Assembly: GCA_000004695.1 (NCBI GenBank)
Contig: CM000151.3
Coordinates: 7,968,001 to 8,032,000 of the forward strand
DNA length: 64,000 nt
Direction of reading: 5' to 3'
Source of the DNA: Dictyostelium discoideum
Taxonomy: Eukaryota
Positions 1 through 64,000 of the stretch are shown here, one piece after another. Each line of letters starts with the position of its first letter. Within the stretch, counting starts at the first letter, position 1. The notes beneath the pieces were generated by a model that was given only the letters and a program-made list of their open reading frames with translations, searched no databases and had not been told where the DNA came from. The position numbers and the translations under genes are program-made.

Positions 1-169
1 TTCATAGACAGATCTTTTAACAGATTCAACTGGGACAGCTTCAGTTTCACTTCTTGTTAAACGTTGTTTTGGTGAAAGAATAGTTTCATAGAGGTTCTTT
101 TTTAAACAATCTTGTTTGACCAAATCTTTAATTAATTTTGATGATGGAACGTATGACATTTTTTATTTT
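1..169 (-). CDS. 5' end of a protein-coding gene running off the window (N-terminal ~56 aa: MSYVPSSKLIKDLVKQDCLKKNLYETILSPKQRLTRSETEAVPVESVKRSVYE...); product unknown.
   Basis: ATG is the reverse complement of 'cat' at 167-169. The minus-strand frame stays open to position 1. GC is higher than the flanking A/T desert. It is not in the ORF track because it is shorter than the track cutoff and truncated. Confidence 0.4.
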
Positions 170-351
170 ATTTTTTTTTTTTTTTTTTTTTTTTATATTT
201 ATTTGTTTCAAAAACTTATTATTTGATTGAAAATTTATTGAAATGATTTTTTTTTTTTTTTTATTTTTATTCCACCCAAACTTTTTTAATAAAAAAATAA
301 AAAAAAAAAAAATAAAAAAATTTAAAAATCAAAAAAAAGAAAAAGGGTTAT

Positions 352-362
352 TTTGGCGCCAA
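352..362. promoter_or_regulatory. Second palindromic E2F-like site, TTTGGCGCCAA(T), about 185 bp upstream of the minus-strand gene start at 169.
   Basis: Sequence read directly (gggttattttggcgccaatgaaaaaa). It has the same core as the element at 46491. Confidence 0.35.
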
Positions 363-752
363 TGAAAAAATATCTTGAAAAAAAAATATTTCTTAGAAAT
401 TAAGGAAGTTGAAGTTTTTAGATTTTTTTTTTTTTTTGAATTTCGACTATAATAAATTTTTGTCAAATACATTGAAAATTTCTGTGTAAAGCTCAAGATA
501 TTTTCATTCCAGGCCTTGAAAAATAAATACATACCTTTTTTTTTCATTTTTTTATTTTTTGTATGACGACAACGCCTTGTTATTTGGGAAATTTTAAAAA
601 AAAAAAAAAAATGTGTGTGGATAAAAAATTTGATAATAAAAAACATAATTGAATTATGATTAAACCAAAATTAATTTTATAAATTACCGCTTGTGGCTTT
701 GTTTTATAAAATAATTTAATTAAATTCTTAATTAAAATAAACTTTTTGTTTT

Positions 753-784
<32 letters not shown>

Positions 785-980
785 CCAAAAAATTTGAAAA
801 ACAGATAATAAATAGGATAAATAATTAAGTCCTATAAATATATATATATATTTTTAATCAAAATTTTTTAATTGGATATGGATTTAGATTTGTAGTGATA
901 ATCATAAATTCATATCCATCTTTATTTTATTTATTTTAATTTTTTTTTTTTTTTTTTTTTTTAATAAAAAAAAAAACAAT

Positions 981-1053
981 GTGAGTGAGGAGAGGAGAGG
1001 AGAGGAGTGATAAAAAATGAGTGAGGGGAGGAAGGAGAGGAGTGATAAAAAAT
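981..1053. repeat. GA-rich (GAGA-like) direct repeat, 2 x ~36 bp (gagtgaggagaggagaggagaggagtgataaaaaat / gagtgaggggaggaaggagaggagtgataaaaaat), in the 3' flank of the homeobox gene. It is a polypyrimidine tract on the coding (minus) strand.
   Basis: Read directly. G+C is unusually high for non-coding DNA here. Confidence 0.7.
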
Positions 1054-1117
1054 TTTAAGTCTCTTATAAAATCTAATAATAAAAAAAGAACACTACTTCT
1101 TTCATTATTGAAATTTA

Positions 1118-2662
<1,545 letters not shown>

Positions 2663-2702
2663 ATTATTTACAATGTTATTACTAACAGCACCACCTGTAT
2701 TA

Positions 2703-2763
<61 letters not shown>

Positions 2764-2811
2764 TCTTTTCTACGATTCTGTCAGTGATGTTGTTATTGGG
2801 GTTGCAGCTGT

Positions 2812-3115
2812 GATTGGGTATGTGATTGTGTGTGGGGTTGTGTGTGTGGTTGTGATTGTGTGTGGGGTTGTGATTGTGTGTGTGGTTGTGATTGTGTGTG
2901 GGGTTGTGATTGTGTGTGTGGTTGTGATTGTGTGTGGGGTTGTGATTGTGTGTGGGGTTGTGATTGTGTGTGGGGTTGTGATTGTGTGTGGGGTTGTGCT
3001 TGTGTGTGGGGTTGTGATTGTGTGTGGGGTTGTAATTGTGTGTGGGGTTGTGATTGTGTGTGGGGTTGTGGTTGTGTGTGGGGTTGTGGTTGTGTTTGTG
3101 GTTGTGGTTGTAGTT
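2812..3115 (-). repeat. About 16 tandem copies of an 18-bp unit (ggggttgtgattgtgtgt). On the minus strand this reads CAC ACA ATC ACA ACC CCA and encodes HTITTP hexapeptide repeats. It is flanked by (ATT/AAT)n arrays (2700-2760 and 3240-3360).
   Basis: Direct reading of the periodicity. The track ORF 2770..3375 (-) translates to ...TPHTITTPHTITT.... Confidence 0.8.
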
Positions 3116-3136
3116 GTGGTTGTGTGTGTAATTATT

Positions 3137-3183
<47 letters not shown>

Positions 3184-3285
3184 AGTGGCTATTGTTGTTG
3201 TTGTTGCTGTTGTGGAGGTGGCTATAGTTAGTGTGATTTCTGTGGACATTATTATTACTATCAGTATTATCATTATTATTATTAC

Positions 3286-3372
<87 letters not shown>

Positions 3373-3771
3373 CATCTTATCATCATTATTAAATTCATAA
3401 CTATCATTATCATTGTTAATTATACTATTTATTTTATTTTTATTGAAAATCTTATTGTGATTTGCGAGGCTATTAGGAATAAAGTGGCCACTATTAAAAA
3501 ACTGACTATTATTATTGTTGTTATTGAAAAATTGGTTACGATCATTTGAAGATCTATTTATATCTGAGTAGTGTCTGTTATTGCTAAAGGGAAGATAAAT
3601 TTTATTGCTACATTGTAAATTATATTCTGGTATCTCGATACCATATATTGGTGATTCATTATTCTTATTTATAAAACTACGACTTGGTGTTAAAATATCA
3701 TTCTTATTTTCTTCGTTATTCTTTTTGTTGCTATTGTAATTATAATGTTCATTTATATTGTTTTCATTATA

Positions 3772-3882
<111 letters not shown>

Positions 3883-4164
3883 TTGATTATTATTATTTTG
3901 ATTATTATTATTTTGATTATTTTGATTATTTATATTATTATTATTATTATTATTTTGATTATTTATATTATTATTATTATTTTGATTATTTTGATTATTT
4001 ATATTATTATTTATATTATTATTTTTATTATTATTAAAACCTTTGAAATTTGTATCATTGTATTGACTATTGTTAAAATTATAATTTACACTATTTATAT
4101 TAAACCCATCACCATTAAAATAGTTGTGTTGGTAACTCTAAGTTTTTTTTTTTTTTTTTTGATA

Positions 4165-4211
<47 letters not shown>

Positions 4212-5500
4212 AAAGCATTAATACATACAAAGATAAAAATAAAAGAAAAAGAAAGGTTTTTATCAAGTAAAAAAAACAAAAATAAGTCAAGTCAAGTTAT
4301 TTTAAAAAGAATAAATTAAATGGATCATAAGGTACAGGTAATTTATGATCCATTTAATTAACCAAATTCCAAGTATTATATTTTGGAATTGAAAGAAAAA
4401 ATAAAATTTTTATTCCATACTTTTTTCTCCATGATGCATTTTAACTTTACCAATTTCCTGATTTTTCAAATCCAACCATGAGTTTTATTTTTTTTTTTTT
4501 TATTTTTTTTTTATTTATTTATTTATTTTTATTTATTATTTTTATTTATTGTTTATTATTTTTTTATTTTTTATTATTAATATTATTATTATTATTATTT
4601 TATTTATTTTTTTATTTTTTTATTATTGAATTTCTTTTTATTTCTGACACCAAAATCAATCCAAGAAATAAAAAGGTAAAAAATAAAAAGAAAAAGAAGA
4701 ACACCCACTACCAAGATGATTTATAAATATATATTATATAAAAGTATATAATAAAAATAATATATAAAAAAAAAAAAAAAGTGAAAAAAAAAAAAAAAAA
4801 TTAAAAAATTAAAAAACACAAAAACATTTTTTTTTTAATTTTTTTTATTTTTTTTTCAAATTTTTTTTTATTTTCAAATTTCTTTTTTTATTTTTTTTTT
4901 TTACAATGATATTTGCCGAGAAAAGGAAAATACATACCAGAACCGATAATCTTTAAAAAAAAAAAAAAAAACGGTCCAGCCAGAAAATTTTGGAAAAAAA
5001 TTAAAAAAAACAACGGTATTCATTTGTTTATTTTATTTGTTTTTTCCAATATTTTTTTAAAATTAATATTTCCTCATTTAGTTGGCCAGAAAACAAATAA
5101 CTAAAAATGAATAAGTAAAAAATAAAAAAAAAAAAAAAAAAAAAAATAAAAAAAAAAATTAAATTTTAATTTAATTAATGTGGTGGAAATTAATTACTAA
5201 TTTTAGGGATCCCTAAAATGTATGGGGGTTATCATAATTTAATTATTTCAATCGTAAATAAATTTTGGCCTTTATTTTTCCACATATTATAAAAAAGAAA
5301 AATAAAAAAAGGGATTAAAATAACAATAATAAAATATAATAATTAAAAAAAAAAAAAAATTTGTTGTTATCAAAGGCCAATATTATTTTTTGTTCTACTA
5401 ATTTATAAAAATTTTTTTTCCTTGTATATATATATTTTAATTATATTTTAATTTTTATTAATTTATTACAAATTAATTATCTCTTCCAAAAAAAATTGTT

Positions 5501-5503
5501 TGG

Positions 5504-5578
<75 letters not shown>
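5501..5578. repeat. Poly(A) homopolymer of about 78 nt in intergenic DNA. Similar A(50-64) tracts lie at 18251-18301, 32051-32108 and 39062-39125, and (AAT)n lies at 46356-46440.
   Basis: Read directly. This is typical of Dictyostelium intergenic DNA. Confidence 0.9.
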
Positions 5579-5582
<4 letters not shown>

Positions 5583-5593
5583 ATTACCCCCAT

Positions 5594-5677
<84 letters not shown>

Positions 5678-5824
5678 ATTAATTATAATTTTGGTTGGTC
5701 AAAAAATAATATTTATATTAATATTAAAAAATGATTCTCAATTTTTAAAATTAAATTAATTATATTTTTTTGTTGATCAAAAAATAAAATTTGGGTTTTT
5801 TTATTTTTTTATTTTTTTATTTTT

Positions 5825-5895
<71 letters not shown>

Positions 5896-5998
5896 GTTTA
5901 TAAAATTTTTTTTTTTTATTTTTTTTTTATTTTTTTTTTTAATTTATTTTAAAAAGGATAAAAAAAAAAAAAAAAAAAAATAATAAATTTATTTTAAT

Positions 5999-7912
<1,914 letters not shown>

Positions 7913-8008
7913 GTATATATATATAATATTAATATTTTATAATTCATATGTATATTAATTTAATCTTTTTTTTTTTTTTTTTTTTTATAATAATAATACT
8001 ACTATTAG

Positions 8009-8657
8009 TAATATTTATCAATCAAAATTCTTTAGTTTATTAAGAGAATTATTTACACAACAACATTTACCATCGATTAAACATTTTTGTACATTCCATT
8101 TAACAAGATTCATTTCTTTCTATATGTCAAATGATGATGAAGTAGAGAGTAGAGGTGTAGTTTTATTAATTTTAAATTACATTAGAATCTCTGCAACTCA
8201 ATTCCCTCAAAATCATTTCTTGGTAACATTTTTAAAATCAAATGATCAATGGAATAAACTTCAACAACTTTTAATCTCTGATACATTAAAACTTTATACT
8301 CCAAATGTAGTTGGTGATAATTCAATGGAATTAATTTGCTTTGGTTCTGAATGTATGTAAATTATTATTATTTTTTTTTTATTCTTCTCAAATACACATA
8401 TGCTGACTTTTTTTTTTTTTTAAATAATAGTTGCAAAATCAATTGGATTTGTTGATGAGGATGAAGTACAAGCAAAAGAATCAAAAAAATTAGTATTAGT
8501 TGATGAATTTCAAACTGGTGGTAACTCTTCAGAATTTGGAAACAATTCACCTGTTATTTCTGCTGAAGAGATAGCCCAAATTGAAAAGGAGTTACTTAAA
8601 GAAGAAGAATCAAATCAAAAGAAGAAAAAGAAAAATAATCAAAAGAAAAAGAAATAA
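8009..8657 (+). CDS. Either the 3' exons of the 5999 gene or a small separate gene (~150 aa). The exon runs to 8352 (phase-1 donor GTATGT at 8353). The intron is 8353..8430 and the last exon is 8431..8657 (...FAKSIGFVDEDEVQAKESKK...EEIAQIEKELLKEEESNQKKKK*). A real ATG is at 8124.
   Basis: Track ORF 8124..8360. The frame is open upstream to the poly(T) at 7962-7986. A clean GTATGT...AG intron joins a lysine-rich C-terminal exon. The candidate acceptors at 8008 and 8035 are both phase 2, whereas the canonical GTAAGT donor at 7910 is phase 0, so the junction with the upstream gene is unresolved. Confidence 0.45.
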
Positions 8658-8868
8658 CTAATTCATATTTGATTTTAAAAATAAATATATATAATATAAA
8701 TATATTTATTACATATATACACAAAAAAAAAAAAAAAAAAAATATATATGTCATATATATATAATATAAATTAATAAATATATATACGTAATTTTAAATT
8801 TGGAAAAAAAAAAAAAAAAAAATAAATAAATAAAAAACAATTTATAGAGAGAAACAAAAAATAATTAA

Positions 8869-16040
<7,172 letters not shown>

Positions 16041-16618
16041 TAAATTTATTGGAAAAAAACTAAATAAGAATTAAGGATGGAACATCTCTGTACAGAGATA
16101 GAAAAATGAATTGGTGGCACTTGATTGTGGAAATTAATATAGCTAAATTTCATCTCATTTTTCATCAACATCCAAATAAATAAAAATTAAAAATAATTAA
16201 AAAAAAAAAAAAAAAAAAAATAATAACTCCAAACAATATTATTATTCATTATTATTATTATTATTATCACACTTGTATTTAATCTCTGAAAAATAAATAT
16301 GAAAATAAAAAAGAATTAAAAAATTAAAAATAGATGGGCGAATTTCCAATACTTCGTTGGGGTATAACTCCCAAAAATAAAAAAAAATTTATTTAATTTT
16401 CAGATAATTATAAATAATTAATTTTTTGTTTTTTTTTTTTTGCTTTTTTTGTTTTTTTTTTTTTTTTTTTTTTTTTTTTGTAGATTGACAAATTAGGATA
16501 ATAATAAAAAAAGAAAAAAAAAAATTTTAAAAATAGGTATTTAAAGAATTAATTTTTTTTTTTTTTTTTTTTTCCAATTAACCAATTAAAAAAAGATATT
16601 TTGGATTGTTTCTCTTAT

Positions 16619-16660
<42 letters not shown>

Positions 16661-16730
16661 AAACCAATACCAAAAAAAAAAAAAATAAAAATAAAAAAAA
16701 AAAATAAATAAAAAAAAAAAAATAAAAAAA

Positions 16731-17785
16731 ATGAAAAATTTTTTTTATTTTGTCTTTTTAATACCAGCAATACTATTACTATTTTCATTTCACAAAATGG
16801 AAGGATCACAAAATTTTGAAGCTGAAAATGTTAGAGCTACATTAGTTTATCCTCAACATGCTGTTTTGGGTGAAGGAAGTATTTGGTCAGATACTGATCA
16901 AGTCCTATATTGGATTGATATCGAAGGAAAGAAATTATTCATGTAAGTGTTATTAAATTTCTGAAAAAAAAAAAAAAAAAAAAGAAAATTAAATAAATAA
17001 TAATAATAGTTTCTAACTTTTTTTTTTCAAAAAGTTATAACCCAAAAACTAATTGTAATCAAGAATTTGGATTAAGTGATTTACCAGGTACAGTTGTACA
17101 AAGAACTAATGGTGAATTATTAATTGCAATTAGAAATGGTATTACATCATTTAATCCACATACAAAGGAATTTAAAGTTATGGCACATCCAAATACAGTT
17201 GCCAATAATAGATATAATGATGGTAAATGTGATTCACAAGGTAGATTTTGGGTTAGTACAATGAGTTTGGAGCAAGACAATCCACCAAAAGCATCACTAT
17301 TTAAAATTGATAGAGATTTTCATTCAGAGAAGATCTTCGATGGTGTTAGAATTGGTAATGGGTTGGTATGGTCAATTGATCAAAAAAAGTTTTACTATAT
17401 TGATACACCAACTTTGAATATCGATGAAATGGATTACAACGCTGCCCAAGGCACTGTATCAAATCGTCGTCATTGTATATCTTTTGAAAACCGTAATTTC
17501 GGCTTCCCAGATGGTATGACCATTGATAGTGAAGGTAAACTCTGGATTGCTCATTGGGAGGGTGGTAGAGTTACAAGATGGTGTCCAATCACTAAAAAAC
17601 TTTTATTAACTGTAACTGTTCCAAATGTCTCAAGGGTCACTTCTTGTGCTTTTGGTGATTCTGATCTTCAATCTCTTTATATCACAACTGCAAGACGTGA
17701 TGGTGAACCTGATTCTGGTTCATTATTTAAATATAGATTTACAAATGGTATTAAAGGCAATGTTGCTTTTAAATTCCAAGGTTAA
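16731..17785 (+). CDS. SMP-30/gluconolactonase/LRE-like (regucalcin family) protein with an N-terminal signal peptide. Exon 1 is 16731..16942, the intron is 16943..17034 (GTAAGT...AG), and exon 2 is 17035..17785.
   Basis: Track ORFs 16731..16946 and 17180..17785. The hydrophobic N-terminus is MKNFFYFVFLIPAILLLFSF. The motifs 'GEGSIWSDTDQVLYWIDIEGKKLF' and 'DGKCDSQGRFWVSTMS', and the 'GFPDGMTIDSEGKLWIAHWEGGRVTRW' six-blade beta-propeller repeats, are typical of the SMP-30/SGL family. The exon join at phase 2 gives ...KKLFIYNPKTN. Confidence 0.85.
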
Positions 17786-17967
17786 AAATAAAAAAATAAA
17801 AAAAATAAAAAAATGAAAAAAATGGAAATATGTGTGTGTAAATATTTACTCGTGTGTTTAGTTTTTGTTTTTTTTTTTTATTTTTTTTTTTTTAATTTTT
17901 CATTTTTTTTTTTTTTATTTTTTTTTTATTTTTTTTTTTTTTATGATTTCTATCAAAATACAGAACA

Positions 17968-18251
17968 ATGAAACAATACCCAATAAAGATTTATCCAGAA
18001 AATACATTAACAATATTATTATTTAAAAATGTAACAAATACAAATGAAATTAAAGATGGTTTACAAAATGGGTTATGGGATTGGTCAGTTGCAAATTGTA
18101 AACCAATTTTTGATGATCAACAAATTTTAATTGCTGCAACTAAATCAATATCTGCATTTTCAGAATCAAAAAAACCAGAATCATTTAATGAAATAAAGAT
18201 ATAATTAATAGATTATCACCATCTGGAAATGTAAGAGTTTTTATTTTTTGG

Positions 18252-18306
<55 letters not shown>

Positions 18307-18733
18307 ATATTAATTCAAATAAATTAATGATTGATATGTTTATTTTTAAAAATATAAATATAAATAGTTTGCAGATTCTTTAACAAATTTTGGATTAAAT
18401 GGTGATGACAGTGAATTTTTTGTATTTTTAATGAACGCTACACAAGAAAAGATTGATCAAGTTAAAAATAATATTAAAGGTGAAGAGGTTGATATTAGTA
18501 ATGAATCAAAAAATATTTATTTTAATCCAGATTTCGCTAAAAAGGTAATACACTCTTTTTTTATTTCATTATATTTTTTTATTTTATTAATTATTTTTTT
18601 AATTATTATTCAGGTTTATAAAATTAGTGATATAGAATTACCAAATGAACTTTCAACATCAAATAATGAATTATATTTAGAAAAATTAAAAGGATTAATA
18701 ATAAATAATATGGCTGTTAAAGGTTTATTATAG
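17968..18733 (+). CDS. KEOPS/EKC complex subunit Cgi121 (TPRKB ortholog). Exons are approximately 17968..18230 (with an apparent frameshift near 18199-18204), 18368..18544 and 18614..18733.
   Basis: 'ENTLTILLFKNVTNTNEIKDGLQNGLWDWSVANCKPIFDDQQILIAATKSI' matches human TPRKB '[51 protein letters not shown]'. Downstream exons 'FADSLTNFGLNGDDSEFFVFLMNATQEKIDQV...' and 'VYKISDIELPNELSTSNNELYLEKL' match '[32 protein letters not shown]...' and 'KKIYKLSSQEESIGTLLDAI'. The donors are GTAAGA and GTAATA with AG acceptors, and the phases are consistent. The human sequence is quoted from memory. Confidence 0.8.
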
Positions 18734-18914
18734 TTTTGAAATAAAAAAAAAAAAAAAGTTTTGCACAGAGGCAAATTTTTTTTTTTTTTTTTTTTTTTTG
18801 GATATTAAAATATTATTTACTTATCATTCATTACTTTATTTATACAAAAGAAAATTATTTATAACGAATAAAAAATTAAATAATAATTTTATTGTTTCAA
18901 ATTATATTTTTTAT

Positions 18915-19640
18915 TATTTATTTTAACATGTTCATAGGATATTATTAAAGAGGAATATGTTGACATAAATTTTAAAAAATTTTTTTTTTTTTTTTCCTTT
19001 TCTTTTCGTTTGATTTTTGGAAAGTTTTAATTTTTTTTTTTTTTTTTTTGTTATGAAAATCTGATTTTTAATTTTTGATGATTTATGATTCACTTGAATT
19101 TTTTTATTTTATTATTATTTTATTTAAATTTAACATTCTCTTAGGATATTACTAAAGAGGAATATGTTGGTATAAATTTTAAAATTTTTTTTTTTTTTTT
19201 CCTTTTCTTTTCGTTTGATTTTTGGAAAGTTTTAATTTTTTTTTAATTTTTTTTTTTTTTAAGTAAATAAAATTAAAAAAAAAAAAATTTGAAAATTAAA
19301 ACAATAGTCAGAAAATAAAAATTTGACCCAGATATTTTCTTAAATTATTTTTTTTTGAACCATGACTTTTAAATTTTTGTCAAAAGCCATGATTCAAAAA
19401 AAAAAAAAGGCGACAAACCAACTCAAAACCACCTTAATCCTTAAATTTTTTTAAATAAAATTTTTTTTATTATTTTTGATAGGAAATCTGTATCAGATGG
19501 TATGATTGGTGTTTGGGAATAATGATGTTGAATGGTCCAGAGTTTAAAAGAGGAATGTGTTGAAATAGATTTTAAAAAATTTTTTTTTTTTTTTTTCTTT
19601 TAATTTCATTGGATTTTTAAATAGTTTTTTTAACTTTTTT
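18915..19640. repeat. Intergenic repeat cluster. Two ~115-120 bp direct copies (about 90% identical), roughly 18915-19050 and 19128-19240, each end in T15-18. A degenerate third copy lies at about 19545-19640 (agaggaatgtgttgaaatagattttaaaaaa(T)n).
   Basis: Direct comparison: 'ttcataggatattattaaagaggaatatgttgacataaattttaaaaaa(t)15ccttttcttttcgtttgatttttggaaagttttaa(t)n' versus 'tctcttaggatattactaaagaggaatatgttggtataaattttaaaa(t)15ccttttcttttcgtttgatttttggaaagttttaa(t)n'. Confidence 0.75.
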
Positions 19641-20275
19641 TTTAGGGTTGTGATTGATGGTTTCTTAATTTTTTATTTATTTTTTTTAAATTTTAATATT
19701 CAATGTTTATTTTGAACAGTTTATGATTCAATTGAATTTTAAATTTTTTTTTTTTTTTTAATTATTTTTTTTTTTTTTTTTTTTTTTTTTGAACCTTAAC
19801 TTTTAAATTTTTGTCAGGGACGTGGTTCAAAAAAAAAAAAAAAAAAAATTACATATTTAATTTTAAATTGGGTATCTTCTCGCATTTTTCCAACCAGAAA
19901 ACCTGTTGTAATTTTAAGGATCACAAAAAAAGTAAGATTCTTTTTAAAAATTTTAATCAATTCACCAAAATCTTAAGTGAAAAAAAAGAAAAATAAATTT
20001 ATTTTAATTGAAATTTAAATGGGTCATTTAATTATAATAAAAATCAATTCCAAAATAAAATTTAAAATTAATTAAATTTATTTAATTTGAAAATTTTAAT
20101 TTCAATATAAAAATAAATTTTTTTTTTCAATTTATTTAAAAAAAAAAACAAACAATTAAATCATTTAAATTAGTAAATCAATAAACAAATAAATGTAGGT
20201 GTTAAATTATATTTTTTTTTTTTAAAAAAAAGTTTTATTCTAATATTTTTTTTATTTTTTAATAAACATTAAAAG

Positions 20276-20674
20276 ATGTCAGAACAATCAGAACAAGCAG
20301 AACAAGCAGAATCACCAATACATACTGTTTATTTAATCAATCCAACTAATAGTGTTGAAAATGACACATTTAGAATTTCCTTTTTTGATGGTGTATTATA
20401 TTGGGCCCATTCAACAAATTTTATTGGTTTCCATGGAGGTTATCAAACAGTAAGTACTACTGGCATTAATTACCGTTTCCATGGCAATGATGATCACTAC
20501 CAGGTTGAGTATATTTGTAAGAATACTCCTTCAAGTGTTTTTAAATATCTCAGAGAAGAAATCCAATCCTTAGATGGATTCCACCAACATGTTCTTCCAA
20601 CTGGCACCGGTACTATCATTTTGAAATCTGAAATCAGCGCATTGCGTTTAAGAGTTGTTGCCCGAAATATTTAA
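20276..20674 (+). CDS. Small hypothetical protein (132 aa, MSEQSEQAEQAESPIHTVYLINPTNSVENDTFRISFFDGVLYWAHSTNFIGFHGGYQTVSTTGINYRFHGNDDHYQVEYICKNTPSSVFKYLREEIQSLDGFHQHVLPTGTGTIILKSEISALRLRVVARNI).
   Basis: A single non-repetitive ORF with a real ATG (aaaagATGtca), amino-acid composition and codon usage like the neighbouring genes, and sitting in a GC-elevated island. I recognise no family. A GTAAGT inside (20449-20454) is in frame, so an internal intron cannot be excluded. Confidence 0.5.
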   Translation: MSEQSEQAEQAESPIHTVYLINPTNSVENDTFRISFFDGVLYWAHSTNFIGFHGGYQTVSTTGINYRFHGNDDHYQVEYICKNTPSSVFKYLREEIQSLDGFHQHVLPTGTGTIILKSEISALRLRVVARNI

Positions 20675-21158
20675 AAAAATAAAAAAAAATGGTTTAATTT
20701 TTCCAAAAATATTAATTTCTTAAAAATTTAAAAAAACTGGAAAATATTTCCTTTTTAAAATATAATTTTTGTTGAATTTTATTTTTTCTTTTTTTTGATA
20801 ACTTTTGAATATAAAAAAAAAAATGGCGAATTTGTTGTTCTGTTTAAAAAAAAAAAATTAAAAAAAAAAATAAAAAAAAAATAAATTTTGTTGATTTTTT
20901 TTTTTTTTTTTTTGAAAAGAAAAAAAAAAAAAAAAAAAAAAAAAAAACATAATTTGGTTTGTCGGTCGCATATGTGCTGTTGAATTAAATAAAGCGCACA
21001 TCACCTATCAATACGCACATATTAATTATATAATCATTTTATTTCATTCTATTTATTTATTTATTTCAATTTTTTATTTTTTTTTTTAACATAAATTTTA
21101 TAATAATAACAATAATAAAACGAAGCCATTATTAATGTTTTAATTAGTACACTAAAAG

Positions 21159-24100
21159 ATGTCATCATCATTATCATTAGCATATAATAATAATAGTAGT
21201 ATACCATCATCTGTATTATTACAACAACAACAACAACAACAGCAACAACAACAACAGCAACAACAACAACCAACTTCATCAGGATATTCACAACAATGTC
21301 TAGTACCAGATATATTCAAATTTTCAGCTAAAGTACAATTAGCTGAAACCATCAGTTACTTAACACCAGTACCGGTTGAAAGTGTTGAAATTTTAATTAA
21401 ATCATGTTGTTCATTATTACCAAATAAACAATATATTGATATTCAACAAAACGATCCATCAATTAAAAGAATTTTCGATTTAAATCCATCATTATTTTCA
21501 ACAATGATTGTAAGTTTTTAAATAAATAAATGTATTATTATTTAAATAATCAAATTTACTAATTTTCATTATTATGACTATTAAAGAGTATTCGAGCACA
21601 AGAATCAGTTATTGCACTATCACATTTTTATAAATGTTCAAATGGTAATGCAGATAAGAGAATTTTACCAATTTTAAAATCATTTTTAGTGTATTTAACA
21701 TATTTTGGTAATAATAGTGGTAGTAGTGGTAATCAATTGAACCAATCTTCACAATCAAATAGTAGTGTAACTCAACAATCACAAATATTTTCACAATCTA
21801 ATGGATTATCAGTACCAGTTGGTATTCATCAAAATGATATTCAAAATTCACAAAATTTCACCTATTATCTATTGAATCAATTAGCAATATTATCCCATAT
21901 TTCCACTGAAGCTAGTGATGAAATTGTACCAGTTTTCTTGGATTTCTTTAATCAAATTATAAAGAATGAGCAAGTTTCAATCATCTATGGTACACTTCAT
22001 GCATTGGCTGATAAAAATAATACTTTTAATTTCAATAATGATCAATTATCAAAAGTAATTAATTCAATTGAATTAATTGTTGAAAATAATTCAAATACAA
22101 AATATAATCAAAAAAAAGTTTGTATTATTAAAATATATTATTATTTTTTATTTTGAATATAAAATATTAATTTTTTTTTTTTTTTTTTTTTTTCCCTTCC
22201 CTTTAGATTCTTTTATTAGTTTGTCAAGCATTTGAAAGAATTACATATTTAAATGAATTAGAAAAGGATGTAACTAGAATTTATAGAAATGTATTCCCAT
22301 TCACTACATCTTCAATTGCATCAACTGATAATGAAGCATTTGTATCTATTATTGTAAGTATTCTCTTACTTTTCCCCACACACCAGTTTCATAATAGTAA
22401 TAATTATTTTTTTTATTTTTTAGAATGTTATTAGAAGATGTGGTATTTTAGAAGAAAATATTGGTAAAGAAGTTTTAGATTATTGTATTAGATTTATTTC
22501 AGAGATAAAGAGTTTAACTGATAGTGAATGTTCAGTATTATTAAGTAAACCATTCACAGAACAACTTTATCAATCAATTTTTACATCATTGGTTGAAATG
22601 ACAGATAAGTATCCTGAAAAGTTATTAAAGGTAATTGAAGTATTAAAAGATTTCCTTTGTGTTTCACCAGTGATTAAGAATAGTGAAGAGACTAGAAATT
22701 CATTATTCACTTGTATTTGCAACATTTTAACAAATGAATATAAAAAAGAAAGAGGTGTTGAAAATTGTAAATCAATCGTTACATCATTCTTAAATACATT
22801 ACATACATTATATACAGGTTATTTAAATGATAATCTCAATAGTAATGGCATAACACAACAAATTTCATCAACAAATACAACACCATCATCCTCATCAACT
22901 TTAACAACATCAAATAGTAATAATAATACAAATTCAAAATCACCAAATTTAAATAGTGCAAATATAAATTCAAATAATAATAATAATAATAATGGTATTC
23001 AAATTCAATCATTAAAAAATATAATAATTATAATTGGTAAAATTACATGTTCATTAAATGATTTAGGTATTATTGAAATTACGAAATCAAATTTCATTAG
23101 TAGATTAGCTTTTCCACCAAGTGAAATTGATAATTTAATATTATTTCAATTGACAGATATTGGTTTATTGGAACATCCAATTATAACAGATTCAATTGTT
23201 GCAATGATTACAAGTTTATTTAAAAAGATTTGTAAAGATTCTAATCAAGGTTTAATTACAAATATTACCGATATAGCATTACAAAAATTGGCAAAACATT
23301 TAGTTAATGAGAAATTACGTCTAGATTTATGTAGAAAGATTTTAAAACTTTTCCAACAGCTAGGTAAAAGTTTTAGAAGGGGTGATAATAGTAATTTTTC
23401 AAATACAAATGGTGGTGGTGGTGGAGGTGGTGGTAATTTCAATAGTAATTATAATAATATGGATCCAAATTATTTATCATCACCAATTTTAAAAGGTATG
23501 GGATTCTTATTACCAACAATAGCAGAGTTAATTAGAACTATACCAATTAGAACATTGGATAGTTCAAATTCTGTGGTTTTTAATGCAGTTGTACCACCTA
23601 CTGGAATCAATAGTGATGGAGAGGAGTTGTTCAATTTAAATAGTGCCTCTGATGTTAAGCTTTATAGATCGGTTTGGTTCTATTGTGTTTTCTTTAAATT
23701 CTCAATTCAAGGTATATGGAGAAGTGATTGGTGGCTAAGTGTTCAAATGATAGCTGCACATTTATCACCATTGATTTCAAATAAACCTCATAACTACTTG
23801 GAAATGGAGGTTGAATTGGATAGTATTATTAAACAAGGCCTTGAAAAGGACTACTTTTACAATGTTAAACAATCATTGGTTGAACAATTACCAAACTATA
23901 CTGCCTATATAAAGAATTTAACATTGGCTCAATTGGGATTCATTCATTCGGTTTACATATTGGAGACTATGAGATTCGCTGTGTCTGGCTCATTCGAATT
24001 GGCATTTGGTTATTTGGAAGATCAAGGTATTGAAAACATTAATGTATCATCTTGTATTCGTGCAATTGTCGATAAGGTATTCGCAGATTTCCTAACTGGC

Positions 24101-27100
24101 TACGCTCCAATCTCGACAACACCAATCGCAGAATATGAGTTATCACTCCATGCCGCTTTCCTTTTGGTCAAATTTTGTTATCCACACGAACCAGTGCGTA
24201 AGGCTGCCGATGATTATATCTCAACATTGGTCACTAAATTCCCACAAGTTTTATGGAGTAAACATTGTCTTTCAACACTATTGGATCTAATTGAAGCCAT
24301 TGGTAAAGGCGCAAAAGCAAAACCAATGGATATGATTTCAGTTAGATTAACTCATTCACATCTATTGATTGAATTACCCGATGAAACACCAGTTCGTCAA
24401 CGTCTTTTACAAGATATCATAGCTTTGGGTAACATTTGGTTAAAGAGTGGTACCAATGCAGCACCCTCTGAAATCCAAGAATTACTTCAAGAGTATATGC
24501 AAAGATTTAATCAATTAAAACATCAACATATGGGTCTATCATTAGCCGTTGAAATTGGTTCGAATGCTGATTTAGCAGCCGATAAATTAATCTCAAATCA
24601 TGGTGCTGAAATTTTAACAAATCAAGCTGCAATCAATAATCAATCACAATTTAACAATCAATCTGGTGGTTTGGCAAGTTGTACAACTAGTAATGCTGCA
24701 AACTTTGTAAATTCATTACAATTAAAAGTACTCTATGGTGGTGAAATTAAAGGTATGTTACATATGATGAATGTTATGGATGAACGTGTTCAACAAAAGA
24801 AATTATTACAACAACAACAAAAACAACTTAATGGTGAAGACAATGATGATGACGACGACGACGATGATGAAGAAATTTCAGAAGAAATTGAAGATAGAGC
24901 ATATGATATTTTAGTTAAAGAATTTGAAAATTTAATTTCAAATGTTCATAAAAGTAATCATCCAGCAAATAATATGGCATTCATTTCAATTATGTATAGA
25001 TCATGTGCATTTTTAATTAATCATTACTTTGGTTCAAATGTACGTTTAATTCATATGATTTGTTATGCACCTGCTTATATTTTCACAAAAGAATCAATGG
25101 AGATTGGTGTTGGCTGTTGGAAATGGTTATTAGCTGAAAGACCTGATCTTTCAAAATTCATTATGACTTCAATTAGTGATATTTGGACATGGACAGTTAA
25201 TCAAAGAATTGGTCTTTTTGCAAATAATGAAAGAGAACCATCACCATTATCTATCTCTAGTCAACAAACTTCAATGGATAATAAACAAGTTAATGAAATT
25301 TTATCAACTTCACCAAATAATAATAATAATAATAATAATACCAATAATAATACCAATAATAATAATCCAATTATTAATGATCCTGAAGCAAGTACAACTG
25401 GTGGTTTTAATAAAGAAGATGAAAGAAATAAATATATTAGACAATTTAAACCACCAAAATCAATTGATAAAACTAGTGATGTTCCTCATAAGATTTGGTT
25501 AGATTTCTTAGAAGAAAGATTCACTGTCTCTAGATATAGCTCACAAGATCAAATGGATATTATTGTTGGTATCATTCAAAAATCAGTTATGGATCCAGAT
25601 GGTCTTAGTGTTTCACCAAAGAGTTTAGGTTCACGTTTCAAATTATTGTTATTGGCAATGAAGTTAATTCAAGGTGATTTTGTTCGTGATGCTTTTAATA
25701 CTCGTTTAATGCGTGAAAGAGTTTATTTAGCTTCCCTAAGTTGGTTTTATTTAGCACCAGTTTGGTATGGTCCTGCTGAAGCTGGCTCACAAGCTCAATT
25801 AGAAATTGATACAAAAACATTGATTGAATATTGTAAGACACTTCAAGCTGAAACTATCTTTCAATTTATGGATAAACGTTATACATTCATTCAAAGTACT
25901 GGTAGTGGTAGTGGTAGTACAACTGGTAGTTTAAGAAGTGGTGTTAGTGGTGTTGGTGGTGGTGTTGGTGGTAATAGTGGTATTTCAAATGGTGGTATTG
26001 CAAATGGTGTTTCAACCAATAATAATGTTGGTAATATTAATAATAATAATAGTAATTTAAATCTTGGATCAAATTCAGTATTACTACCAAATGGTAATTA
26101 TCAACCATCAACCTATGCAACTATTAGAGGTAGTAAAATGTTACAACAATTAGCTAATGGTAGTATTGGTATTCCAATGGATCAATCAAATGGTTCAATA
26201 TCATCTTCATCATCAGTAAGTGGTTTAACACAAAGTTTATCATCAACCTCGTTATATGGTGGATTTAGTATGCATAATTATGGTAGTGGTATTGGTGTTG
26301 GTATAAGTCCAAATAATTTCGCACCAACAACATCAAATAATCCTTACTCTTCAGTGGTTCGTAATTCATCAACATTAAAACAAATTAATGAATCATCATC
26401 AGTATCATCATTTGATTTAATGAATTATGGTGGTGGTGGATTGGAAAGTACAAGAAGTATGTTAGATATTGCAGGTGGTGGTGTTGGTACAATGACATCA
26501 GTTGCAGGTCAACAAATTTCTCAAGCATTATTATTGGATTCAATAGCAGGTGGTAATTTAAATAAACCAGTTGTAAGTGAAGCACATTTAATTGAGTTAA
26601 GAAAGAGAAGAAATTTAATACTTTTATTGGTTGGTAATGAATTGGAGAGAATGTCAGCATGGAATTCACCAGTTAGTCGTATCTCTACACAAATTCCAGA
26701 ACAAACTAAATTTGTCTATGAAAATTTACCAAAATCAATGAAATTGAAATGGAAAGATTATTTAATCTCTGCATGGAAAATCAATCCAAAATTGGCCATT
26801 CATTTTAGTTCTCGTTTCCCTCATTCAAAGATTAAGAGTTTATTAAGTGAAATGGTGGTAAAGAATACTAAAGCAGTTTTAGACATTCCAGAGGCATTAC
26901 CATTTTTAGTGACTGAAGAGAATGTCAAGGCCAATATACCAGAGTTAAAGTATCTTTTATATTGGGAAACTGTTACACCACCTATGGCAATTTCATTATT
27001 GGGAAAACAATATCATTCTCATCCATTGGTTTCACAGTATGCATGTCGTGTACTTCGTTCATTCCCACCTGAAACCATCATGTTTTACATTCCACAATTA

Positions 27101-28777
27101 ACTCAAGCATTACGTTACGATAGATCGGGTCAAGTTGAGAACTATTTGGTTCAAGCATCTAAAACCTCTGAACTTTTAGCTCATCAAATCATTTGGAATG
27201 TTCAAACCTACACTGAAAGCGATCCAAATGGTCGTATGGCACCTATCGATGATCCAATCATTCAAAATGTTGCAAAACGTTTGAAAGATCGTGTCATTGA
27301 AGAAATGCAAACTCAAGATAAAGTCTATCAAAATTATCGTGAAGAATTTGAATTCTTTGAATCATTCACTTCAATCTCTGGTCGTTTACTTCAACTTAAA
27401 GATCCATCAAAGAGAAAAGGTCAATTGAGAGATGAATTGAAAATGTTATCAGTTTCAAGTAATCATTCACCATTGTATATGCCAACCAATCCAAAATCAT
27501 TAGTTGTTGGTTTAGAAGTTGATTCTGCAATGACACTTCAATCCGCTGCAAAAGTACCAATTCTTGTAAACTTTAAAGTCATTGAAAGAAATTTACCAAC
27601 TCCTTCATCAAGTATCTCAAATGTTAAATCACCACCACCAAGTAGTTCACCAATTGAAACAACTTCATCAGTTGCTCCAACTGGTACTTCATCAATTCAT
27701 TCTTCATCATCTTCAACTTTATTACCAATACCATTACCAATTAATGGTAGTAGTAATAATATTATTAATAGTAGTAATAATAATAATAAAAATATTACTG
27801 TATCACCATTAAAATCATCAAGTGGATCTGCAATGGGACCACCACCATCACAACAACAACAACCACCATTATTAGGTAGTACAAATCCATTATTAAGAGA
27901 AAGTACAAGACAACTTAGAAAGAATGTAAATAAAAAACCACAAGAAAATAAGGATACTGAAGCAAATAATAATAAAGTTCATATTCAAGGTTGTATCTTT
28001 AAATCTGGTGATGATATTAGACAAGATATGTTGGCACTTCAAATCATTGATATCTTTAAACGTATTTTCAAATATGTTGGATTGGATCTATATTTATTCC
28101 CATACAAAGTAATTGCAACTAAACCAGGTTGTGGTATGATTGAATTGGTACCTAATACAATGTCACGTGATCAAATTGGTAAAAAAGTTAATGGTAATCT
28201 TTACAATTATTTCATTAGTAAATATGGTAATAAAAATTCAATCGGTTTCCAAAATGCTCGTAGAAATTTCATTAAATCGATGGCTGCCTATTCTGTGGTA
28301 AGTTATATCCTTCAAATTAAAGATCGTCACAATGCAAACATTTTAGTCGACGAGGAGGGTCATATCGTTCATATCGATTTCGGTTTCATTTTCGATATCT
28401 CTCCAGGTGGTGAATTGTTAACATTTGAAGCTTCCCCATTCAAGATGAATCAAGAAATGATCGATATTATGGGTGGTAAACCAAATGCTGAACAATTTGT
28501 TTGGTTTATGGAACAATCAGTACGTGCTTTCTTGGCTGCTAGACAACATATGGATAGTATCATCACCTTGGTCGAACTAATGTTGGATACCAAATTACCA
28601 TGTTTCCGTGAACAAACCATTTATAATCTTCGTCAAAGATTCTGTCCAAATAAGAGTGAAACTATTGCTGCTAAATTTATGAGTAAAATCGTTTTAGATT
28701 CTTTCTCAACAATTAGTACTTTCTCTACATATTTCTATGATGTTTTCCAATATTATGATAATGGTATTGAAATGTAA
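21159..28777 (+). CDS. Phosphatidylinositol 4-kinase III alpha (PI4KA/STT4 ortholog), about 2460 aa. Exons are 21159..21509, 21587..22117, 22207..22353 and 22424..28777.
   Basis: C-terminal catalytic domain '[62 protein letters not shown]...AAYSVVSYILQIKDRHNANILVDEEGHIVHIDFGFIFDISPGGELLTFEASPFKMNQEMIDIMGG...VELMLDTKLPCFREQTIYNLRQRFCP' matches human PI4KA '[62 protein letters not shown]...[52 protein letters not shown]...LPCFRGQTIKLLKHRF'. The helical/PIK accessory regions also match ('VDKVFADFL...FLLVKFCYPHEPVRKAADDYISTLVTKFPQVLWS', 'FPPETIMFYIPQLTQALRYDRSGQVENYLVQASKTSELLAHQIIWN'). Three small 5' introns (GTAAGT or GTTTGT ... AG, 77-89 bp) join in frame to the 6.2-kb terminal exon. The frame was verified at every junction. 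Confidence 0.9.
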
Positions 28778-28970
28778 TAAAATAATAATAATAATAAAAA
28801 TAATGAAAATAAAAAATAAAAAATAAAATAAATATAAATATAATAACAAAAAAATATAAAATATAAAATTTCTTTTTTTTTTTTAAACACTTTAATTTAT
28901 TTTTTATTATTTATTATTTATTATATTCAGATATTTGTACAAATTTTAAAAAAAGAAGAAACTAATTTAG

Positions 28971-29588
28971 CTAATTTATATTAATTTTAATTGTATTTGA
29001 ATAATGTAATTTCTTATTGATTGTAATTGTTAATAAACCATTTTCAAATTGAGTATTGATTGAATTTAAATCTAATTGATATAAAAATTTAGTTAAATCT
29101 AAATATCTCTTAAAATTACCAAATGATCTTTCTGAAATAAACTTTTTTTCAGTTGATTTTGATTTGTTTTCATCTTTTTTATTCTCTTTAGAGTTGGATA
29201 AGGTACTAGTAGTTTCTGTTGATTTTGGTTTAATATCATCTTCATCAAACTCTTCAATTGATGCTTCATCTTCTTTGGTATCTAATAATGATGGTGATGA
29301 TGATGATTTTTCAATAATTAATTGTTTATTTAAATTCTTTTTCTTTTCACCTTGAATTGTGAGTATCGAATCATTAATACTAATTTCAATATCATCTTTT
29401 GAAATGCCTGCTAACTCTGTTTCAATGATTAATTTATCATTTGTCATAGTTACATCCATTGGTGGTAGTATATCAATAATGGTTTTGTTTGTTTTATTAT
29501 TTGTGCGTTGTCTTTTACAACTTTCAAAATAATTTTTATTGTTATTATTATTATTAAGGGTATTTAAAATATCAAAAATAGTAGCCAT
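28971..29588 (-). CDS. Small heat-shock protein of the Hsp20/alpha-crystallin family (hspG-type), 205 aa.
   Basis: Alpha-crystallin domain pattern: '[42 protein letters not shown]...[16 protein letters not shown]...[14 protein letters not shown]' (DV.E..d...i.aeLPG..kedi.v.v.d..L.I.gek...ERs.G.F.R...LP...d...i.A...nGvL.i.i). The N-terminus '[17 protein letters not shown]' resembles what I recall of the Dictyostelium hspG paralog family. Real ATG at 29586-29588. Confidence 0.85.
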
Positions 29589-30659
29589 TTTTTTAATTTA
29601 TTTTTTATTATTTATGATTTATAAACTTTTTAATTTATTAATTTTGTAATATTATTCTTTATGTTGAGTGTTTATTTGTTTTAGAATTTGGTTTAATGAA
29701 GAAAATAAAAAAAATTTATAGTTTTTTTTTTTAAAGTTATAAAAATTTCACATTGGAATTAAGTCATATTAAAATATTTACAAGAAGATTTTATGGATCA
29801 TTGTCATTTTTTTAAATTAAATTGCAATAATTGTTGTTGAGGAAATCAGTAAAAAACAGTTGAAAAATAATTGAAATTTAAAAAAAAAAAAAAAAAAATT
29901 TTTGCTGATTTCCCACAAAGTCCAAAATAATTAAAAAAAAACAATAATAAAAATATAAAATATAAAAAATAAAAAAATAAAAAAATACATCCTACAATTC
30001 TACACATTTATTCTGGGTTAGCAAGTGATCATCACAATTAAAATTAAATGCAAATAATCCGTGGATTAAAGTTGAAGCTGGTCAAAGATTAATCTTTATT
30101 TATTAATTAACAATATTGAATAAATTAAAAATAAAAGTTTTAAAATTAAATTTAAAAAATTTGAAAAAAAAAAAAAATTTAATAAATAATCTTGATTTAA
30201 TATTTTCTTAATTAATTATTTTATTAATTCATTTGTTCTTTATTTATTTTTTATTTTTATGAAAAAAAAAAACAAAAAAAAAATTAGAGGGTTAGCATAA
30301 ATGTCAATATCAAGTTTTTTTTCATTTCAATTTAAATTTATTATAATATTTTATATTTATTTTATATTTATTTTATATTTTTTTTATATTTATTTTATTT
30401 TTTTATAATCCCTATTTTAGTTTATTAATTTTCTGATTCAAATTTATATTTTAATTATTTTTTTTTTATTTTTTATAATTTGTTTATAATTAATTGTTTT
30501 TTTTTTATTTTATTTTTTTTTTTCTAATTTTTAAATATTTCTTTATGAATGTATTTACTTTTACATGTATAATTTTAAAAAAAAAATAAAAAAATAAAAA
30601 ATTTTAATTTTTCAAAAGAAAAAAAAAAAAAAAAAAAAAAATTAAATGTAAAAAAAATA
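29589..30659. promoter_or_regulatory. Divergent intergenic region between the hspG-type sHSP start (minus) and the RGP1-ortholog start (plus). It probably contains both promoters (and heat-shock elements are expected for an sHSP gene).
   Basis: Gene orientation only. I could not find a convincing nGAAnnTTCnnGAAn heat-shock element by eye, so this is a positional inference. Confidence 0.3.
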
Positions 30660-32058
30660 ATGCCAATATCAATTGAATGTATATTAGAATCTGCAGTTTT
30701 TTTTCCAGGTGATACAATATTTTGTAGAATATTTATTTCAAATTTAGGAGGATTTAATAACAATGATATTGAAAATGTTACAAGTAGTAAACAAACTCAA
30801 AGAGAACAATCTATATCATGGATAACAGCACAAGTTTATGGTAATTTAATGGTAGAATCTTCATTTATTAAATTAAATTCTTCAAATAAATCAAATAAAA
30901 ATAAAACTAAACAGCAACAACAACCACAACCACAACAATCATCTTCACAAGAAAATAAAAATAATCAACAGCAACCACAACAACAACCACAACAACAGCA
31001 ACAACAACAACAACAACAATTCAAATTAAACCCAAAACAATCATTAACTAGTGGTAAAAAATTTACAGCTGGTGTTTCTAGTGCCACATCATTACCAAAT
31101 TTATCAGAAATTGGAGAAAATGGCAAACCAATATTTACTTCACCAACAACTTTTTTAGCATCAGAATTATATATACCACCTGGTCAAACTAAATCTTGTA
31201 TGTTATTTATTTATTATAATTTTCATGATGATAATAATTAGTAGATTTATTACTAATAATAATAATATATATATCATTTAGTTATTTATTATTTAACATT
31301 ACCATCACCATTACCACCATCATTTAAAGGAACAAGTTTAAAATATAGTTATTTTTTATCAATTGCATCACAAGTTTATACGAATCCAGCACAAATTTTA
31401 ACAGTACCAATTAGGATATTAACACCAGCATCAGCGTTAAGATCAATTAAATTTAAGAGTAATATGATGTTTGATTTTGAAGAAGGATCAGCAGAAACTA
31501 CTCAAGAATATAGTAGAAATAATTTAGAGGTAGTTTCGAAATGGCCCATTTCACCATTCAAGAAATCCCAATACTTTCCATTACCTTATCCACAAAATCT
31601 ATCACAATATGATTCAAACAATACAAAGAAATCTGTAATTGATATTCTAAATAAACATTCAACACCAGTTTCAATCGTAATTTCAAAGGGTACTGATAAA
31701 TTGGCAACTTTTTCAATTTGTAAAACAGCTTTTAGTTTAGGTGATTCAGTTCATGGTACTTTTGATTTCTCAATTGCAACCATACCATGTTTTAAAATCC
31801 TAATTAAATTGGAATGTGAAGAAATCATTGACTCTAAATATCTTCAATCAACTCGTGGTTCAAATAAACCAATTAGAAAATTATATGGTGAACTTCATGA
31901 ATTCACCACTAATTTAAGACAAACTCATTTTATTTTTCATATACCTGTTGAAGCTTCTCCTGAATTTTCTACAAAATATGGTTTGTAATTTTATTTTAAA
32001 ATATTTAAAAGTTATATAACCAAACATAATATTCTAACTTTTTTTTTTTTTTTAAAAA

Positions 32059-32110
<52 letters not shown>

Positions 32111-32376
32111 TAGTATCAGTAAAATGGTCATTAAGATTCGAATTTGTTACACCAATGAAATCATCATATACACCTTATCAACCAATTCAATCTACAACCA
32201 ATACAAATAATAATATTAATAATAATAATAATATGGTATCAAATAGATCTAATAGTAGTAATAATTTACCAATTTTAATAACTCCACCAAATACACCATC
32301 ATCATTATCAAATACACCAACATCAGTATCACCAATAAAATCATCTACAAATAATTTAGAACCACATATTAATAAA

Positions 32377-32413
<37 letters not shown>

Positions 32414-32646
32414 GTAATCACTCTAGAAATAATAGTGTTGAGAATTTAAATCATCAACAACATTTACAAGAATTACAACAACAAAAACAACAACAAAGGG
32501 ATCATATAAATAGAGATTATGATGATGATGATAATCAAAGTAGTAGTCATTCTGAAAATGCAATTGTAAATGATGATACTTTAAGTAATAGTAGTAGTAA
32601 TTTTTCATCTTCAACAAATAATAGTAAATTAAATACAACCCAAACA

Positions 32647-32677
<31 letters not shown>

Positions 32678-32718
32678 CCAATAGCAATAATAATAATAAT
32701 AATACCAATACCAATAGC

Positions 32719-32788
<70 letters not shown>

Positions 32789-33018
32789 TTAATAATAATA
32801 ATAATCAAAATAATAAAAATAATAATAATCAAAATCAACAAACTTCATTAATTGCAAAGAAAAAGAAATTATTCCCACACCCAAATATTGGTGTCTTAAG
32901 AGATGATGGTTCAGTACCAATAGTTGATACTTTACATTGGAGTTTACCAATTAGAGTTTTAGTTGGATTCCCACCTCATGAATTATTACATACAAATAAA
33001 AATGAATTAATTCTTTAA
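30660..33018 (+). CDS. RGP1 ortholog (subunit of the RIC1-RGP1 Rab6 guanine-nucleotide exchange complex, arrestin-like fold). Exons are 30660..31197, 31282..31980 and 32114..33018, with poly-Gln/Asn inserts.
   Basis: 'VFFPGDTIFCRIFISNLGG', 'SISWITAQVYGNL', 'GQTKSFIYYLTLPSPLPPSFKGTSLKYSYFLSIASQVY' and the C-terminal 'VSVKWSLRFEFVTP...LHWSLPIRVLVGFPP' parallel human RGP1 'VFLAGEALECVVTVTN', 'LAWASAQIHCQF', '[38 protein letters not shown]', 'VSLKWRLHFEFVTS...FSWDLPIKVLPTSP'. Intron 1 is GTATGT...AG (84 bp, phase 1) and intron 2 is GTTTGT...AG (133 bp, phase 1); both restore the alignment. Confidence 0.82.
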
Positions 33019-33156
33019 AAAAAAAAATAATAATAATTTATGTATATGTGTTTGTTTTTATTTTTTTTTAATTTTTTTTTTTTTTTTAATTTTTTTTTTT
33101 TTTTTTTTTTTTTATTATTTTATTATTATTATTATTATTATTTTAATTTTTCAAAT

Positions 33157-35005
33157 TTATTCTTGACCTTCTGGAACTGAAGAACCTCTCATACCTTTAC
33201 CAGCTTTAATAATTTCATCGATGAGGAGTAATTGAGAAGCGATAACAGGTGAAGAACGATAAACTTGTTTTAATACAGAATATTGATCGAAAATACCTTC
33301 ACTTACTGGATCCATTGGTTCACCTGATTCAACATCTAAACCGACGATATGACCCTTGGCGTATTCCTCTTGTAATTTAATGATGGTATCCATTGGATCG
33401 AAACCAGAGTTTTGAGCCAAAGTTTTTGGAACTACCAAAAGAGCATCGGCGAATGCTTGAATACCCAATTTGGTACGACCAGTGATAGTTTCTTTGAATT
33501 TCATTAAATCAGCATAAGCGGCGATTTGGAAAGCACCACCACCTGGTACAACACATTTATCTTCGATTGTGTTCTTAACGGCACGTAAACCGTCACGAAG
33601 GGCGTCTTTAATTTGTTCGATTTGATGCTTGGTTGGACCTTTAATTAAAACGGTACAAGAGAATGGATTCTTTACACCCTCAACAAATGTATATTTCTCT
33701 TCACCCAAGGTTTGTTCATAAACTAAATCTGCATGACCTAAACAATCTGGTGTTAAATCTTCCAATGAATTCATTGCTGTACCACCACATGCCAATGTTA
33801 AACGCTCCATATTTCTACGTTTGGCACGACGTAAACCCATTATACCTGCTTTTGCTAACATATCCAAACAAATTGGATCAATACCTTTTTGATTGATAAC
33901 AACGAAATTCTTATCTGGTGTATCACAAACATGATTCTTTAACTCTATAATTTGTCTACATTTTGCTGCAACTAATTTATGTTCACCATCAATCATTCTT
34001 GATCTAGTTTCATGATCTTTATATAAAAAGTTTGCATTAACTTCACTTTTTTTTTTTAAAAAAAAAAATAAAAAGTATTAGTAATGTTTATGTAGTATGT
34101 ATGTGTGTGTTTTTAATATTAATAATTGATTAAATATAAATATGTATAACATACGTTTTTTCATATTCTAAAGAAACATTACAAGTTAAAATGAAACAAT
34201 TTGTTAATTTCTTTGGCATATCAGGATGACGTGTACCATGATCTAAAACCAAACCTTTGATTAATGAACAATGACCATCGGTTCTATGTTGCATAGTCAT
34301 AATTTCAACCATGAATAAATCTAATGGTTGTTCAGGTTTATGAATTAATAAGAGAGCATCAACGACTTGTTCAGTTAATTGATCAGCTAAATCTGCTGGT
34401 AATTTAGTTCTTAATGATGTTTTTGCAATTGAAATCAATAATTCTCTATCCAATGTATCTTGTGAGGTTTGTTTGAATTCCTCTAAAAATGCTAAACAAC
34501 GATCTTTTGCTAATTCAAAACCTTCTGCAATAATTCTTGGATGAATATTCTCTTGTAAATAACGTTCTGATTGTTTTAATAATTCACCAATTGTAATAAC
34601 ATTAGTTGTTGTACCATCACCAGTAATATCATCTTGTGCTGTTGCTGTACGTGCAATTAATGCTGCTGTTGGATGTTGAATTTGCTTTTTTTTAAAAAAA
34701 AAAAATAAAAAAATAAAAATAATAAATAAATAAATAATATTAATATTAAATTTTTTTTTTTTTTTTTTTTTTTTTTTATATATTAAATTTTTAAAATAAC
34801 ATACCATTTCATGTAATAAAACTTTACCATCTTTAGTTAATTTAATATCACCACCACCACCAACTAACATTTTGAGTGTACCTCTTGGTCCTAAATTGGT
34901 TTTTAAGACATTTTGTAAACCTTTACCTGCTGAAATATTGAGCAACAATGCTTGACCTCTTCTAGAGTCTGCTGCTGCTCCTTGTTGTTTAATCATACTC
35001 AACAT
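33157..35005 (-). CDS. cct6: T-complex protein 1 subunit zeta (CCT6 chaperonin subunit), about 539 aa. Exons are 35005..34805, 34684..34155 and 34045..33157.
   Basis: '[47 protein letters not shown]|[57 protein letters not shown]...' is about 70% identical to human CCT6A '[104 protein letters not shown]'. Downstream '[18 protein letters not shown]...[39 protein letters not shown]' matches '[18 protein letters not shown]...[39 protein letters not shown]'. The introns are GTATGT...AG (120 bp and 109 bp), and the coordinates were checked against the in-frame ORF track. Confidence 0.92.
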
Positions 35006-35420
35006 TTTCGTATATTTCTTTCTTTAGTTTATTGATTTAAACTTTAATACAAACAAATTGGTTCTGTTTTGTTTTTTAGAATTAAAGAAAAAGATCCAAA
35101 TAGTTTGGTTTTTTTTTTTTTTTTTTTTAAAAATAAATTTTCGCTCTCTTTGAAAAAAAAAATTGAAAAAAAAAAAAAAAAAAAAAATTTTGAAAAAATG
35201 GCCAAAAAATAAAAAAAAAAAAAAAAAATGAAAATTTTATTACTTTGAATTTCATTGCCCTTCCAAACATGGGTGAAAAAAAAAAAAAATAAAAATAAAA
35301 ATAGGAAAAAATAATATAAAAAAAAATAAAAAAAGGAAAAAATAAGATACACAATAATATAAAAAAACTGTAGTTCAGATTACTTTTTTTTTACTATTTT
35401 TATTTATTATTTTTATTTAT

Positions 35421-35460
<40 letters not shown>

Positions 35461-36047
35461 TTTTTTTTTAAAAGAAAGTAATTGATATTTACAAGAATCA
35501 AAACTATTTTACATTAATTCAAAAAAGGGATATAAAAATTTTGCTTCGCTATATGTAGTCTCAACCTAATTTAAATATTTTCATATCTCAAAAATTTGGT
35601 AGTAAAAAAAAAAAAAAAAAAAACCCACCTAATTGATAAAAAAGTAAAAAAAAAAATAAATAAACTAATAAATAACTTTACACCAAAATCTCTTTTCAAA
35701 TTATAAGAATCCCCTTAAATCAAAAATGTAATATATACACCAAATCCATCAACCACACTAAAACACAAACCACAAAAAAAAAAGTTTTACTTGGGGTTTT
35801 GGCACGTGACTTTTGTCAATAAAGGAAAATTAAAATAAAATATTTTGATTTTTTACCACTAAAATTTTTATATATTTGTATTTTTTTGAGAAAAGAAAAA
35901 AAAAAAAAAATTGATTAGAAAAAATAAAAAAAAAAAGTGTGTGTTTGTGTGTGGTTTAAATCACACATTGAAATTTACATATCACAAAATAAAAAGATAT
36001 TTCTTGTTGTTACTTGATTGGTTTTAATCAATAAATTTTTTTTTTTT

Positions 36048-36083
<36 letters not shown>

Positions 36084-36628
36084 GAACTTTAAATTCATTT
36101 TATTATAATTGCGATATGGTTAGTATTTAAATTTTATCGAATGTTTTTAATAAAAAAATTTTATGTGTATGTTTTCTTTTTTTTATTTTTTTTTTTTTGG
36201 CAGTTTTTGTGGAAAATTAAATCTCAAAAATAGAGATTAGTTTTTTTTTTTTTTTTCAAATTCTCGACATTAAAATTATAATATATTCAGTTTTATTTTG
36301 TGAATCTAAAGGGGTCATTTTACAAATTTTAAAAGCTCATATTATATATGGTTTTGGTTCTATAAGTTTTTTAAAGCCACGCACCAAAATGTATAATAAT
36401 CAATCAATCAAGCAATGATATTAATTTTATTGTTGGGTTTTTTTGTTCTCTTTGTGTGGGATTGTGTGCTTGATTGATGTGGTGGAATAATAATCAATAC
36501 TTTCACCCACTCACCTTTTTTTTTTATGAATATCATAATTTTTTTTTTTTTTTTTTTTCACAAAAAAATTAATTCTTCATCATAAAAAAGGTGTGGTTTT
36601 ACACTCAAAAAAGATAGAGGCCATTTTA

Positions 36629-36660
<32 letters not shown>

Positions 36661-36927
36661 CTTGATATTATTAAAATAATATAATTTTAAAATAAAAAAA
36701 TTTAAAATAAAAAAAACAAAATAAAAAATAAAAAATAAAAAAATAAAATTCACCATCACTAAATAATCTCTTTCTTTTAAAACTTTATCTTTTTTTTTTT
36801 TTTTTATTTTAATTTTTGGGATTACCCTCTTTTCTCTAATATCAACTTTAACATAATCCCTTTTCTTTTTTTAAATAAATAATATTTTTATTTTTAATTT
36901 TTTTTTTTTTAAAAATAAATTAAAAAT

Positions 36928-36959
<32 letters not shown>

Positions 36960-37049
36960 CCTTAAATCTTATTTTTTTTTTTTTTTTTTTTTCTTTTCTT
37001 TTCTTTTCTTTTTCATCCAAATTTAAATATTACTTATTTTTTTTAAAGA
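35006..37049. promoter_or_regulatory. About 2-kb divergent intergenic region between the cct6 start (minus) and the forkhead-like gene start (plus). It is A/T-rich with (A)n/(T)n tracts and one CACGTG motif at about 35806.
   Basis: Positional. No ORF with coding composition is present. Confidence 0.3.
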
Positions 37050-37415
37050 ATGTCACAAATTACAAATTTTATTAATAACCAATCAAATGATAATAATAAT
37101 AATAATAATAACAATAATATTAATACCAATAATAAAAGTGGAAATCTTTTATCCTTATCGAAGGAATCATCAATTTTGTTAATTATTCATTCAACTTCAT
37201 CTCCTGTAAATTATTTATCCCAAATAAATAATTCAAATAATTCAAATAATTCAAATAATTCAAACAATTCAAATAATTCTAATAATTTTAATAATAATAG
37301 TAATAATAATAATATTAATAATAATAATATAAATAATAACTATAATGCGAATAATAATAATAATAATATAAACAATAGTAATAGTAATAACAATATAAAT
37401 AATAATAACAACAAT

Positions 37416-37487
<72 letters not shown>

Positions 37488-37776
37488 TATAATAATATAA
37501 ACAACAATCAACAAAATAATCAATTACAACAACAAAAAATTAATAATACGAGTAGTGATAATATAAGTAATTTGATAACATCATTAAGTAATAATATAAA
37601 TAATTCAAATAATAAATATAATGGATCAACACCACCTTTTTCATCACCAAAATTAAATTCAACCAATACAACACCAAACTCAACACCTCCAAGTTTATCT
37701 TCATCACCATTAAACACATCAACCAATAGCCTTCAATTGCTATCAACAATGAGTCAACAGATTCAACAACAAATTC

Positions 37777-37817
<41 letters not shown>

Positions 37818-38684
37818 ACTCAACAACAACAACAAACTCAACCAAAATTACCAATTAATAATAATAATATTGATACATTAAAAACAAATCAATGTAAAAT
37901 TACAGATTGTATTGTTTGTGAAAATGGACCACCACCAAGTTTTGAAAAAGGTCAAGTACCAATTTGGGCACAAATTTTACATGTTGCATTATTTGCATTA
38001 ACAGAGTCATCAAAAATCACACAAAATAGATCACCAAATCAATTGGATGATAATTTAACACATGGAAAACGTTATTTTCATCTAAGAGATGATATATATG
38101 AATTTATAAATGTTCATTGGGATTTAATTTGTAAAAGAGAAAGAATTCAAAACTGGAAACATACAATTGGTATGACATTATCCCATTATCAAAATTTATT
38201 CCAAAATGGTTATCCAATCTTTCAAAACACTGGTTATTGGTGTTTGAAAGATGATGCTCCAAATCCATACACTTCTGATTTTATGGATAATTCAAGAAAA
38301 AGAAAATATTCTACAAAATTATCAAAAAAAAATAAACAATTACAACAACAACAATTACAACAACAACAACAACAACAATCACTACAACAATTAAATAATA
38401 GTAGTAGTAGTAGTAGTAGTGATGAAGATGAACTACAACAACTACAACAACTACAACAACAACCTAATAAAAGGTTAAATTCCTCACCTTCTTATGGCTC
38501 ACCATTAATACATGGAATGGAATCATTATTAAATTCAAACTCCTCATCACCATTAAGGTCTTTAACACCAAATCTAAGCTCATGTGGTTCACCACTTCAA
38601 TTGGCAATTACAAATAATAATCATAACAATGTAAATTATAATAATACTCTTAATAATAATAATAATAGTAATAATAATAGTAAC

Positions 38685-38745
<61 letters not shown>

Positions 38746-39029
38746 GTAATAATAATGGTAATAATAATAATATTAATAATAATGGTAATAATAATAGTGG
38801 TGGTGGTGGTAGCAGTAATTTTAGTATTGGTGGTTTATTGTCAAATGATGAAAGCGATATCAATATTAATAGTAACAATAATAATAACAATACATATTAT
38901 GAAAAATTTAAATGTATGGAAAAGGAATTGGATGATTGCAAAAACGAAGTAAGAGAATTACAAGATGAAATTTGTTTATTGCAAAATGAATTAAAAAATA
39001 ATAATCAACAACAACAACAAATTGTTTGA
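37050..39029 (+). CDS. Asn/Gln-rich nuclear-type protein (659 aa) with one globular domain (residues ~295-420). I read the domain as a divergent forkhead-like winged helix, followed by a C-terminal coiled coil (ELDDCKNEVRELQDEICLLQNELK).
   Basis: A single ORF, about 75% low-complexity N/Q/S. In the domain, 'VPIWAQILHVALFAL' fits FOX helix 1 (PPYSYI.LI.MAI). 'DDIYEFINVHWDLICKRERIQNWKHTIGMTLSHYQNLF' fits '[34 protein letters not shown]'. 'QNTGYWCLKDDAP' fits 'GKGSYWTLDPDS', and a basic tail 'SRKRKYSTKLSKKNK' follows. The assignment is by eye only. Confidence 0.7.
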
Positions 39030-39064
39030 AATTAATCATCATTTTCAAAATTTTGTATATATTG

Positions 39065-39130
<66 letters not shown>

Positions 39131-39134
39131 GTGA

Positions 39135-39175
<41 letters not shown>

Positions 39176-39539
39176 CCTCTTCCATTCTTTTATTTTATAT
39201 ATATATTTATTATGCATATTAAAAAAAAATAAAAAAATAAAAAAATAAATAAATAAAAAAAACAAAAAAAAAAAAAAAAAAAAATGTAAAATAAAAAACC
39301 AGAAGAATTTTTAAAACTTAAAGGTTGGTTTTATTTATTTTTTATTTTTATTTTATTTTTTATTTATTCATTAATTTATTTATTTATTTAATTTTTTATT
39401 TTTATTTTTTTTAATATTTATTTATTTTTAATGAACCAATAAATTGAACTGAAAATATTCATCAAATTTTTTTTTTTAAAAAAAAAAAGTGGATTTTTAA
39501 ATCTAGGTTTCTATTATCCCAAAAAAAATAACCATTTAT

Positions 39540-39575
<36 letters not shown>

Positions 39576-39719
39576 TTTTTTTTATTATTATTATTTATTT
39601 ATTTATTACTATCATTATTTTTTTTTTTTTTTTAATTTCTTTTTTTTTTCTTTTTCTGATTTCTTTTTTCGCAAAAACAATAATAAAAATTAAAAAAAAA
39701 AAAAATTTAAAAAAAAAAA

Positions 39720-39759
<40 letters not shown>

Positions 39760-40206
39760 TAAAATTAAATAAATAGTAATATAATAATAAATTATATATT
39801 AAACCAGATTAATAAGAATTCATCCCTAAAAAAGAAAAAATAAAAATAAAAAAAAATAAAAATAAAAAAAAAAATAACAGACAATAAATTAAACAAAAAA
39901 AATTAAAAAAAGATTACCAGTGTAAAAAAAAACGAACATTTTTAAAAAAAAAAAAAAAAAAAATTTATTTAGTGAAAAAAAGAAATTAATTTTTATTTTC
40001 CAAAGCAATAGTCTGTTTAACCAGGCAAATTTTTTTTGATTTTTTTTTTTTTTTTTTTTTTAATTTTTTTTTTTTTTTTTTAAAAAAGTGAAATTTTTTT
40101 TTTTTTTTTATATTTTTTTTTTTTTTAATTTTTTGTTAAATTTAAATTATTTAGTTTTTTTTTTTTTTTTTCTTATATCTTTTTTCATATATATAAATAA
40201 ATTAAA

Positions 40207-42029
40207 ATGGTTGGATTTGAAGATCATATCGCAGCTATCACAAGAAACTATCAAGTTAACCCACGTTTAGATTATAGAACTGTTACAGCAGTAAATGGTC
40301 CACTCGTTATTTTAGATAATATCAGAGGTCCAAAATTCTCTGAAATTGTAACTTTAACTTTAGGTGATGGTACTCAAAGAAAAGGTCAAGTTTTGGAAAT
40401 CCAAGGTAAAAGAGCTGTTGTACAAGTATGTATTTAATTAATTTTAAAAAAAAAAAATAATAATATAATTTTTTTAAAAAAAAAAAAAAAAAAACCACAG
40501 ATTTTTTTATTTTTTTTAAATTTTACTTTTTACTTCTTTCTTATTTTTCATTTTATTATTTTTTATTTTTAATTTTAATGAATTAATTTACTAATAAATT
40601 TTTTTTTTTTTTTTTTTTTTTATTTTTTAAAAAAAAAATCAAAAAGGTTTTCGAAGGTACAATTGGTATTGATGCCAAACACACTCGTTGTGAATTCTCT
40701 GGTGATATTTTAAAGATGCCAGTATCAGAAGATTCATTAGGTCGTATTTTCAATGGTTCAGGTAAACCAGTTGATAAAGGTCCAAATGTTTTAGCTGAAG
40801 AATACTTAGATATTCAAGGTCAACCAATCAATCCATCAGTTAGAGTTTACCCACAAGAAATGATTCAAACTGGTATCTCTGCTATTGATACTATGAATTC
40901 AATTGCTCGTGGTCAAAAGATTCCAATTTTCTCTGCTGCAGGTTTACCACACAATGAAGTAAGTATAATAAAAATTATATACACAATCATACATGCATAT
41001 ATATAAAATCGCAAATAATAAAAATTAATTTATTAATTTAATTTTTATTTATTTATTTTTTTTTTTTTTTAATAATAGATTGCCGCTCAAATTTGTCGTC
41101 AAGCTGGTTTAGTTAAAAAATCAGGTAAAGGTGTTATTGATGATCATGAAGATAATTTTGCTATTGTATTCGCAGCTATGGGTGTTAATATGGAAACTGC
41201 ATCATTTTTCAAACGTGATTTCGAAGAATCAGGTTCTATGGATAGAACTGCTCTCTTCCTTAATTTAGCAGATCATCCAACCATCGAACGTATTATTACT
41301 CCACGTCTTGCATTGACCACCGCCGAATATCTTGCATATCAATGTGAAAAACACGTTTTAGTTCTTTTAACCGATATGTCTTCATATGCTGATGCTCTTC
41401 GTGAGGTATCTGCTGCTCGTGAAGAAGTACCAGGTCGTCGTGGTTATCCAGGTTATATGTATACAGATCTTTCAACCATTTACGAACGTGCTGGTCGTAT
41501 TCAAGGTCGTAATGGTTCTATCACTCAAATTCCAATTTTGACTATGCCAAATGATGATATTACCCATCCAATTCCAGATTTAACTGGTTACATTACTGAA
41601 GGTCAAATTTTCATTGATCGTCAAATCAATAACAGACAAATCTACCCACCAATCAATGTATTACCATCACTTTCTCGTCTTATGAAATCCGCCATTGGTG
41701 ACGACATGACCCGTGGCGATCACTCTGAAGTCTCAAATCAAATGTATGCCAACTATGCCATCGGTAAAGATGTCCAAGCTATGAAAGCTGTCGTTGGTGA
41801 GGAAGCACTTTCTTCTGAAGATAAACTCTACTTAGAATTTTTAGAACGTTTCGAATCTAGCTTTGTCGGTCAAAACCATTATGAAAATCGTGATATCTTT
41901 AATTCATTGGATCTTGGTTGGTCTTTATTAAGAACTTTCCCAAGCAATCTCCTCAAACGTATCACTGAAAAAACTATTAAACAATACTATTCACGTTCAT
42001 CAAAGGGTACTGTAGATTCAACTAACTAA
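40207..42029 (+). CDS. vatB: Vacuolar H+-ATPase subunit B, 493 aa. Exons are 40207..40425, 40647..40958 and 41079..42029.
   Basis: '[73 protein letters not shown]|VFEGTIGID...[29 protein letters not shown]...[32 protein letters not shown]|[12 protein letters not shown]...[108 protein letters not shown]' is a near-universal V-ATPase B sequence. The introns are GTATGT...AG (221 bp) and GTAAGT...AG (120 bp). The frames were verified. Confidence 0.95.
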
Positions 42030-42616
42030 ATTTTAAAAAGAAAAAAATATAAATCAAAAAAAAAAAAATAAAATAAAATCTAAAAATAAAATAAAATAAA
42101 AAAAAATTTTAAAAATAAAACTTTTAAAAAAAAAAAAAAAAAAAAATTAAAATTGTAAATCATCATTTTTAAAATAAATCTTTTAATATTTGAGTTTTTA
42201 CATCACTTTTTTTTAAAAAAATCTATTTTATTTTTTTAAATTAAATTCTTTGTCACCATTATAGATTTTAAATTTACTAATAATAAATTTTTTTTTTTTT
42301 TTTCTTAAAATAAAATTCAATAATTGAATAAAAAAAATAAAAAAATAAAAGAGAATTTGTAAAAAATAATAATAGAAAAAAAAAAATTAAAAATAAACAG
42401 TATTTAAATCTTTTTATTTATAAAATAAAAAATTAAAATAATCCCAAAACAATTTTGGAATTTGACAAAAAAAAAAAAAAATTGCCAACCCACCAAAAAA
42501 AAATGAGACACCCAAAAAAATTGCCAACCACCCAAAAAAAAAAAAAAAAATAGAAATAAAAGAACAAGGAGGTTTAGAAATTTTTTATACATAAAAAAAA
42601 GTAAATTTATTATTAT

Positions 42617-44183
42617 CTACAAAGCCATATTTTTTATTCCACCTTCAATTTGAGAAGCAGTACAAATTTGTTTGGTAAAGAAATTTTGGTGTTTATGTTG
42701 GTGTTGATATTGTAATTGTTCTTGTTGTAGCTGAAATTGCATTTTTTGAATTTTAAATTGTTCGAGTTGGATTTGATATTCTTTCTCTGATTCATCAAAT
42801 TCATTATTATTATTATCATTATTATTATTATGTTGTTCTAAATATTGTTGTTTTTGTTGATGTAACATTTGTTGTTTTTCTTGTTGTTGTTGAGGTTGTT
42901 GTTTCAATTCTATAAAATTTGGTTGTTGCATTTTTTGTTGTAATTGGTTTTGTCTTAATTTTTGTTTTTCTTTTTGAATGATTAAAACTTTTTCTTTTTC
43001 AGCCAATAAATTTTTTAAGGTTTCAATTTCATTTTCAAAGTCATCAATTTCTATGACACCATATTTAATCAATGGATGTTCTAATAATTGTTCAGCAGAA
43101 GGTCTTACGGAAGGATCAGGATGAATCATTGATTTAATTAATTGCCAAAATTCTGTTGAGAAATCATTCTTATTATCATCGTATATTGAATCTTCCTTTT
43201 CAAATGATAGTATACCATTTCTAATTGAGTCCCATTCCATGCCAGACTTTGGTAATGGTTTACATCTTGCCAATTCATATAAGGTACAACCCAATGAAAA
43301 GATATCACTTTTTTTCAAAGCAGACATATCGTCGTGTAATAATTCTCTTGATAAGTATCTACTATCACCTTCTGAATAGATTTTTGTATTGGTTGCTTCA
43401 TTTAATAAACCCAAATCACCAATTTTAAATGTTATACTATTAAAATTAATTTTATTACCATCAATTATTAAATAATTATTTTGATTATTATTATTTTGAT
43501 TATCTACATTATTATTATTATTATTATTACAATTGTTATTATTTACACTATTTGTTGTTGTTATAAAGTTATCAAGATCATTTTCAGTTGTTTTAATTTT
43601 ACTTTTGAAATAACTATCACTACCATTACTACTATTATTAATGGAGCAAGTATTGTTATTATTAGTGATGATTTGATTTTGATTACATTTATAAATTATA
43701 TATATATTTTCAGGTTTAATATCTAAATGAACTAAACCCAAAGAATGAATATAAACAATACCGGTAAGGATTTGTTTTGCCAATAAGAGTAAATTTGATT
43801 CGGATTGTTTAATATGTTCAGTTACCCATTTATAAATATTACCACCATTACAATGTTCCATTTGAATGAATATATGACTATCTTCTTCCCAAGCATTAAA
43901 ATATCTAACGATATTGGTATGATCTTTAATTGCAGATAAACCATAAACTTCCCTCAATACTATATCACGATCTTTTTGACCTTTTAATGGTTTTTTGGTT
44001 TTCTTTATTGCATATAGACATCCATCAATTCTATGTCTAACCTTATAAACATGACCAAAACTACCCTCACCAATTAAATCCAATTCTTGAAAAGTATGTT
44101 TATATAATGAAAATTTAGTTATTAAATTATTATCAATATTTTGTGAATTATTATTATTATTATTACAGGTATCGTCATTATTA

Positions 44184-44223
<40 letters not shown>

Positions 44224-44853
44224 CATTATTATTATTACTGGCATTATTATTATTGTTATTATTATTTACAAGTTGAAATGAAGGACATGGTTTATTCAAT
44301 GATTGCAATCTACCCTCTTCTGTAAAAGGATTAACATTTGCAATTAGGGATGATATAGAATTTGGACCATTGTTATTGTTATTGTTATTATTTACATTAT
44401 TATTATTAGCATTATTATTATTGTTATTATTTACATTTGAAGTCATTGAAGTTGACCTTTTTCTATTTGTTCTTTCTTCAGCCAATCTTATAAAAACTGG
44501 TTCAAATTTTGGAGAGGAATAATTATTTCTTTTTAATGATGGTGTTGGAGGTGGTGATGGTGTTGGTGACATTGAGAAAGAGTTTTCATTGAATGCCCTT
44601 TGATCGGGTCTTACTCTTTTTACCTCTGTTGATGGAAAGGTATTTCCTTTGTTATAACTACCATTCGATAGGAATCTACTATGATTTCCAGTAATATTAT
44701 TTATATTATGTCCATTCATCATTGAACCATTTGCTGACCATGATACTGGTGATGTTGGTAATGATGATGAAAATATTTGATCCTCTTCATTATTATTATT
44801 ATTATTATAATTATTATTGATATTATTGATATTATTATTATTGATATTATTGA

Positions 44854-44893
<40 letters not shown>

Positions 44894-45018
44894 TAAATTA
44901 TTATATATTCTATTATTATTTATTGGTCTTATATTCATACTATTTGTTGAACTATTATTAATAAATGATAAAGGTGTAAATGATGGAACTTTAAATTCAT
45001 TTGTTTGTTGTGATTGTG

Positions 45019-45049
<31 letters not shown>

Positions 45050-45203
45050 AGAGGATGGAGATGAATATAAAATTGGACTTGAAGGAAACATATTTGTTTT
45101 AGTTGATGATAGAGATGCTGAAGCTGGATAAATTGGTTGGTCGTCATTATCATCATGAAATAGTCTTCTGCCTTTTCTTAAATGATGATGATGGCTATTA
45201 TTA

Positions 45204-45265
<62 letters not shown>

Positions 45266-45613
45266 GCTACCACTAATTGGTATACTATTACTATTATTTA
45301 AATGATGCACTATATTATTATTGGTATTATTATTATTATTGTTATTAGTTGGAGAAGAATCACAGTCACTTTGTGTTGGAGAGGATGATTGTTGTTGTTG
45401 TTGTTGTTTTTGATCTTCACAATTTGAAAGTTCACTTAAAAGTAGTGTATTGAATGAATTTTGTTGATCCTTTGATTCTTCATAAGATGACATATGTATA
45501 AACTCTCGATTTTGATCAAAATCATCATCATCGTCATCATCGTCATAAGAGAAAAGTGTGGTTCTTTTCTTGGTGATATATTTTTTTTTTTCTGATTGAG
45601 ATGGAAAATCCAT
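42617..45613 (-). CDS. Wee1-family tyrosine kinase (Wee1/Myt1-like), 998 aa. It is a single exon with long poly-Asn and poly-Gln tracts N-terminal to the catalytic domain, and a C-terminal Gln-rich coiled region.
   Basis: Catalytic domain 'FQELDLIGEGSFGHVYKVRHRIDGCLYAIKKTKKPLKGQKDRDIVLREVYGLSAIKDHTNIVRYFNAWEEDSHIFIQMEHCNGGNIYKW...GLVHLDIKPENIYI...FKIGDLGLLNEATNTKIYSEGDSRYLSRELLHDDMSALKKSDIFSLGCTLYELARCKPLPKSGMEWDSIRNGILSF...LIKSMIHPDPSVRPSAEQLLEHPLI'. The 'EGDSR(F/Y)L(A/S)(N/R)E(V/L)L', 'LPRNGDQWHEIRQG'-like and 'MIHPDP..RPSA' motifs are diagnostic for Wee1 rather than other kinases. Confidence 0.88.
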
Positions 45614-45953
45614 TTTTCTCTCTATTTTTTTTATTTATTATTGTTGATTATTATTTTTATTTTTTTTTTTTTAAAAAAAAAAAAAACTTATATTAATTAT
45701 TTTATTTTATTTTATTTTATTTTTTTTATTTTTATTTTTTTTATTTTTATTTTTATTTTTTTTATTTTTATTTTTATTTTTATTTTTATTTTTAAAATTA
45801 ATAGGATTTTATTTTAATTTTTTATTAAAATAAAATTAAAAAACCCGAAAAAAAAAAAAAATTAAAAAAATTAAAAAATTTAAAAAAAAAAAAAAAAATT
45901 GTTAAAGTTGGAAGAAAAAAAATTTGATTATAACTTGTGTTTGAAGAAGAAAG

Positions 45954-46001
<48 letters not shown>

Positions 46002-46307
46002 AAAAAAAAAAACCAAAAATTTTTCGTATTTTTTTTTTTTGGGAAACTGACCAAAACCGATGGAATTTTTTTATTTTATTTTATTTTATTTTTTTTTTTT
46101 TTTACTTGGCCACAATTGTTTTATTTCAAAAAAAAAAAAAAAATAAATTTAAATTGGAAACCCAAAACCTTGGTTTTCTGGTCTGAAATTTTTGAAAATG
46201 AAAAAAAAAAAAAAAATTTAAAATTTAAAAAAAAAAAAGAACTGCGAATGGGTTTATGTTAAGTTTCAATACATACTATTCCAAATTAAAATAATATTGT
46301 ACATACA

Positions 46308-46344
<37 letters not shown>

Positions 46345-46353
46345 AAAAAAAAA

Positions 46354-46445
<92 letters not shown>

Positions 46446-46490
46446 TAATAATAAAAATAATAATAAAAATAATAATTAAAATATAACCAT

Positions 46491-46504
46491 ATTTGGCGCC
46501 AAAT
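46491..46504. promoter_or_regulatory. Perfect 14-bp palindrome ATTTGGCGCCAAAT, matching a head-to-head E2F-type site (TTTSGCGC overlapping its inverted copy, as in the mammalian DHFR promoter TTTCGCGCCAAA). It lies about 880 bp upstream of the wee1-family kinase ATG and sits on a small G/C-containing island in otherwise pure A/T DNA.
   Basis: Sequence read directly. Only two GGCGCC sites exist in the 64 kb window, and both lie in this palindromic context in 5' flanks. Confidence 0.45.
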
Positions 46505-46616
46505 AATAGATATTACATACTTAATGGAAAACGAAGAGAATTATTTGTGTAAATTTTCATAAAATAAAAAAAAAAAAAAAAAAAAAAAATTAAAACCCAA
46601 TTAATAGTAAATAAAG

Positions 46617-46651
<35 letters not shown>

Positions 46652-47184
46652 TTTAAATAACCCAATTAATAATAAAAAAAAAAAAAAAAAATAAAAAAAG
46701 AAAAGAAAAAAAAGAAAAAAATTATGATTCCATTGGATGTTTAGTGTGTGTGTGTGATTTTTTTTATTTTTTTTTTTTTATTTTTTATTATTTTTTTTAT
46801 TTTAACTCCATCATGTTCGTGCGTGTAGATATTGCGATTATTGGTAATAACAATCACTACTACACTAATAACAATACCAGCTGTTTAATTGAGTTTTTAA
46901 ATTAAAAAAAAAAGGAAAAAAAAAAAAAAAATTGAAAATTTGCAACTTTCGCTTTATATTTAGGGATTTTTTTTTTAACATCAATTTTTTTTTTTCTGAT
47001 TAGGTATGAAAATAATATCTTTAATAAAACAATTTTATTTTTATTTTTTATTTTTTTTATTTTTTTAATTTCCCACACAAAAGAATAAATGCTTCCCACT
47101 GTCCCCTCAACCAAAATTTTAATTTCCCATCACTTTCAAATAAAAAAAATAAAAAAAATTAAAATGATTGTTTTTTTAAATTTC

Positions 47185-47217
<33 letters not shown>

Positions 47218-47351
47218 AAAAGAAAAAAAAAAAAAAAAATTAAAATAATAGCTTTTGGATTTCTTTTGTTTTTGAGAGTTTGGAAATTAGTTTATTATTT
47301 TTTTTTCTTGATAATAAAAGAATCCAAAATAACCTCTTTAATTGTAAAGAG

Positions 47352-47386
<35 letters not shown>

Positions 47387-47512
47387 GAAATCCAATTAAA
47401 TTCCACTTTTTTTTTTTTATTTTTTTGGTTTTACCCAAAATTTTTTTTTCTTTGAAAATGTAATAATATTAAAAATTAGTGAAGCAAAAACTGGAATTGG
47501 GATTAAACCTGA

Positions 47513-47548
<36 letters not shown>

Positions 47549-47591
47549 AGCTAATTAAATAAAACAAATAAAAAAATTAATTTTTTTTTTT

Positions 47592-47668
47592 ACACTTTTT
47601 TATTGAAGTTGCATAAAGTTTTTTTTTTTACACTTTTTTATTGAAGTTGCATAAAGTTTTTTTTTTTT
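47592..47668. repeat. Tandem duplication of a 38-bp unit (tacacttttttattgaagttgcataaagttttttttttt x2), immediately 3' of the membrane-protein gene (minus strand).
   Basis: Read directly. Confidence 0.7.
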
Positions 47669-47732
47669 TATTTTTTTATTATTTTTATTTTTTTATTTTT
47701 TATTTTTTTATTTTTTTTTTTTATTATTTTTT

Positions 47733-50119
47733 TTAATTAACCTTTAATTTATTTTTGTAAAAAATAAAAGCAGCAATTAATAAAACAAAAGCTAAGAAGG
47801 AACCAACAATTATCAATGCTAATTTAAGTTTTGACATTGATGGTGATGGATGAGAAGTTATTGGATAATCTGAAACATAAATAAAGAATTTTGATAATGT
47901 TGCAGTATTTGTAGAAATAACTGATGATAATAAATTATTATTCATTGAACCTGTATCGATACTACCGCCACCATAACTACTACTACTACTAGCACTGTTA
48001 CTACTACTACTACTACTACTAGAACCACCACCACTATTTGGATTATTTGAAGATGGAGTTATTAAAGATATTTCAGTATATAATCTTTTTGCAATAAAAT
48101 ATTGATCGGTAATCATTGAAATTTGAGTTGAATTAAACCAAACTGGTTGAGTACCAGCAATTTGTTCTTTTGATAATACATATTCATTTTTCATTGATGT
48201 ATTAAATAATCTATAAAAATTAATATATTCACTTGATAAACTCCATGTAACTGGATTACTAATTTTTAACTATTATTTATTATTATTATTTATTATTATT
48301 ATTAGTAAAAATATTATATATAATATTATTATTATTTGTTTTTAAAAAAAAGGTTTAAATACATTACATTTGGATTATTTAACCAATATTTAAAATTAAA
48401 ATTTGGAGTTGGATTATTTACAGCAAAGAAACAATCTAAATTGAATTTAAAAGATGGTGAAGAGTTTTTAGTGAATGTGAAACAATGAGATTGAGAGAGA
48501 ATGAAATTATCACCTGAACAATTTGGTTTTGGTGATACTAAATTTAATTCACAAATGATTGGTGTTTGTTTATTACATAGCTTTCCCATATAATCCATTG
48601 GACATTCACAAGAATAACTTGGTAAATCTCTTGAACAATTTAAAGATGCTGATCCAGTCACTTTGTAAGAGATTGAACAATTACTATTCTTATTATTACA
48701 AATTAAACTGATATCTATAATTGGTTCAACTGATGATGAACATGGATAATTTTGAACAATACAATCACCATTTGCAATTGATTGATTATATTGTTTATAT
48801 TTATTTGTTGGTACTACCACACCATCACAAACTAATCTTTCATTTGTACATTGAAATCCAAACATATCAATCTTATCTCCAAATTGTGTATTACCATCAC
48901 ATACTAAATCATCAATTTTACAATCACTCAAATATTCTTTATCACATTGAAATTTAATTGTATTACACTGATTTAATCCATATAATGATTTAAAATCATA
49001 AATTTTAATAAAACTAAATGAATTTGGACAATAAATCTAAAATAAAATAAAAAAAAGAGTAAAGGGGGAGGAGGAAAGAGCGAAAGAGCGAAAGGGGAGG
49101 GAAAGAGGGGAAGAGGAAGGGGGAAGAGGGGAAGAGTGGAAGGTTAGAAATATAAAATATATTTTTTTATTTATTATTATTATTTTAAAAAAAAATAACT
49201 TACAGAATTAATTTGACAAGTATCATAATTAAAAGTTGCATTATAAGGAGTTGAAGTTGTAATTGTTATATTTTGACCATTACATTTCATTTCATTAATA
49301 TAACAAACTTGACCTTGACAAGTATTTGTCAAAGTTGGAGTAGTTACTAAAACACCAGAATTACAAATTGAAGCAATGTTTGAACCATAAAGTTTACTAT
49401 CGATACTATTAATATTATTATCATCATCATTATTATTATTAATTGAACTTTTTAAAAGATTATTTGATTTTTGTTGTAATTGCTCTTTATTATTTTCAAA
49501 CCATTCTTCTAAATCCTCAGTGATTGGATGTTTACCCAACTCTTTACCAATTAATTGATTTAATTTATTTTCATCAGCCGATAAGAAATTTCTATTGATT
49601 TTATTATTGTTATTGTTATTGCTATTACTATTAAATGTTTTGAATTGGTGGTTTGCCTTATTACCATATCTAGCTTGTTTCTTTTCTAACTGTTTTAATT
49701 GTTGTTGTGCAATTATTGAATTTGAAGGCGACAATAACGGTGATGGTGTATAATGCTCATAATAATAATTTTCATCATGTATTTCGTTATCACTACTATC
49801 ACCATTATCATTATTTAACTTTTTCTTTTTATTTAATTCTCTTTTTGATTTTAATTGATTTTTAAAATTACCATTCTTTAAAGATTCAATGAATTCACCA
49901 AATTGTTGAATTGAGTTACTAATATCACTGAAATGGTCATTATGATAAAATAATCTGTTACCCATTTGTTCAAATAATGATGGTGGTGCTTTGTTACTAC
50001 TAAAACTATTAAATCCACCAACACCACCATTTGCTAAATTATTTTTATCCATATCTAAATTTGTATCTTCTCTACTATTACTATATGAATCTGCTATTCC
50101 ATTATGGTATGATTTTTTA

Positions 50120-50186
<67 letters not shown>

Positions 50187-50280
50187 TACTGTTGCTATTA
50201 CTATTTATATTAAAATCATTTCCATTCGTTATTGATATAATTATAGATATTATTAATAATAATTTTAATATTATTTTCAT
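47733..50280 (-). CDS. Type I membrane glycoprotein. It has a signal peptide, an Asn-rich spacer, a cysteine-rich extracellular region with an EGF-like module (CECPMDYMGKLC), Ser/Gly-rich stalk and a single C-terminal transmembrane helix. Exons are 50280..49204, 49036..48368 and 48269..47733.
   Basis: Track ORFs 49180..50280 (MKIILKLLLIISIIISITNG signal peptide), 48332..48931 and 47733..48194 (TM 'LKLALIIVGSFLAFVLLIAAFIFY' then KNKLKVN*). They join through GTAAGT...AG (168 bp, phase 0) and GTAATG...AG (98 bp, phase 0) introns, with the frames checked. There are many Cys at EGF-like or cysteine-knot spacing and N-glycosylation sequons. Confidence 0.75.
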
Positions 50281-50545
50281 TTTTAAATTATTATTATTAT
50301 TATTTATTATTTATTATTTATTATTACTATAAAGAAATGAAGTTTTTATTATTATAATATTACTATTATTATTATTATATTTTAGGTTTTTTTTTTTTTT
50401 TTTTTTTTTTAGATTTTAGTTAAATTAATTAAAATTGGAATGAAACAATGTGTGTCTGTAAATAATTGGTTTTTAAAAAAATAAATTAATATAGGTTTTC
50501 TTGAGATTATCACAATTAATATTTCTTTTTAATAAAATACCAAAT

Positions 50546-50582
<37 letters not shown>

Positions 50583-51251
50583 AATTATTTCAGACTTAAA
50601 AACACACACAAGCACAAAAACACACAATAAAAATAATAAATTAATAGAAAATAATAGATTATTTATAAATACAACTATACAAAATAATCAAATTACGATT
50701 ATATCAAAAACAAACAATTCGTGTAAATAAAAGTGAAAAGGAATTTTTTTTTGTTAAAAAAAAAATAAAAAAAAAAAAAAAAAAAATAAAAAAAATATAA
50801 AATTAAAATAAAAAAATAAAAAATAAAAAAAAATCATTTGCAACCTTGTATGCGCCAAAAAAAAAAAAAATCAAAATTTAATTATTTTTGTCCATGCAAT
50901 GTCAACAACCTACCACCATTTTCTCTCAAATTATTATTATTTTTTTTTATTTTGAAAATGATTTTATTTTTAAAAAAGGAGAATGAGTTAAATCCAATCA
51001 TTTGCCTAAATACAGTAAGAGTGGATATTTTTTAAAAAAAAAAAAAAAAAAAAAAAATTGAAAAATAAAAATCAAATAAAAACATTTTTTTGTTAATTTT
51101 TTTTTTTATTAAAACAATATCTTTTCTTTTTTTTTTTATATATAATTATTAATTTTTTTTTTAATTACTTTAACAAAAAACTAATGATTTTGGTGACAGG
51201 ATTTTATAATTACTATAATGGCTTGTTCTTTAATAGATAATTATTTGAATG

Positions 51252-51285
<34 letters not shown>

Positions 51286-51781
51286 TGCTGATGTTAAAAA
51301 ACCAACAAGAGATGGAGAGACAAAAGAGTTTTAGTTTTATGAAATCTAAAACAAAAAAAATAAAAAAAAAAATTTAAAAAAAAAGTGCAAAAACTCAGAT
51401 TTTAATTATTGGGGTCTAAATACTAATGATTACTATTGGTTAACAGCTTTAATAATTAAAAAAATAACCTTTTTTTTTTTTAATTTTAAATATAAATTTG
51501 GATAAAATGTAAAAACCACACTTGCCAACCAAACTTTTTTTTTTTTTTTTTTTGTTATTTAATTTTTATTTTTTGTTATTTAATTTTTATTTTTTATTTA
51601 TTTTTTTTGCTTTTATTTAACCACCAACAATTTAATTTTTTTTTTTTAATTTTTTTTTAATTATTATTATCATTAATTTATATATTAATTAATAGTAAAA
51701 TCATTTTTTATTATTATTATTTTTTTTTAAAATATAAATAATAAAATTTTGTTTAGAAAAAAAAAAAAAAAAAAAAAAAAA

Positions 51782-52888
51782 ATGGAAATTGATATTGAAA
51801 AATTACCAATTATTGATATTTCATCTTTTCAAAATAATGAAAATGATAAAAATCAAGTTGCCAAAGAAATTAATAAAGCATGTAAAGAGTATGGATTTTT
51901 TTATATAAAGAATCATGGAGTTGATCAAGAATTAATTGAAAATTTACAAAATGTAATTAAAAAATTCTTTTCTTTGCCACTTGAAATCAAAATGAAATGG
52001 AAAATGGGACTTACCAATAGAGAATGGCTCGGATTCTTCAAAGTCGGTCAAGAAATTACTTATGGTCAAGTCGATTGGAAAGAAGGTTGCTATTACTCCT
52101 CAGAGATGGATGGTGATATTAATACAATCCATAATGTTCCATTATACCCAACCGCTGAACAAGAGGAACAATATGAGATCCAAGGTTTTAAAAGCACAAT
52201 TCATACCTATATCGAAAAGTTAACTCATTTATCTCAACAAATAATTGAAGCAATTTCATTAAGTTTAAATCTTCCTCAAGATTATTTCTTCAAGAATTAC
52301 ACATATGATCCATTCATTCTAATGGGACTACTTCATTATCCATCATTTCATCATCAAGAACAAGAAGAAGAGCAAGAAGACGATGAAAGTAATAATGGAG
52401 GAAAAAAATCACCAAATCCTGATGAATCAAAGAAACCAGAAGTTGAAAAATTTGGAACTGGACAACATACTGATTGGGGTTTATTAACTGTACTTTATCA
52501 AGATGATGTCGGTGGTTTGCAAGTTAAATCTAAGAATTCTGAAGAGTATATCGATGCACCACCAATTCCAGGTACTTTTATTTGCAACATTGGTGATATG
52601 TTGGATAAAATGACTGGTGGTTATTATCTTTCAAATCTTCATCGTGTAAAGTATAATAAAAGTGGTCGTGATCGTTTCTCAATTCCATTCTTTTTAGACC
52701 CATCTCTTAATTCAATTCCAAAATTAATTCCAAACTATGATCAACTAAGCCAATTTGCTGATAAACCAGAAAGATGGGATAAACAAAATATTCATGAATT
52801 TGATGGTACCTATGGTCAATATTTTATTAAAAAAATTGGTCGTGTTTTTCCAGATTATGTTTATAAAAAAAGTGGTGAATTAGTTTAA
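51782..52888 (+). CDS. 2-oxoglutarate/Fe(II)-dependent dioxygenase (isopenicillin-N-synthase-like / DIOX_N + 2OG-FeII_Oxy), about 368 aa. The real start is the ATG at 51782 (MEIDIEKLPIIDIS...), not the TTG of the track ORF at 51749.
   Basis: N-terminal 'LPIIDISSF...NQVAKEINKACKEYGFFYIKNHGVDQELIENLQNVIKKFFSLPLEIKMK' is the DIOX_N pattern. C-terminal 'FGTGQHTDWGLLTVLYQDDVGGLQVKSKNSEEYIDAPPIPGTFICNIGDMLDKMTGGYYLSNLHRVKYNKSGRDRFSIPFF' has the HxD...H facial triad and RxS of 2OG oxygenases. Confidence 0.85.
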   Translation: MEIDIEKLPIIDISSFQNNENDKNQVAKEINKACKEYGFFYIKNHGVDQELIENLQNVIKKFFSLPLEIKMKWKMGLTNREWLGFFKVGQEITYGQVDWKEGCYYSSEMDGDINTIHNVPLYPTAEQEEQYEIQGFKSTIHTYIEKLTHLSQQIIEAISLSLNLPQDYFFKNYTYDPFILMGLLHYPSFHHQEQEEEQEDDESNNGGKKSPNPDESKKPEVEKFGTGQHTDWGLLTVLYQDDVGGLQVKSKNSEEYIDAPPIPGTFICNIGDMLDKMTGGYYLSNLHRVKYNKSGRDRFSIPFFLDPSLNSIPKLIPNYDQLSQFADKPERWDKQNIHEFDGTYGQYFIKKIGRVFPDYVYKKSGELV

Positions 52889-53039
52889 AACCCAAGAAAA
52901 TTTTAAAAAAAAAAAATAATTATTTAAATAAATTATTTCAATATTATTTCATTTACTTATTTTTTTTTTTTAAAAATTTAAAAAAAAAAAAAAAAAAATC
53001 AATTATTTATTTTTATCTATATGTTTTTTTAAAATTTTA

Positions 53040-58455
<5,416 letters not shown>

Positions 58456-58830
58456 CTATTTTATATAAATAATAATAATAACAAGTGTCATTAAAAAAAA
58501 AAAAAAAATTTTATAGTATTTTGTTTTTTTTTTTTTTTTATTTTATTTTTTAGATTATATGAAGTAAATTCAAATAAATCAAATGAGGAATTTTTTTTTT
58601 TTTTATTTATTTTTTTTTAATAAAATCAAAAGTTAGAAGTACTATAAAAAGAAATCTCAAAAATAAACAAAACAAAAGGAAAAAAAAAAAAAAACAAAAA
58701 AAAATATGACTAAATTCAAAAATCTTTTTTTTTTTTCTTTTTTCCTTTTTTGTTTTGTTTATTTTGTTTTTATTTATAAACATTACAAAAAAGGAAAAAA
58801 AATGAAGAGATATTTTTGAAAGATAAAACG

Positions 58831-58867
<37 letters not shown>

Positions 58868-58897
58868 TTCACGCCTATAGTCTTGATGAGATGTTTC

Positions 58898-59053
58898 AAT
58901 TAATGAGAAACATGTTGTAATTGCTTCATTAAATTCCTCTTTCTTTTAATTTGTAGTTGTTGTAATTGTTCTTGTTGTTGTTGTAAAGTTAGTGAGGTGT
59001 TATTATTATTATTATTCGAAATTGAGGAAGTGGTGATATTTTGTGGTTGTTGC
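58898..59053 (-). CDS. Candidate short ORF/exon (51 aa, [51 protein letters not shown]). It may be the first exon of the upstream-incomplete CCCH gene or an unrelated small ORF.
   Basis: Real ATG (rc of 'cat' at 59051-59053). GC is elevated relative to the surroundings. The orientation matches the downstream gene. No phase-compatible donor was found, so the linkage is unproven. Confidence 0.25.
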
Positions 59054-59213
59054 ATTATTTTTATTTTTTTAATTTTTATTTAAAGTATTATTATTTTTGG
59101 TGAATATTGTTAAGAGAGAAGGGGGCAAAGAGGCATATATAATAGTATATCCACAAAAAAAAAAAAAAAAAATTTATTTGTAGAATGGTTTATAAACAAA
59201 AACAAAAAAAAAA

Positions 59214-59250
<37 letters not shown>

Positions 59251-59614
59251 AAATTATAAAAATTTTTGAAAAAAAAAATAAAAAAAAATAAAAAAAAAAA
59301 AAAAAAAAAAAAAAAATAAATAAAAATAAAAATAAATTAAAAAAATCATTTGTTGATCAAAAAATTTTTTTTTTTTTTATAATAACAAAATATCACATTT
59401 ATATAAAAAAATAAAAAAACCTTTTTATAATTTTTACTTAATATTGTATTAATATAGAAAAAAAAAAAAAAATATTAAAAAAAACAATTGTTTTTTTTTT
59501 TTTTTTTTTGTAGTTGTTGTATATTATAATTTTTTTTTTTTTTTTTTTTCTTTTCTTCTTTCTAAAAAAAAAAAAAAAAGCATAATAATAATTATTATTA
59601 TTTATTTGTGTATA

Positions 59615-59650
<36 letters not shown>

Positions 59651-59685
59651 CATATAATCTATTAAAAAAAAAAAAAAAAAGAAAT

Positions 59686-62600
59686 ATGACAAGTTCTGAT
59701 AGTAGTGTAAATACTACATCGAGTAGTTTCGGAAATATTTCAATATCATCACCAAATCATAGTAGTTCAACACCACCTTTAAATAATGGAAATGGTAATA
59801 ATGTTAGTGCATCAGAAACTGAATTAAAGAAACATGTTTTATACTCTTTACAATGTTTAGATGAAAAAACTTTAACTTTAAAAGTGAAATTGGATCATTT
59901 AAATAAACTAGTAGAATTAAAGAAATCAATACCAGATTTAAATAAATTAGGAATATCACCAACACAATTATATAAAAGGTAATTTAATTTTAAAATTTAA
60001 TTAATTAATTAATTATTATAAATTTATAAACTAATCATCATTTTTTTTTTTTATTTTTTTTATTTATTTTAGTGTAAGACCATTTATAGCATTACCACCA
60101 AAAACAATTAGAACAGCAGGATTAAGAGTAATGAGATATTATTTAAGTAATTCAAATAATGTTAAAGAATTATTAGATTTAAAAGTACAATATTTTATAA
60201 CACGTTCATTGGAACGTGATAAACATTCAGAACCTGAAAGAATTCAAGCATTAAAAATCATACGTACAATTATGGAAATTGATTGTTCATTAATGCCACA
60301 TTGCTTTGTGAAAGGTTTAGTATCAATTGCAGAGAATCAAGAGGATAATTTCTGTAGAGTTTGTCTTGAATGTCTAACAGAGATCTCAATTCGTAATCCA
60401 CAAATTTCATCACATTGTGGTGGTATTCGTACTGTTTTCGATGCGGTTTTGGATCCATTCTATCAAGGTATTCAAGAATCCCTTTTAATTTGTATATTAT
60501 ATTTATTAAGTGATAAAGATACTAGAATTTATATTAGACCAAAATCTGATTTAGAAGTAAGTTGATTTTTTAAAATAAAATAAAATAAAAAAACAAAAAC
60601 AAAAATTCCAATTATTAACATATATTATTTTAAATAATATCAATAAAGATTATATTAGCACCATTAACAAATTCATTTAATATTGGTGTTAAATTAAAAG
60701 GTGCAAGTAAAGAAAAAGAAAAAGAAAAAGAAAAAGAAGATGAAGTTGCAATGAAAAAATGGACAGCAAGTTCAAAAGCTGTTTTAACATTAATTAAAAG
60801 TTGGATTGGTATTATATCTTTAAATTCTGATGATCAAGGTTTAAAATCTGTAGTTGATACATTAAGAATGCCACAAATTGAATTACAAGTAAGTTTTTTA
60901 TTACAATTTATTTATTTTTATTTATTTATTTATATATTAATTTTTATTTCTTTAAAGGAAAAAGCTTTAGATTCAATTTTTGAAATTTTTAGAGTACAAT
61001 TACCAAAAAGTATTCAAGAAACATTTGGACCACAAAAAGCAACACAAACATTTAATTTTGGATCAGAGACATTACAAGATTTACCAAGTAGAACTAGATC
61101 ATTAAGACATAATCTATTGAATAATTATTTATCGGTATTGTTGATAGCATTTATTGATAATGGACTAATTGAGGGATTGGTTTATTTGGGTAATTATGTT
61201 GCCAATAGGGATGGTATGAGTGAGCAAGAGAAAGAATGTTCAAAGAATATCTCATTAAAGAGTACAGTATTATTGGCGGAACTATTACATATGTCAAATG
61301 CATTATTACCACCATCACAATGTGCAAAATTACAAACACTACCATCATTGGTGAATTCTGCAATTTCGTTTAGATTAGACCCAAGATTAAGATCATCTTC
61401 AAATACCATGGTAACCAATTTACATAGTTATTCACATAACAAATCAAGTACAACCCTAATGGATAGCACATTGGCAATTGGATTAACTGGTGCCAATAAA
61501 TGGCGTCGTATTAAAGGTCAAGATCGTAGATTGGATAAGGTTGATGATGTGAAAATGAAGATGGAGTGGCATATGGACGATAACCAATTTCAACAGAAAA
61601 TCAAGGACACTCAAGTACTCGTCACTAAAGATTACCAAAAATGGTCATGGGAATTAATGTTTGAATTGTTGGAAGGACCTTTGAACAATCCTCAACATTT
61701 ATCAAATACATTGAAAACCAAATTCATTAAAAGAATCTTATCATTTCTACGTCCAAATAAGAAACTATTCTCAACAATGGCTTGGACAACTGAAAATTTA
61801 AAATATGTTCGTACTGCTTGTGTAGCATTGGAAGTTTTAATCTCTCATGAAATTGGTTTCGATTTTCTTAAAGATAATAAAACTATAATTCAAATCGCCG
61901 ATATGTTAAAAGTGGAATTAGATTATAATATTAAACCACCACCATCATCATCCTCATCATCAGAAAATAAAAAAGATAATGTACGTTTATTGAATCCAGA
62001 AAAAGTTTTAAAAACAATGTCTCGTGAATACTTTACAATGTTGGGTACATTGAGTAGTAATTTATTAGGTTTGGAAATATTAGCACGTAATAACATTTTC
62101 GATTATATTAAACCATTGGCTGAATTGCCTGGTAGGGATGATCTTTCTCATTTAATTATGACAAGCTTGGATTACAATGTTAATGGTGCCTCCAGAACGA
62201 TTCTTCAAAAGATTTTAACTTCAAGTTCAAGAGTAGTACGTTATTTGGCAACCAAGTATTTAAGATTCCTTTTAAGATCTGGTGTACAAGATTTCTCAAA
62301 TTGGGGTGTAGAGTTATTAGTTCAACAATTGAATGATGTGGATGCAAAAGTTAGTGCACTATCATTGAATGTATTGGATGAGGCATGTGATGATCCATCA
62401 TGTTTGGAAGTTTTAATAGATTTGAAACCAAATCTATTGAAATTGGGTAAACCTGGTAAATCATTGTTATTACGTTTCTTATCCTCTCCAAAAGGTTTAG
62501 AGAATCTATTACAAAATAATGGTTTCGTTGAACAAGAAGAACAACTATGGATTACAAGTGAAAATGCAACCTATGTAAATGCAATAGAATCGGCAGTCTC

Positions 62601-63387
62601 TGAATCATTATCACCAAGTGTTTGGAGATTTAAAGAAGCACCTGATGGTAGTAGTACTAGTGGTGTCTATTTACCACCACATTTCTTTGGTGAATTAGCA
62701 AAAACTGAAAAAGGTTGTCAATTAATTAGAAAATCAAATAACTATCAAAGATTTTTAAAAATCATTCAAGATCCAACCGCTAAACAATTGGATAAAAGAG
62801 CATCGTTAATCGCAATTGGTCATATTGGTTCTTCTGTCGATGGTTATTCATTCGTTAAAGAAAGTGATACAATCAAACTATTGATTGGAATAGCAGAGAA
62901 ATCTCAATGTTTGGCATTACGTAGTACTTGTTTCTATGCTTTGGGTATGATTTCATGTATTGAAGAAGCTCAACCAATCTTTAATTCCTTTGGTTGGGAA
63001 TCACCATCAGATTTAAACTCTAGAATCTTGTTACCAAAGGATTTAAAGAATTCAACTTTCCTAAGTGTACCACAATATCAATATCAAGGTAGTTGGGCTG
63101 ATCATTCATTTGAAACTTTACCATCAAATCATTTCTCTGATCCAATTAAAAATGAAATCATTTCTTTTGTTGGTAATTTATCTTCACATATCACTGCTGA
63201 AGGTGCTTCAAAGAATTTAAAACGTTTAAAAATCAAATATCCTGATCATTTTGCAACAAGTGAAATTTTAAATGCAGTTTTCATTTTATTAAATACTTTT
63301 AAATATCGTTTAGGTGCTAGAAGATTCATTTATGATTTATTTGATGTTGCAATATTTTCATCTGATCCATATCATGATTTAAATTAA
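59686..63387 (+). CDS. piaA: Pianissimo (Rictor ortholog, TORC2 subunit), 1148 aa. Exons are 59686..59978, 60073..60556, 60649..60888 and 60958..63387.
   Basis: 'QYFITRSLERDKHSEPERIQALKIIRTIMEIDCSLMPHCFVKGLVSIAENQEDNFCRVCLECLTEISIRNPQISSHCGGIRTVFDAVLDPFYQGIQESLLICILYLLSDKDTRIYIRPKSDLE' matches the human RICTOR conserved block 'LRLLLHSRFRLEREKLQEVRVQAFKLMRKIMEVNASLFPSSVTNSLIAVGNDGLQERDRMVRACIAIICELALQNPEVVALRGGLNTILKNVIDCQLSRINEALITTILHLLNHPKTRQYVRADVELE'. The introns are GTAATT/GTAAGT...AG (94, 92 and 69 bp) with the frames verified. The summed exon length of 3447 nt gives 1148 codons, which matches the length I recall for Dictyostelium Pianissimo. The human sequence is quoted from memory. 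Confidence 0.93.
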
Positions 63388-63397
63388 ATTTTTTTTC

Positions 63398-63448
<51 letters not shown>

Positions 63449-63620
63449 AATCTTTTTTTGTATTAATAATAATAAAAAAAAAAATATATATTTATTCACT
63501 TATAAAATCATAATAATAATAATAAAAAAAAAAAAAAAAATAATGGTAATAAAAAAAAAAATAATAATAAAAAAAAACAAATAAAAAATATAATGTACTA
63601 ATAAAAAAAATTCAGATATA

Positions 63621-63659
<39 letters not shown>

Positions 63660-64000
63660 TTTCAAACCAATAACATTGTTTTTCAAAACATCGAAACCTT
63701 TTATTTATTTACTTTAATTTATTTTTTATTTTGTTTTTTTATTTTATTTTTTTTTTAAGATAAAATTCAAACTTGACAAAAAAAAAAAAAGAAAAAAAAA
63801 AATTAACGTTTAATTCTTTAAAATTCTTTTTTTTTTTTTTTTTATTATTCGGAAAGAACCTGGTTTGAATTAGTCATTAATTCCATGCTGAATTTCTTTT
63901 TTGGATAAAATTTTTATAAAAAAAAAAAAAAAAATTTTCGAAAATTGAAAGATGTTTTGTTTCAACATTATCGCAACATACTCATTTTTTTTATCAAATT

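Follow-up and report, generated by a model that had tools for sequence, protein, structure and literature searches.

A split reading frame at the cgi121 locus

Why does the gene for the KEOPS subunit Cgi121/TPRKB appear, in the reference sequence of Dictyostelium discoideum, to be broken within its first exon? The locus lies in a stretch of 64,000 nucleotides (contig CM000151.3 of assembly GCA_000004695.1, positions 7,968,001 to 8,032,000), the whole of which is here called the window. From the ATG at 17968 the window translates for 78 codons, ends ...KKPESFNEIKI and stops at TAA 18202-18204, just as an initial annotation of this DNA had read it. The -1/+2 frame is closed on its 5' side by TAA 18186-88 and TGA 18189-91, is open from 18192, and ends at a GTAAGA donor at 18231. 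That this shifted frame remains open as far as the donor had also been claimed, and translation agrees: it reads NKDIINRLSPSGN. On the 3' side of ...AAATAG (18367) the protein resumes as FADSLTNFGL...PDFAKK and, past a second short intron, as VYKISDIEL...AVKGLL followed by a stop. Exon 1 is thus divided between two frames, and the break falls within 18189-18232, where it had been placed. The features discussed below are as follows.

17822..17853, forward strand: upstream mini-exon, found in the AX4 model only, encoding the 12-residue MEICVCKYLLV- and joined by a GT-AG intron to 17964
17968..18230, forward strand: cgi121 exon 1, codons 1-88 of the intact gene, from the open reading frame and translations; harbours the frame-breaking lesion
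18190..18190, forward strand: the lesion, G replacing AT (codons ATA-AAT, that is Ile76-Asn77), a net 1-nt deletion, from DNA alignment and a repair test
18202..18204, forward strand: premature TAA, which terminates both the 78-aa open reading frame and the 90-aa AX4 model DDB_G0277509
18231..18367, forward strand: intron 1, GTAAGA...AAATAG, 137 nt, 7% G+C, with a long poly(A) run; supported by a splice test that yields the 186-aa protein P0007
18368..18544, forward strand: cgi121 exon 2, FADSLTNFGL...PDFAKK
18545..18613, forward strand: intron 2, GTAATA...ATTCAG, 69 nt, 10% G+C
18614..18733, forward strand: cgi121 exon 3, VYKISDIEL...AVKGLL and the stop codon

Gene identity and protein family

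Judged by its sequence, the gene is Cgi121/TPRKB, a KEOPS subunit, in the allele of the D. discoideum AX4 reference. The true gene most likely comprises three exons (17968-18230, 18368-18544 and 18614-18733) with a product of 186 aa. The protein stitched across the two frames matches the Pfam CGI-121 profile (PF08617) over positions 1-159 of 159 (E=2e-23, 83.6 bits against a cut-off of 25), which upholds the identity first proposed for the gene, whereas the 78-aa fragment alone scores 26 bits and covers positions 1-51 only. The repaired 186-aa product is homologous to human TPRKB (3ENP/6WQX; E about 2e-17), to yeast Cgi121 (4WW5; E=1e-11) and to the Arabidopsis protein 8K20 (E=6e-8). With a full-length profile match and homology to structurally characterised KEOPS subunits, it belongs to PF08617. 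In length and domain layout it resembles Cgi121/TPRKB, the accessory subunit of the EKC/KEOPS t6A complex (PF08617; PDB 3ENP, 6WQX, 4WW5). By that comparison the repaired gene is ordinary, whereas the window as written keeps only the first 75 residues in the frame of the start codon.

The local DNA is typical of Dictyostelium: its A+T content is very high, poly(A)/poly(T) runs lie between genes, and the introns are short and A+T-rich. The upstream neighbour on the same strand (about 16785-17785; last exon ORF 17180-17785) encodes a 298-aa protein like SMP-30/gluconolactonase/LRE (Pfam SGL), and the position of this gene is conserved in all four discoideum-clade loci examined.

A single lesion private to the window

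A homologue search of a protein collection returned two clusters only, all of whose members come from NCBI genome annotations and none from transcriptomes or read assemblies; one of the clusters is D. purpureum. The second cluster holds 186-aa proteins from three D. discoideum assemblies, D. cf. discoideum, two D. citrinum, D. dimigraforme and D. firmibasis, together with the 90-aa 'hypothetical protein DDB_G0277509' of D. discoideum AX4, which ends ...SFNEIKI. The full-length proteins of these eight genomes read ...KKPESFNINKD(I/L/M)INRLSPSGN... in one frame, and the D. purpureum equivalent, NYNINKDIINRLSPSGN, is likewise one continuous frame. Comparison at the DNA level covered the loci of four discoideum-clade assemblies, the remaining species being compared as proteins. 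Examining independent assemblies and the D. purpureum orthologue across the site had been suggested at the outset, and in every one of them the frame is continuous. When nine genomes are compared, the lesion occurs in the window sequence alone, and besides the four assemblies aligned as DNA, four further genomes from other species have proteins that are intact at this point.

Alignment of the genomic loci locates the lesion precisely. The window reads TTTAATG-AAATAAAG where four other D. discoideum-clade assemblies read TTTAATATAAATAAAG, and G in place of AT at 18190 is the only difference in exon 1 that separates the window from all four. When the two-frame product is aligned with the intact proteins, only Ile76 is missing between the frames. 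At this site the G allele reads TTTAATGAAATAAAG or ...CATTTAATGAAATAAAGAT..., and the AT allele reads ...CATTTAATATAAATAAAGAT.... Replacing G18190 with AT and removing the introns at 18231-18367 and 18545-18613 gives exactly the 186-aa P0007. The site is not part of a repeat, and the change combines a substitution with an adjacent deletion. On its 3' side the rest of the gene is undamaged, the splice sites of both introns and all codons matching the intact allele.

This placement differs from the one first proposed, a 2-bp insertion of 'ta' in the 'atataat' run at 18202-03. The alignment instead puts the change of AT to G, a net loss of 1 nt, 12 nt upstream of that dinucleotide. Nor does the gap-free alignment claimed with human TEIIFNLSPNNN stand, as the Dictyostelium string used for it has 13 residues and the human string 12. 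HMMER sets Dictyostelium KDIINRLSP opposite human TEIIFNLSP, and all of those residues lie in the second frame. The peptide of the second frame starts earlier than had been assumed, and the residues NKD are part of the real protein.

The closest assembly

GCA_054883475.1 (contig JBTAPE010000033.1) is 99.79% identical to window positions 7953-28744, a comparison of 20.8 kb whose last 6.5 kb contain zero differences. The differences are SNPs at 12922, 19547 and 19611 and the site at 18190; all others are in the lengths of homopolymers or microsatellites. Within exon 1 the two sequences differ only by G versus AT at 18190, and substituting AT in the window yields that assembly's protein exactly. 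The 99.79% match, with only three SNPs besides 18190, indicates that GCA_054883475.1 comes from the same laboratory lineage, whereas the other assemblies named 'D. discoideum' show 86-96% identity in aligned blocks. The BioProject that apparently contains these assemblies has AX2-214 as its only laboratory strain, sequenced by Nanopore and Illumina (PMC12745789). Holland et al. 2025 also report de novo assemblies of the wild D. discoideum CR116C and OT3A and of two cryptic-species isolates, and further of citrinum-clade isolates, D. dimigraformum and D. intermedium (PMC12745789). From the near-identity and this published strain list I infer that GCA_054883475.1 is AX2-214. Ax2 and AX4 carry an identical axeB deletion, which points to a common axenic ancestor (Bloomfield et al. 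2015, PMC4374526).

Two wild isolates labelled D. discoideum (GCA_054859355 and GCA_054859385) differ from AX4 by about 1.5% in exon 1 of cgi121, and between genes they align to AX4 at only 86-96%. The divergence quoted for typical North American strains, 0.3%, is far below this (10.1101/2025.10.22.684067).

The AX4 gene model

The window encodes the 90-aa AX4 model (P0010, DDB_G0277509) exactly, by way of the mini-exon 17822-17853 spliced to 17964, and since the model is reproduced exactly the window carries the AX4 reference allele. The annotations of other assemblies start at MKQYP, MIQYQ or MRQYT and none uses the mini-exon; the flank just 5' of the ATG (the MKQYP start) is not conserved between strains. 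From this sequence comparison the 5' mini-exon of DDB_G0277509 would probably be a prediction artefact.

Neither the matches of the homologue search nor the cluster members include an AX4 protein covering exons 2-3. A full-text literature search found no paper on DDB_G0277509, and the published transcriptome-based re-annotation of Dictyostelids makes no mention of the cgi121 gene in its supplements. Look-ups of the exact products, the 78-aa open reading frame of the window and the AX4 model of 90 aa, matched no contig, and neither allele turned up when JGI metagenome contigs were scanned (with N{1,2} in the pattern).

Can splicing or recoding join the frames?

If the sequence were correct, an unrecognised GT-AG intron within exon 1 might join the two frames and give a shorter protein. 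The initial annotation held that no such intron could reconcile them. Taken literally this is wrong, as enumeration of splice pairs gives three (18059-18198, 18072-18211 and 18098-18198), each of which keeps translation open between the ATG and the donor at 18231, but in practice the statement survives. Each pair deletes 34-47 conserved residues, including the CKPIFDDQQILIAATKS core (QILIAA), which is conserved as far as human TPRKB and forms part of the coding sequence of every orthologue. Furthermore, the candidate introns have an exon-like G+C content of 25-28%, compared with 7-10% in the true introns, and no strain's annotation uses these splice pairs. I therefore consider a cryptic intron extremely improbable. 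AT-AC pairs that keep the frame open were also considered and were rejected, as they shrink the exon to a few residues.

The second way to rescue the sequence as written is for the ribosome to make full-length Cgi121, either through a -1 slip of tRNA-Lys on A-AAG (18195-18198) or through a +2 hop over the 'ta' at the stop. The overlap of the frames, 18192-18201 (A-ATA-AAG-ATA), does include A-AAG, and the stop codon lies two codons 3' of it. Slipping by -1 there, the ribosome would make a 186-aa product, ...SFNEIKDIINR..., two residues off the wild type, with the junction peptide ESFNEIKDIINR. However, the overlap has no X-XXY-YYZ heptamer, only the single-codon A-AAG, and over the 100 nt that follow, the spliced mRNA is no more stably folded than shuffled sequence (MFE -13.1 kcal/mol, mean of the shuffles -13.7, z = 0.22; 115 of 200 shuffles fold as well). 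The two-frame layout occurs in none of nine orthologous proteins and at none of four aligned DNA loci, although the flanking nucleotides are otherwise identical. The frame break is conserved in no other strain or species, and nothing here has undergone selection for recoding. The likeness to programmed -1 frameshifting, including A-AAG slippage of the bacterial dnaX type, is one of layout only, namely overlapping frames and A-AAG; compared with such sites cgi121 is without the heptamer, the stimulatory structure and conservation of the frame break. Recoding as the source of full-length Cgi121 thus has next to no chance of being correct, and the slip product at A-AAG would be relevant only if the G allele is real.

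Reference error or mutation?

Of the three explanations first offered for the break, a sequencing or assembly error fits best and a strain-specific indel is possible, while programmed frameshifting is unsupported, the arrangement being private to the window. The published mutation rates weigh heavily between the first two. Mutation-accumulation sequencing in D. discoideum puts substitutions at 2.5-2.9e-11 and indels at 4.9e-11 per site per generation (PMC3466296, PMC7466956). At these rates about 4e-6 real changes are expected in the 561-nt coding sequence over about 1e5 generations, and about 1.5e-4 in the 20.8 kb compared, against the four observed. The measured rates are far too low for spontaneous mutation to be a likely source of the lesion; by the same rates, a reference error is about 1e4-fold likelier than a real hit in this coding sequence. 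On the other side of the balance, sequencing of AX4-derived lines gave 1,917 candidate substitutions relative to the AX4 reference, 1,916 of which were common to the lines, and Saxer et al. ascribe such common discrepancies to reference errors or founder differences (PMC3466296). These discrepancies, about 1e-4 per base, are similar in order of magnitude to the 4 point differences found here in 20.8 kb.

The reference is also the odd one out, as the sister laboratory strain and every outgroup agree on the non-reference state at 18190. A variant private to the reference, absent both from the closest independent assembly and from the outgroups, has the distribution by which a reference error is recognised. 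The neighbouring SNPs are not clean evidence of a poor patch in the reference, because two of the three lie in a repeat and could be polishing errors of the other assembly. Sanger-era frameshift artefacts in reference genomes typically show what is seen here: a single-base discrepancy private to the reference, with the sister strain and relatives intact. They also show a truncated automatic model, here with an apparently invented 5' exon, and the density of discrepancies found on AX4 re-sequencing matches as well.

Could the change of AT to G nevertheless be real, and have become fixed in the AX3/AX4 lineage after its split from AX2? AX4 would then make only a 78-aa N-terminal fragment of Cgi121 and the gene would be a very young pseudogene. 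Only the AX4 reference allele carries the lesion, the sister laboratory strain being intact, and the lack of further decay is what would be expected of a lesion only decades old. That there is one lesion only, the remaining gene being identical to the intact allele, is compatible with an error and with a very recent mutation alike. AX3, the parent of AX4, is said to have been isolated after nitrosoguanidine mutagenesis in the work of Loomis from 1971, and such reported mutagenesis raises the prior for real mutations specific to this lineage. Nitrosoguanidine typically causes G:C to A:T transitions. The change at 18190, a transversion-like substitution with an adjacent deletion, is neither that type of transition nor a typical slippage indel.

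Loss of the gene need not be costly. The initial annotation called the complex subunit essential, which overstates the case: according to a review, yeast cgi121 mutants grow nearly normally and have no t6A defect (PMC10275265), so that loss of cgi121 would be tolerable. Other real lesions are known in axenic strains, such as the axeB/NF1 deletion (PMC4374526), and a real change in cgi121 would likewise be a disruptive lesion of laboratory stocks, in its case private to one lineage. Re-sequencing has confirmed the axeB deletion, however, and both Ax2 and AX4 carry it, whereas the cgi121 lesion is absent from the AX2-like assembly and is read from the AX4 reference only. A genuine mutation of the AX3/AX4 lineage is therefore possible but unlikely. 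A reading slightly less likely still is that the change is real in AX4 cells, which would then lack full-length Cgi121, or produce it only by infrequent -1 slippage on A-AAG, whereas AX2 has the full-length protein.

Taking the rates and the comparative sequence evidence together, it is likely that AT to G at 18190 is a base-calling or consensus error from the Sanger-era assembly of chromosome 2, and its origin would then be technical rather than a change in AX4 cells. If the change is such an error, the real AX4 sequence at 18190 would most likely be AT where the reference reads G. The lost base would shift the frame into a TAA four codons on, and this shift would have led annotators to the truncated 90-aa DDB_G0277509, leaving the last two exons unannotated. 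No special decoding would be involved.

Neighbouring sequence

Downstream of cgi121 lie three intergenic repeat copies (18891-19054, 19098-19259 and 19547-19654), about 110-150 nt each and 80-90% identical, every one of which contains ...AAAGAGGAATATGTTG... followed by a T-run. A search of the whole window with Rfam, the repeat copies included, gave no match. The third copy contains the SNPs at 19547 and 19611; at the latter, its paralogues carry the AX2-like base. The stretch around these two SNPs cannot be aligned to more distant strains, and only the paralogous repeat copies match it.

Relative to the near-identical long-read assembly, long poly(A)/poly(T) runs at 16452, 16620, 18252, 20911, 22171 and elsewhere in the window have 3-12 additional nt; intron 1 of cgi121, for example, has 12 extra A. 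Such differences in run length could be due to homopolymer compression in Nanopore data, to slippage in Sanger data or to real variation. Neighbouring coding regions differ by one 3-nt TAT unit (10968) and by a 12-nt TAA/AAT register shift (13803-13850), both in frame. Amino-acid repeat tracts are known to be unstable in D. discoideum, and these trinucleotide differences fit that pattern.

Implications

Most likely the frame break belongs to a familiar class of reference artefact and involves no novel biology. Its practical value is the correction of a gene model: changing G18190 to AT alone restores a normal 186-aa orthologue of Cgi121/TPRKB. As matters stand, comparative and functional-genomics tables based on AX4 make this KEOPS subunit look missing or truncated. 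If, on the other hand, the lesion is real, AX4 would be a natural cgi121 null compared with AX2, through a mutation of a kind familiar from laboratory strains. The two most used laboratory strains would then differ, unnoticed, in a KEOPS subunit, with possible effects on t6A, translation fidelity and telomeres.

Follow-up and report, generated by a model that had tools for sequence, protein, structure and literature searches.

A single-exon gene of Dictyostelium discoideum encodes an N/Q-rich protein of 659 aa with one folded domain (aa ~282-407) which, judged from sequence profiles and a predicted structure, is very probably a winged helix of the ASH2L/Polycomb-like ("forkhead-like") type. 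This domain places the protein in a widespread, unnamed and uncharacterised family of Amoebozoa with multiple paralogues, the parent family of which, Pfam ASH2L-like_WH, is already known. Profile comparison also indicates that the domain is remotely homologous to FOX domains. As an overall explanation, it is probable that the protein would act as a nuclear DNA- or chromatin-binding regulator combining a winged helix of the ASH2L/Polycomb-like type, a Cys3-His zinc cap and a dimerising C-terminus.

Gene, protein architecture and genomic surroundings

The gene lies in a 64-kb window (the whole stretch of DNA analysed) that is very AT-rich, with a GC content of 13-32% in 2-kb windows. The following features can be recognized in the gene and its product:

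37050..39029, + strand: ORF of the N/Q-rich protein, single exon, 659 aa, stop codon included (ORF list)
37146..37193, + strand: N-terminal motif LLSLSKESSILLIIHS, aa 33-48 (conservation with D. purpureum)
37893..37937, + strand: Cys element CKITDCIVCENGPPP, C282-x4-C287-x2-C290 (alignment columns, PDB profile alignment)
37965..38270, + strand: winged-helix core, aa 306-407 (AlphaFold2, alignment)
38025..38060, + strand: dictyostelid-specific H1-S1 loop insert SKITQNRSPNQLDDNLTH, aa 326-337 (alignment, model)
38154..38186, + strand: helix 3 WKHTIGMTLSH, aa 369-379, counterpart of the FOX recognition helix (hhalign register)
38295..38336, + strand: basic tail RKRKYSTKLSKKNK, aa 416-429 (pI, conservation)
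38907..38993, + strand: C-terminal heptad-repeat segment FKCMEKELDDCKNEVRELQDEICLLQNEL, aa 620-648 (heptad register analysis, conservation)

The stretch aa 282-407 is the sole folded domain encoded by the ORF 37050..39029 and the only block that is both non-repetitive and strongly conserved. Outside aa ~282-430 and a few short blocks, the protein consists of N/Q-rich low complexity, the N+Q fraction in the flanks of the domain reaching up to 0.9 per 30-aa window. No second Pfam domain besides the winged helix was found by hmmscan of the full-length protein at E<=10, and no second copy of the gene was found in the 64-kb window by tblastn. The start of the protein (MSQ..) and its C-terminal blocks are common to the D. 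purpureum orthologue F0ZWF5 (P0003). The motif LLSLSKESSILLIIHS is identical or nearly so in both D. purpureum proteins, P0003 and P0002, and unalignable in more distant dictyostelids. An earlier note on this DNA had described a divergent forkhead domain here, and all the strings it quoted (VPIWAQILHVALFAL, DDIYEFI, QNWKHTIGMTLSHYQNLF, TGYWCLKDDAP and the basic tail RKRKYSTKLSKKNK) are present in the translated ORF. Its interval, 37940-38300 (aa 298-417), covers the winged helix but misses the upstream Cys element (C282, C287, C290; nt 37893-37919).

Regarding the segments that follow the domain, the 36 aa from 405 to 440, which include the basic tail, have a pI of 10.2, and a K/R-rich stretch is found at the same position in the homologues P0002, P0004, P0005, P0006, and P0007. 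This tail could serve as a nuclear localisation signal, as an accessory DNA contact, or as both. Near the C-terminus, one heptad register of aa 620-648 shows 79% hydrophobic residues at positions a/d, while none of the other six exceeds 50%. These four heptads are conserved in P0003, P0002, P0005, and P0007, and in P0005 the corresponding region matches the HALZ leucine zipper below threshold (E 4e-4). The segment may be a coiled coil or leucine zipper through which the protein dimerises.

Several other genes can be identified in the window:

22589-28777, + strand: PI4-kinase
33157-35005, - strand: TCP-1/CCT chaperonin subunit, split into two ORFs
41178-42029, + strand: V-type ATPase A/B subunit, C-terminal part
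42617-45613, - strand: protein kinase
53040-57629, - strand: large CCCH zinc-finger protein
60751-63387, + strand: RICTOR homologue

These neighbours are ordinary housekeeping and signalling genes, functionally unlinked to the winged-helix gene. Such eukaryotic neighbours in AT-rich DNA are in keeping with a dictyostelid nuclear genome. The distribution of the CCT subunit over two ORFs makes an intron likely. Three minus-strand "ORFs" (37269-37523, 37540-37854, and 38636-38890), which would encode poly-Ile, poly-Val or poly-Leu products of 84-104 aa, were rejected as genes, being reading-frame artefacts of the AAT/CAA codon repeats on the sense strand.

Classification of the winged-helix domain

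Taken as a single sequence, the domain shows no significant likeness to forkhead. Forkhead (PF00250) was absent at E<=10 when either the full protein or a 161-aa domain piece was scanned against Pfam with hmmscan, the gathering scores being 27 bits for PF00250 and 25 bits for PF21198 (ASH2L-like_WH). The sole Pfam signal was that of ASH2L-like_WH, at 19.5 bits and thus under the 25-bit cut-off; with an E of 0.0012, the query alone is borderline with respect to the limit of 1e-3 that the earlier note had set for Pfam or HHpred matches to forkhead or winged-helix domains. A phmmer search of the PDB with the query alone yielded only MTF2, weakly (E 0.25) and among noise, and BLASTP against the FOXM1 domain gave a non-significant alignment (E 0.36) in the wrong register. 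A word-indexed protein search returned one fragment with the single query and 17 mostly fungal fragments with the profile.

At the profile level the likeness becomes significant. Profile A1, an alignment of 53 non-redundant domain sequences, was searched against all PDB sequences, with the following matches:

MTF2: E 4.5e-12, profile positions 8-112 (last CxxC of PHD2 together with the "extended homology" winged helix)
Drosophila Pcl: E 1e-11, profile positions 8-112
PHF1: E 6.6e-11 to 2.9e-10, profile positions 7-111/112
ASH2L: E 7e-10, profile positions 7-91
FOXM1: E 3.8e-5, profile positions 33-109
FOXN1: E 0.0035, profile positions 51-109
About twenty further FOX entries: E 0.011-0.27

The solved winged helices of ASH2L and the Polycomb-like (PCL) proteins show both significant profile-level homology and a fold match to the amoebozoan domain, and its nearest relatives in sequence and structure are not FOX domains. 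The same ranking emerges when the 53 relatives are scanned individually against Pfam: 46 match ASH2L-like_WH at E<=0.01 (best 4.7e-8) and only four match Forkhead at this threshold (best 2.5e-5). Among ten full-length relatives scanned, four (P0012, P0026, P0031, and P0059) pass the PF21198 cut-off, with 25.1-30.6 bits. The "new winged-helix subfamily" offered by the earlier note as an alternative to a FOX domain is therefore closer to the truth, except that the parent family already exists in Pfam.

The fold was predicted with AlphaFold2 on A1 without templates (mean pLDDT 88.7, pTM 0.84). The model comprises H1 (306-325), S1 (343-344), H2 (345-361), H3 (369-379), S2 (384-386), wing W1 (387-395), and S3 (396-399), followed by a conserved NPY at 405-407, so that the H1-S1-H2-H3-S2-W1-S3 topology proposed earlier as a check on the fold is present. 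A short helix is located right after C287 (model residues 11-15) and the Cys element is modeled with a pLDDT of 85-95. The insert SKITQNRSPNQLDDNLTH (aa 326-337) is acidic, variable in length and modeled with a pLDDT of ~59; most other family members do not have it.

The likeness to FOX domains (PF00250) extends beyond this topology, since the helix-2 pattern D-I-Y-x-[FW]-I, the helix-3 pattern W-K-x-[ST]-I-x-x-x-L-S, and the strand-3 pair [FY]-W are all in register. Alignment of A1 by hhalign reached a probability of 93% with the FOXM1 domain and 64.5% with FOXA3. The pairings of helix 2, helix 3 and the wing with forkhead that had been proposed by eye are recovered in the same register by hhalign against FOXM1. 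The helix-3 substitutions read from them (K-H-T-I-G versus N-S-I-R-H) were off by one, the aligned pairs being H-T-I-G-M versus N-S-I-R-H. The profile-level FOX matches and the hhalign register together indicate that the forkhead resemblance reflects a genuine remote homology. The titles of the ASH2L structural papers, as cited in PMC9440282, likewise use the term "forkhead-like" and speak of a DNA-binding domain.

The cysteine element and a predicted zinc knuckle

Among 101 aligned sequences, C287 and C290 are present in all and the C282 column is conserved in 93. Other candidate ligand positions are H356 (100/101), H379 (95/101), and C361 (74/101). When the profile is aligned with PDB sequences, the CxxC-G-P stretch falls on the Cys pair that ends PHD2 of MTF2, Pcl, and PHF1. 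Within the 70 residues upstream, no PHD pattern was found in 98 of 100 relatives with a full-length domain, which mostly have one or two Cys there. Whereas ASH2L and the PCL proteins have a complete PHD preceding the winged helix, the query keeps the last CxxC only, and the first Cys pair of the ASH2L PHD, which is missing, appears to be replaced by C282 and H356. At the position of H356, MTF2 and PHF1, whose PHD is complete, have Asn, the fungal protein P0071 has Tyr, and human ASH2L presumably also has Tyr.

From these alignments, the Cys element can be regarded as a putative zinc knuckle in which a PHD finger survives only as its last zinc-binding pair. The last PHD Cys pair, C282 and probably His356 of helix 2 would form a small Cys3-His zinc knuckle capping the winged helix, and it is proposed that this predicted knuckle replaced the PHD finger.

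The amoebozoan family and its fungal relatives

An exhaustive phmmer search over 1.84 billion representative proteins retrieved 240 relatives at E<=1e-3, of which 53 at E<=1e-10, and the matches usually span the region from the Cys element through the wing. Within Dictyostelia, members are found in Dictyostelium purpureum, Acytostelium subglobosum, Tieghemostelium lacteum, Cavenderia fasciculata, Heterostelium album, Polysphondylium violaceum, and Synstelium polycarpum, and 48 positions are invariant across seven dictyostelid sequences. Other Amoebozoa with members are Ceratiomyxa fruticulosa, Filamoeba sp., and Arcella intermedia, and many additional matches come from unlabelled metatranscriptomes. 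Each dictyostelid species has several paralogues with quite different flanks. With the exception of homeodomain fusions, amoebozoan members are annotated as "hypothetical" or "uncharacterized" in the dictyostelid genomes checked. The amoebozoan-specific GbfA-like (G-box binding factor) family catalogued in PMC6873476 was considered as a possible identity and set aside on annotation names, none of the 13 named dictyostelid relatives bearing that name.

The search for orthologues suggested by the earlier note identified F0ZWF5 (P0003, DICPUDRAFT_156383) as the D. purpureum orthologue, besides the relatives in further dictyostelids. A paralogue, P0002 (F0ZWG2, DICPUDRAFT_156391), is encoded on the same 41.6-kb contig, the two locus numbers being eight apart. 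This pair, compared with the one copy in the window, reflects either a lineage-specific duplication or the presence of a second D. discoideum copy elsewhere. The gene model of P0003 runs from ...FQNTGY into low complexity, without strand 3 and the basic tail (WCLKDD...RKRKY), a region kept by all other dictyostelid homologues; a mis-called intron in the public annotation is the probable cause of this gap.

A C-terminal homeodomain (Pfam Homeodomain, 23-26 bits) is associated with the winged helix in P0026, P0031, P0033, P0035, and P0053, from Tieghemostelium, Ceratiomyxa, Synstelium, and Heterostelium. In this branch helix 3 reads W[RK]QTVNMTLSH, and in Tieghemostelium and Heterostelium the annotation of the proteins is "putative homeobox transcription factor". 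With a winged helix and a homeodomain in one polypeptide, such fusions would have two DNA-binding domains. Two metatranscriptome proteins, P0010 and P0011, display an extra conserved N-terminal block (...TLKDL..SVL..GEE..FKG...) and long C-terminal coiled coils.

The closest relatives in which the winged helix still follows a complete PHD finger are from Mucoromycota, e.g., Cokeromyces recurvatus XP_051381097.1 (P0071), together with fragments from Circinella, Umbelopsis, and Phycomyces. P0071 was found with the single query at E 2e-9, and P0151-P0153 carry PF21198. These Mucoromycota proteins differ from the query by a full C4HC3-type PHD upstream and by a helix 3 that reads W-N-N-T-I-A-S-V-L-S-T. 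In P0071, moreover, Tyr takes the place of H356, and a GNAT acetyltransferase domain is present at the C-terminus; this PHD-WH-acetyltransferase architecture is apparently uncharacterised. Short fragments are frequent among the fungal matches (P0071 and P0151-P0165), so that the gene models may be split by introns.

DNA binding and alternative explanations

In FOX factors, helix 3 carries the recognition motif W-x-N-S-I-R-H-N-L-S, in which Asn, Arg, and His contact bases. Comparison of helix 3 of the query (WKHTIGMTLSH) with that of FOXM1 (WKNSIRHNLSL) shows that these residues are replaced by His, Gly, and Met, respectively, and that W, I, L, and S alone are kept. Nevertheless, helix 3 is nearly invariant among dictyostelid orthologues and differs from one family branch to another: WHKQIQDMLSH in one class, WRQTVNMTLSH in the homeodomain fusions, and WKHTIGMTLSH in that of the query. 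Near-invariance within orthologues combined with differences between branches is what would be expected of a surface that determines specificity.

In the PCL proteins (PHF1, MTF2, PHF19, and Drosophila Pcl), the corresponding module consists of PHD2 and the "extended homology" winged helix. The winged helix of PCL proteins binds DNA, wing-1 residues K322/K323 of PHF1 contacting CpG bases (review and numbering, PMC9122586). Through the profile, wing 1 aligns as ...EIKKRKC... in PHF1, ...ekfkqkG... in the profile, and ...PIFQNTG... in the query, so that the CpG-reading lysines of PHF1/MTF2 face Phe and Gln in the query; for this reason, the PCL binding mode is not transferable. The PHF1 residues Lys269-Tyr270, which contact the DNA backbone, align with the conserved R-Y of KRYF, the mapping of residue numbers being our own count. 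Regarding charge, the domain is basic in most of the family (median pI 8.9, above 8 in 82 of 101 sequences) and near-neutral in the query (pI 6.6, net charge -1), compared with a pI of ~9.7 for FOX domains. The acidic insert at aa 326-337 partly accounts for the low value of the query.

Taken together, these observations favour a nuclear regulator that binds DNA or chromatin as the most likely role of the protein, and the balance tilts slightly towards a winged helix that itself binds DNA. It can be hypothesized that DNA would be contacted by helix 3, by the conserved Arg-Tyr of KRYF and by the adjacent basic tail, that dimers would form through the C-terminal heptad repeat, and that the N/Q-rich tracts would serve as flexible or activation regions.

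The main competing explanation, to which roughly one chance in a handful is conceded, is that the winged helix no longer binds nucleic acids and acts as a scaffold or as a module for protein-protein interaction, e.g., in a chromatin complex or another nuclear complex. The near-neutral pI of the query domain and the loss of both the PCL wing lysines and the FOX helix-3 contacts would fit such a role, and an invariant helix 3 would be as compatible with protein contacts as with DNA contacts. However, most relatives are basic, a basic tail directly follows the domain, and the backbone-contacting R-Y is kept; furthermore, DNA binding is described for the nearest characterised homologues, and the homeodomain fusions among the paralogues point to a role close to DNA. 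A much smaller chance is left to a divergent but bona fide FOX factor, which would be the first in Dictyostelia and would bind DNA through helix 3. The earlier note had raised this possibility on the strength of the motif pairings; the remote homology described above agrees with it in part, but the domain has no PF00250 match, its helix-3 Asn, Arg, and His are replaced, and a PHD-type Cys element precedes it. That note's statement that Dictyostelium has generally been described as lacking classical forkhead factors agrees with the catalogue of 33 dictyostelid transcription-factor families, in which FKH/Fox is among those not found in Dictyostelia (PMC6873476).

Highly improbable, too, is an amoebozoan orthologue of Ash2 (a COMPASS/Set1 subunit) or of Polycomb-like (a PRC2 accessory subunit) acting in those complexes, even though the nearest matches among solved structures and Pfam families are found there. 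Ash2 has a SPRY domain and a DPY30-binding motif C-terminal to its winged helix; no SPRY domain is present in the 659-aa protein (Pfam, E<=10), nor are there matches corresponding to the Tudor - PHD1 - PHD2 - winged-helix layout of PCL, the region upstream of the domain being poly-N/Q. With no SPRY, no Tudor and no complete PHD finger, the winged helix being the only Pfam signal, the protein is not an Ash2 or PCL orthologue. Compared with PCL, it is devoid of Tudor, PHD1, and the N-terminal three quarters of PHD2, has a conserved and non-acidic helix 3, and has gained a C-terminal coiled coil; the CpG-reading wing lysines are absent as well, and several paralogues per dictyostelid species with different flanks are unlike a single-copy complex subunit. 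Finally, the extreme N/Q low complexity around the domain, where antisense "ORFs" are repeat artefacts, could evoke a chance match or a low-complexity ORF artefact in AT-rich DNA, with no real domain. Practically no credence is given to this explanation, already refuted by the 240 relatives, the 48 invariant positions in seven dictyostelid sequences and the confident AlphaFold2 fold.

Significance for Amoebozoa and the forkhead family

The family provides intermediate sequences between the ASH2L/Polycomb-like winged helix and the FOX domain, and thereby bears on the origin of the latter. The stake formulated in the earlier note, an origin of FOX outside opisthokonts, has a weaker premise, as the Fox family is thought to predate the amoebozoan-opisthokont split according to PMC9828451 (citing Sebe-Pedros 2011). 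A literature search on PF21198 or "ASH2L-like" domains in amoebae found nothing relevant. Members of the family are likely DNA-binding regulators. More tentatively, and with less than even expectation, they may represent an Amoebozoa-wide, un-catalogued family of sequence-specific transcription factors, defined by a forkhead-like winged helix with a Cys3-His knuckle (the Cys pair of a lost PHD and a helix-2 His). Since its members bridge the Pfam ASH2L-like_WH and Forkhead profiles, this family could also mark a route by which FOX domains originated from PHD-winged-helix chromatin modules.

If the zinc cap is real, the domain would show how far a PHD finger can shrink, down to a minimal zinc cap covering a winged helix. 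The value of the family lies in the candidate regulators that it adds to Dictyostelium and in what may be a minimal winged helix with a zinc cap, rather than in a FOX gene outside opisthokonts. Should the domain bind DNA, several genes per species would be added to the regulatory repertoire of Dictyostelium.

Follow-up and report, generated by a model that had tools for sequence, protein, structure and literature searches.

We find that the 14-nt palindrome ATTTGGCGCCAAAT, which lies 878 bp 5' of the ATG of a Wee1-family kinase gene on chromosome 2 of Dictyostelium discoideum, is a non-random, partly conserved match to an E2F binding site. We propose that it may well be, with chances that we put about even, a genuine double site for the one E2F/DP heterodimer of Dictyostelium in the upstream control region of this gene. 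The coordinates of the site and of the features discussed below are collected in Table 1.

The window, by which we mean the whole 64-kb stretch of DNA that was analysed, has a G+C content of 23% and holds seven hexamers made of G and C only and eight GCGC tetramers. An earlier note made from the sequence of this stretch had pointed to a perfect palindrome on a lone G/C island. The symmetry is indeed exact over all 14 nt, and to call the site a lone island is fair, the G+C fraction around it being 0.08. Its two TTTSGCGC half-sites (46492-46499 and 46496-46503) are perfect on both strands, and the site as a whole is an exact fit to TTTSGCGCSAAA, the SELEX-type palindromic E2F consensus, which is far above chance in DNA so rich in A and T. 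The E2F-type reading given in the note is well supported, and the palindrome is a probable E2F/DP double site.

The hexamer GGCGCC occurs twice in the 64 kb (at 355 and at 46495), against 0.05 occurrences expected from 100 dinucleotide-preserving shuffles of the window, none of which contained two or more. As had been claimed, the only other GGCGCC has the same context, both copies being embedded in TTTGGCGCCAA, and it too is found in a 5' flank. The E2F consensus TTTSGCGC matches the window four times at three loci (352; 46492 together with 46496; 50852), all of them intergenic, where 0.14 matches are expected and 0 of 100 shuffles reach four; the DNA surveyed for the motif was that of the window plus some 120 kb from related loci. 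Within the low-GC non-coding DNA of the window, TTTGGCGC accounts for three of the four GCGC. The similarity between the flanks of the two GGCGCC sites ends at the 11-mer TTTGGCGCCAA; as the sequences are unlike beyond it, the two are independent sites and not copies of a repeat.

Table 1. Positions in the window of the E2F-type sites and of the genes and elements beside them
Feature	Position	Strand	Remarks
E2F-type palindrome ATTTGGCGCCAAAT	46491..46504	none	two overlapping inverted TTTGGCGC E2F-consensus half-sites
Conserved non-coding block TTTATGAAAATTTACACAAATAATTCTCTTCGTTTTCCATTAAGTATGT (minus-strand sense)	46515..46563	minus	read along wee1, 10 nt before the palindrome
T24 run	46566..46589	minus (wee1 strand)	immediately 5' to the block above; ~60 nt from the palindrome
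Wee1-family protein kinase ORF, 998 aa, single ORF	42617..45613	minus	ATG at 45613
Second site TTTGGCGCCAA	352..362	none	one perfect TTTGGCGC; ATTGGCGC on the opposite strand
SAP-domain gene, first 53 codons	1..159	minus	cut at the window edge; ATG 159-157
Third TTTGGCGC, non-palindromic	50852..50859	minus	divergent spacer between a 760-aa membrane-protein gene and aco

The Wee1-family gene and the RblA regulon

The kinase ORF downstream of the palindrome matches the Pfam Pkinase family at E = 2e-47, its domain being split by an Asn-rich insert. That it belongs to the wee1 family, as the earlier note had it, is borne out by matches to solved structures, in which human WEE1 scores E = 4e-62, WEE2 3e-52 and MYT1 ~1e-39 and the next families follow at ~1e-29; the database matches of the ORF carry the name Wee1-like. 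The gene may be DDB_G0277539 of dictyBase. The distance of ~880 bp that had been given for the palindrome agrees with the 878 bp measured to the ATG. The next gene upstream encodes a secreted or membrane protein in three exons and has its 3' end at 47733; since it is on the same strand as wee1, wee1 has the only annotated promoter in the 2.1-kb spacer. Just 3' of the stop codon of this neighbour, a 38-bp unit TTTTTTTTTTTACACTTTTTTATTGAAGTTGCATAAAG is repeated 2.6 times (47581-47680), and an (AAT)41 microsatellite (46354-46476) stands between wee1 and the palindrome. The window also has recognisable genes for RICTOR/piaA, cct6, a PI4-kinase and the V-ATPase B subunit, as well as two homeobox genes. 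At 51782-52885 it encodes a 2-oxoglutarate oxygenase with 100% identity to DDB_G0277497 (aco) of strain AX4, on chromosome 2, and over 21 kb it agrees to 99.3% with the DNA of another D. discoideum strain.

Dictyostelium has one E2F (e2f, DDB_G0284129), one DP (tfdp2, DDB_G0276799) and RblA, and its genome contains three wee kinases (PMC3386910). The RRXYD motif with which E2F and DP read GCGC is invariant in eukaryotes (PMC4862756). Table S2 of Strasser et al. 2012 comprises, according to its authors, every gene altered at least 2-fold in the rblA disruptant (PMC3386910). The gene sheet of this table, which is complete, includes two wee kinases, DDB_G0291133 and DDB_G0291842. Both are presumably on another chromosome, to go by the ranges of their IDs. 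There is no third wee entry in Table S2, and therefore no dependence on RblA is reported for the wee kinase of the window, either in growing cells or in those late in development. Within the range DDB_G02772xx-02776xx the table holds only SMYD3, SAP, amtA and DDB_G0277693. The regulation of this wee1 by Rb/E2F, which the earlier note had expected, is accordingly unsupported, the gene being missing from the sole relevant published set, in which the threshold is at least 2-fold. The same study reports that lin9 and lin54 are present in Dictyostelium and RblA-repressed, and its sole remark on a motif concerns 'a consensus E2F element' in one Tdd-5 transposon (PMC3386910); that remark apart, we found no E2F motif analysis for Dictyostelium in the literature searched, which likewise yielded no EMSA or ChIP record of E2F/DP binding.

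The second site, by comparison, stands beside a gene that is very probably of the RblA set. It lies 193 bp 5' of the ATG of the SAP-domain gene at the left edge of the window, and its sequence is unchanged in another D. discoideum strain (L006). The full gene, recovered from that strain (L006, 12504-13713), encodes 366 aa, with one intron, an acidic tail and a SAP domain (PF02037) at E = 2e-9. As SAP-domain genes are, we assume, rare in Dictyostelium, and as the ID is near that of the neighbouring aco (DDB_G0277497), the left-edge gene is very probably DDB_G0277405, an identity that we infer from these two points. Exactly two SAP-domain genes are among those repressed by RblA, one of them DDB_G0277405, which is repressed 4.7-fold in growth and 14-fold in development and has its maximum in late G2 (PMC3386910). 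Comparing the motif with genes derepressed in rblA-null cells, a check that had been suggested for the palindrome, gave a divided answer: the SAP gene with the second site is very probably in the set, at these two values, and the chromosome-2 wee1 is absent from it. At the SAP gene the second site also overlaps a CCAAT pentamer (TTTTGGCGCCAATG).

A further case comes from D. firmibasis, where synteny is broken and rad21 adjoins aco: here TTTGGCGC is found 168 bp 5' of the rad21 ATG (L004, 9156-9163), and in D. discoideum rad21 (DDB_G0276977) is RblA-repressed 3.6- and 19.9-fold (PMC3386910). Besides the wee1 palindrome, the window and the related loci hold four intergenic TTTGGCGC loci, two of which are less than 200 bp from the ATG of an RblA-repressed gene, whereas RblA targets are a small share of all genes. 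The TTTGGCGC motif is associated with RblA-repressed genes. The third TTTGGCGC of the window, at 50852, is kept neither in D. citrinum nor in D. dimigraforme, and neither of the genes that flank it is in the RblA table; an unconserved copy with no known RblA target beside it means that the 8-mer alone is no proof of function.

Conservation of the wee1 spacer in other dictyostelids

Orthologous spacers were reached by way of the neighbouring aco gene, as low-complexity sequence defeated direct searches, a full-length wee1 query being swamped by poly-N/Q words. Querying a protein collection with the kinase domain returned no close dictyostelid wee1 orthologue. The collection includes the neighbours aco and cct6 and is without the wee1 (42617-45613), homeobox (1118-2662) and SAP proteins, and Asn/Gln-rich low-complexity proteins appear to be under-represented in it. 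D. citrinum and D. dimigraforme are syntenic with D. discoideum for vatB, wee1, the membrane-protein gene and aco, and the locus is single-copy. At aco, synteny is broken in D. firmibasis, D. purpureum and P. violaceum, and the spacers compared by way of aco were those of D. citrinum and D. dimigraforme.

The palindrome is intact in D. citrinum, as part of a block of 20 nt, TATTTGGCGCCAAATAATAG, that is identical in the two species and lies ~760 bp 5' of the wee1 ATG of D. citrinum. Some 150 of the 2119 bases of the spacer (~7%) lie in non-trivial 11-mers shared with this species and the other ~93% is unalignable; calculated from the lengths of the shared blocks, the chance that a given 14-mer falls fully inside them is ~1.3%. 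By aco identity, 84% in each case, D. dimigraforme and D. citrinum are equally close to D. discoideum. D. dimigraforme has lost the palindrome and kept the conserved block next to it. Its 1.9-kb wee1 spacer has no GCGC, GGCG or CGCC anywhere, and there is a T run at the position of the palindrome.

In the more distant Heterostelium album the wee1 orthologue is recognised by 72% identity in the kinase N-lobe and by the same split-kinase architecture, and TTTGGCGCCAAAA is present 1.17 kb 5' of its ATG; the upstream 3 kb, which is free of ORFs, holds no other GCGC. A block search of H. album against the wee1 upstream region found nothing convincing in common besides the palindrome, and no palindromic site was found elsewhere in ~90 kb of other dictyostelid loci. 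The chance of finding such a site at the H. album gene is probably a few percent, a rough estimate that does not draw on a genome-wide density. An annotated patatin-domain gene model in this H. album locus (L007, 1-5876) looks over-extended: it takes in ~3 kb, the palindromic E2F-type site among them, where no ORF exceeds ~117 aa. In D. purpureum, a wee-family paralogue carries TTTCCCGC near -720 and TTTGGCGC near -1160.

For a compact genome, 878 bp from the ATG is far, and the copies at RblA targets are at -168 and -193. Because the gene is absent from Table S2, the palindrome is lost in D. dimigraforme and this distance is so long, we regard the link of the palindrome to wee1 regulation as only partly supported.

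The best-conserved part of the wee1 spacer is the 49-nt block at 46515-46563 (TTTATGAAAATTTACAC...TTTTCCATTAAGTATGT, ending CCATTAAGTATGT), which is kept in D. discoideum, D. citrinum and D. dimigraforme and which may be a start-site-proximal element, a distal promoter element or a leader element. Core promoters of Dictyostelium have a long oligo-dT before the transcription start and then a block that is not AT-rich. The T24 run and the conserved block are compatible with a nearby start, though not evidence of one. E2F sites are usually close to the transcription start, typically within ~100 bp of it; if a transcript starts at the conserved block, the palindrome would be ~60 nt downstream of the start, in the usual place of an E2F site. 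Oligo-dT runs are also found closer to the wee1 ATG, at about 45950, and could equally mark the main wee1 start.

Two other uses of the block were considered and rejected. Read as a coding first exon it has an ATG followed by the splice-donor-like AAGTATGT, but a 4-nt indel in D. citrinum breaks the frame and the exon would end in TAA. The upstream element of small-RNA genes is [AT]CCCA[CT]AA, which the nearby ACCCAATT motifs do not fit, and these are not kept in D. dimigraforme. A tRNA scan of the window found none, and an Rfam search, of the window at gathering thresholds and of the spacer at E <= 1, gave only a chance-level PreQ1 match 450 bp from the palindrome. When both strands of the conserved blocks were folded, the z scores beside the palindrome were -0.6 to +0.9, which makes no case for a structured RNA.

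Further upstream, at 46800-46900, folding of the minus strand is a little more favourable than that of shuffled sequence (z = -1.8). Exact blocks in common with D. dimigraforme are found at 46820-46833 (TGCGTGTAGATATT) and 46863-46885 (CACTAATAACAATACCAGCTGTT), in a relatively G+C-rich patch that, on the plus strand, is downstream of a T-rich run. A 12-mer ACCCAATTAATA, which contains CCAAT, is present twice (46587-46602 and 46655-46675), the copies being about 70 bp apart and upstream of the conserved block in wee1 orientation; D. citrinum keeps the first only and D. dimigraforme neither.

Other explanations of the palindrome

If E2F/DP does bind here, its target could be something other than the main wee1 transcript, namely an unannotated transcript, for instance a non-coding RNA, starting from the conserved block, or a distal wee1 promoter used at a stage that was not sampled. 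The spacer holds several conserved non-coding blocks, the order of T24 and block resembles a core promoter some 60 nt from the palindrome, no RblA effect on wee1 is reported, and the main wee1 start could be at the oligo-dT runs near 45950, all of which suit such a target. On the other hand, no gene is called at the conserved block in three annotated genomes, its short ORF is not conserved in frame, and neither an RNA-family match nor a structure signal was obtained. In addition, H. album too has its site 5' of wee1, even if the palindrome is all that the two regions have in common. We consider this explanation rather unlikely.

It is a little harder still to hold that the palindrome is non-functional or weakly selected, a G/C sequence that was born by chance or slippage and has persisted in some lineages, and we regard this as unlikely. 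D. dimigraforme, which lost the palindrome and kept the adjoining block, speaks for neutrality, as do the absence of wee1 from the RblA list and the unconserved third site at 50852, which shows that such 8-mers come and go. Yet GGCGCC is expected 0.05 times and the full 14-mer is far less likely; the exact 20-nt block of D. citrinum stands inside a spacer that is otherwise largely unalignable; a palindromic site recurs upstream of the H. album orthologue; and at two of the four other intergenic TTTGGCGC loci the ATG of a gene repressed by RblA is less than 200 bp away.

Homodimers typically bind sites with perfect dyad symmetry, and a different dimeric protein could read TTGGCGCCAA as a palindrome in place of E2F/DP. 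We think this improbable: no Dictyostelium factor with such a specificity was found in the literature searched, the motif is linked to RblA-repressed genes, and the non-palindromic TTTGGCGC at rad21 and at the wee paralogue fits an E2F half-site and not a strict reader of palindromes. That the site belongs to a mobile element, a repeat family, or a tRNA or small RNA gene can be dismissed as very improbable even in a repeat-rich region with (AAT)41 and homopolymer runs nearby, given the lack of a tRNA and of any Rfam match near the site and the folding z scores of about 0; an origin from a repeat or mobile element is ruled out by the sharing of the 11-mer core alone between the GGCGCC sites and by the single-copy locus, syntenic in D. 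citrinum and D. dimigraforme.

A proposed model for E2F/DP at wee1 and its wider meaning

Were the palindrome a double site for the one E2F/DP heterodimer of Dictyostelium, as we propose, the GCGC at its centre would be read by the winged-helix RRXYD motifs of E2F and DP, and the T/A runs to either side would let the dimer bind in either orientation. With RblA bound to E2F, the promoter would stay repressed for the greater part of the long G2. Once RblA is inactivated in late G2, E2F/DP would set off a transcription pulse in step with those of cdk1, rad21, the SAP gene and the other wee kinases. The palindrome would probably be near a distal transcription start, with the T24 run and the conserved block just upstream; alternatively, it could be an enhancer 0.9 kb from the ATG.

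The mammalian DHFR promoter has overlapping inverted E2F sites, TTTCGCGCCAAA, at the transcription start, and both their binding and their function are proven. Like them, the Dictyostelium palindrome has two TTTSGCGC half-sites on opposite strands with a common central GCGC, the core that is read by the RRXYD helices (PMC4862756); unlike them, it has S = G in both half-sites and stands at a distance of 878 bp from the ATG. Close parallels are the promoters repressed by RblA in the same organism or its close relatives, those of the SAP gene (DDB_G0277405) and rad21 (DDB_G0276977), which have TTTGGCGC(C) in a tandem 5' flank, and the RblA targets named in the published study include the Wee family (PMC3386910). 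In these two genes, however, a distance of 170-190 bp separates the motif from the ATG and loss of RblA raises the mRNA 4- to 20-fold, whereas wee1 is unlisted and its motif is 4-5 times further away.

In plants, E2F sites of the form TTTSSCGS are found in cell-cycle promoters, and WEE1 is reported as an E2F target in Arabidopsis. The consensus is the same, and there too E2F drives a CDK-inhibitory kinase with S- and M-phase genes; the lineage is another one, though, and the sites themselves are not orthologous. Cell-cycle control in Dictyostelium has been described as resembling that of plants (PMC3386910). Animal G2/M promoters with CDE/CHR elements (DREAM/LINC) are similar in the Rb-family-dependent repression of mitotic regulators, but the palindrome is a full E2F consensus and not a degenerate CDE, and no CHR (TTYGAA) is seen by eye at the required 4-nt spacing from the G/C core in the bases inspected.

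A bolder view, which we hold to be doubtful, is that a palindromic E2F site has been kept ~0.8-1.2 kb 5' of wee1 in both Heterostelium and Dictyostelium, dictyostelid genera that are only distantly related, and marks a distal promoter that is driven by E2F and independent of RblA, or else a long leader with a small upstream ORF. If this were true, the cell-cycle network would have a branch in which E2F/DP works without the Rb orthologue, and D. dimigraforme would be a natural variant that has lost the site.

E2F sites, including palindromic ones such as that of DHFR, are textbook matter, the RblA/E2F/DP axis of Dictyostelium is already published, and a specialist would expect to find an E2F site 5' of a cell-cycle kinase gene. 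So far, expression changes alone define the RblA regulon of Dictyostelium, and the literature searched contains no map of E2F cis-elements for this organism. The near-palindromic site of the SAP gene is usable as a positive control for direct E2F targets, and the perfect palindrome provides a test case at the one wee kinase that has no reported RblA dependence. Should the motif (TTTGGCGC / TTTGGCGCCAAA) turn out to be enriched genome-wide, direct and indirect RblA targets could be separated, and such an enrichment would tell whether the third wee kinase joins the late-G2 transcription pulse.
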